Origin: Nemertoderma westbladi
Lineage: Eukaryota; Animalia; Xenacoelomorpha
Length of the DNA: 57,218 bases
Reading direction: 5' to 3'
NCBI GenBank assembly: GCA_032718475.1
Contig: JAUCBJ010005185.1
Location: 1-57,218, forward strand
Part shown: positions 1 to 57,218 of the stretch, piece after piece
How positions within the stretch are numbered: the first letter of the stretch is position 1
How the letters are laid out: each line of letters begins with the position of its first letter
Program-made: the position numbers and the translations under genes
Notes under the pieces: model-generated
What the model was told of the DNA's origin: nothing
Database searches by the model: none
What the model saw: the letters and a program-made list of their open reading frames with translations, nothing else

Positions 1-1349
1 CATAACGCGGGTTACATATTTTTCGATTTCTTAATTAATGAATGTGCCAATATCGATGGGGGGCACGGGAACAAAAAATTTGGGCACATTTAATAAACTG
101 GGGGCGATTTACGGGCGAAACTTGGGGGGACTTACGGGACGCGGGATACATTTCAGATATATAAGGGCCATGGGTGGGGGGTAAAATCAAGCAATACTCT
201 CGGCTGTCAGGGTTGCCTGATAGTTACTATAGGCCTAGACAGCCTCCTTCTACTTCGGTAGTCGGTAACCCACTAGGTCTGGGGACAAGGACTGCCCTTA
301 GCGGTCCCTGGCCATTGGTGGCGACTGAGCCTGAAAAGGACTCGGGCGTTGCTCGATGTGCTAGGGATTTGCGACGGGACCGACAGATCCTAACCGGTTC
401 CCGGTGTGTTGGCTACGACTGAGCCTGAAAAGGACTCAGGCGGAGTTTTTGCATTGGGGACTTGCGAAGGATCGACTGACAGGTCTGGAATGGTTCCTGG
501 TTGTTGGCGACGACTGAGCCTGAAAGGGACTCGGGCGCCATTCGATAAACCGGGGATTTGTGAAGGGCCGATGACCGGACGGAAAGGAAGGGTTCAACGA
601 GGACTGACACCCTGGCGTGGGCTCCACGACTGGCGTTAGTATGAGCCTGAAAAGGACTCAGAAAGCTCCGATGGTTGGGGCTCACAACAGGCAGACAGAC
701 CCTTAGCTAAGCCGTACCGCTTTCCTGTGGACCGATCCCGTTAGGGTTCGGGAAGGGTGGGACGGACATGCGACAGGGTCGAAAGACAGAGGACCGGACT
801 TTCCTGGCATACCAACTATTCGGAGCGGGTTCTCGACTACTAACGTGATTACGAGCCTGAAAAGGACTCGGAAAGCATAGGTAGTTGGGACCCTGCGACG
901 AACCGACAGAAACCCTAGCTAAGCCGCGCCGCTTTCCTAATGACTGACCCATATGGGATCAGAAAGGGTGGAGTGGACAAGCAAAGGATCGACTGACGCT
1001 AACACTACTGTACCGGGACTCAGGACCGAGGGAAAATGGGGAACATTAGTTAGGTCAAAATCTGAAAGTTAAGCGAACAGTGGGGTAATTAAATAATTTA
1101 CTGTAGGAATTTCATATTGTGTATTATTGTGAATATTTGGTATATTGATGTGGGGAAGCCCCAATTATATCTCAATCAGAGTGCAACAGTTCAAACTGTA
1201 GATCAGAGTTCAAAGTTTAGAGTGCAATATTTCAGGTTGCTACTATTAAAGATTAATATCCAACCAATGAAACTCTTTTCTACCCGCAACTCTGCATTTA
1301 AGATCTCCCCCTTCTCCACCCAAACCCCAAACCAAACTCAACCCAAACA
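1..1349 (+). repeat. 5' LTR (first ~21 bp lie outside the window)
   Basis: 1-~1320 aligns to 12339-~13392. Ends in ...AAACA at 1349, just before the PBS-like sequence. The exact 3' end is less certain because the last ~30 bp do not match the 3' LTR. Confidence 0.85.
327..869 (+). repeat. Cluster of five GAGCCTGAAAAGGACTC hairpin motifs in degenerate ~95-bp and ~210-bp LTR sub-repeats
   Basis: Cores start at 327, 421, 516, 643 and 853. Segments 643-780 and 853-980 are similar to each other. Confidence 0.9.
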
Positions 1350-1359
1350 GTCTAGAACT

Positions 1360-1372
1360 CGTAGTCGGCAGG
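1360..1372 (+). promoter_or_regulatory. Primer binding site, tRNA-Ser-like
   Basis: CGTAGTCGGCAGG is complementary to the 3' end of eukaryotic tRNA-Ser (...CCTGCCGACTACG-CCA) and lies 11 bp after the LTR end. Confidence 0.7.
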
Positions 1373-1399
1373 TCATTAGAAGAGAGTCGTTGGCAGGGA

Positions 1400-1591
1400 A
1401 TGGAAGTATCGATCACACCCATTGATCTAATACAAGTCGAACCAGGAATCTGGCAGATAGAAGTTGAGGTACAGGGAACCAACGTGGGATGATTTAGAAT
1501 CACCTTCCGAGTGGTTCAGGCAGAATACGAGACATACGACGAGCTATTTTATGATATTGCATACCTGGCGATATATGAAGCTCTAGAATGA
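1400..1591 (+). pseudogene. Small upstream ORF (~63 codons, one internal TGA) overlapping the gag ATG
   Basis: Hand translation: MEVSITPIDLIQVEPGIWQIEVEVQGTNVG*FRITFRVVQAEYETYDELFYDIAYLAIYEALE*. The stop and the next start overlap as ATGA at 1588-1591. Confidence 0.4.
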
Positions 1592-3850
1592 TAGAGGAGA
1601 ACGCCTACGATACTGAAGGAATAGACCCTCATACAGACTCAGAAACCAACGAGGTCCCGAATGTAAAGAACATGGCAGGTCGGTTGGGTGCTCTCAAGGG
1701 CGGGGTTACTCGGGCCTATAACCACATCGAGAAACAGCTAAAAGGAGTCGAGGCCCCCCTCAGTGATATACAAACTCAGCTCCAGAAGATCAGGAATACT
1801 CTCCACCGATATGAACGGATGTTGCAATCGTACCAGGAGCTCCTTTCCATTAACCGATGAAGAGAACTACCCCAGGATGGAAGAACACACCACCCACTTG
1901 GAAGAGTTCCATAAACAACATCGAAGGACCCTCAGCCTCGTGAGAGGTTATGAGGAACATTTTTATCAGAGGATCGAAAAGGCGGATGTGGAATCAGTGC
2001 GGACCTCCGGTACCAGGACATTGGTTCCAAGAAAAAGGACTGGGTCCTCGAGGCACGCGCACTCCAGCGCCAGGAGCAAGGTATCTTCAACAATGTGTAG
2101 CTCCCAAGGGGGCCAGCTCCTCCGGGACCAGTTACAGGAACAGAGAGCAAGGGCCATTAAAGCCCGGATGGAAGATGAATTCACTCAATTACAGATCAAA
2201 CAGGATATATTGGTGGAAGGAAGGCGTAAACAGGAGGCCGAACAGCAGGCCGAAATGCGTAAACAGGAGGCCGAAATGCGTCAACAAGATACCGAGGCCC
2301 ATAGACTTCTTATCCACAAAAAGAACGCGGATATTGCTAAACTTGCTGAATATGAGGCCGCACTCATCGAACGAGAACTTCAACTGTGCGAGGACTGGGA
2401 GAAGGGTATAGCACAGGACTATGAACCTGTCCCGGTTCTGGAGCTAGAGAAGTCGTTCACACCACTGGCAGTAAACCCTCCGAAACCCGAATTCCCGCCG
2501 GTCATGCGGTCTAAACTGTCGGCGCAAGCACCGGTTTTCTACCCCCCGCCGGTTACTCTTAAGAATGAGGAACCCGAAGCGACACATGACAGCCTTCGGT
2601 ACGAGCATGAAAAGGACTCGGGAAAAGGTCTCTCATTACCGGAACCTTATTTCACTTCCAATCCTACAGCACCGAGTGTTCACAAGTATGAGCCTGAAAA
2701 GGACTCGGAACGTGACACCACCCCTCGATCCACTAACTCATTTACGTCTACTCCGAAGCTCCGTAACTGCGTCGTTATTAAAACTCCCCCTCTTGCCGAT
2801 CCATCATATGTGGGAGAAAGCGTTAGTAATTACGGACCTCCTAGTCATTCCGGTTCAGACGACATTGGCATCATACGAGCCCTGGAGAATGGTCTGGCTA
2901 TGCTTAAGATGGAAATACGTACCTTCGAGGGCGACCCCATTGAATACCTTGGGTTTAAAAAACGGTTTTTTGCTCAAATCGGATCGACGGACATTACCAA
3001 CGCGCAAAAGCTGGTATATTTGTCCCAGTATCTTGGCGACAAACCACGCCGCATTGTGAGATGTTTTGAAGGAGGATCCCACGAGGCATACCACGATGCA
3101 TGGAAAACGCTCAATAAAAGATATGGCAACGTCGGAACCATAATTAATAAGACGCCTGGATCTCTAGGGGATCCACAGAATATTCAAGAGTTTTCAGACT
3201 CAATGAAAGATGCTTATTATACTCTAAAACCATTGAATAAGGAAGAACAGGTGAATAATATCTTAAATCTCCGACAAATCGCCCAGAAATTTCCTGGATG
3301 GCTATATAGTAAATGGGCATACAAATGTGTGGACCTCCGGCGAAGACATCCGGATCGTGATCCTAGCTTTCTCGAAATGTCGGCATTCCTAGACGATATA
3401 TCAGAGGCCATGAATGACTCAATGTTTTCTAAACAAAGTCTCTCCAAAATGGATGGGATGGAGAGCACTTCTCGGAGCAGGGCACCCGCTCCAAAACCAA
3501 GATTCCGCCCTCCCCCTGTGAGTACGATGGCCATTACCATGGCCGAGGAGTCGGACGATGAGGATTACAAGGAACCAACATCAGCAGAAGAATGGGCATG
3601 CTATTTGGAAAATTGGGCGCCCGAGAGGGAAGGAACAATGGCCTCCCTTATGTGTCTCTTCTGCAGGGATAAGCATAAGCTTGAATTCTGCAGGAAGTTC
3701 CAGTTTGCAGAACTAGTCTCTCACTTTGAAGCGATAATGAAACACCGAGGATGCTTCCGGTGTCTTGGAACAGGTCACTACGTAAGGGAGTGCAAACTGA
3801 GGTCCTGATATGCGGTTTGTAATGATTACGACACCACACGCTCCTCCACA
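1588..3850 (+). pseudogene. gag: BEL/Pao Gag (coiled coil, DUF1759-like core, three zinc knuckles), frameshifted
   Basis: ORFs 1588-1860 and 1763-3808. Motifs TFEGDPIEY, KLVYLSQYL, AWKTLNKRYG; knuckles CLFCRDKHKLEFC, CFRCLGTGHYVREC and a frameshifted CAVC...HHTLLH. Confidence 0.9.
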
Positions 3851-4039
3851 TTCCTGCAAACTTCGACTTTACTACATTACCATTCCGTATTGAATCTAAG
3901 CGGAAAGGGGAAACTAACCATGTCTCAAAGGGCTCTCGGACGATCCAGCGGAAAGAAACGAACCCGTTCAAGGCCACTGCTGACATAGCACCTGTGAACA
4001 GTATATCAGCTACTGTCAACCTGATCAATCGGCGGTATA

Positions 4040-4530
4040 TGGTTTTCTCCAAAGTGATACCGGTGAGAATCTAAGGCTTGGGAAATCCCTGACCGCACTT
4101 GCATTCTTGGATAATGGGTCAGACGGGACCATAATTGACAGGGACTTTCTGGAACATCTGGGCCTAGAATATGAACCTTGTAAACGACCCATACAAACTA
4201 TTACGGACCACAAAGATGTGGAATCCGGCGAGGTGCAACTCAGCGTGGAAGGGGTCATGACGGGCTATGAAAGGGTGAAACTGACCATGAAAAACGCCCT
4301 GGTACACACCGATCTCAGAGTGCGATTCCGACAATCCTCCGAATACGCACCCCTTATACAACTGGATCGGAAGGATATGGACCTAAGATGCCTATCACTA
4401 GACGTCCACAGAATCACACTACCTATAGGACTCGATACACCAGAGTTACATATACCTACTGGAGACATTGCACGTTCCATGAAGCTGGACGATGGTTTCT
4501 ACGCAGAGCGCACCATAATGGGATGGATGC
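4040..4530 (+). pseudogene. pol: Aspartic protease domain of pol
   Basis: ALAFLDNGSDGTII active-site motif; downstream LPIGLD and AERTIMGWML motifs are typical of Pao proteases. Confidence 0.85.
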
Positions 4531-4676
4531 TCTGCGGGATTAAGGAAGAAACCACTGATACCTATACATACCTCCCAAAGTGTCAGATTGAAGGAACCAC
4601 AACCTCCATGGGCCACTGGTCAGTGGCAGATACGAATGAAGACCTATTCTTGGAGGCAGAGAAGACCTAACGGGAG

Positions 4677-5690
4677 ATGACAAAATACTTTAACCTGGAA
4701 ACCCAGGAATTCGCCGAAAAGGCTGAAACCCCATCGGAGGAGGACCGATTTAGCGTGGGCATCCTAGACAAGGCAGTATTTAAGGACGGTCATTGGTGCT
4801 CGCCAATGCTATGGAAAGATCCGGACAGACCAATGGCCAACAATGCTAGTATGGCCTTGAGGAGGCTAAAAGGAATCTTGCATAGGTTGCATGAGCTACC
4901 TGAGGTCAAGGAGAAATATAACAATGTGATTAAGGGATACCTTGAAGATGGGTTAGCGGAGATGGTTCCCCAGGACGAATTGCAGGGGACGAAGAGAACC
5001 TACTATCTTCCTACCCACTACGTGGTAGAGGCCCGGAAGGGCAGTAAGATCCGGGTGGTGAATGACGCTGCAGCCACGTATCAAGGTGAGTCGTTGAATA
5101 GTCAGCTATATACCGGACCCAACATACAGCATGCTAATCGGCGTATTGATCCGATTCCGAGAGAACAAAGTGGCTTTCACATGTGACATCAAGGCAATGT
5201 TTCACCAGGTGAGAACTTTACCACGAGACTCTGATTGCCTCCGTATTCTATGGACAGACAAAACATTAACTCCAAGAAATAAACCAACTTACCTTGGCGG
5301 ATGTGGACGCGATGCGGATGATCGTCCATATTTTTGGTGCGAAGGATTCGCCGGTCGTGTATAGCGACATGTTGAAGAAGACTGCGACCATGTGCGAAAG
5401 TGAGTTCCATCCGACTGTCATCGAGACCATCCGGAGATGTTTCTATGTGGACGACGGATGTGCGGGTGCCGAGAATGTCGAAGAAGCATACCGGCTCGCA
5501 ATCGGAATGGTGGAATGTTTAAAGAGGGGAGGTTTCCCCCTAGTAAAGTTTAGATCGGATAATAAAGAGCTTATGGAAAGGCTCCCGGAAGATATCAAAT
5601 TAGATAATGATAAAATGTACTCCGACGGAATAGACCACCGTGTACTCGGCATTGAATGGGACATAAAAATGGACCAGTTCATCTTCAAAC
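4677..5690 (+). pseudogene. pol: Reverse transcriptase domain of pol, frameshifted
   Basis: [33 protein letters not shown]...[21 protein letters not shown] (5441-5455) and VLGIEWD, spread across three frames. Confidence 0.95.
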
Positions 5691-5755
5691 ACAACCCCCT
5701 ACCTAAACCAATGACAAAGAACCCCTCTTTGTCATTGGTTTGGGTAGGGGGGTGT
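5691..5755. repeat. Fold-back inverted duplication disrupting pol
   Basis: 5695-5720 is the reverse complement of 5726-5751 (one T/G mismatch), with a 5-nt spacer. Confidence 0.9.
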
Positions 5756-5779
5756 CATTGGTCTATTCGTGAAGAGTGC

Positions 5780-6470
5780 CATCTTTGACCCTTTGAATTT
5801 CATATCCCCGGTAACGTTAGCCGGGATGAATCTAATTAAGGAAATGTGGATCGAAGGACTGGGGTGCGATGAAGAACTCCCCCCACACCTAATCGTCAAA
5901 TGGAAGAGGTGAACTGAGCAGCTTGAACAGCTCCATCTCAGGCGAATTCCTCGACCGTTTTTTCTCGATAAACTGCCCACTGACATATTCCAGCTCCATA
6001 CCTTCTTGGATGCCTCGAATACTGGAATCGGAGTGGTTATGTACATCCGGAGGATAAGCCAAGATGGAAACGGTGATGTTAGCTTCTTGTTCTCTAAAGC
6101 GAAGAAGGTATCCGGGGAATTCGTGGCAACCATACCGAGGCCCGAGCTGCAGGCCACAGTCTGGGCCGTAAGACAAAACCGCATGATTATGCGAAACCTG
6201 AGGATCCCCATTGAATCTCAACATTTCAGGGTCGATTCCAGCATAGTGCTCTACTACCTCCATTCACCATCACGACGACACACAACGTTCGTGGCAAACT
6301 GTGCCACAGAGATAAAGCAGTGCACTAATCACGAACAGTGGCGTCACGTAAACGGGAAAGAGAACCCGGCAGACTTATCGAGTCGAGGCGCCACCCCACG
6401 ACAGATCGGTAAAAGTAAACTCTGGCTTGCGGGTCCGGAGTTCTTGAGACATCCGCAATGGACCTGGAGC
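5780..6470 (+). pseudogene. pol: Pao-type RNase H region of pol
   Basis: IFDPL, LHTFLDASNTGIG, TIPRPELQA, FRVDSSIVL, WRHVNGKENPADLSSRG, LWLAGPEFL. Confidence 0.9.
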
Positions 6471-6889
6471 ACCAGGTTTGATCCCGGATTAGAAAGCGGG
6501 AAATACTTGGAGGACGATAAGGAAATCCGCAAGGTCCGTGGGAGCGCCGCCGTGGAGATTTATAGTTGCCTGACTGAGCCTGCAAGTGTCTCGGGCAGGC
6601 ACTATAAGGTCGCAACCACCAAACAACCGGCCGCCTCCTTACGACTCCTCATAGAGCGGACCCCCTCGATGAAACGTCTCATTCATCACGTCATGACGCT
6701 CCGGAATTTCGTGCGGTGGAAGGATAACAAACTGATAGTTCAGCGGAGTGTGCAAGAACTCATTATCGCAGAAAAATGTATTGTAAGATATGTTCAGAAG
6801 GAAAGTTTCCCTGATGAGTGGGAACAGCTCAATGCGGGCAAGACTTTGAAACCAGATAGCCCGGTCTACCAGTTGAGACCCATGTTGGG

Positions 6890-8183
6890 AGAGGACGGAT
6901 TGATCCGCCTTAATACCCAGATGGTGAATGCCAAGGTTGAATATGAAATAAAATATCCGGCGCTCTTACCAGGAACTTCGACATTAGCTAAGCTGCTTGT
7001 TCGACAATGCCATGAAGAGAATTATCACGCGGGCTAAAACTGGATCATGGCCAATATACGTCCACGATACTGGATCACCCATATCCAGCCGCTAATTCAG
7101 AAAGTATTGAAATGGTGCTTCCCTTGTAGGAGATATCTGTCACCACCACTCACCCAAAGAATGGCCGATTTACTGGCCACACGACTCCAATCCGACTCGC
7201 CGCCGTTCTACGTAACTGGCGTAGACTGCTTCGGGCCATTTACAGTCATACAGCGACGATCAAACATTAAATGTTGGGGGGCCATCTTCACATGTCTACG
7301 GCCAAGGGTGAACTACCTGGATCTTGTAGTGAATCTCACTCAGCACGCATTTATCAACGCCCTGCGTCGGTTTGTGGCGAATAATGGTTGGTGCCGGCAC
7401 ATATACTCGGACAATGGAACAAACTTCGTGGGAGGAGAAAGGGAATTAAGAGAGGCTATAGACGGATGGTTCACTAACGAAACCGCGTCACACGTCTGGA
7501 AGGAGCACCACATCCAGTGGCACTTCCAGACACCCTTAGCACCCCATACGAGCGGGGTATGGGAAAAGCACATTGACTTGGTTAAACGGTCCATGCGTAT
7601 CGCGTTAGGGGATACCCGGGTTACTCACAATACCTTACGCACCACATTCTGTGAGATCACGGCTACCCTAAACAACCGCCCAATAGTCCCCATATGTGAC
7701 GACCCTACCAATCTGGAGCCCCTCACCCCCAACCATCGCCTTGGTAGACCCAAGACTCACATACTCCCGGGGGCCATGTTCCCGGATCCCAAAGACACCA
7801 CGAAACATGCAAGTTGGAAGAAAGCCCAAGCGCTGGCAGCGCATTGGTAGAGAATTTGGGCACAGGAGTATCTTATAATGCTTCGAACAAGGAGGAAATG
7901 GAATAACACGTACCGGAATATAGCAGTTGGCAACATGGTACTCGTCAAAGAAGACCTTAAAGACCGCGTTCACTGGCCTGTGGCATGTGTTGTGGAAATA
8001 TTCCCTATCAAAGATGGACTTGCGAGAACGGTGACAATACGAATGGCAAAGGGCCACTACCAACGCCCTATCCAGAGGTTTTGCCTTCTTGAAGGCAATG
8101 ACAGCGGTGAGTCCACAAGAGGTGATACGTTCCCTACTCTGGATCCTGCTGCGGACATTGGTGACAATAACAAACCCGTTTAA
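6890..8183 (+). pseudogene. pol: Integrase (HHCC, DDE core, C-terminal DUF5641-like region), with internal stops
   Basis: CHEENYHAG...CFPC, GVDCFGPF, IYSDNGTNFVG, GVWE, LNNRP, LTPNH, WPVACVVEIFPIKDGLARTV. Confidence 0.95.
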
Positions 8184-8440
8184 CCCTTCCCATCCTGTTG
8201 ACAAACTCTTTAAATGTGACTTACCGACAATGATTATGGACCCCCCTTAAACCAACTGTAACCACGCATGGTATTTGTGTTTCCTTGTGTGTTATGTGGA
8301 GTCCAGCGTCACCCTGCAGATGTTTCGACTGATGCAGGGTAGTTTTTGTTTTGTTCACCCTGATTTTGGTCATCAGGACCAACTACCATGGATTATCGGA
8401 AATGGGAAAGTTTCGAAGTGGAATTCATTGTATCCATTGC

Positions 8441-9195
8441 GTTATTCTGGTGGGTCCCTTGTGCATTCCACATGACTTCGTCGATAGAGACTTTATGTTC
8501 CTCAGCCACGTTAATCTGGTGGGTCCCTGGTGCATTCCACCTGACTTCGTTGGCTAGCTTTATGTTTCTGGGAGTGTTATTCTGGTGGGTCCCTGGTGCA
8601 TTCCACCTGACTTCACTTCCAGCGTTCTATTCATCATCCGTTATGTGTGCAGTTTGGGGCGTAGGCGGTATAACGAGTCCAGCTGTAGATCCCAGACTGC
8701 CGCGTAACACCCCTTCCACAACGAAGAATTCCCAAGAAGATGGTCGAAAGTAGTACGAAATGATGAAAGGAAACAGATAACTCTACTATAAACTGAATGA
8801 TGACGCTACTATTATGATGATGATAATGTGAAAATGCGCATCCCTGGTGTCTTGCACTTATAACTGAATGGTGGCACGTAATATTATGATAATGTGATAA
8901 TGCGCATCCCTGGTGTCTTGCACTTATAACCCAATAATGATAGCCGGGGGGCTATAAACCCAATGAAATGATGAAATAAATGATGAAATGATGAAATAAA
9001 TGATGAAATGTGAAATAAATGATGAAATGCTAGTGTGAAATAAATGAAATGAAATGAAATTTGAAATGAATAAACTGTATAAATGAAAAAGAAAAAAAAA
9101 AGGTATAAAATGTAGAAAAGAAAAAGAAGAAATAAAATGGGATAAAAAAGTTAAAAAAGAAATGGTCATAAAAAGTAAAAAACAAGAAAAAACTG
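8441..9195 (+). repeat. Repeat-rich spacer between pol and the extra ORF
   Basis: Three copies of GTTATTCTGGTGGGTCCCTGGTGCATTCCACCTGACTTC (8441, 8510, 8576). Two ~68-bp copies ending ATGCGCATCCCTGGTGTCTTGCACTTATAAC (~8790-8930). A TGAAA/TGA run (8963-9070) and an A-rich tract follow. Confidence 0.85.
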
Positions 9196-9388
9196 GTTGG
9201 GTAATAATGGATTGCTATAGTAACTGTGAATGTTGAACTTAGCGTCAATCAGATGACAGATACCTATACAGCAGTATAATATCACCTATATTAAATAACA
9301 GAAGAAAAAATTCTGCAGTTACTATAGAATTCAGACTATCTAGATTTATAATTAACTGAATTAATTTGTAACGGACGTAATTTACAAT

Positions 9389-12023
9389 ATGGACCAGAAT
9401 CGCCAGATTTTCAGCAAATTACCTACAACAATCGATTTATTGGACTATCCACAACCTGGATCTCCTAGTTTTGATGTGAAATGGAACGCCCTGTTGAATG
9501 AGAATGTGCAAGTCATTCGTTTCTCTGGGAGGGAGGCCCCGGATACCCGTAACTTGCAGGCGCTCCGGTTGACTGACGCTAGTACAAGCCTGAAAAGGAC
9601 TCGGAACGCTGAGGCAACCGGAGGAGGAAAGTTGTCATTCTGGAATACGTTCCGGCGAAGCATTTACAAATCCCGGTGCTTAATATATGACAACGAGGGC
9701 AATGCGACGCCGACTCTGAAGGCGGTTATAATGGCGCGATGTCAGAGTTTCATCGACGATAAGAGTACATATCTCGCACACTGGGGAAACCTGGCGGAAT
9801 GTACAGAGATGCTGCGAGAGGACCGAATGACAGCCATCCAAAATCAGGATGACTATAAAGAAAAATACGGGACGAAAGAGTACGGTCGGTCGCTAATCGT
9901 TGTACTCGGAACCCTGGACGGGTTGGTAATAGTGTGTCGAATCTTTCCAACACCCCAACAGGAAATACGGACAGCCGGGGTGATCTGGTTACTACCGACA
10001 GTGATCCAGAAGATCCTGTTCGACATTGATATAATCAAAATCGGGTCAGATATAAAAGCGGACCTCCGAAACGACTACATCAACGCTCCATTCGGAAGGA
10101 ACCGTAGAGAGGACATCAGCACGATCAGCCACTTCATCGACACCCAAACCCTGCTGGCCTGGTTACGGGTCACGGATTTTATGGGAGGGTTTAGAGAGGT
10201 GAGACGGACCAAATCCGGTATCGGCTACCTAGCGGTACTAAATGGCGGTTTAGATTTTAAACCACAAAAGTTCCCGGACTACAATAAAATCTACGACTTG
10301 CATCTGGATTTAGCGATACGTCATGAGTGGGAAAACCGTTGGAGGGATGTAGAAAGGAAATGGACGATCCACCAACGCTGGAATAATCCGGAGTGACGGA
10401 ACTACATCTATGTAACGATGGAGTCGTACAGGGTCACTAAGTTTATCTGCAATACCCTCAATAAGCTTATTAGCGCAGTCCGAAACGCTTTCATAGATTA
10501 TGAATGGAACGAGGTGATCGAGCAAGCATTCAAGGCGGTACAGAATATCCCACCAGGGGATACCAAGACGCTTGAAATAATCGAGGCCTGGGATCTGAAT
10601 GGACCGTTCGATATCCCAACGATCAACGACCGCCTTGGCGCCGAGGAACCTATAGTGTCGTCGGAAGGAGAGGAGCTATGGAAACACGAAGGTGTCCTGT
10701 TATCCACACCGAAATGCCAACACGAACCAGAAGTTACCTATGGATCAGCTGCTAAGTGGATAGCCACGACTGAGCCTGTGATGGACTCGGGCGTAGCTAC
10801 TCTGCTTGGCTCGGGTAGTACGGCGAGGGAATTGGTTACCACTCTCGCGCTCAGCGACTTCGATTATACATGCAGGGTGTTATCTCCTTACCCGTTCCCT
10901 GGAGGAGATGACTGGTCCACGGAAACTCCGAGCACCAGTACCCAGTGGACCCGGTCGGCAATCCAAGTGACGAAGGGACCTAGTATACCACCGACCCCCG
11001 GGAACCTCCTCAGGATTACTTCGGCGAATGTTCCGGCATCCTTTCGCCAACCAGCTATTCCACATGACCCGATGAGGTTCACCTGATGGTACGCTGAACA
11101 GATGGAGTGGATTCACCGTCAGAAATGGGCACCCGAAATGCATCCAGCGGACCATAAGGAGGGATACCGCAGCGAGGCCCAACTCCACGACAGCGCGGCG
11201 TACCGCGGGCTTCCTATAATAACAATTATTCCCAAGAAGGATAAACGGTTGGAATATTACACTGGCGTGCAAATTCCAATCTTCTTCGGTCAAGAAATGA
11301 AACTCGATGTCTGCAGTAGTTGTGGTTCGGAAGGAACAGTGTCCTCGAGGTAAGAAACAAAGAGTAACCGAGCCCTGTTTCCAAATCCTCGGGATAGTAT
11401 ATTGCCCATATTGCGCCATCCCGGGCCATGATGTATCGGTTTGCCCAACATCGTACAATGTATGTACAACATGCGGATTCCGTGGGCATACGGCGAGCCC
11501 TCGGTGCAATATTAAATGTCCTTCTAAGGATGTTACAGCTACTGGGAACATGGTAATGTTCGAGACGTACACCAATGTCCACATAAAGACCAGAGTGCGA
11601 TTGAGCGATCGAAATGTTGCACAGGAGATGGCGTGCGGGTATTTCTCATTCCCCGAACGTCTCCATATGGGAGAGGCTTTACCCTTCCACTACGTGGATC
11701 TCCTACTTATCGCCAATCTATTCGGTCCATTCGAGGTGATTAGGCGTCTATACTCGTATACGGAAGCGTTTGGAGATGGAGAATGGTTCCAGACAGCTCG
11801 AGCCACCGAGCTAGAAAGGAGAACGGATCTCATCACGATACCTCAATGAGGAATGGCTGCCAGGAGGCAGGCGGCGGCGCTTCTCGCATCAGCCAATGAC
11901 GCCCCACTACCCGCATTGGCGTTAAACGAAAGTCGATGGGCGAAGAAAAGGAAAGCATATCAAAGTAGGAGATTAAACGATAAAACAAAGGAAGGACTGT
12001 CAGACACAGGTATGAAAAAATAG
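9389..12023 (+). pseudogene. Accessory ORF: DEDDy/WRN-Mut7-EXD-like 3'-5' exonuclease-fold domain plus CCHC zinc knuckles
   Basis: ORFs starting at 9389, 10418 and 11102 share one frame and are separated only by TGA stops. One frameshift near 11335 leads to ORF 11307-11849, and the frame stays open past another TGA. Motifs LPTVIQKILFDIDIIKIGSDIKADL, FIDTQTL, GIGYLA, CPYCAIPGHDVSVC, CTTCGFRGHTASPRC. Confidence 0.7.
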
Positions 12024-12084
12024 TAGGTAATTATATTTTTTCATACCTGTGGCTGACAGTCCTTCCTTTGTTTTATCGTTTAAT
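11972..12084. repeat. Inverted repeat with 51-bp arms and an 11-nt loop
   Basis: 11972-12022 is the reverse complement of 12034-12084 with one mismatch. AAAGTAGGAGAT direct repeats lie at 11962 and 12122. Confidence 0.92.
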
Positions 12085-12309
12085 ATTTACTCGCCACATT
12101 CCCCAACATGAATTTTAATTTAAAGTAGGAGATGAAAGACCATGACATTTATAGACATTTATTCAAACATTATATTTTATATATATATGTACGTAAACTG
12201 ACTCTAGGACAAATTAATCATGGACTATGCAATAACACAAAATTAGTTTTGTATGGGGAAATGACCTTACGCAAACTCGATCTACCGATAGACCTCACGA
12301 AGGTCATTT

Positions 12310-12317
12310 GGGGGGAC
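12310..12317 (+). promoter_or_regulatory. Polypurine tract
   Basis: GGGGGGA(C) lies immediately before the TGTT start of the 3' LTR. Confidence 0.65.
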
Positions 12318-13486
12318 TGTTCGCGTTATTTTAATTATCATAATGCGAGTTACATATTTTTCGATTTCTTATTTTATGAATGTGCCAATATCGATGGGGG
12401 GCATGGGAACAAAAAATTGGGCACATTTAATAAACTGGGGGTGATTTACGGGCGAAACTTGGGGGGACTTATGGGACGCGGGATACATTTCAGATATTTA
12501 AGGGCCATGGGTGGGGGGTAAAATCAAGCAATACTCTCGGCTGTCAGGGTTGCTGATAGTTACTTTAGACCTAGACAACGCTAGCCTGAAACGGACTCGG
12601 GCGCCGTTCGATAAACCGGGGATTTGTGAAGGGCCGATGACCAGATGGAAAGGAAGGGTTCAACGAGGACTGACTTCCTGGCGTGGGCTCCATGACTGGC
12701 GTTAGTACGAGCCTGAAAAGGACTCGGAAAGCTCCGATGGTTGGGGCTCACAATGGGCTGACAGACCCTTAGCTAAGCCGTACCGCTTTCCTGAGGACTG
12801 ATCCTGTTAGGGTTCGGGAAGGGTGGGACGGACATGCGATAGGGTCGAAAGACAGAGGACCGAACTTTACTGGCATACCGACTATTCGGAGCGGGTTCTC
12901 GACTACTAACGTGATTACGAGCCTGAAAAGGACTTGGAAAGCATAGGTAGTTGGGACCCTGCGACGAACCGACAGAATCCCTAGCTAAGCTGTGCCGCTT
13001 TCCTAATGACTGAACCGTATGGGATCAGGAAGGGTGGAGCGGGCAAAGGATCGACCGACGCTGACACTACTGTACCGGGACTAGTACCGAGGGAAAATTG
13101 GAAACATTAGTTAGGTCAAAATCTGAAAGTTAAGCGAACAGTGGGGTAATTAAATAATTTACTGTAGGAATTTCATATTGTGTATTATTGTGAATATTTG
13201 GTATATTGGTGTGGGGAAGCCCAAATTATTCTCAATCAGAGTGCAACAGAGTGTAACAGAGTTCCAACTGCAGATCAGAGTTCAAAGTTTAGAGTGCAAT
13301 ATTTCAGGTTACTACTATTAAAGATTAATATCCAACCAATGAAACTCTTTTCTACCCGCAACTCTGCATTAAAGATAACGTCCTTCTCCACTCCCAATAA
13401 CCAGTGACTGGCCGGAATATAGTGGTCTGAAAGTTCCGCCTCCAGCATTGGCGTTTTCCCCCCTGGTGTCGGGAATAACGGCAACA
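12318..13486 (+). repeat. 3' LTR
   Basis: Starts TGTTCGCGTTATT and ends AATAACGGCAACA (11/13 terminal inverted match). The body aligns with the 5' LTR, and (TAT)n flank follows. Confidence 0.88.
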
Positions 13487-14394
13487 ATTATTATTATTAT
13501 TATATACTATTATTATATATCAAATTTTATCTAGCATCTCCTTAACTATATATCATGCATGCTAATACTAAATATTAAGTGCATAGGTGGTGGTTGTCTG
13601 TAGAATGTGTGTTGCTTCTACCTACTGTACAGTAGGAAGTGCAGGGTTGGATCCCATGCCAAGCCACTTACGATTTCATAACTGTTTCACCAACCCAGGG
13701 ATATGGGAGGGCACCCGAAAGTGTTTGACATTTTTCAACCTTGGGAGTTAGTGTGGCGCTCTCCCTACCTACAGGTATCAGCCGAGAGAAGATAATTCGG
13801 GGTACCTCCGATGATGGTGTTTAATGTTCTACTTTCACTTTACGAAATATTCAGAAGTAAGTCATGGACAGCTCGAAAGTTTGACTGCGAAACTTTAGGA
13901 AGATTGTGGAGAACGATTGGAATTCCATCAGCCTTATATAAAATAAAATTCATATTTAGAGCCCTAACTAGGACGCAAACGGTAGTCATAGGAACACATT
14001 ATAGGAAGCTGCTACGTAGACTACTCTGTGTGGGAAATTATGTGGGTAACAATCGGCTCTACGGCTTAATGGGATGCAGCTACATTGCCGATGAGGCATA
14101 CAAGTCTATAGTAGGGGCCGGCCATCATACGATTAGAAACGTGTCCTAATGATTTATGGCAAACTGGACTCGGTTATGCCCTATTATACAATAAACAAGA
14201 CACGGCACACATTGTCCTTGGCAGCACCTATCACAAAGCCGCAATGGCCTATCCGCTTCCTATTCTCCACTCGCTACAAACGTATACTTATGTAGCACAC
14301 AGCGTGCTCTCACGTATAAAACCAAGGGAACTAAAATTAAGTGAGAAAAATGATGCTAGCTTTATTGCAAACTGTTACAAAATGGCAATACCCT

Positions 14395-14497
14395 TAATAA
14401 TAATAATAATAATAATAATATTGGTTATTTATATAGCGCTTTTCTACGCTCAGCATACTCAAAGCGCTTTTATTATCATTACCCCAGCAAAGCTGCG
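14395..14497 (-). mobile_element. 3' tail fragment of an L2-type LINE or an L2-tailed SINE
   Basis: The minus strand reads AAAGCGCTTTGAG...AAAAGCGCTATATAAAT followed by (TTA)n, a typical L2-family 3' end. Confidence 0.55.
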
Positions 14498-14563
14498 ATA
14501 AACACAAATATATCCTTGACTATTTTTGAATCATATAATCTAACAAACTACTATTTAAACATT

Positions 14564-14707
14564 GCCTCCGTGGTGTAGTGGTTAGCATGCATACCTGAAC
14601 GTTTATCGGGAGACGCGGGTTCAATCCCCGCTGGTGGAGAATTCATTTTTTCCGCTCCATTTGCTATAGAGTTGGATCATCCTTAGTCCTGTTTAATTAC
14701 TTATTAA
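14564..14707 (+). mobile_element. Short tRNA-derived SINE
   Basis: A-box TGGTGTAGTGG and B-box GGTTCAATCC. Perfect 14-bp TSD ACTATTTAAACATT at 14550-14563 and 14708-14721. Confidence 0.8.
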
Positions 14708-15258
14708 ACTATTTAAACATTATTATAAAATTTATAGCTAACTTAACCAGATCTAATAATATCGTGCAATTGATTAATTTGTTAAGGCAATATGTATTGT
14801 AATATGTATTGTGTTGAGGTTAACACGTTTAACCCCACATATTGATTCATTGCGGTTATTCCTGATTACAAATCAGCAATGTCTTTGATTTCTTTTGATA
14901 TGTTGGATCTGAATGGCCGTTGGCCTACTTTTATTTTGTGCATAACTGATTAAAATAGTTTTAACAAACGTATTCGTGTAACATAGGTTACATTTAGTGT
15001 AATACTAGTACCTACGAGGTAATTTATAGCCGGACTATTATATAAGTTCTAAGTCTTAACGTTCTATGGTCACGATATGTGTATAACTCTTATCTGTGGA
15101 CAGTGTTTCTGGTTTTTTTAATGTTTTATCTGCCAATTTTACATGAATAAATGCCGGCTCGATTCCTCGATTAATTCCGGTTCGTTAATAGATAGACTTT
15201 ACAAATACAGACACAGACTCCGTGTAAATTTAACCTTTAATATTTAGATAATGCTTAC

Positions 15259-15433
15259 CAGGATCCGTTCTCTTCTTCACTTCTACATTTTCTGAATTGT
15301 CATCATTAGCAGAAATAACTACAGACATGACCCCCAGTAGGGCTGCAAATAATATGCATAATGGCACATTCGCCCTGTAACTGGACCTATACCTAGGCGA
15401 CATAGAGCCAACATTCGCCCTGTAACTGGACAT
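15259..15433 (-). CDS. Candidate first coding exon of a secreted or membrane host protein
   Basis: Reads M...RANVPLCILFAALLGVMSVVISA-NDDNSENVEVKKRTDP, a signal-peptide-like sequence, and ends at a G|GTAAGC donor at 15258. No further exons were identified. Confidence 0.4.
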
Positions 15434-16750
15434 ATTATTAGGCGATATAAAGCCAACTCTACTGCTCGCGACCACATATGTTGGTGTTTTCCCAGCTAGT
15501 AGTGTCAGATTTAACTCAGGTAAAGGAAACAAATTTAAATTTAAATGAATTACATAAATTATATTAAATTATGTTGTCTATTTGTTGCAATGTCCTGTGT
15601 TCTACAATATTACCATAATAATATATATCGCTGTAAGTACATAGGTTATGTTATAAATGTTAATGTGCGAGAGAGGGGAACATGCAATGAAGATATGGAT
15701 TTTACCACATGAGATATTTCACAACATCACCCTTAAGTTGATTCACTACAATGCAATAAAGGTTATATTTATATATAACTAAGCATATACCATATATACT
15801 ATATAACAGCAACTAAGGGATTATTTTATATCTTACACGTGGCAAATTTCGATTACTGTAGAGATGCCCCTCCATATGTTATGTTATCAAGGTATCATGA
15901 CTTGTGGCACTGTTAATTAATGCAGTTATTAAATGTACTGTAGTGTATGTACAGTAGTTAGAGTTAAAGACGAGATCATACCAGGTCTAATTTTCTGGCA
16001 ACCAACTCATGGAAAACGTACCCGTGGACGACCGGCTATAACACAGCTATAACATAACTGTACTTGAGAGAAACGAAATTGTGACAACTATGGAGAATCG
16101 GTTTTTAATGTCAAACATGAACTTTGCAGTCTCTAGTTCAAAACGTTTATAAAGTTGTAAAATATTAAGTGATTTATATATAGGTGCCGATCGAAAGTGA
16201 TTGAAAGTGATTGCTAGTATTATTTTGGTTGCTTTTTTTTTAATTGGGCTAGTATAGGAGTTGTAACTGTTTCCCCACAGGACTAGTCCGCACAATAAGT
16301 GTGGGTGGACAAGGGCAAAATATAGTGTTCTTAATATGTAAATTGGTAGAATGTGTCTTAATTTATAAAAGATTCGTGAGAGTTTTGATATTTTTGATAA
16401 ATTATATTCACAATGAATTTTCCAATTAATTTTTTTATCATTAAAAATTCCTAGAAATTTTGAGGCGGTTTTTGTGGCAATAGGGTGATAGTAGATTGTA
16501 TTGTGACCGTGGGGATTGGTGGATGTCGGCTGTTATGGAATAGTACCGTATATACTCAGTCTTCTTTAAATTTACTGAAAGTTTGTTGTCGGTTCATTGA
16601 GTCAGTCTTGTAGTTCAGTGTTAACAGTTTTAATGAGTTTAATAGTATTTTTATCGCAGTAAAGTAGCGTAGTGTCGTCTGCGAATAGCCCTGTGGAGTT
16701 CCACAAGGTGAGTTAGTTGTTCCAGATGTACGGCCGTCAATGGATACTAG

Positions 16751-17030
16751 GTAAAAGTAAAGTAAAAGTAAATTTTCTTCGGCCGTTAGGCCAGGGATTA
16801 CGCACAAAGTCTGACGACTTATTTTCAGTGCGGTCCCCCCAGAACTTTACTCCCCAGAGGAAACTCTAGTACTCATTTAGCTACCACTTAAGGATGCAAG
16901 GCAGAGATGCGCCCTGGCTGGTCCCTTTAAAGCATTCGTGCCGAAACGGAATCTGCCCTGGCCCATGTGAGGATCGAACCCACGACCTACAGGAGATGTG
17001 AATTCAATGCAACCACTACACCAAGGTGGA
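16751..17030 (-). mobile_element. tRNA-headed SINE with a Deu/Nin-like core, nested in the LINE
   Basis: A-box TGGTGTAGTGG, B-box GGTTCGATCC, core GCCTTGCATCCTTAAGTGGTAGCTAAATGAGTAC and a (TTTAC)n tail. A second copy lies at ~49296. Confidence 0.8.
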
Positions 17031-17366
17031 ACCTTAGGTGTACCTGTGTTCTGTTTGGAGAAAGCTACTGTGGTGCTTTTGTGGTATTGTGGTACTGTGA
17101 AGCTTTTGTGGTCAAGTGTGTCAAAAGCTTTCTTGAGATCCACAGAAATAAGGCAGGCGGAGCTTTGGTTGTCGAGAGTTTCCTGTAATTGTTCAGTAAT
17201 AGTGAGTATGACATCAGTAGTTGTAATTTGTTTGCGGAATCCGTGTTGAGCTGGAGATTGTAGGTTGTATTTATTTAAGTAGGTCGTTAATTGTGTATTA
17301 ATTTGTTTAATTAATTAGACTTTCATAGATTTTATTGAAAATGGGTAAGATAGAAATGGGGCGGTA

Positions 17367-20300
17367 ATTATTTTTAAATGTCGGATCACCTGACTTATAC
17401 TATACACTGTTATTATTTTTATCTTTCGGATCACCTGACTTATACACTGGTATTATTATTATCTGTCGGATCACCTGACTTATACACTGGTATTATTTTT
17501 ATCTGTCGGATCACCTGACTTATACACTGTTATTATTTTTATCTGTCGGATCACCTGACTTATACGCTGGTATTATTTTATCTGTCGGATCACCTGACTT
17601 ATACACTGTTATTATTTTTATCTGTCGGATCACCTGACTTATACACTGTTATTATTTTTATCTGTCGGATCACCTGACTTATACACTGTTATTATTTTTA
17701 TCTTTCGGATCACCTGACTTATACACTGGTATTATTTTTATCTGCCGGATCACCTGACTTATACACTGTTATTATTTTTATCTTTCGGATCACCTGACTT
17801 ATACACTGGTATTATTTTTATCTGTCGGATCACCTGACTTATACACTGGTATTATTTTTATCTGCCGGATCACCTGACTTATACACTGTTATTATTTTTA
17901 TCTTTCGGATCACCTGACTTATACACTGGTATTATTTTTATCTTTCGGATCACCTGACTTATACACTGTTATTATTTTTATCTTTCGGATCACCTGACTT
18001 ATACACTGTTATTATTTTTATCTTTCGGATCACCTGACTTATACACTGGTATTATTTTATCTTTCGGATCACCTGACTTATACACTGGTATTATTTTTAT
18101 CTTTCGGATCACCTGACTTATTATACACTGGTATTATTTTTATCTGCCGGATCACCTGACTTATACACTGTTATTATTTTTATCTTTCGGATCACCTGAC
18201 TTATACACTGGTATTATTTTTATCTTTCGGATCACCTGACTTATACACTGTTATTATTTTTATCTTTCGGATCACCTGACTTATACACTGTTATTATTTT
18301 TATCTTTCGGATCACCTGACTTATACACTGGTATTATTTTATCTTTCGGATCACCTGACTTATACACTGGTATTATTTTTATCTTTCGGATCACCTGACT
18401 TATACACTGGTATTATTTTATCTTTCGGATCACCTGACTTATACACTGGTATTATTTTTATCTTTCGGATCACCTGACTTATACACTGGTATTATTTTTA
18501 TCTGTCGGATCACCTGACTTATACACTGGTATTATTTTTATCTGCCGGATCACCTGACTTATACACTGTTATTATTTTTATCTTTCGGATCACCTGACTT
18601 ATACACTGTTATTATTTTTATCTTTCGGATCACCTGACTTATACACTGGTATTATTTTTATCTGTCGGATCACCTGACTTATACACTGGTATTATTTTTA
18701 TCTGTCGGATCACCTGACTTATACACTGGTATTATTTTTATCTGCCGGATCACCTGACTTATACACTGGTATTATTTTTATCTTTCGGATCACCTGACTT
18801 ATTATACACTGGTATTATTTTTATCTTTCGGATCACCTGACTTATACACTGGTATTATTTTTATCTTTCGGATCACCTGACTTATACACTGTTATTATTT
18901 TTATCTTTCGGATCACCTGACTTATACACTGGTATTATTTTATCTTTCGGATCACCTGACTTATTATACACTGGTATTATTTTATCTTTCGGATCACCTG
19001 ACTTATACACTGGTATTATTTTATCTTTCGGATCACCTGACTTATTATACACTGGTATTATTTTTATCTGTCGGATCACCTGACTTATACACTGGTATTA
19101 TTTTATCCTTCGGATCACCTGACTTATTATACACTGGTATTATTTTTATCTTTCGGATCACCTGACTTATTATACACTGGTATTATTTTAGCTTTCGGAT
19201 CACCTGACTTATACACTGTTATTATTTTTATCTTTCGGATCACCTGACTTATACACTGGTATTATTTTATCTTTCGGATCACCTGACTTATACACTGTTA
19301 TTATTTTTATCTTTCGGATCACCTGACTTATACACTGGTATTATTTTATCTTTCGGATCACCTGACTTATACACTGGTATTATTTTTATCTTTCGGATCA
19401 CCTGACTTATACACTGGTATTATTTTATCTTTCGGATCACCTGACTTATACACTGGTATTATTTTTATCTTTCGGATCACCTGACTTATACACTGGTATT
19501 ATTTTTATCTGTCGGATCACCTGACTTATACACTGGTATTATTTTTATCTGCCGGATCACCTGACTTATACACTGTTATTATTTTTATCTTTCGGATCAC
19601 CTGACTTATACACTGTTATTATTTTTATCTTTCGGATCACCTGACTTATACACTGGTATTATTTTTATCTGTCGGATCACCTGACTTATACACTGGTATT
19701 ATTTTTATCTGTCGGATCACCTGACTTATACACTGGTATTATTTTTATCTGCCGGATCACCTGACTTATACACTGGTATTATTTTTATCTTTCGGATCAC
19801 CTGACTTATTATACACTGGTATTATTTTTATCTTTCGGATCACCTGACTTATACACTGGTATTATTTTTATCTTTCGGATCACCTGACTTATACACTGTT
19901 ATTATTTTTATCTTTCGGATCACCTGACTTATACACTGGTATTATTTTATCTTTCGGATCACCTGACTTATTATACACTGGTATTATTTTATCTTTCGGA
20001 TCACCTGACTTATACACTGGTATTATTTTATCTTTCGGATCACCTGACTTATTATACACTGGTATTATTTTTATCTGTCGGATCACCTGACTTATACACT
20101 GGTATTATTTTATCCTTCGGATCACCTGACTTATTATACACTGGTATTATTTTTATCTTTCGGATCACCTGACTTATTATACACTGGTATTATTTTAGCT
20201 TTCGGATCACCTGACTTATACACTGTTATTATTTTTATCTGTCGGATCACCTGACTTATAGACTGTTATTATTTTTATCTTTCGGATCACCTGACTTATT

Positions 20301-23300
20301 ATACACTGGTATTATTTTATCTTTCGGATCACCTGACTTATACACTGTTATTATTTTTATCTGTCGGATCACCTGACTTATACACTGGTATTATTTTTAT
20401 CTTTCGGATCACCTGACTTATTATACACTGGTATTATTTTATCTTTCGGATCACCTGACTTATACACTGGTATTATTTTTATTTGTCGGATCACCTGACT
20501 TATACACTGTTATTATTTTTATCTTTCGGATCACCTGACTTATACACTGGTATTATTTTTATCTTTCGGATCACCTGACTTATTATACACTGGTATTATT
20601 TTATCTTTCGGATCACCTGACTTATACACTGTTATTATTTTTATCTGTCGGATCACCTGACTTATACACTGTTATTATTTTTATCTTTCGGATCACCTGA
20701 CTTATTATACACTGGTATTATTTTATCTTTCGGATCACCTGACTTATACACTGGTATTATTTTTATCTGTCGGATCACCTGACTTATACACTGTTATTAT
20801 TTTTATCTTTCGGATCACCTGACTTATTATACACTGGTATTATTTTTATCTTTCGGATCACCTGACTTATTATACACTGGTATTATTTTATCTTTCGGAT
20901 CACCTGACTTATTATACACTGGTATTATTTTATCTTTCGGATCACCTGACTTATACACTGGTATTATTTTATCTTTCGGATCACCTGACTTATTATACAC
21001 TGGTATTATTTTTATATTTCGGATCACCTGACTTATTATACACTGGTATTATTTAATCTTTCGGATCACCTGACTTATTATACACTGGTATTATTTTTAT
21101 ATTTCGGATCACCTGACTTATTATACACTGGTATTATTTTATCTGTCGGATCACCTGACTTATACACTGTTATTATTTTTATCTTTCGGATCACCTGACT
21201 TATACACTGGTATTATTTTATCTTTCGGATCACCTGACTTATTATACACTGGTATTATTTTTATATTTCGGATCACCTGACTTATTATACACTGGTATTA
21301 TTTTATCTGTCGGATCACCTGACTTATACACTGTTATTATTTTTATCTTTCGGATCACCTGACTTATTATACACTGGTATTATTTTATCTTTCGGATCAC
21401 CTGACTTATACACTGGTATTATTTTTATCTGTCGGATCACCTGACTTATACACTGTTATTATTTTTATCTTTCGGATCACCTGACTTATTATACACTGGT
21501 ATTATTTTTATCTTTCGGATCACCTGACTTATTATACACTGGTATTATTTTATCTTTCGGATCACCTGACTTATTATACACTGGTATTATTTTATCTTTC
21601 GGATCACCTGACTTATACACTGGTATTATTTTATCTTTCGGATCACCTGACTTATTATACACTGGTATTATTTTTATATTTCGGATCACCTGACTTATTA
21701 TACACTGGTATTATTTAATCTTTCGGATCACCTGACTTATTATACACTGGTATTATTTTTATCTTTCGGATCACCTGACTTATTATACACTGGTATTATT
21801 TTATCTTTCGGATCACCTGACTTATTATACACTGGTATTATTTTTATATTTCGGATCACCTGACTTATTATACACTGGTATTATTTTATCTTTCGGATCA
21901 CCTGACTTATTATACACTGGTATTATTTTATCTTTCGGATCACCTGACTTATTATACACTGGTATTATTTTATCTTTCGGATCACCTGACTTATTATACA
22001 CTGGTATTATTTTTATATTTCGGATCACCTGACTTATTATACACTGGTATTATTTAATCTTTCGGATCACCTGACTTATTATACACTGGTATTATTTTTA
22101 TCTTTCGGATCACCTGACTTATTATACACTGGTATTATTTTATCTGTCGGATCACCCGACTTATACACTGTTATTATTTTTATCTGTCGGATCACCTGAC
22201 TTATACACTGTTATTATTTTTATCTGTCGGATCCCCTGACGTATACACTGGTATTATTTTATCTTTCGGATCACCTGACTTATACACTGGTATTATTTTA
22301 TCTTTCGGATCACCTGACTTATTATACACTGGTATTATTTAATCTTTCGGATCACCTGACTTATACACTGTTATTATTTTTATCTGTCGGATCACCTGAC
22401 TTATACACTGTTATTATTTTTATCTTTCGGATCACCTGACTTATTATACACTGGTATTATTTAATCTTTCGGATCACCTGACTTATACACTGTTATTATT
22501 TTTATCTGTCGGATCACCTGACTTATACACTGTTATTATTTTTATCTTTCGGATCACCTGACTTATTATACACTGGTATTATTTAATCTTTCGGATCACC
22601 TGACTTATACACTGTTATTATTTTTATCTGTCGGATCACCTGACTTATACACTGTTATTATTTTTATCTTTCGGATCACCTGACTTATTATACACTGGTA
22701 TTATTTTATCTTTCGGATCACCGGACTTATTATACACTGGTATTATTTAATCTTTCGGATCACCTGACTTATACACTGTTATTATTTTTATCTGTCGGAT
22801 CACCTGACTTATACACTGTTATTATTTTTATCTTTCGGATCACCTGACTTATTATACACTGGTATTATTTAATCTTTCGGATCACCTGACTTATACACTG
22901 TTATTATTTTTATCTGTCGGCTCACCTGACTTATACACTGTTATTATTTTTATCTTTCGGATCACCTGACTTATTATACACTGGTATTATTTTATCTTTC
23001 GGATCACCGGACTTATACACTGTTATTATTTTTATCTGTCGGATCACCTGACTTATACACTGTTATTATTTTTATCTTTCGGATCACCTGACTTATTATA
23101 CACTGGTATTATTTTATCTTTCGGATCACCTGACTTATACACTGTTATTATTTTTATCTTTCGGATCACCTGACTTATACACTGGTATTATTTTATCTTT
23201 CGGATCACCTGACTTATTATACACTGGTATTATTTTATCTTTCGGATCACCTGACTTATACACTGGTATTATTTTATCTTTCGGATCACCTGACTTATTA

Positions 23301-26300
23301 TACACTGGTATTATTTTTATCTGTCGGATCACCTGACTTATACACTGGTATTATTTTATCCTTCGGATCACCTGACTTATTATACACTGGTATTATTTTT
23401 ATCTTTCGGATCACCTGACTTATTATACACTGGTATTATTTTAGCTTTCGGATCACCTGACTTATACACTGTTATTATTTTTATCTTTCGGATCACCTGA
23501 CTTATACACTGGTATTATTTTATCTTTCGGATCACCTGACTTATACACTGTTATTATTTTTATCTTTCGGATCACCTGACTTATACACTGGTATTATTTT
23601 ATCTTTCGGATCACCTGACTTATACACTGGTATTATTTTTATCTTTCGGATCACCTGACTTATACACTGGTATTATTTTATCTTTCGGATCACCTGACTT
23701 ATACACTGGTATTATTTTTATCTTTCGGATCACCTGACTTATACACTGGTATTATTTTTATCTGTCGGATCACCTGACTTATACACTGGTATTATTTTTA
23801 TCTGCCGGATCACCTGACTTATACACTGTTATTATTTTTATCTTTCGGATCACCTGACTTATACACTGTTATTATTTTTATCTTTCGGATCACCTGACTT
23901 ATACACTGGTATTATTTTTATCTGTCGGATCACCTGACTTATACACTGGTATTATTTTTATCTGTCGGATCACCTGACTTATACACTGGTATTATTTTTA
24001 TCTGCCGGATCACCTGACTTATACACTGGTATTATTTTTATCTTTCGGATCACCTGACTTATTATACACTGGTATTATTTTTATCTTTCGGATCACCTGA
24101 CTTATACACTGGTATTATTTTTATCTTTCGGATCACCTGACTTATACACTGTTATTATTTTTATCTTTCGGATCACCTGACTTATACACTGGTATTATTT
24201 TATCTTTCGGATCACCTGACTTATTATACACTGGTATTATTTTATCTTTCGGATCACCTGACTTATACACTGGTATTATTTTATCTTTCGGATCACCTGA
24301 CTTATTATACACTGGTATTATTTTTATCTGTCGGATCACCTGACTTATACACTGGTATTATTTTATCCTTCGGATCACCTGACTTATTATACACTGGTAT
24401 TATTTTTATCTTTCGGATCACCTGACTTATTATACACTGGTATTATTTTAGCTTTCGGATCACCTGACTTATACACTGTTATTATTTTTATCTGTCGGAT
24501 CACCTGACTTATAGACTGTTATTATTTTTATCTTTCGGATCACCTGACTTATTATACACTGGTATTATTTTATCTTTCGGATCACCTGACTTATACACTG
24601 TTATTATTTTTATCTGTCGGATCACCTGACTTATACACTGGTATTATTTTTATCTTTCGGATCACCTGACTTATTATACACTGGTATTATTTTATCTTTC
24701 GGATCACCTGACTTATACACTGGTATTATTTTTATTTGTCGGATCACCTGACTTATACACTGTTATTATTTTTATCTTTCGGATCACCTGACTTATACAC
24801 TGGTATTATTTTTATCTTTCGGATCACCTGACTTATTATACACTGGTATTATTTTATCTTTCGGATCACCTGACTTATACACTGTTATTATTTTTATCTG
24901 TCGGATCACCTGACTTATACACTGTTATTATTTTTATCTTTCGGATCACCTGACTTATTATACACTGGTATTATTTTATCTTTCGGATCACCTGACTTAT
25001 ACACTGGTATTATTTTTATCTGTCGGATCACCTGACTTATACACTGTTATTATTTTTATCTTTCGGATCACCTGACTTATTATACACTGGTATTATTTTT
25101 ATCTTTCGGATCACCTGACTTATTATACACTGGTATTATTTTATCTTTCGGATCACCTGACTTATACACTGTTATTATTTTTATCTTGTCGGATCACCTG
25201 ACTTATACACTGTTATTATTTTTATCTTTCGGATCACCTGACTTATTATACACTGGTATTATTTTATCTTTCGGATCACCTGACTTATACACTGGTATTA
25301 TTTTATCTTTCGGATCACCTGACTTATACACTGTTATTATTTTTATCTTTCGGATCACCTGACTTATTATACACTGGTATTATTTTATCTTTCGGATCAC
25401 CTGACTTATACACTGGTATTATTTTTATCTGTCGGATCACCTGACTTATACACTGTTATTATTTTTATCTTTCGGATCACCTGACTTATTATACACTGGT
25501 ATTATTTTTATCTTTCGGATCACCTGACTTATTATACACTGGTATTATTTTATCTTTCGGATCACCTGACTTATACACTGGTATTATTTTTATCTTGTCG
25601 GATCACCTGACTTATACACTGTTATTATTTTTATCTTTCGGATCACCTGACTTATACACTGGTATTATTTTTATCTTTCGGATCACCTGACTTATACACT
25701 GGTATTATTTTTATCTTTCGGATCACCTGACTTATACACTGGTATTATTTTTATCTTTCGGATCACCTGACTTATTATACACTGGTATTATTTTATCTTT
25801 CGGATCACCTGACTTATACACTGGTATTATTTTTATCTGTCGGATCACCTGACTTATACACTGTTATTATTTTTATCTTTCGGATCACCTGACTTATTAT
25901 ACACTGGTATTATTTTATCTTTCGGATCACCTGACTTATACACTGTTATTATTTTTATCTGTCGGATCACCTGACTTATACACTGTTATTATTTTTATCT
26001 TTCGGATCACCTGACTTATTATACACTGGTATTATTTTATCTTTCGGATCACCTGACTTATACACTGGTATTATTTTTATCTGTCGGATCACCTGACTTA
26101 TACACTGTTATTATTTTTATCTTTCGGATCACCTGACTTATTATACACTGGTATTATTTTTATCTTTCGGATCACCTGACTTATTATACACTGGTATTAT
26201 TTTATCTTTCGGATCACCTGACTTATACACTGTTATTATTTTTATCTTGTCGGATCACCTGACTTATACACTGTTATTATTTTTATCTTTCGGATCACCT

Positions 26301-29300
26301 GACTTATACACTGGTATTATTTTTATCTTTCGGATCACCTGACTTATTATACACTGGTATTATTTTATCTTTCGGATCACCTGACTTATACACTGTTATT
26401 ATTTTTATCTGTCGGATCACCTGACTTATACACTGTTATTATTTTTATCTTTCGGATCACCTGACTTATTATACACTGGTATTATTTTATCTTTCGGATC
26501 ACCTGACTTATACACTGGTATTATTTTTATCTGTCGGATCACCTGACTTATACACTGTTATTATTTTTATCTTTCGGATCACCTGACTTATTATACACTG
26601 GTATTATTTTTATCTTTCGGATCACCTGACTTATTATACACTGGTATTATTTTATCTTTCGGATCACCTGACTTATACACTGTTATTATTTTTATCTTGT
26701 CGGATCACCTGACTTATACACTGTTATTATTTTTATCTTTCGGATCACCTGACTTATTATACACTGGTATTATTTTATCTTTCGGATCACCTGACTTATA
26801 CACTGGTATTATTTTATCTTTCGGATCACCTGACTTATACACTGTTATTATTTTTATCTTTCGGATCACCTGACTTATTATACACTGGTATTATTTTATC
26901 TTTCGGATCACCTGACTTATACACTGGTATTATTTTTATCTGTCGGATCACCTGACTTATACACTGTTATTATTTTTATCTTTCGGATCACCTGACTTAT
27001 TATACACTGGTATTATTTTTATCTTTCGGATCACCTGACTTATTATACACTGGTATTATTTTATCTTTCGGATCACCTGACTTATACACTGGTATTATTT
27101 TTATTTGTCGGATCACCTGACTTATACACTGTTATTATTTTTATCTTTCGGATCACCTGACTTATACACTGGTATTATTTTTATCTTTCGGATCACCTGA
27201 CTTATTATACACTGGTATTATTTTATCTTTCGGATCACCTGACTTATACACTGTTATTATTTTTATCTGTCGGATCACCTGACTTATACACTGTTATTAT
27301 TTTTATCTTTCGGATCACCTGACTTATTATACACTGGTATTATTTTATCTTTCGGATCACCTGACTTATACACTGTTATTATTTTTATCTTTCGGATCAC
27401 CTGACTTATACACTGGTATTATTTTTATCTTTCGGATCACCTGACTTATTATACACTGGTATTATTTTTATCTGTCGGATCACCTGACTTATACACTGTT
27501 ATTATTTTTATCTTTCGGATCACCTGACTTATTATACACTGGTATTATTTTTATCTTTCGGATCACCTGACTTATTATACACTGGTATTATTTTATCTTT
27601 CGGATCACCTGACTTATTATACACTGGTATTATTTTATCTTTCGGATCACCTGACTTATACACTGGTATTATTTTATCCTTCGGATCACCTGACTTATTA
27701 TACACTGGTATTATTTTTATCTTTCGGATCACCTGACTTATTATACACTGGTATTATTTTATCTTTCGGATCACCTGACTTATACACTGTTATTATTTTT
27801 ATCTGTCGGATCACCTGACTTATACACTGTTATTATTTTTATCTTTCGGATCACCTGACTTATTATACACTGGTATTATTTTATCTTTCGGATCACCTGA
27901 CTTATTATACACTGGTATTATTTTATCTGTCGGATCACCTGACTTACTATGCACTGGTATTATTTTATCTTTCGGATCACCGGACTTATACACTGGTATT
28001 ATTTTATCTTTCGGATCACCTGACTTATTATACACTGGTATTATTTTATCTTTCGGATCACCGGACTTATACACTGGTATTATTTTATCTTTCGGATCAC
28101 CTGACTTATACACTGGTATTATTTTATCTTTCGGATCACCTGACTTATACACTGGTATTATTTTATCTTTCGGATCACCTGACTTATTATACACTGGTAT
28201 TATTTTTATCTTTCGGATCACCTGACTTATTATACACTGCTATTATTTTATCTTTCGGATCACCTGACTTATACACTGGTATTATTTTATCTTTCGGATC
28301 ACCTGACTTATTATACACTGGTATTATTTTTATCTTTCGGATCACCTGACTTATTATACACTGGTATTATTTTTTATCTTTCGGATCACCTGACTTATTA
28401 TACACTGGTATTATTTTATCTTTCGGATCACCTGACTTATTATACACTGGTATTATTTTATCTTTCGGATCACCTGACTTATTATACACTGGTATTATTT
28501 TATCTTTCGGATCACCGGACTTATACACTGGTATTATTTTATCTTTCGGATCACCTGACTTATACACTGGTATTATTTTATCTTTCGGATCACCTGACTT
28601 ATACACTGGTATTATTTTATCTTTCGGATCACCTGACTTATTATACACTGGTATTATTTTTATCTTTCGGATCACCTGACTTATTATACACTGGTATTAT
28701 TTTATCTTTCGGATCACCTGACTTATACACTGGTATTATTTTATCTTTCGGATCACCTGACTTATACACTGGTATTATTTTATCTTTCGGATCACCTGAC
28801 TTATACACTGGTATTATTTTATCTTTCGGATCACCTGACTTATTATACACTGTTATTATTTTTATCTTTCGGATCACCTGACTTATTATACACTGGTATT
28901 ATTTTATCTTTCGGATCACCTGACTTATTATACACTGGTATTATTTTTATCTGTCGGATCACCTGACTTATACACTGGTATTATTTTATCCTTCGGATCA
29001 CCTGACTTATTATACACTGGTATTATTTTTATCTTTCGGATCACCTGACTTATTATACACTGGTATTATTTTAGCTTTCGGATCACCTGACTTATACACT
29101 GTTATTATTTTTATCTGTCGGATCACCTGACTTATAGACTGTTATTATTTTTATCTTTCGGATCACCTGACTTATTATACACTGGTATTATTTTATCTTT
29201 CGGATCACCTGACTTATACACTGTTATTATTTTTATCTGTCGGATCACCTGACTTATACACTGGTATTATTTTTATCTTTCGGATCACCTGACTTATTAT

Positions 29301-32300
29301 ACACTGGTATTATTTTATCTTTCGGATCACCTGACTTATACACTGGTATTATTTTTATTTGTCGGATCACCTGACTTATACACTGTTATTATTTTTATCT
29401 TTCGGATCACCTGACTTATACACTGGTATTATTTTTATCTTTCGGATCACCTGACTTATTATACACTGGTATTATTTTATCTTTCGGATCACCTGACTTA
29501 TACACTGTTATTATTTTTATCTGTCGGATCACCTGACTTATACACTGTTATTATTTTTATCTTTCGGATCACCTGACTTATTATACACTGGTATTATTTT
29601 ATCTTTCGGATCACCTGACTTATACACTGGTATTATTTTTATCTGTCGGATCACCTGACTTATACACTGTTATTATTTTTATCTTTCGGATCACCTGACT
29701 TATTATACACTGGTATTATTTTTATCTTTCGGATCACCTGACTTATTATACACTGGTATTATTTTATCTTTCGGATCACCTGACTTATTATACACTGGTA
29801 TTATTTTATCTTTCGGATCACCTGACTTATTATACACTGGTATTATTTTATCTTTCGGATCACCTGACTTATACACTGTTATTATTTTATCCTTCGGATC
29901 ACCTGACTTATTATACACTGGTATTATTTTTATATTTCGGATCACCTGACTTATTATACACTGGTATTATTTAATCTTTCGGATCACCTGACTTATACAC
30001 TGTTATTATTTTTATCTGTCGGATCACCTGACTTATACACTGTTATTATTTTTATCTTTCGGATCACCTGACTTATTATACACTGGTATTATTTTATCTT
30101 TCGGATCACCTGACTTATTATACACTGGTATTATTTTATCTTTCGGATCACCGGACTTATACACTGGTATTATTTTATCTTTCGGATCACCTGACTTATT
30201 ATACACTGGTATTATTTTATCTTTCGGATCACCGGACTTATACACTGGTATTATTTTATCTTTCGGATCACCTGACTTATACACTGGTATTATTTTATCT
30301 TTCGGATCACCTGACTTATACACTGGTATTATTTTATCTTTCGGATCACCTGACTTATTATACACTGGTATTATTTTTATCTTTCGGATCACCTGACTTA
30401 TTATACACTGGTATTATTTTATCTTTCGGATCACCTGACTTATACACTGGTATTATTTTATCTTTCGGATCACCTGACTTATTATACACTGGTATTATTT
30501 TTATCTTTCGGATCACCTGACTTATTATACACTGGTATTATTTTTATCTTTCGGATCACCTGACTTATTATACACTGGTATTATTTTATCTTTCGGATCA
30601 CCTGACTTATTATACACTGGTATTATTTTTATCTTTCGGATCACCTGACTTATTATACACTGGTATTATTTTATCTTTCGGATCACCTGACTTATACACT
30701 GGTATTATTTTATCTTTCGGATCACCTGACTTATACACTGGTATTATTTTATCTTTCGGATGACCTGACTTATACACTGGTATTATTTTATCTTTCGGAT
30801 CACCTGACTTATTATACACTGTTATTATTTTTATCTTTCGGATCACCTGACTTATTATACACTGGTATTATTTTATCTTTCGGATCACCTGACTTATTAT
30901 ACACTGGTATTATTTTTATCTGTCGGATCACCTGACTTATACACTGTTATTATTTTTATCTGTCGGATCACCTGACTTATACACTGTTATTATTTTTATC
31001 TTTCGGATCACCTGACTTATACACTGGTATTATTTTATCTTTCGGATCACCTGACTTATTATACACTGGTATTATTTTATCTTTCGGATCACCTGACTTA
31101 TACACTGGTATTATTTTATCTTTCGGATCACCTGACTTATTATACACTGGTATTATTTTTATCTTTCGGATCACCTGACTTATTATACACTGGTATTATT
31201 TTATCTTTCGGATCACCTGACTTATACACTGGTATTATTTTTATCTGTCGGATCACCTGACTTATTATACACTGGTATTATTTTATCTTTCGGATCACCT
31301 GACTTATACACTGTTATTATTTTTATCTTTTGGATCACCTGACTTATTATACACTGGTATTATTTTTATCTTTCGGATCCCCTGACTTATTATACACTGG
31401 TATTATTTTATCTGTCAGATCACCTGACTTATACACTGTTATTATTTTTATCTGTCGGATCACCTGACTTATACACTGGTATTATTTTTATCTGTCGGAT
31501 CACCCGACTTATACACTGGTATTATTTTTATCTGTCGGATCACCTGACTTATACACTGGTATTATTTTTATCTGTCGGATCCCCTGACGTATACACTGGT
31601 ATTATTTTTATCTTTCGGATCACCTGACTTATACACTGTTATTATTTTTATCTGTCGGATCACCTGACTTATACACTGTTATTATTTTTATCTTTCGGAT
31701 CACCTGACTTATTATACACTGGTATTATTTTATCTTTCGGATCACCTGACTTATACACTGTTATTATTTTTATCTGTCGGATCACCTGACTTATACACTG
31801 GTATTATTTTTATCTTTCGGATCACCTGACTTATTATACACTGGTATTATTTTATCTTTCGGATCACCTGACTTATACACTGGTATTATTTTTATTTGTC
31901 GGATCACCTGACTTATACACTGTTATTATTTTTATCTTTCGGATCACCTGACTTATACACTGGTATTATTTTTATCTTTCGGATCACCTGACTTATTATA
32001 CACTGGTATTATTTTATCTTTCGGATCACCTGACTTATACACTGTTATTATTTTTATCTGTCGGATCACCTGACTTATACACTGTTATTATTTTTATCTT
32101 TCGGATCACCTGACTTATTATTCACTGGTATTATTTTATCTTTCGGATCACCTGACTTATACACTGGTATTATTTTTATCTGTCGGATCACCTGACTTAT
32201 ACACTGTTATTATTTTTATCTTTCGGATCACCTGACTTATTATACACTGGTATTATTTTTATCTTTCGGATCACCTGACTTATTATACACTGGTATTATT

Positions 32301-35300
32301 TTATCTTTCGGATCACCTGACTTATTATACACTGGTATTATTTTATCTTTCGGATCACCTGACTTATTATACACTGGTATTATTTTTATCTTTCGGATCA
32401 CCTGACTTATACACTGTTATTATTTTTATCTGTCGGATCACCTGACTTATACACTGTTATTATTTTTATCTGTCGGATCACCTGACTTATACACTGGTAT
32501 TATTTTATCTTTCGGATCACCTGACTTATACACTGGTATTATTTTATCTTTCGGATCACCTGACTTATTATACACTGGTATTATTTTATCTTTCGGATCA
32601 CCTGACTTATACACTGGTATTATTTTATCCTTCGGATCACCTGACTTATTATACACTGGTATTATTTTTATATTTCGGATCACCTGACTTATTATACACT
32701 GGTATTATTTAATCTTTCGGATCACCTGACTTATACACTGTTATTATTTTTATCTGTCGGATCACCTGACTTATACACTGTTATTATTTTTATCTTTCGG
32801 ATCACCTGACTTATTATACACTGGTATTATTTTATCTTTCGGATCACCTGACTTATTATACACTGGTATTATTTTATCTTTCGGATCACCTGACTTATAC
32901 ACTGGTATTATTTTATCTTTCGGATCACCTGACTTATTATACACTGGTATTATTTTTATCTTTCGGATCACCTGACTTATTATACACTGGTATTATTTTA
33001 TCTTTCGGATCATCTGACTTATACACTGTTATTATTTTTATCTGTCGGATCACCTGACTTATACACTGTTATTATTTTTATCTTTCGGATCACCTGACTT
33101 ATACACTGGTATTATTTTATCTTTCGGATCACCTGACTTATTATACACTGGTATTATTTTATCTTTCGGATCACCTGACTTATACACTGGTATTATTTTA
33201 TCTTTCGGATCACCTGACTTATTATACACTGGTATTATTTTTATCTTTCGGATCACCTGACTTATTATACACTGGTATTATTTTATCTTTCGGATCACCT
33301 GACTTATACACTGGTATTATTTTTATCTGTCGGATCACCTGACTTATTATACACTGGTATTATTTTATCTTTCGGATCACCTGACTTATACACTGTTATT
33401 ATTTTTATCTTTTGGATCACCTGACTTATTATCTTATTATATACACTGGTATTATTTTTATCTTTCGGATCCCCTGACTTATTATACACTGGTATTATTT
33501 TATCTGTCGGATCACCTGACTTATACACTGTTATTATTTTTATCTGTCGGATCACCTGACTTATACACTGGTATTATTTTTATCTGTCGGATCACCCGAC
33601 TTATACACTGGTATTATTTTTATCTGTCGGATCACCTGACTTATACACTGGTATTATTTTTATCTGTCGGATCCCCTGACGTATACACTGGTATTATTTT
33701 TATCTTTCGGATCACCTGACTTATACACTGGTATTATTTTTATCTTTCGGATCACCGGACTTATACACTGGTATTATTTTTATCTGTCGGATCACCTGAC
33801 TTATACACTGGTATTATTTTTATCTTTCGGATCACCTGACTTATTATACACTGGTATTATTTTATCTTTCGGATCACCTGACTTATACACTGGTATTATT
33901 TTTATCTGTCGGATCACCTGACTTATACACTGGTATTATTTTTATCTGTCGGATCACTGACTTATACACTGGTATTATTTTTATCTGTCGGATCACCTGA
34001 CTCATACACTGTTATTATTTTTATCTGTCGGATCACCTGACTTATACACTGGTATTATTTTTATCTGTCGGATCACCTGACTTATACACTGTTATTATTT
34101 TTATCTTTCGGATCACCTGACTTATACACTGGTATTATTTTTATCTGTCGGATCACCTGACTTATACACTGTTATTATTTTTATCTTTCGGATCACCTGA
34201 CTTATACACTGGTATTATTTTTATCTGTCGGATCACCTGACTTATACACTGTTATTATTTTTATCTTTCGGATCACCTGACTTATACACTGGTATTATTT
34301 TTATCTGTCGGATCACCTGACTTATACACTGTTATTATTTTTATCTTTCGGATCACCTGACTTATACACTGGTATTATTTTTATCTGTCGGTTCACGTGA
34401 CTTATACACTGGTATTATTTTTATCTGTCGGATCACCTGAGTTATACACTCGTATAATTTTTATCTGTCGGATCACCTGACTTATACACTGGTATTAATT
34501 TTATCTGTCGGATCACCTGACTTATACACTGGTATTATTTTTATCTGTCGGATCACCTGACTTATACACTGGTATTATTTTTATCTGTCGGATCACCTCT
34601 GAGTTATGCACTGGTATTATTTTTATTTGTCGGATCACCTGACTTATACACTGGTATTATTTTTATCTGTCGGATCACCTGACTTATACACTGTTATTGT
34701 TTTTATCTTTCGTATCACCTGACTTATACACTGGTATTATTTTTATCTGTCGGATCACCTGACTTATACACTGTTATTGTTTTTATCTTTCGGATCACCT
34801 TACTTATTATACACTGGTATTATTTTACCTTTCGGATCACCTGACTTATTATACACTGTTATTATTTTTATCTTTCGGATCACCTGACTTATACACTGGT
34901 ATTATTTTTATCTGTCGGATCACCTGACTTATACACTGTTATTGTTTTTATCTTTCGGATCACCTGACTTATACACTGGTATTATTTTTATCTTTCGGAT
35001 CACCTGACTTATACACTGTTATTATTTTTATCTGTCGGATCACCTGACTTATACACTGGTATTATTTTTATCTGTCGGATCCCCTGACTTATACACTGTT
35101 ATTATTTTTATCTGTCGGATCACATGACTTATACACTGTTATTATTTTTATCTGTCGGATCACCTGACTTATACACTGGTATTATTTTTATCTGTCGGAT
35201 CCCCTGACTTATACACTGGTATTATTTTTATCTGTCGGATCACCTGACTTATACACTGTTATTATTTTTATCTTTCGGATCACCTGACTTATACACTGGT

Positions 35301-38300
35301 ATTATTTTTATCTGTCGGATCACCTGACTTATACACTGTTATTGTTTTTATCTTTCGGATCACCTGACTTATACACTGGTATTATTTTTATCTTTCGGAT
35401 CACCTGACTTATACACTGGTATTATTTTTATCTGTCGGATCACCTGACTTATACACTGGTATTATTTTTATGTCTCGGATCACCTGAGTTATACACTGGT
35501 ATTATTTTTATCTGTCGGATCACATGACTTATACACTGTTATTATTTTTATCTGTCGGATCACCTGACTTATACACTGGTATTATTTTTATCTGTCGGAT
35601 CCCCTGACTTATACACTGGTATTATTTTTATCTTTCGGATCACCTGACTTAGACACTGTTATTATTTTTATCTTTCGGATCACCTGACTTATACACTGGT
35701 ATTATTTTTATCTGTCGGATCATCTGACTTATACACTGGTATTATTTTTATCTGTCGGATCACCTGACTTATGCACTGTTATCATTTTTTTTCACCTGAG
35801 TTATGCACTGGTATTATTTTTATCTGTCGGATCACCTGACTTATACACTGGTATTATTTTTATCTGTCGGATCACCTGACTTATACACTGGTATTATTTT
35901 TATCTGTCGGATCACCTGACTTATACACTGGTATTATTTTTATGTGTCGGATCACCTGAGTTATACACTGGTATAATTTTTATCTGTCGGATCACCTGAC
36001 TTATACACTGGTATTAATTTTATCTGTCGGATCACCTGACATATACACTGTTATTATTTTTATCTGTCGGATCACCTGACTTATACACTGGTATTATTTT
36101 TATCTGTCGGATCACCTGACTTATACACTGGTATTATTTTTATCTGTCGGATCCCCTGACTTATACACTGGTATTATTTTTATCTTTCGGATCACCTGAC
36201 TTATACATTGTTATTATTTTTATCTGACGGATCACCTGACTTATACACTGTTATTATTTTTATCTGTCGGATCACCTGACTTATACACTGGTATTATTTT
36301 TATCTGTCGGATCACCTGACTTATACACTGGTATTATTTTTATCTGTCGGATCCCCTGACTTATACACTGGTATTATTTTTATCTTTCGGATCACCTGAC
36401 TTATTATACACTGGTATTATTTTTATCTGTCGGATCCCCTGACTTATACACTGTTATTATTTTTATCTTTCGGATCACCTGACTTATACACTGGTATTAT
36501 TTTTATCTTTCGGATCACCTGACTTATACACTGTTATTATTTTTATCTGTCGGATCCCCTGACTTATACACTGGTATTATTTTTATCTTTCGGATCACCC
36601 GACTTATACACTGGTATTATTTTTATCTGTCGGATCCCCTGACTTATACACTGTTATTATTTTTATCTGTCGGATCACCTGACTTATACACTGTTATTAT
36701 TTTTATCTGTCGGATCCCCTGACTTATACACTGGTATTATTTTTATCTGTCGGATCACCTGACTTATACACTGTTATTATTTTTATCTTTCGGATCACCT
36801 GACTTATACACTGGTATTATTTTTATCTGTCGGATCACCTGACTTATACACTGTTATTGTTTTTATCTTTCGGATCACCTGACTTATACACTGGTATTAT
36901 TTTTATCTTTCGGATCACCTGACTTATACACTGGTATTATTTTTATCTGTCGGATCACCTGACTTATACACTGGTATTATTTTTATGTGTCGGATCACCT
37001 GAGTTATACACTGGTATTATTTTTATCTGTCGGATCACCTGACTTATACACTGGTATTAATTTTATCTGTCGGATCACCTGACTTATACACTGTTATTAT
37101 TTTTATCTGTCGGATCACCTGACTTATACACTGGTATTATTTTTATCTGTCGGATCACCTGACTTATACACTGGTATTATTTTTATCTGTCGGATCACCT
37201 GAGTTATACACTCGTATAATTTTTATCTGTCGGATCACCTGACTTATACACTGGTATTAATTTTATCTGTCGGATCACCTGACTTATACACTGGTATTAT
37301 TTTTATCTGTCGGATCACCTGACTTATACACTGGTATTATTTTTATCTGTCGGATCACCTGAGATATGCACTGGTATTATTTTTATCTGTCGGATCACCT
37401 GACTTATACACTGGTATTATTTTTATCTGTCGGATCACCTGACTTATACACTGGTATTATTTTTATCTGTCGGATCACCTGACTTATACACTGGTATTAT
37501 TTTTATCTGTCGGATCACCTGACTTATACACTGTTATTGTTTTTATCTTTCGTATCACCTGACTTATACACTGGTATTATTTTTATCTGTCGGATCACCT
37601 GACTTATACACTGTTATTGTTTTTATCTTTCGGATCACCTTACTTATTATACACTGGTATTATTTTACCTTTCGGATCACCTGACTTATTATACACTGTT
37701 ATTATTTTTATCTTTCGGATCACCTGACTTATACACTGGTATTATTTTTATCTGTCGGATCACCTGACTTATACACTGTTATTGTTTTTATCTTTCGGAT
37801 CACCTGACTTATACACTGGTATTATTTTTATCTTTCGGATCACCTGACTTATACACTGTTATTGTTTTTATCTTTCGGATCACCTGACTTATACACAGTT
37901 ATTGTTTTTATCTTTCGGATCACCTGACTTATACACTGGTATTATTTTTATCTGTCGGATCACCTGACTTATACACTGGTATTATTTTTATCTTTCGGAT
38001 CACCTGACTTATACACTGTTATTATTTTTATCTGTCGGATCCCCTGACTTATACACTGGTATTATTTTTATCTTTCGGATCACCCGACTTATACACTGGT
38101 ATTATTTTTATCTGTCGGATCCCCTGACTTATACACTGTTATTATTTTTATCTGTCGGATCACCTGACTTATACACTGTTATTATTTTTATCTGTCGGAT
38201 CCCCTGACTTATACACTGGTATTATTTTTATCTGTCGGATCACCTGACTTATACACTGTTATTATTTTTATCTTTCGGATCACCTGACTTATACACTGGT

Positions 38301-41300
38301 ATTATTTTTATCTGTCGGATCACCTGACTTATACACTGTTATTGTTTTTATCTTTCGGATCACCTGACTTATACACTGGTATTATTTTTATCTTTCGGAT
38401 CACCTGACTTATACACTGGTATTATTTTTATCTGTCGGATCACCTGACTTATACACTGGTATTATTTTTATGTGTCGGATCACCTGAGTTATACACTGGT
38501 ATTATTTTTATCTGTCGGATCACCTGACTTATACACTGGTATTAATTTTATCTGTCGGATCACCTGACTTATACACTGTTATTATTTTTATCTGTCGGAT
38601 CACCTGACTTATACACTGGTATTATTTTTATCTGTCGGATCACCTGACTTATACACTGGTATTATTTTTATCTGTCGGATCACCTGAGTTATACACTCGT
38701 ATTATTTTTATCTGTCGGATCACCTGACTTATACACTGGTATTATTTTTATCTGTCGGATCACCTCTGAGTTATGCACTGGTATTATTTTTATTTGTCGG
38801 ATCACCTGACTTATACACTGGTATTATTTTTATCTGTCGGATCACCTGACTTATACACTGTTATTGTTTTTATCTTTCGTATCACCTGACTTATACACTG
38901 GTATTATTTTTATCTGTCGGATCACCTGACTTATACACTGTTATTGTTTTTATCTTTCGGATCACCTTACTTATTATACACTGGTATTATTTTACCTTTC
39001 GGATCACCTGACTTATTATACACTGTTATTATTTTTATCTTTCGGATCACCTGACTTATACACTGGTATTATTTTTATCTGTCGGATCACCTGACTTATA
39101 CACTGTTATTGTTTTTATCTTTCGGATCACCTGACTTATACACTGGTATTATTTTTATCTTTCGGATCACCTGACTTATACACTGTTATTATTTTTATCT
39201 GTCGGATCACCTGACTTATACACTGGTATTATTTTTATCTGTCGGATCCCCTGACTTATACACTGTTATTATTTTTATCTGTCGGATCACATGACTTATA
39301 CACTGTTATTATTTTTATCTGTCGGATCACCTGACTTATACACTGGTATTATTTTTATCTGTCGGATCCCCTGACTTATACACTGGTATTATTTTTATCT
39401 GTCGGATCACCTGACTTATACACTGTTATTATTTTTATCTTTCGGATCACCTGACTTATACACTGGTATTATTTTTATCTGTCGGATCACCTGACTTATA
39501 CACTGTTATTGTTTTTATCTTTCGGATCACCTGACTTATACACTGGTATTATTTTTATCTTTCGGATCACCTGACTTATACACTGGTATTATTTTTATCT
39601 GTCGGATCACCTGACTTATACACTGGTATTATTTTTATGTCTCGGATCACCTGAGTTATACACTGGTATTATTTTTATCTGTCGGATCACATGACTTATA
39701 CACTGTTATTATTTTTATCTGTCGGATCACCTGACTTATACACTGGTATTATTTTTATCTGTCGGATCCCCTGACTTATACACTGGTATTATTTTTATCT
39801 TTCGGATCACCTGACTTAGACACTGTTATTATTTTTATCTTTCGGATCACCTGACTTATACACTGGTATTATTTTTATCTGTCGGATCATCTGACTTATA
39901 CACTGGTATTATTTTTATCTGTCGGATCACCTGACTTATGCACTGTTATCATTTTTTTTCACCTGAGTTATGCACTGGTATTATTTTTATCTGTCGGATC
40001 ACCTGACTTATACACTGGTATTATTTTTATCTGTCGGATCACCTGACTTATACACTGGTATTATTTTTATCTGTCGGATCACCTGACTTATACACTGGTA
40101 TTATTTTTATGTGTCGGATCACCTGAGTTATACACTGGTATAATTTTTATCTGTCGGATCACCTGACTTATACACTGGTATTAATTTTATCTGTCGGATC
40201 ACCTGACATATACACTGTTATTATTTTTATCTGTCGGATCACCTGACTTATACACTGGTATTATTTTTATCTGTCGGATCACCTGACTTATACACTGGTA
40301 TTATTTTTATCTGTCGGATCCCCTGACTTATACACTGGTATTATTTTTATCTTTCGGATCACCTGACTTATACATTGTTATTATTTTTATCTGACGGATC
40401 ACCTGACTTATACACTGTTATTATTTTTATCTGTCGGATCACCTGACTTATACACTGGTATTATTTTTATCTGTCGGATCACCTGACTTATACACTGGTA
40501 TTATTTTTATCTGTCGGATCCCCTGACTTATACACTGGTATTATTTTTATCTTTCGGATCACCTGACTTATTATACACTGGTATTATTTTTATCTGTCGG
40601 ATCCCCTGACTTATACACTGTTATTATTTTTATCTTTCGGATCACCTGACTTATACACTGGTATTATTTTTATCTTTCGGATCACCTGACTTATACACTG
40701 TTATTATTTTTATCTGTCGGATCCCCTGACTTATACACTGGTATTATTTTTATCTTTCGGATCACCCGACTTATACACTGGTATTATTTTTATCTGTCGG
40801 ATCCCCTGACTTATACACTGTTATTATTTTTATCTGTCGGATCACCTGACTTATACACTGTTATTATTTTTATCTGTCGGATCCCCTGACTTATACACTG
40901 GTATTATTTTTATCTGTCGGATCACCTGACTTATACACTGTTATTATTTTTATCTTTCGGATCACCTGACTTATACACTGGTATTATTTTTATCTGTCGG
41001 ATCACCTGACTTATACACTGTTATTGTTTTTATCTTTCGGATCACCTGACTTATACACTGGTATTATTTTTATCTTTCGGATCACCTGACTTATACACTG
41101 GTATTATTTTTATCTGTCGGATCACCTGACTTATACACTGGTATTATTTTTATGTGTCGGATCACCTGAGTTATACACTGGTATTATTTTTATCTGTCGG
41201 ATCACCTGACTTATACACTGGTATTAATTTTATCTGTCGGATCACCTGACTTATACACTGTTATTATTTTTATCTGTCGGATCACCTGACTTATACACTG

Positions 41301-44300
41301 GTATTATTTTTATCTGTCGGATCACCTGACTTATACACTGGTATTATTTTTATCTGTCGGATCACCTGAGTTATACACTCGTATAATTTTTATCTGTCGG
41401 ATCACCTGACTTATACACTGGTATTAATTTTATCTGTCGGATCACCTGACTTATACACTGGTATTATTTTTATCTGTCGGATCACCTGACTTATACACTG
41501 GTATTATTTTTATCTGTCGGATCACCTGAGATATGCACTGGTATTATTTTTATCTGTCGGATCACCTGACTTATACACTGGTATTATTTTTATCTGTCGG
41601 ATCACCTGACTTATACACTGGTATTATTTTTATCTGTCGGATCACCTGACTTATACACTGGTATTATTTTTATCTGTCGGATCACCTGACTTATACACTG
41701 TTATTGTTTTTATCTTTCGTATCACCTGACTTATACACTGGTATTATTTTTATCTGTCGGATCACCTGACTTATACACTGTTATTGTTTTTATCTTTCGG
41801 ATCACCTTACTTATTATACACTGGTATTATTTTACCTTTCGGATCACCTGACTTATTATACACTGTTATTATTTTTATCTTTCGGATCACCTGACTTATA
41901 CACTGGTATTATTTTTATCTGTCGGATCACCTGACTTATACACTGTTATTGTTTTTATCTTTCGGATCACCTGACTTATACACTGGTATTATTTTTATCT
42001 TTCGGATCACCTGACTTATACACTGTTATTGTTTTTATCTTTCGGATCACCTGACTTATACACAGTTATTGTTTTTATCTTTCGGATCACCTGACTTATA
42101 CACTGGTATTATTTTTATCTGTCGGATCACCTGACTTATACACTGGTATTATTTTTATCTTTCGGATCACCTGACTTATACACTGTTATTATTTTTATCT
42201 GTCGGATCCCCTGACTTATACACTGGTATTATTTTTATCTTTCGGATCACCCGACTTATACACTGGTATTATTTTTATCTGTCGGATCCCCTGACTTATA
42301 CACTGTTATTATTTTTATCTGTCGGATCACCTGACTTATACACTGTTATTATTTTTATCTGTCGGATCCCCTGACTTATACACTGGTATTATTTTTATCT
42401 GTCGGATCACCTGACTTATACACTGTTATTATTTTTATCTTTCGGATCACCTGACTTATACACTGGTATTATTTTTATCTGTCGGATCACCTGACTTATA
42501 CACTGTTATTGTTTTTATCTTTCGGATCACCTGACTTATACACTGGTATTATTTTTATCTTTCGGATCACCTGACTTATACACTGGTATTATTTTTATCT
42601 GTCGGATCACCTGACTTATACACTGGTATTATTTTTATGTGTCGGATCACCTGAGTTATACACTGGTATTATTTTTATCTGTCGGATCACCTGACTTATA
42701 CACTGGTATTAATTTTATCTGTCGGATCACCTGACTTATACACTGTTATTATTTTTATCTGTCGGATCACCTGACTTATACACTGGTATTATTTTTATCT
42801 GTCGGATCACCTGACTTATACACTGGTATTATTTTTATCTGTCGGATCACCTGAGTTATACACTCGTATAATTTTTATCTGTCGGATCACCTGACTTATA
42901 CACTGGTATTAATTTTATCTGTCGGATCACCTGACTTATACACTGGTATTATTTTTATCTGTCGGATCACCTGACTTATACACTGGTATTATTTTTATCT
43001 GTCGGATCACCTGAGATATGCACTGGTATTATTTTTATCTGTCGGATCACCTGACTTATACACTGGTATTATTTTTATCTGTCGGATCACCTGACTTATA
43101 CACTGGTATTATTTTTATCTGTCGGATCACCTGACTTATACACTGGTATTATTTTTATCTGTCGGATCACCTGACTTATACACTGTTATTGTTTTTATCT
43201 TTCGTATCACCTGACTTATACACTGGTATTATTTTTATCTGTCGGATCACCTGACTTATACACTGTTATTGTTTTTATCTTTCGGATCACCTTACTTATT
43301 ATACACTGGTATTATTTTACCTTTCGGATCACCTGACTTATTATACACTGTTATTATTTTTATCTTTCGGATCACCTGACTTATACACTGGTATTATTTT
43401 TATCTGTCGGATCACCTGACTTATACACTGTTATTGTTTTTATCTTTCGGATCACCTGACTTATACACTGGTATTATTTTTATCTTTCGGATCACCTGAC
43501 TTATACACTGTTATTGTTTTTATCTTTCGGATCACCTGACTTATACACAGTTATTGTTTTTATCTGTCGGATCCCCTGACTTATACACTGTTATTATTTT
43601 TATCTGTCGGATCACCTGACTTATACACTGTTATTATTTTTATCTGTCGGATCCCCTGACTTATACACTGGTATTATTTTTATCTGTCGGATCACCTGAC
43701 TTATACACTGTTATTATTTTTATCTTTCGGATCACCTGACTTATACACTGGTATTATTTTTATCTGTCGGATCACCTGACTTATACACTGTTATTGTTTT
43801 TATCTTTCGGATCACCTGACTTATACACTGGTATTATTTTTATCTTTCGGATCACCTGACTTATACACTGGTATTATTTTTATCTGTCGGATCACCTGAC
43901 TTATACACTGGTATTATTTTTATGTGTCGGATCACCTGAGTTATACACTGGTATTATTTTTATCTGTCGGATCACCTGACTTATACACTGGTATTAATTT
44001 TATCTGTCGGATCACCTGACTTATACACTGTTATTATTTTTATCTGTCGGATCACCTGACTTATACACTGGTATTATTTTTATCTGTCGGATCACCTGAC
44101 TTATACACTGGTATTATTTTTATCTGTCGGATCACCTGAGTTATACACTCGTATAATTTTTATCTGTCGGATCACCTGACTTATACACTGGTATTAATTT
44201 TATCTGTCGGATCACCTGACTTATACACTGGTATTATTTTTATCTGTCGGATCACCTGACTTATACACTGGTATTATTTTTATCTGTCGGATCACCTGAG

Positions 44301-47300
44301 ATATGCACTGGTATTATTTTTATCTGTCGGATCACCTGACTTATACACTGGTATTATTTTTATCTGTCGGATCACCTGACTTATACACTGGTATTATTTT
44401 TATCTGTCGGATCACCTGACTTATACACTGGTATTATTTTTATCTGTCGGATCACCTGACTTATACACTGTTATTGTTTTTATCTTTCGTATCACCTGAC
44501 TTATACACTGGTATTATTTTTATCTGTCGGATCACCTGACTTATACACTGTTATTGTTTTTATCTTTCGGATCACCTTACTTATTATACACTGGTATTAT
44601 TTTACCTTTCGGATCACCTGACTTATTATACACTGTTATTATTTTTATCTTTCGGATCACCTGACTTATACACTGGTATTATTTTTATCTGTCGGATCAC
44701 CTGACTTATACACTGTTATTGTTTTTATCTTTCGGATCACCTGACTTATACACTGGTATTATTTTTATCTTTCGGATCACCTGACTTATACACTGTTATT
44801 GTTTTTATCTTTCGGATCACCTGACTTATACACAGTTATTGTTTTTATCTTTCGGATCACCTGACTTATACACTGGTATTATTTTTATCTGTCGGATCAC
44901 CTGACTTATACACTGTTATTGTTTTTATCTTTCGGATCACCTTACTTATTATACACTGGTATTATTTTACCTTTCGGATCACCTGACTTATTATACACTG
45001 TTATTATTTTTATCTTTCGGATCACCTGACTTATACACTGGTATTATTTTTATCTGTCGGATCACCTGACTTATACACTGGTATTATTTTTATCTGTCGG
45101 ATCACCTGACTTATACACTGGTATTATTTTTATCTGTCGGATCACCTGACTTATACACTGTTATTATTTTTATCTGTCGGATCACCTGACTTATTATACA
45201 CTGGTATTATTTTATCTTTCGGATCACCTGACTTATTATACACTGGTATTATTTTATCTTTCGGATCACCTGACTTATTATACACTGGTATTATTTTATC
45301 TTTCGGATCACCTGACTTATATATACACTGTTATTGTTTTTATCTTTCGGATCACCTGACTTATACACTGGTATTATTTTTATCTTTCGGATCACCTGAC
45401 TTATACACTGTTATTGTTTTTATCTTTCGGATCACCTGACTTATACACTGGTATTATTTTTATCTGTCGGATCACCTGACTTATACACTGGTATTATTTT
45501 TATCTGTCGGATTACCTGACTTATACACTGTTATTATTTTTATCTTTCGGATCACCTGACTTATACACTGGTATTATTTTTATCTGTCGGATCACGTGAC
45601 TTATACACTGGTATTATTTTTATCTGTCGGATCACCTGAGTTATACACTCGTATAATTTTTATCTGTCGGATCACCTGACTTATACACTGGTATTATTTT
45701 TATCTGTCGGATCACCTGACTTATACACTGGTATTATTTTTATCTGTCGGATCACCTGAGTTATGCACTGGTATTATTTTTATCTGTCGGATCACCTGAC
45801 TTATACACTGGTATTATTTTTATCTGTCGGATCACCTGACTTATACACTGGTATTATTTTTATCTGTCGGATCACCTGACTTATACACTGGTATTATTTT
45901 TATGTGTCGGATCACCTGAGTTATACACTGGTATTATTTTTATCTGTCGGATCACCTGACTTATACACTGGTATTAATTTTATCTGTCGGATCACCTGAC
46001 TTATACACTGTTATTATTTTTATCTGTCGGATCACCTGACTTATACACTGGTATTATTTTTATCTGTCGGATCACCTGACTTATACACTGGTATTATTTT
46101 TATCTGTCGGATCCCCTGACTTATACACTGGTATTATTTTTATCTTTCGGATCACCTGACTTATACACTGTTATTATTTTTTATCTGTCGGATCACCTGA
46201 CTTATACACTGTTATTATTTTTATCTGTCGGATCACCTGACTTATACACTGGTATTATTTTTATCTGTCGGATCACCTGACTTATACACTGGTATTATTT
46301 TTATCTGTCGGATCCCCTGACTTATACACTGGTATTATTTTTATCTTTCGGATCACCTGACTTATACACTGTTATTATTTTTATCTGTCGGATCCCCTGA
46401 CTTATACACTGGTATTATTTTTATCTGTCGGATCACCTGAGTTATGCACTGGTATTATTTTTATCTGTCGGATCACCTGACTTATACACTGGTATTATTT
46501 TTATCTGTCGGATCACCTGACTTATACACTGGTATTATTTTTATCTGTCGGATCACCTGACTTATACACTGGTATTATTTTTATGTGTCGGATCACCTGA
46601 GTTATACACTGGTATTATTTTTATCTGTCGGATCACCTGACTTATACACTGGTATTAATTTTATCTGTCGGATCACCTGACTTATACACTGTTATTATTT
46701 TTATCTGTCGGATCACCTGACTTATACACTGGTATTATTTTTATCTGTCGGATCACCTGACTTATACACTGGTATTATTTTTATCTGTCGGATCCCCTGA
46801 CTTATACACTGGTATTATTTTTATCTTTCGGATCACCTGACTTATACACTGTTATTATTTTTTATCTGTCGGATCACCTGACTTATACACTGTTATTATT
46901 TTTATCTGTCGGATCACCTGACTTATACACTGGTATTATTTTTATCTGTCGGATCACCTGACTTATACACTGGTATTATTTTTATCTGTCGGATCCCCTG
47001 ACTTATACACTGGTATTAATTTTATCTTTCGGATCACCTGACTTATACACTGTTATTATTTTTATCTGTCGGATCCCCTGACTTATACACTGGTATTATT
47101 TTTATCTTTCGGATCACCCGACTTATACACTGGTATTATTTTTATCTGTCGGATCCCCTGACTTATACACTGTTATTATTTTTATCTGTCGGATCACCTG
47201 ACTTATACACTGTTATTATTTTTATCTGTCGGATCCCCTGACTTATACACTGGTATTATTTTTATCTTTCGGATCACCCGACTTATACACTGGTATTATT

Positions 47301-47741
47301 TTTATCTGTCGGATCCCCTGACTTATACACTGTTATTATTTTTATCTGTCGGATCACCTGACTTATACACTGTTATTATTTTTATCTGTCGGATAACCTG
47401 ACTTATACACTGGTATTATTTTTATCTGTCGGATCACCTGACTTATACACTGGTATTATTTTTATCTGTCGGATCACCTGACTTATACACTGGTATTATT
47501 TTTATCTGTCGGATCACCTGACTTATACACTGGTATTATTTTTATCTGTCGGATCACCTGACTTATACACTGGTATTATTTTTATCTGTCGGATCACCTA
47601 ACTTATACACTGTTATTATTTTTATCTGTCGGATCCCCTGACTTATACACTGGTATTATTTTTATCTTTCGGATCACCTGACTTATACACTGGTATTATT
47701 TTTATCTGTCGGATCACCTGACTTATGCACTGGTATTATTT
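17367..47741. repeat. ~30.4-kb tandem satellite with a 40-bp unit (39/42/43-bp variants), roughly 750 copies
   Basis: Consensus ATCTGTCGGATCACCTGACTTATACACTGGTATTATTTTT, uninterrupted head-to-tail. Copy number is estimated as length divided by unit size. Confidence 0.99.
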
Positions 47742-48699
47742 AGGTATTATTTTTGCATTTTTGATAATTTTTTTTTATCATTTATTTTTGATTGTATTTT
47801 TGCATATCCGGATATAATCCATTTGCTATTGATAATTTAATTAAGTACGTGAGATGTGGAGCTATTATGTGTGCTGCTAATTTAACCAGAAAAACAGGAA
47901 ATTCGTCGTAAGTAGAAACATTATTTATTATTTATGTCGAGTAAAAAATACAAAATTTCGATTTCGCAAAATTCAATAAGAGAAAATGAGCTTTGTTTAC
48001 TATTTTTTACAAAACGAGTTCGTTGTCTATTCGATTTTGGAATTTTATCGGCAAGTTGAAGACCTATTGAAGCGAAGTGATTGTCAAAGATATCCGCAAT
48101 TAAAACATTGTCACTAGTAGTTGTACCGGGTGGATCAGACTTGATTTTACTTGATAAATTTTTCGATCTTCAGTATGTAAGGCTACATTAATGGTTTTCC
48201 ATGTTATTTTTAATTATTTCTATTTGTATTAAATTATTTTTCTTAAAAATATTTTTCTGCTGCACGAAGTGTTTTTATAATTTATTTCTATAGCTTGTAC
48301 AGTATATTCTGATAGCTTTAGATCTGATGGATTTCTCATTAACGCTGCGTATAAATTATTTTTTTTAATGACACATTTTACAAGATTTGGGGTCATCCAC
48401 GGTTTCTTTGGGATAACTTGTATTTCTATTTTTGGAAGATGTATAGAGCAGATTGCATCGAAGTTTTTATAAAAAGTTGAAAATTTATCTTCTTTTGTAA
48501 TTTGAATAATTATTATAAGTCCAGTTATTTATATTTTTTAAGTCTAACAAGAACCTTCACCTCTCTTAATCACTATATCGCGCTATATCTCACTCTATAG
48601 CCAACATTATATCCTCGATAATTACTCATCTAATACCATCTTATATTGGTGTTGATATTATCACTCACAAAATGTTTGGAAAATATGTATCGGATAGAA

Positions 48700-49280
48700 A
48701 CAAAGGATGTATCAAAAGTTGTATCAACACGGAATAGTGAACCTGAAATGATCGGTGAACAGCATGGATTGTTCAGCTTGGTTTAAATACTATGTAATAT
48801 TGTGGAGCTGCTTCAAGTAATGAGTTTGGTTGCTGATAGATAGGAGAGCAATAGTACTGGAATCCCTGATCAGGCTATCTGACACAGAAACGGCCGATTT
48901 TATTGCGATTAATGAATCACGTGTCTTTGACATAACTTTGTGGTCTGTTTTGTAATTTATCAGGGGATGATGCAATTCCATGCCTCATCGGAATTAGACA
49001 CTGACGTTCCAATATTAACACTTGACAACCATGGACTCGACGGTAGGGACAACATTCTTAAATTTTTTAGTCTTGTTGTTCCTATATGATCTTTATAGTA
49101 CAAACATCGGTTTATATTTATATACTTTCTAAAATAACATGCGCCCCTCCGCCTTCAAAACGACATTGATGACCAGACGTCCTATCATTAATGTAATGTG
49201 AATCCTATTGTTGGTCTTCATGACAACGCTGAATATTATCAATAATATTTGTTCCATATCATTTGGATTTGAGTGCTACT
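48700..49280 (-). mobile_element. Possible old LINE 3' fragment
   Basis: Weak, broken minus-strand motifs (RPTIG, ILESI, TRLKNLRMLSL) resemble CR1-type ORF2 C-termini. Confidence 0.25.
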
Positions 49281-49295
49281 TATTTCCACTGTTAT

Positions 49296-49452
49296 TCTCC
49301 CCAGAGCTAGGAAACTCCAGTACTCATTTAGCTACGACTTAAGGATGCAAGGCAGAGATGTGCCGAAACGAAAACTGCTCTGGACCATGCAGGGATTGAA
49401 TCCACGACCTCAGATAGATGTGAATTAAATGCAACCACTACACCAAGGCGGG
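49296..49452 (-). mobile_element. Second, truncated and diverged copy of the SINE at 16751-17030
   Basis: Shares AGTACTCATTTAGCTAC.ACTTAAGGATGCAAGGCAGAGATG and GATGTGAATT.AATGCAACCACTACACCAAGG. Confidence 0.8.
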
Positions 49453-51466
49453 ACCTGTGGATGGTATAGTTCGGTATACAGTATGTCGCTAGGGAATAAA
49501 TACAGAATTATTAGCAGTCGCAGCTATGATCCACCCAGTTAAATACACCCAGAAACACATTCATGTTGGCTGAAGCTAACGAAGAGAGGCCTTCAATTGT
49601 AGTGCGTATAATTATGTAGTACGTGTAATATTTTTAAGTAAACCTGTCTGGCTATGATTTATCACATATTTCAGATATGAATTCCACGCTCATTTGCACA
49701 ATATTCACTTCGCCCAGTAGACAACCCAGAACACCTGCAATAAATTTAAATATTATTAAATTAATACTTTTAATGACAATGAAAGTTTTTATACAAAAGC
49801 ATGCCAAGTCCAATAAGCCTAACATGTCAGTGTATAACACCATCATCAACCTATATCAATCTGGCATTTAGTATTAATTAATGGACCTGAATATTATCTC
49901 CCTACCGTTACCTACCTGTTGCTTATTATTGTTGCCATAGCGATGTTTTCAAACTCTCTCACTATTAATTCGACATGGATAGATAGGTGTTAGGTACAGT
50001 GCAGTTTGTACAGTAGCTTTTATTTGCTACCAACAGGTGTCCAACTGTCAACAACATTTCTTATTCAAATAGAGAATTTACTGGAAGCCAAACATTTTTC
50101 ATATACTGTAAACTGTCTGGCTGGAATATTATTGTGTAACCTACGTACTGAATTGTTGTATTACTTTATACCAGAATTCCTATAAATTATTTAAATATAT
50201 ATTAAAGGACTATTTTGTTTGAACTTCACACCATATTGATGCTAATAGATACCACCATCTGTGTGCGATGTGTGTTCCGATGACATAAGATTCCGCAAAT
50301 TCTATAAAAAAGGCCAATAAGGTTCTGGTAAAAAGGGAAATAAGGTTTATGAGGTTGCGAGGCAACAGCGTAGCATATTTATGTGGGTTAATAAACCCGA
50401 CCCACCCCCTTCTTGTCTCAAAATAATTATGAATTTCATTGAGAACTAATGTGTAATGTACAGCAGTTGATGTACCCATTGACTGCATTCAGATACCAAA
50501 GTCATGTCCCAGAATATTTAAAGGAATATTTAATAAAAAGGGAACTGGACGTACTAAAAATAAATCCCTCTTCAGGGGAAATTCGACGCAAATAAAGCTT
50601 ATTGCTCTCAAAAAGTAAAACAGTAGGCCCTTAGGTGTTAGATGTTAGTTAACTGAAAGGTGTTAGATTTATTATAAAAACGTGGGAATTACAGTAGTTA
50701 CTGTATGTTTGTATTGGTCTGGTTCACCTCTGCTCTGCTTTCGAAAATTAAAACTATTTTCATTCCTCATATACTGTATACAGTAGTTCGGCCTCATGAC
50801 TTTCATCAAAAGGATTAATCTAATGAAATATAATTATTCATATAAAATATGGCCAATTTTTAGCCTGGAAGGTTATTTTTCTACAATACAGTATGTACTA
50901 CTTTGGACGGTAAAAGGGTGTAAAGCCAATGCTGTACTCCAAGACACAGGTAGGCTACCAAGAAACGAAACAGACACTTTAAAAGTACAACACTTCATAA
51001 AGAGATACGTGCATAGATGGTTGGTGATTTAGTATATTTATGGATATGAAAATTGATTAGCTAAATATATAAAAAATACTGCACTATTCTTATTAAATAT
51101 CACAGTATATATTTATAAATCACAGAAACAACTGTGAGTCTCGAATTACTGTAATATTTCTGCGGGAAAGTGGGGCGAACAGGTTGATTTGGTGAAATTT
51201 ATGTTGAATTGACCTAATAGGACCTCAGTCGACAATGCCGAGTTATTACAGACAGAAATACACAGAGAATTACCAAGGTAATGTTAAATTTAATTTCTTA
51301 CAGTTATTATTTAATTCTTAATTAATTAAGTTATAATTAAATTAATTTCCGTCGCCAACGGCACCTGCTGGTCCCTGTATGGTGTCAACGAGCCGCATAT
51401 GGCATCATGTAAATTTATATTTTAAATGTTTGAAGTAGTTCCTCGCCCTGAGCACCGTCGTATGCA

Positions 51467-51853
51467 TAATAAAGGAAGGATGAAATGATCTTTAGGTGCC
51501 GCTGTAATTATATTATAAATGCCAAATATTTCAACCCAAAATTGTAAATGTGGACAATTACAATTAAACAGGCCTTCTTCAGTGGCTCTGGTACCTAATG
51601 TACCTAACTACAGAAACCCTACAACACGACCGGACCGAGCAACAGCAGAACAAATAGTCCTAGTCTTTGTTCTGCTGTTGCTCGGTCCGGTCGTGTTGTA
51701 GGGTTTCTGTAGTTAGGTACATTAGGTACCAGAGCCACTGAAGAAGGCCTGTTTATTTGTAATTGTCCACATTTACAATTTTGGGTTGAAATATTTGGCA
51801 TTTATAATATAATTACAGCGGCACCTAAAGATCATTTCATCCTTCCTTTATTA
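51467..51853. repeat. Near-perfect palindrome with 188-bp arms and an 11-bp spacer
   Basis: 51467-51654 is the reverse complement of 51666-51853, with one mismatch seen. This produces the mirror ORFs 51519+ and 51801-. Confidence 0.97.
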
Positions 51854-52414
51854 ATTTATATTTTATTTTGCAGCATCTCAAATTCCTGTGCCAACTTATG
51901 AGCCAATAGGGATGCAACCTCTAATGATTCGAGGACCTCTCGGACAAACTGAAAACACTAGGTAAACTAATCATAATGATATTTTGATGAAACTTTATTC
52001 GTAAATTAAAATATGCAGTAATTCTATAGGTATTTATAAGAACGTAAAATATATATGCAAATATATATATTGTATATATATATTATATATATGTATATAT
52101 TGTATATATATATTATTTTGATTTGAACGAATTATGTTTTTGACAGACCAATATCAAGCAAGTAAAATTAATCGGAAACAGCGAAACAACATGTTCCTAT
52201 CTGTTCAACCGTAAGTAGTCATCGTTTTATTTAAGCAGGGACACAAAGCGCAACCCTGTTTAAATACTGTAACTAAAATTATCACATTGGTTACATTTAC
52301 AAAATATATATATACTGTATATACAAAATTTTCTTATCCTCTCAACACCAACCATATGTGTGTCAGGTGGTTTACCAATAAAAAATTACATTAAATAATA
52401 TTTTCTCATAAATA

Positions 52415-54214
52415 CAGTCGGGGTCTCAAAGTGCATCTGTTCTTTGAGATTTTCTCAAAGTTTTTCTAAAAGTGTCTAAAAGTCATTACATTACTCCCAA
52501 CGGCCGCTTTGAATTCTTGTAGACACTTTTAGTTGGGAATCTCAAAGTGATTTCCTGCTTTTAGGCACTTTGAATTCTTTGAGAAATGTCACTTTGAGGT
52601 AGTTTGCGGCACTTTTAATTCTTTGAGAAAATAAACTCCGAGGTATTCCTGATTGACAGCTCGTGGTAAGTTAACTGAGAGGCAGAGGCATTCTCGGGGA
52701 ACAATATTATGAGGGCAACGTGATACTTGTGTGCTGGCCAGTTGTTGCATAGAAGCTATATTCCCATTAATTTATCAAATTGAGGTTCCTGAGGTCATTA
52801 CGGGATGGGTTTTCGGTCGCAAGTACAAATTGAATTTACGGCACCCTAAAAGTCTTTCTAAAAAACATTCATTCAAATAATACATGAAACATAATTAGGG
52901 AAACAAGATTAATGCTTAACAAGATTGATTATTTTAATAACATAATACAATATCAGATTAACAATTAATATAAGAGAAACTGCACTGTATAGTATATCTC
53001 TGTGTATACGTAGTTTCATTATAATGACCTAAAGAAGCCCTGTTGGGAGAAAGCTTGTAATAACATTTGTTATTCATTTCATTAGTCACCTCAGGTCAAA
53101 CCGTGCTACCTTAACTGTTTAATTAATATGATAACTATGTTGACGAGAGCGCGAGAATTCCTTCTTAAAAACTAAGAAAGGCTTTCGACTTTCAAGTACG
53201 ATAGAACGGCTACAATCTTGTGTTGTTTTAGCTTAATAGAGATATTAAAATATCCCCTGCCGCTGGCGTTTATATTTGAGCATATTTTAAATGTTTTCCT
53301 CATATTCAATTGATGTGTACCGCCTTCTGGCAAAGCGGCACCCAGTTTAAACTATCAATCACAGCTAGCGAGTAGCGACCCACGGTCGGCGACCTTCAAA
53401 CAAACAGGTGCAGAGCCGGAAAGAACTGTCACATGCTTTGCTTGGCTTGTGGTACTATTTGATTACATAATAGATTTTGGCAGACTGGGCGGTCGCTCTG
53501 ACCATATGCATTGCGCACCAACAATGCCTAAAACATCTATGGGAACAGCCAATTAGTGCGCTTGAATCATTTATCTTTATTCCTGCCTCTACCGTTATTC
53601 TTTACTTTGTATAACACAATTACAGTGCGGCAAAGTATGGCTGGTTGACCATTGAAATGCATTGGTAAAGGTATTCGGCGTTCACGTGGGCTAAACAAAT
53701 TTAAACAGTACAGTTTTAGCACTATACATTAATATAGATAGGGCAACAGACAAACTGTCTATGACACAAATACCAACACATTCCGATAGCCCGCAATTAT
53801 GGCGTCTCTAAAGAGTCTAAATATAAATTAATAAAATCCTCTATGAAACAATAAAAATACCTACAAAAAATACTGCTGTATTAAATATTAGTTACTGCAG
53901 TAACATATAATAATTACTGCAGTAACAAATATTTATTACTGCAGTAATTTGGAGGCATTTTTTGGAGGCATTTTTTGGAGGCATCTTTATTGTTTCATAG
54001 AGGTTTTTATTACTTATATTTTACCCTATAGTCAAAGTCAATATACCCCATACCATAGCCAGCTTCAGGCAGGACTGTATGAAATGACTGACAGTACTAC
54101 TTTGAAATCTTTGAGGACACTTTGTCATTTTCTTGGACCACTTTTAGAAATTTGAGACACTTTTAGTTCTTTGAGAAAATCTCAAAGAACAGATGCACTT
54201 TGAGACCCCGACTG
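52415..54214. mobile_element. Non-autonomous Tc1/mariner-type DNA transposon (1800 bp)
   Basis: Perfect 46-bp TIRs CAGTCGGGGTCTCAAAGTGCATCTGTTCTTTGAGATTTTCTCAAAG, TA on both sides, sub-terminal CTTTGAGA-type repeats and no transposase ORF. Confidence 0.88.
53833..54007. repeat. Small internal fold-back with palindromic sub-repeats
   Basis: CCTCTATGAAACAATAAA / TTTATTGTTTCATAGAGG arms enclose 3x TTACTGCAGTAA and 3x TTTGGAGGCAT. Confidence 0.75.
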
Positions 54215-56253
54215 TATATATAAACCACCCAGTCACTTAAAAATCGCAAAATCATTCAAAATAAAAATATTTATGAGATAATTTGATTTAATGTAAATTT
54301 TATATATATATATATATTGTTCGCACTTTTAGACCTTTAACAGTTTAACCTGTTAATTTACGTGTCTTATGATGTCTGACAGCCCGTACAAAATACGACC
54401 ACAGCAGAAGCCAGTCTAGCGCGGCGTATGACCCACCGTGTGTGGGAGACTGAATTCTATGGCAGAGTGTGGGGTAGGCTACTTTGTATTATTCGATTGA
54501 TCTCTACTATAAAATCTCCAAAAACTATGTTTATTTTCAGGGCAATACCAACAGTTCCTTTCAGGTGCTGCGCTTTAAATACCACGCAGAGTTATGACTT
54601 ATACTAATTACAACGGATGGTCATGAAACTGCACTGTGTTTCATTGTTTAGGAACGTATAATTATTCGCTCGCACTCACGTCACTGACAAATAGTACTGA
54701 AACACGTTAATTTGCCGACTGTCACCAATTTTACTCACATATAAGGAGAAATTTAGCTCACGTACGTTGGGGTGGCTATGAAACAGCATGAACTCATACA
54801 AACCACTGTTATTTGCGCCAAGAATTTGTTACTAGTGTTCCCCTCTGCTTACCTCAATAATCAAGAAAGCCAACAGAGAACGGTTATTCATAAGTATTCT
54901 CCTAATATACAGTACAGTACGCATTAATCAAATAGGTTACAAACGCAATATATTATAACAGTATAAAAACCGTATAAGGGAAGCAGGCAGTGTCAATGAT
55001 CAGACGTCAGCAAGTTTGAGTCAGGATGTCGAGAAACGATAGTTGGGAGAGTGAGTACCGAGAGTTACAGTACGAGATATAATATACTGTGGTTTATAAC
55101 TCTCTGGCAGTCTGGCCACGGATGGTCTTTGGGCAAATTCAGAAATGTCAGACTGAATGATTTTGTCACATTACGGTATATATATGTAAACAAAGAATTC
55201 GCAAAGTGAATATCGCGCTGATTGGCCGAAATGCAGCCCAAGCTCTAAGCTTAAAGAAACAGCTGATAAATTTCGTCATGTTAGTTCTGGATTAAGACAG
55301 ACGTGTAGTTGCATAAGTTTATACTGTATCCAATATCTTAGAGCAATGCTGGCCTTTTTAGAGTAGTTCGCGAATTGCACAAAAACGACACATTTTTGCC
55401 GCAAAAGCTTTAACATATATGAAAGGGTTTACTTTATGAAACCACAATACAATAGGGAGCATGCTTTATACGACCGTGCATATAATATCGTATGGGCAGA
55501 AACGTCGGCCCATATTATAACCGTGATAGTTGAATAAAGTGATACTTTGTCAATTACGTGATGTTCTACAGGAGTAAAATAAAGGAAAATAATAATTGTA
55601 TTATGCCAACCCTGTTACATCGAACTCGGTTGTTTCAACCCCGATATTGTGAAAAGAAACCCGAAAGAGTCTTTCCAAATAATAACAACTCAGATTAATT
55701 ATGATACGAAACAATCCTCTTTATTTCCCTGCAGTAAAATGTAAATTTAACGATGAATGCAAACCATCTGAGGCAACCCGAACGCCCATACCTCTTGCTC
55801 GTTCGTTACCTGCAAGGCAGGAGGGAGTACAATCACTAACTCCCAAGGTCGAATATTCCCACTACTGTACTGTTGTACTTTTTACTCGTAAGATTTTGCC
55901 ACATTCCCAAAACAACTTGTTCGACGAAAGCTACTGTACTATAAGTTCCTTAGAATTACTTTAATATTGTACTGAAATCTTGACTGCTCTGGGGATCGAG
56001 AACGGAGGGAGGAATGCGTGTAGGTTTGTTTAATTTTTGTACTTCATCTATGTAGCATTTTTAATAACTTATTTCCGATATCTAAAGCGGGCAGAGGATG
56101 TACGAAACCACGACACAACTTTCTCATCCATTCTATCGTCCAATCACCGATAAGACGCAGTCAAGCAGTCGATTTGGCACCATGAGTCAGAGCAGCTTCT
56201 TCAGTCGACATAACCCGCATCCATTTAAAGTGAGACACATGAAAGGTTAGATA

Positions 56254-56300
56254 TACAGTAGGCCTAACTGCAGTAGGCCTAACTGCAGTAGGCCTACAGT
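56254..56300. repeat. Short 15-bp tandem repeat
   Basis: CAGTAGGCCTAACTG occurs about three times. Confidence 0.7.
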
Positions 56301-57218
56301 ACAATTGGATTATAGGGTTGGCATCGAGAGACTTTATTTTAGACCGAAAGGATAATGGTAGCATTCAAAAGTCTTTTAGGCCTACGTAATTTTTTGGGGC
56401 AGATTTCCGTCAGAAAAAAAACAATAATAGCGAAATTGGTTATTATTGTAGGATCCATTAATTAATTTATTCCTTCCAATATAAGGTACATACTGACATA
56501 CAGTAGGTATACCAGAGCAACACAAGCGTAAACTGAGCTAAATAAAACGATTAATATATTCCGGAGAGCTTAATAAGAATAAATATACCGGTAGTTATTA
56601 AATTTTTAGAAATTATAAATAGTACTGTATATGAAAATATAAATAGGATAATTATTAATTCAGGACTGTTGGATATTCCAATTTGCTTTGTCAACGACGG
56701 AGGATACATCAGCACTGCGAGACATAGTTTACAAACACCTTCAACACCGTTGCACCAAAATATATACAACCCCCCCAGCGATAGGGGTGGCTCTTAGGAA
56801 CCAGAAGGCACCTACACCAAGATTGGGCTTCAGTAAGTTTTGAACAGTGTACCTACACTAGGTACACAGTATAAGTTCATGAGTCTATTTATTATACATA
56901 CAGTAGTACTGTACCGGTACTTTATTCATATATGAATATATTTCTGAGGCGTAAGTGAATGAAGTTCAATGTCATACAACAGTGCAAATTGTGAATATTA
57001 ATTAAACAAATAATATAAAACAATACATTTAATGATGTAAAAGAATATTAAGAAGTTGACAGATTTTTAGTTGGTGTAACCACGTTTAATAGATTTGGGC
57101 TCTACCTACATGTTGTCTGGCGAGCAACAAAGGTATAAGCGAGCTCAGCATACAGCTTCTGCTGTTTTCAACTCAACTCAACTCGGGATTGGCCCGGACC
57201 TTTATTATTAACAGATTC

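Follow-up and report, generated by a model that had tools for sequence, protein, structure and literature searches.

MS2/PP7-type operators combine a tetraloop with a single bulged A. Parts of PMC3662417 and PMC6281560 describe, for single-stranded RNA viruses, packaging signals that are dispersed along the genome. Among retroelements, the CERV protein of C. elegans Cer1, the CTE of MPMV and the RRE/Rev pair of HIV exemplify cis-acting structures and accessory ORFs, as set out in PMC10309623. The SPRE of endogenous retroviruses, described in PMC8579622, has a core of 17 nt that is invariant and may extend over coding sequence. Finally, the bdelloid LTR retrotransposons Juno and Vesta carry a DEDDy-type exonuclease as a third ORF according to PMC5408684, and these ORF3s are also cited in a part of PMC6338049.

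The locus described here, found in a window of 57,218 nt (the whole stretch of DNA analysed), resembles these systems in part. Like packaging signals and MS2/PP7 operators, it comprises many short stem-loops, here predicted, along a genomic RNA, and it shares with the operators a tetraloop accompanied by one bulged A. However, their apex is near-invariant rather than degenerate and is carried on long variable stems, and they belong to an LTR retrotransposon, for which binding by Gag or capsid is putative. With the CTE, RRE/Rev and Cer1 CERV, as far as the sections mentioned describe them, it shares the presence of a structured cis-element and an accessory ORF in a retroelement. Those elements are single regions, whereas here one motif stands at ten sites, without sequence match to any of them, and the accessory ORF is exonuclease-like with knuckles. 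The SPRE, too, is found in the RNA of retroelements and has an invariant core of 17 nt, with C-rich flanks, but it has another sequence, lacks a common predicted structure according to its authors, is biased to the 3' end and belongs to mammalian ERVs (PMC8579622, in part); its core was compared by eye with the present motif, differs from it, and was set aside. The motif was also compared with lambda boxB and with the cores of the hammerhead and hairpin ribozymes, all of which were set aside.

The host element is a BEL/Pao retrotransposon, with a Gag containing DUF1759, an aspartic protease, a Peptidase_A17 region (Pao-type RNase H), and an integrase followed by DUF5641. Searches found 28 BEL homologs, at identities of 25-38%, and PF05380 is present in all 28. 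All features given in this text lie on the + strand. The gag open stretch (1742..3808) holds DUF1759 and a weak zinc knuckle, pol (3984..8180) holds the protease, Peptidase_A17/RNase H, integrase and DUF5641, and a broken extra ORF (9389..11849) has an N-terminal part resembling a DEDDy 3'-5' exonuclease and C-terminal Cys/His knuckles. The element is decayed, with stop codons and frame changes in its coding regions, pol included. Two direct LTRs flank gag-pol. The 5' LTR (1..1348), delimited by the LTR-LTR match and by signal words, begins before the window does, which puts the outer ends and the target-site duplication out of view, and its 3' end is approximate; the 3' LTR (12318..13391) starts with TG after a G run, and its 3' end is ill-defined. 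The two match over 1-241 and 12339-12577 (95%) and over 510-1319 and 12578-13391 (92.6%), and the 3' LTR has no equivalent of 242-509. A TATATAA at 158 and an ATTAAA at 1245 suggest a long R region, at approximately 190-1260, which would include the LTR copies of the motif; in HTLV, the Rex element sits in a long R region. No tRNA genes were found in the window. Organism A has many copies of the family, with thousands of contigs mapping at a likeness of at least 80% in three of four public runs.

The original prediction had claimed 13 sense-strand copies of a GNRA-capped, bulged-A hairpin, confined to the element. In a scan of all 57,218 nt, the 17-nt core, at up to 4 mismatches, has 13 matches, all on the + strand and at the positions claimed, and none was found on the − strand or outside the element at this threshold on either strand. 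They lie in the 5' LTR (327..343, 421..437, 516..532, 643..659 and 853..869), in gag (2603..2619 and 2690..2706, the latter with the exact core), in pol (6576..6592), in the extra ORF (9586..9602 and 10772..10788) and in the 3' LTR (starting at 12582, 12709 and 12919), so that the placement within three coding regions is borne out. Chance does not produce such a set. Namely, at up to 3 mismatches there are 12 matches, against a shuffle mean of 0.04 and with 12 or more in none of 100 shuffles, and inside the element, at up to 4 mismatches, there are 13 against a mean of 0.275 and a maximum of 3 in 200 shuffles. A covariance model of the hairpin, as had been proposed, returned all 13: 12 of these were its input and were therefore found by construction, the thirteenth came at E 0.007, and no further match fell below E 1. 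The sequence that is near-invariant across sites is the apical 19 nt of the hairpin, and the loop variants do remain GNRA, with GCAA at 6576 and GUGA at 10772. That said, 13 holds as a number of matches and not as a number of independent sites. In particular, 643 and 853 recur in the 3' LTR as their twins 12709 and 12919, and the counterpart of 516 there is 12582, a junction remnant cut by the deletion that matches 242-509 of the 5' LTR; with LTR duplication accounting for three of the 13, ten distinct sites remain: the LTR holds five, gag and the extra ORF two each, and pol one. The LTR copies 327/421/516 and 643/853 are, in turn, diverged tandem units, approximately 75-77% alike.

What the copies share beyond sequence is a predicted fold. 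Between 190 and 1100, an array of long predicted RNA hairpins, five of them capped by the motif and two with receptor-like loops, has a folding z of −6.68 in sense and −1.74 in antisense (20 shuffles each). The seven intact LTR copies cap predicted hairpins of 25-31 pairs, each with 4-8 G·U pairs. Outside the conserved part, the 5' and 3' arms of one and the same copy form duplexes of −18.5 kcal/mol on average, compared with −12.7 kcal/mol for cross pairs; none of 100,000 permutations was as good as this self-pairing, and for the five non-LTR copies alone 2 of 120 were. For eight of the ten copies, pairing with their own arm comes first or nearly so. The exceptions are the gag copies, for which 14 of 18 and 15 of 18 cross pairings are equally stable; their basal stems are short, and they fold no better than shuffled sequence would lead one to expect (z −0.5 and −1.0). 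In this decayed copy of the element, moreover, the motifs at 2603, 6576 and 10772 have flaws in the apical stem, and at 9586 and 12582 folding prediction does not yield the full core hairpin.

Changes within the stems point the same way. LTR units 4 and 5 have 33 pairs in common, of which 25 are identical, 7 differ at both partners and 1 differs at a single partner; as only pairs that form in both units were taken, the comparison is supportive rather than a formal test of covariation. The seven double changes consist entirely of C-G/U-A transitions, some of which may be due to CpG decay. In type-A stems aligned in a fixed register, on the other hand, there are swaps which CpG decay cannot yield, since G-C, C-G and U-A occur at one and the same position. 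The claim that basal stems differ in sequence while keeping their pairing stands, with the two gag copies as exceptions: the six stems named in it are present, one of them with an internal mismatch, and self-pairing is specific at the level given above. Taken together, the strand-asymmetric folding, the self-specific stems, the double changes, and the in-frame insertion and conservation island in pol described below support the view, also put forward originally, that constraint acts on the structure of the sense-strand nucleic acid. Short sites that recur within an LTR are often enhancers, and one could for this reason imagine that the motif acts in DNA instead, as an enhancer-type protein site or as a single-strand hairpin. 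With the motif present in a single orientation, with G·U-rich stems and RNA-type internal loops, and with its copies downstream of the TATA-like word, we consider such a role most improbable.

Beneath the core, two conserved sub-types can be distinguished, both of them predicted non-canonical folds. In sub-type A (327, 421, 516, 6576 and 10772), two pairs, an invariant A·G and one G-C follow below the core; at 327, for instance, GACU faces GGGC with the A·G pair between them. The folding z is −6.3 at 327, −4.5 at 421, −2.7 at 516 and also −2.7 at 10772, where the basal stem is long. Sub-type B (643, 853, 2603, 2690 and 9586) has an AGUA/GAA internal loop in three of its five members and variants of it in the other two, namely at 853 (AUUA/GAA) and at 2603; the z values are −3.2 at 643 and −6.5 at 853. 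We take the AGUA/GAA loop, as seen at 643, to fit the loop E or bulged-G consensus.

The GNRA caps raise the question of tertiary contacts. Matches to a descriptor of the 11-nt GAAA receptor have a supporting helix in 3 of 22 cases, and these three are the second hairpins of LTR units 4 and 5 and the 3' LTR twin of the former. The internal loops in question are GCUAAG 706-711/CAUGC 767-771 in unit 4 (probability of the C-G pair 0.99), GCUAAG 918-923/CAAGC 978-982 in unit 5 (probability 1.0) and a loop at 12772-12837 in the 3' LTR. The supplement of PMC11381326, in part, gives GAAA binding energies of −11.39 kcal/mol for GCUAAA_CAUGC and −10.32 kcal/mol for GCUAAG_UACGC in a set spanning −11.77 to −8.35 kcal/mol, and our loops are likened to these near variants, their exact forms being absent among the rows compared. 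GNRA caps and a receptor-type internal loop within a helix, here predicted, are what the locus shares with the 11-nt GAAA receptor; tetraloop/receptor pairs and loop E are building blocks and not a family, and the contacts here are predicted only. One can nevertheless envisage that the GAAA caps would dock into the receptor-like loops of the LTR and thereby compact or dimerise the RNA without any protein. While the location of all supported descriptor matches in the second hairpins of these two units and the measured affinity of the near variants would suit such an arrangement, ten caps would have to share two receptors per LTR, the internal caps at 6576 and 10772 are GCAA and GUGA, and the invariant stem and bulge are not needed for docking, which leaves it distinctly unlikely as the explanation of the motif. 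Docking and protein binding could also both hold.

Five of the ten sites lie in coding sequence. The original prediction had argued from different reading frames that the peptide is not what is constrained; four of the five coding copies are, however, in a common frame, and the argument rests on the single copy at 9586. A stronger argument comes from pol. Between two anchors, the linker that joins RNase H and integrase is 78 aa long, as opposed to 43-62 aa (median 52) in all 16 of the BEL proteins that were aligned out of the 28 homologs found, and the excess maps to approximately 6534-6603. This is the hairpin itself (6534..6607), which contains the copy at 6576 and constitutes an in-frame insertion in the linker. 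Given the longer linker and the coincidence of its excess with the hairpin, the pol hairpin is kept at a cost to the protein.

Other family copies agree with this. Contigs mapped to 6530-6640 in three of the four public runs reach a sharp peak over the hairpin of approximately 27,000-52,000, compared with 44-626 at the edges, these values being contig depth summed at 80% likeness rather than copy number, with X1 and X2 coming from one sample and with near-identical records among the contigs that may be the source of the window DNA. The loose ends of these contigs run on into linker codons that are diverged but similar. None of the variants listed for contigs mapped to this region lies in the hairpin loop, and the three departures of the window in the 3' arm of the hairpin are absent from more than 99% of the depth. 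In a 979-nt contig from run X5, 6 of 60 hairpin positions differ, versus approximately 59 of 249 flank positions (the flank figure was obtained by subtraction). We read the pol hairpin as an island of nucleotide-level conservation in other copies of the family.

These data also bear on whether the distribution of the motif could be a neutral by-product of tandem duplication and of template switching by reverse transcriptase at a stable hairpin. The LTR units are indeed tandem duplicates, positions 9570-9610 in the extra ORF are 90% alike to the LTR copy at 12693-12733 over 41 nt, and there are contigs that join one motif site to another, as a shared 20-mer would also do. Such processes account for the spread of the motif and not for its retention: the apex is invariant while the stems diverge and yet pair, and the insertion in pol keeps the frame and is better conserved than the sequence on either side. 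As a complete account, a neutral origin is therefore very unlikely in our view.

The best reading of these observations is that the motif is real and strongly non-random and putatively acts as a cis-acting retroelement RNA signal. The multivalent cis-acting signal of the original prediction is likewise our best inference, with the sense-strand structure supporting it, whereas the count of 13 overstated the number of sites and the frame argument was weak. More specifically, we tentatively propose, at a probability of roughly 45%, that the motif is a multivalent binding site for a zinc-knuckle protein of the element itself, either Gag or the product of the extra ORF, and that it would serve ribonucleoprotein export and packaging. 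The element does encode knuckle proteins, and an invariant apex on variable stems, retained despite insertion into a protein, argues for an apex that is read by a protein at many sites. According to this proposal, one short sequence at ten sites would give the sense RNA a hairpin with a GNRA cap and a bulged A at each of them, of which the near-invariant apical 19 nt would be read by Gag or by the extra ORF product, both with zinc knuckles, and the long variable stems would act as stands presenting the cap. RNA bound in this way would be marked for ribonucleoprotein assembly and then for export and packaging. The copies would have spread by duplication or template switching and would have been retained where protein linkers tolerate insertion, and those in R would be present at both ends of the RNA. 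Any subgenomic RNA would, however, contain the copies of R and of the extra ORF as well, so that selecting full-length RNA for packaging would take more than the motif.

An element-encoded reader is not the only conceivable ligand. A host RNA-binding protein, such as an export, localisation or decay-protection factor, might be recruited by what would then be a multimerised CTE/RTE-type element; the structural evidence is equal for the two, and retroelements do use host NXF1 via RNA structure (PMC10309623, in part). We regard a host factor as unlikely, though a genuine contender, given that no Rfam cis-element matches, that the element has knuckle proteins of its own, and that no result points to a host ligand.

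Rfam 15, run on positions 1-16000, gave 20 weak matches at E ≤5, none over a motif copy and none at the gathering score. A literature search, with thin coverage of subscription journals, of Repbase and of supplementary files on bioRxiv, found no account of a comparable signal in BEL/Pao; the original prediction had not recognised it as described for these elements. A 20-nt motif pattern had 0 loci in viral contigs, where scans for loci related to the element found none either. A looser 17-nt pattern gave 22 loci, and pattern scans of metagenomes gave 9 (4 distinct contexts), with one match each, and the 9 metagenome loci have no tblastx likeness to the element. Of these 31 loci, 16 are matched by the covariance model at 21-27 bits, compared with 41.6-68 for the 12 training copies, and we attribute them to chance. 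The peptide readings of the motif have only short chance matches, with 1 or 2 mismatches, in the 28 distant BEL proteins (25-38% identity). A motif-bearing relative beyond organism A was not found in these collections, which are mostly prokaryotic and viral, so that this absence says little.

Own-RNA selection, export and packaging by LTR retrotransposons are poorly known outside Ty1 and retroviruses, and a hairpin of 19 near-invariant nt, at ten sites, in two sub-types and with loop variants supplied by nature, offers a compact and directly testable bait for a ligand. If the partner is encoded by the element, the two would form an operator/protein pair of natural origin in an animal, and the unexplained DEDDy accessory ORFs of retrotransposons would gain a testable role. 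Specifically, it is possible, although doubtful, that an operator-like hairpin, placed in frame in linkers of all three genes and in an LTR array that has tetraloop receptors of its own, is read by an exonuclease-derived knuckle protein in a Rev-like or silencing-evasion system. If true, this would be a Rev-like or silencing-evasion system in a group of retrotransposons for which the literature searched describes no RNA signal of such kind.

The protein at issue is the product of the extra ORF, whose sequence resembles that of a DEDDy exonuclease and has zinc knuckles. Being a third ORF of this type in an LTR element, here putatively so, it resembles ORF3 of Juno and Vesta; those belong to other lineages, the words 'hairpin' and 'stem-loop' are absent from the main text of PMC5408684, and exonuclease activity is putative in both cases. 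An exonuclease-like protein invites the thought that the units are a self-cleaving or processing RNA of a new type, which may serve that protein as a stop or as a substrate, and the repeated structured units with non-canonical loops would be in keeping with it. We give this a slim chance at best: no ribozyme family of Rfam matched at E ≤5, the genomic RNA would not survive cuts within gag and pol, and the catalytic residues of the extra ORF are putative only, with models at a pLDDT of ~31. Two AlphaFold2 models of it have pLDDT ~31-32, and the ORF of the window has no Pfam or PDB match. By Atlas features it scores 0.92 to a WRN-like 3'-5' exonuclease cluster, with 165 of 256 features and a recognition just below the mark. 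One full-length homolog (P0029), and no further one in a follow-up search, matches it at both ends (E 2.6e-5, with the knuckle region at E 4e-10); this homolog has an Atlas score of 0.94-0.95 and PF01612 at E 0.2 only.

As for the coding capacity of the element beyond pol, the protein search found a single full-length homolog of the extra ORF (window 9389-11849), namely a protein of 648 aa, designated P0029, whose likeness to the product of this frame covers the region resembling an exonuclease as well as the Cys/His knuckles at the C-terminus. A search of the literature found no BEL/Pao report of an accessory gene of this type. The word TATAAAA is seen at 9104, upstream of the extra ORF.

The stretch 3' of pol, at 8101-9000, is non-coding and contains a tandem repeat with a 69-nt unit (8440-8614). 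When contigs from four public sequencing runs were mapped onto the element, their depth peaked in this very stretch in all four, and it is perhaps common to some high-copy derivative. Two inverted repeats should also be mentioned. The first, near-perfect (93%, approximately 110 nt), is located in the interval that separates the extra ORF from the 3' LTR (11972-12084), and its matches to miRNA precursors were all sub-threshold. The second lies within pol (5691-5755), where this copy of the element has probably been rearranged locally.

In the predicted folds of the LTR hairpins, purine-rich internal loops are common to the hairpin bases (286-995), and we take these loops to be tandem GA or UAA/GAN-like. 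These bases also share GACYGAC linkers, which a word search placed at 378, 474, 602, 942, 991 and, within the extra ORF, 9571. Directly 3' of the 5' LTR, positions 1358-1373 may represent a primer-binding site, presumably resembling the complement of a tRNA-Ser 3' end. Gag has a weak match (window 2501-2548; E 0.034, under the curated cut-off) to PAM2, the poly(A)-binding-protein-interacting motif, a short distance upstream of where the GNRA-capped hairpin first occurs in gag. Finally, positions 17367-47741 are occupied by a satellite with a 40-bp unit, present in approximately 750 copies with 93% matches.

Follow-up and report, generated by a model that had tools for sequence, protein, structure and literature searches.

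What does a BEL/Pao retrotransposon carry between pol and its 3' LTR when the gene found there does not look like env? The question is raised by a 57,218-nt sequence from Nemertoderma westbladi (the whole stretch analysed, hereafter the window), the first 13.4 kb of which are a decayed BEL/Pao LTR retrotransposon with a long third open reading frame (ORF3). For BEL/Pao elements, the available text of two papers describes env as the only extra ORF (PMC3118150, PMC13524379). The assignment of the element is based on Pfam matches in its broken pieces (DUF1759, E 3e-11; Peptidase_A17, E 2e-15; DUF5641, E 4e-23) and on the domain order DUF1759, Asp_protease_2, Peptidase_A17, DUF5641, flanked by LTRs, which is that of BEL/Pao. 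The reverse transcriptase gave no Pfam match in the broken pieces scanned, and its motifs were read by eye. Of 1036 sites aligned between the two LTRs, 52 (5.0%) differ, corresponding to ∼2.5% decay per LTR since insertion. Just 3' of the 5' LTR, the sequence CGTAGTCGGCAGG (window 1359-1375) resembles a serine-tRNA primer-binding site. The element is laid out as follows:

1-1345, + strand: 5' LTR; its first ∼20 nt lie upstream of the window, its 3' end is approximate, and it holds five copies of a 17-nt motif
1672-3808, + strand: gag, broken, with DUF1759 and zinc knuckles; start approximate
3984-8183, + strand: pol, encoding protease, RT, Pao RNase H/Peptidase_A17, integrase and DUF5641 and interrupted by stops and frameshifts; start approximate, stop codon at 8181-8183
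9389-12023, + strand: ORF3, non-env accessory gene, from ATG at 9389 to TAG at 12021-12023; 2635 nt, 878 codons of DNA
12310-12317, + strand: polypurine tract GGGGGGAC, assigned by its position directly before the 3' LTR
12318-13391, + strand: 3' LTR; similarity to the 5' LTR stops at 13391, and ∼270 nt present in the 5' LTR are missing

Two minor features were seen in the upstream genes. A weak match to PAM2, the PABP-interacting motif, lies in gag at 2475-2550 (E 0.03, below the Pfam cut-off). In pol, a 35-bp inverted repeat at 5686-5760, the second arm of which lies where the pol frame is broken, is likely a copy-specific inverted duplication.

The first-pass annotation had described an ORF of about 870 codons between pol and the polypurine tract, interrupted by three TGA stops and one frameshift, and all of these are present. 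The stops lie at 10394, 11084 and 11847, the frame change falls between ∼11330 and 11400 and breaks the first CCHC knuckle, and the ORF ends ∼290 nt before the GGGGGGAC tract. The whole ORF3 protein cannot be made by this copy. Its description as a non-env gene also held, with no fusogen or glycoprotein family among the Pfam matches of the five pieces scanned and no C-terminal hydrophobic anchor in a hydropathy scan (best value at most 1.36 after aa 336). The accompanying statement that no transmembrane helix is evident stands in its conclusion and not in its wording: the same scan reveals a hydrophobic 19-residue stretch (aa 168-186, mean hydropathy 2.13), which corresponds in the alignment to the nuclease fold's beta-2/beta-3 hairpin and is therefore read as not transmembrane. 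One further structure overlaps the end of the gene:

11972-12084, no strand assigned: near-perfect 51-bp inverted repeat that spans the stop codon of ORF3

The arms of this repeat are 98% complementary and the predicted RNA fold is very stable (-81.4 kcal/mol, z -16); it may give rise to small RNAs or be a duplication made by template switching in this copy alone. Rfam searches with two long inverted repeats returned matches to miRNA precursors below threshold only.

The element family is multi-copy. Other copies were sampled through Logan contigs aligned to the element, which came from four of six runs and at most three samples (X1-X3), one of which (X1) may be the window's own source. The presence of ORF3 in other copies, on which the original claim depended, was borne out: contigs from the three samples cover it in all four runs, with 77-100% identity among the pieces listed. 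Matches in the most distant sample are similar for the two genes (83% and 77% in one contig over ORF3, 79% and 84% in another over pol), and ORF3 is thus about as conserved as pol. Within 9700-10460, the 40 variable sites listed (of 193) comprise 26 third, 11 first and 3 second codon positions, a third-position excess (p 4e-5 against an expectation of one third). Because the listed sites were chosen by support, share common ancestry and are no random sample of the 193, this bias is taken as a sign of purifying selection and not as a dN/dS estimate. Only three indels, one of them in frame, occur among the listed ORF3 variants. The codon of the first stop (10394) reads otherwise in 100%, 95% and 98% of contig depth in X1, X2 and X3 (12, 12 and 8 contigs), contig depth not being the same as copy number. 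None of the contigs listed bridges pol and ORF3, and the linkage of the two genes in other copies is thus one that we infer. A recent nested insertion is made less likely by the two copies of the element's 17-nt motif that lie inside ORF3.

The 1.2-kb spacer between pol and ORF3 (8183-9389) contains tandem repeats (42-nt x3, 53-nt x2, 19-nt x4) and an A-rich tract. The highest contig depth of the element is found at 8100-9000, so this region may be common to other families or derivatives.

A single intact relative provides the main handle on the protein. When the ORF3 N-terminal piece was compared with 1.84e9 proteins using HMMER, the sole match was a protein of 648 aa, here P0001 (E 2.6e-5; 28% identity over 137 columns), with a score of 63.9 bits against 25.4 for the best of 300 shuffles. 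The ORF3 knuckle piece matches the P0001 C-terminus as well (34% over 114 columns, pairwise E 4e-10), and this second match is independent because the knuckle piece was absent from the original query. The two proteins have a common layout, consisting of a nuclease-like domain, a long variable linker, three CCHC knuckles and a conserved tail. The C-terminal part of this layout maps onto ORF3 as follows:

11312-11507, + strand: three CCHC-type knuckles, the first (11312) broken by the frameshift and two whole, at 11403-11444 and 11463-11507
11637-11705, + strand: conserved C-terminal motif of unknown family, GYFSFP...ALPFHYVDLL, shared with P0001 and 3' of the knuckles

Two clear knuckles and a broken third were thus found as first reported, the broken one being the first in order. 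One of the three has the exact C-x2-C-x4-H-x4-C spacing, one has x5 before the last Cys, and one is broken. The P0001 knuckles match HIV nucleocapsid (E 1e-4), and the Pfam knuckle match is weak (E 0.21).

Wider searches returned no further members. P0001 as a query matched only itself among 7989 candidates, and its cluster has one member, encoded on a 9449-bp contig; the ORF3 N-terminal piece matched none of 3291 candidates among longer proteins, and a two-row exonuclease profile matched none of 1378 candidates at E 10. Searched against 201 proteobacterial genomes, the two-row profile gave six matches (E 0.08-0.8), and the four inspected looked spurious. A tblastn search of phages and plasmids gave three matches (E 6-10), one of which was inspected and had no matching ORF family. 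No related loci were found in the viral contigs, metagenome contigs and prokaryote genomes scanned.

The N-terminal part of ORF3 is the region for which an exonuclease-like identity had been proposed:

9680-10460, + strand: putative DEDDy (WRN/EXD-type) exonuclease-like domain

This domain very probably adopts a DEDDy fold of the WRN/EXD type. The assignment is based on P0001, language-model neighbours and motif register, three lines that are transitive and concordant. The motifs named in the first-pass annotation (the ExoII region, FIDTQ, GIGYLA...LDFKP and W...YVTME) are all found, in that order. ExoI and ExoII align in register in all three alignment modes, one of them with beta-2 shifted, and ExoIII was placed by eye. 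Searches of Pfam, NCBIfam and PDB sequences with the domain gave no significant match, and nothing significant was found in PHROGs/NCBIfam. In the ESM Atlas, 25 of 30 matches of the domain fall in the PF01612 set (Werner-like exonucleases; best 0.93) and the best match of P0001 is a PF01612 plus zf-CCHC cluster (0.86, a lead only), at shared-feature counts of 167 and 163, which are under the Atlas guide value of 170. PF01612 is also one of two Pfam matches of P0001, a weak one (E 0.2).

Profile comparisons point in the same direction through P0001. A WRN-type profile was assembled from 26 of 30 bacterial loci, with a seed that has human WRN as a match at E 6e-14. P0001 aligns to this profile in register with a score of 26.6, compared with 13.6 ± 2.6 for shuffles (best 20.6, n=60). 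The ORF3 piece alone scores 18.5, below the best shuffle (19.4), and the ORF3 and P0001 pair reaches 25.7, barely above the best shuffle (24.7). The AlphaFold2 models (pLDDT 30 and 36.5) are unusable and uninformative on the fold, as are the fold searches run on the second model. The first bacterial profile that was built (33 of 40 loci) represents NrnC rather than the WRN type and was set aside, all three queries scoring no better than shuffles against it.

The catalytic positions of the domain are read as follows:

9830-9847, + strand: ExoI position, TAIQNQ, so placed in 3 of 3 alignment modes; both acidic positions are occupied by Gln
10052-10066, + strand: ExoII, IKADL, Asp kept
10409-10423, + strand: ExoIII position, YVTME, a YxxxE like the YIYCE of P0001; placed by eye, automatic alignments being off register here

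MTAIQNQ aligns on the VLGFDTE/ILSIDVE column in all three modes, and in two of them the loop from MTAIQNQ to the next strand has 14 residues, the same as in WRN-type proteins. The placement of ExoIII by eye follows the pattern W..P...YxxxE, found in both ORF3 and P0001. P0001 reads SIDVE, KADL and YIYCE in the order ExoI, ExoII, ExoIII, giving D, E, D, E at the four metal positions, where the ORF3 copy has Q, Q, D, E. An active DEDDy exonuclease has four acidic ligands (D, E, D, D) and a Tyr, a set that ORF3 lacks. The ORF3 of this copy is therefore likely a pseudo-nuclease, judging from the Gln residues at both ExoI acids and the Glu in ExoIII. This agrees with the first proposal, which had reached it on the wrong grounds by taking LAECTE as ExoI. 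LAECTE falls in the helix before beta-1, and 94%, 82% and 99% of contig depth has a different codon at its Glu, so that this Glu is not shared by most copies covered and ExoI was misplaced; the ExoI position is TAIQNQ. Another candidate for ExoI, IYDNEG, was rejected, as two of three modes place it on the strand that precedes this helix. The two Gln codons are three substitutions away from an Asp/Glu pair, and ∼0.15 is predicted from decay since insertion, which makes post-insertion decay unlikely; the loss of the ExoI acids likely predates the insertion of this copy. Contig cover dips at 9830-9855, and none of the 40 listed sites is at the ExoI Gln codons.

The 17-nt motif mentioned above, GAGCCTGAAAAGGACTC, occurs in 12 copies at no more than 3 mismatches, where 0.04 are expected, and none of 100 shuffles reaches 12. 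All copies (327-12935) are on the + strand and inside the element, and the other 44 kb of the window have none. The motif is present in both LTRs, gag, pol and ORF3, its reading frame in gag differs from that in ORF3, and a 13th copy with 4 mismatches lies at 6576. The two ORF3 copies are:

9586-9602, + strand: copy of the 17-nt GAAA stem-loop motif
10772-10788, + strand: degenerate copy of the motif, 3 mismatches

The motif is a real cis-element, for which a stem-loop is predicted, with a stem of seven pairs, a bulged A in the 3' strand and a GAAA loop. Among the seven pairs, only the outermost has two-sided changes; three are invariant, and each of the remaining three (two inner, one outer) is disrupted in 2 of 13 copies. 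This near absence of covariation, together with the broken pairs, suggests that conservation may act on the sequence rather than the structure. The motif has no matching Rfam family, and no match was found in the viral contigs scanned or in 2.0 million characters of the PMC3118150 supplements, which are not the whole of the 18-MB element file.

Juno and Vesta are gypsy-type elements. In these rotifer elements, DEDDy ORF3s downstream of pol have already been published, with mut-7, EXD1 and Maelstrom discussed alongside (Rodriguez, Kenefick, Arkhipova 2017, PMC5408684), and the novelty implied by the first-pass annotation was thus overstated. As far as the available text of that paper goes, the ORF3s of bdelloid Juno/Vesta and Athena/Terminons resemble the one described here in being non-env, DEDDy/DnaQ-like and free of coiled-coil and transmembrane segments, and the roles proposed for them likewise concern RNA 3'-end handling or silencing. 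They differ in that they are not from BEL/Pao, have intact catalytic residues (DEED) and are described there with no triple CCHC tail, whereas the present ORF3 is from BEL/Pao, has ∼870 codons, and shows QNQ in ExoI, YxxxE in ExoIII, three knuckles and the C-terminal motif. Protein homology searches with ORF3 or P0001 returned none of the rotifer ORF3 sequences.

Other systems share single aspects of the arrangement. TbRND, the Trypanosoma brucei RNase D (PDB 7c42/7c45), also combines a DEDDy domain with tandem RNA-binding CCHC fingers following it but, in the available text of its report, is an active, cellular mitochondrial enzyme with four fingers and ∼350-380 aa (PMC7797062). It shows no long linker or C-terminal motif like those shared by ORF3 and P0001, and its sequence gives no detectable match to P0001. 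A DEDDy domain is present in Dada DNA transposons too, although, in the part of the source available, it lies inside a DDE transposase and keeps its four catalytic residues (PMC3706591). BEL/Pao env ORF3s (the F-type of Roo, the gB-like type of mosquitoes) likewise lie between pol and the 3' LTR, according to the available text of PMC13524379 and PMC3118150. In contrast, the ORF3 described here has no glycoprotein match or C-terminal anchor and carries a nuclease-like domain and knuckles instead. In Egalitarian and EXD1, as the accessible literature describes them, an exonuclease homology domain binds RNA without catalysis in a setting of transposon-related biology, but both are host genes, Egalitarian acting with LOTUS-like domains and BicD and EXD1 with TDRD12. 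Egalitarian has no knuckle tail and, to our knowledge, EXD1 has none like that of ORF3 either. The word "exonuclease" is absent from both BEL/Pao papers (PMC3118150, PMC13524379), and no BEL/Pao exonuclease ORF3 was found in searches of open-licence papers; an annotation could exist in Repbase, GyDB, Dfam or the element file of the PMC3118150 supplement.

ORF3 is likely, from its sequence, a BEL/Pao, WRN/EXD-type, probably dead and triple-knuckle variant of the kind of accessory gene published for rotifer LTR elements. If this is true, the nuclease-fold ORF3 extends the rotifer finding to another LTR superfamily, involves another DEDDy branch (WRN/EXD rather than RNase D/Rrp6), and adds a likely dead version with nucleocapsid-like knuckles. 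The role of such ORFs, a question since 2017, is sharpened by an apparently active P0001 and an apparently dead ORF3 that share one layout.

Our working explanation, held tentatively and at slightly less than even confidence, is that ORF3 is an accessory gene whose protein, with its knuckles and a probable WRN/EXD fold that likely has a dead active site, binds the RNA of the element itself and coats or caps it. As ORF3 starts 1.2 kb after pol, its protein would likely be made from its own transcript. The knuckles would grip single-stranded RNA as in TbRND, whose CCHC domain supplies RNA binding according to the available text (PMC7797062), and the dead nuclease pocket may hold an RNA end or backbone by analogy with EXD1 and with Egalitarian, for which catalytic residues are reported as dispensable for RNA binding in the accessible part of the source (PMC13186709). 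The benefit would be that the element RNA is protected, transported or packaged. A dead active site with knuckles would suit a counter-silencing decoy, a mimic of EXD1 or Mut-7/Nibbler that binds small RNAs or partners and weakens the silencing of the family. The multi-copy state of the family, the WRN-like and EXD1-like clusters among the Atlas neighbours and the action of EXD1 with TDRD12 in piRNA loading, as given in the available text of PMC4819955, are consistent with such a decoy. We nevertheless consider it doubtful, since ORF3 is too far from any host protein for HMMER detection, shows none of the partner domains Tudor, LOTUS and Lsm in the Pfam searches, and has rotifer DEDDy counterparts with no clear link to copy number or small-RNA escape in the available text of PMC5408684. 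Working family members might instead encode an active 3'-5' exoribonuclease that trims the ends of retroelement RNA or cDNA, with the active site lost in this copy or subfamily. P0001 does keep D-x-E, D and YxxxE, the ExoII Asp codon varies only at the third position among the listed sites, contig cover is thin over ExoI, so other copies differ there, and the rotifer ORF3s keep their catalytic residues in the text available (PMC5408684). This is nonetheless unlikely with both ExoI acids replaced by Gln in a copy only ∼2.5% decayed since insertion, and with Glu rather than Asp at ExoIII in both ORF3 and P0001.

The 17-nt motif invites the reading that ORF3 specifically recognizes the GAAA stem-loop in a Rev/RRE-like export or packaging switch, which, if true, would be a two-part regulatory system in a retrotransposon. 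Its 12 copies, on the + strand and within the element only (0.04 expected), include both LTRs, gag and ORF3, and the predicted stem has a 3'-strand bulge, a feature used by Egalitarian in the available text of PMC13186709. This recognition is quite unlikely, however, given two-sided changes in one of seven pairs, three pairs broken in 2 of 13 copies each, no Rfam family for the motif, and no detected counterpart in ORF3 of the LOTUS-like domains that Egalitarian needs. Gag, the ordinary reader of such RNA signals, carries zinc knuckles of its own. The composite form of the idea, in which a captured WRN/EXD exonuclease, now dead, would be a knuckle-bearing reader of the GAAA stem-loop that shields or routes genomic RNA past small-RNA silencing in a Rev/RRE-like manner, is likewise quite improbable. 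Least probable, at a low level of credence, is a domain that is not DEDDy at all, or an ORF3 that is a passenger without a role for the element. The lack of a significant Pfam or PDB match and the unusable models (pLDDT 30 and 36.5) would fit this, but it is at odds with the in-register motifs and the profile match through P0001, the Atlas neighbours, and the third-position bias and few indels among copies. An RNA-binding accessory protein remains the reading that we favour.

Two repeats lie in the window beyond the element. A 40-bp satellite that has higher-order structure begins 4 kb past it and fills about 30 kb (17240-47500), and a 188-bp inverted repeat, 99% complementary and with an 11-nt spacer, is located at 51467-51853.
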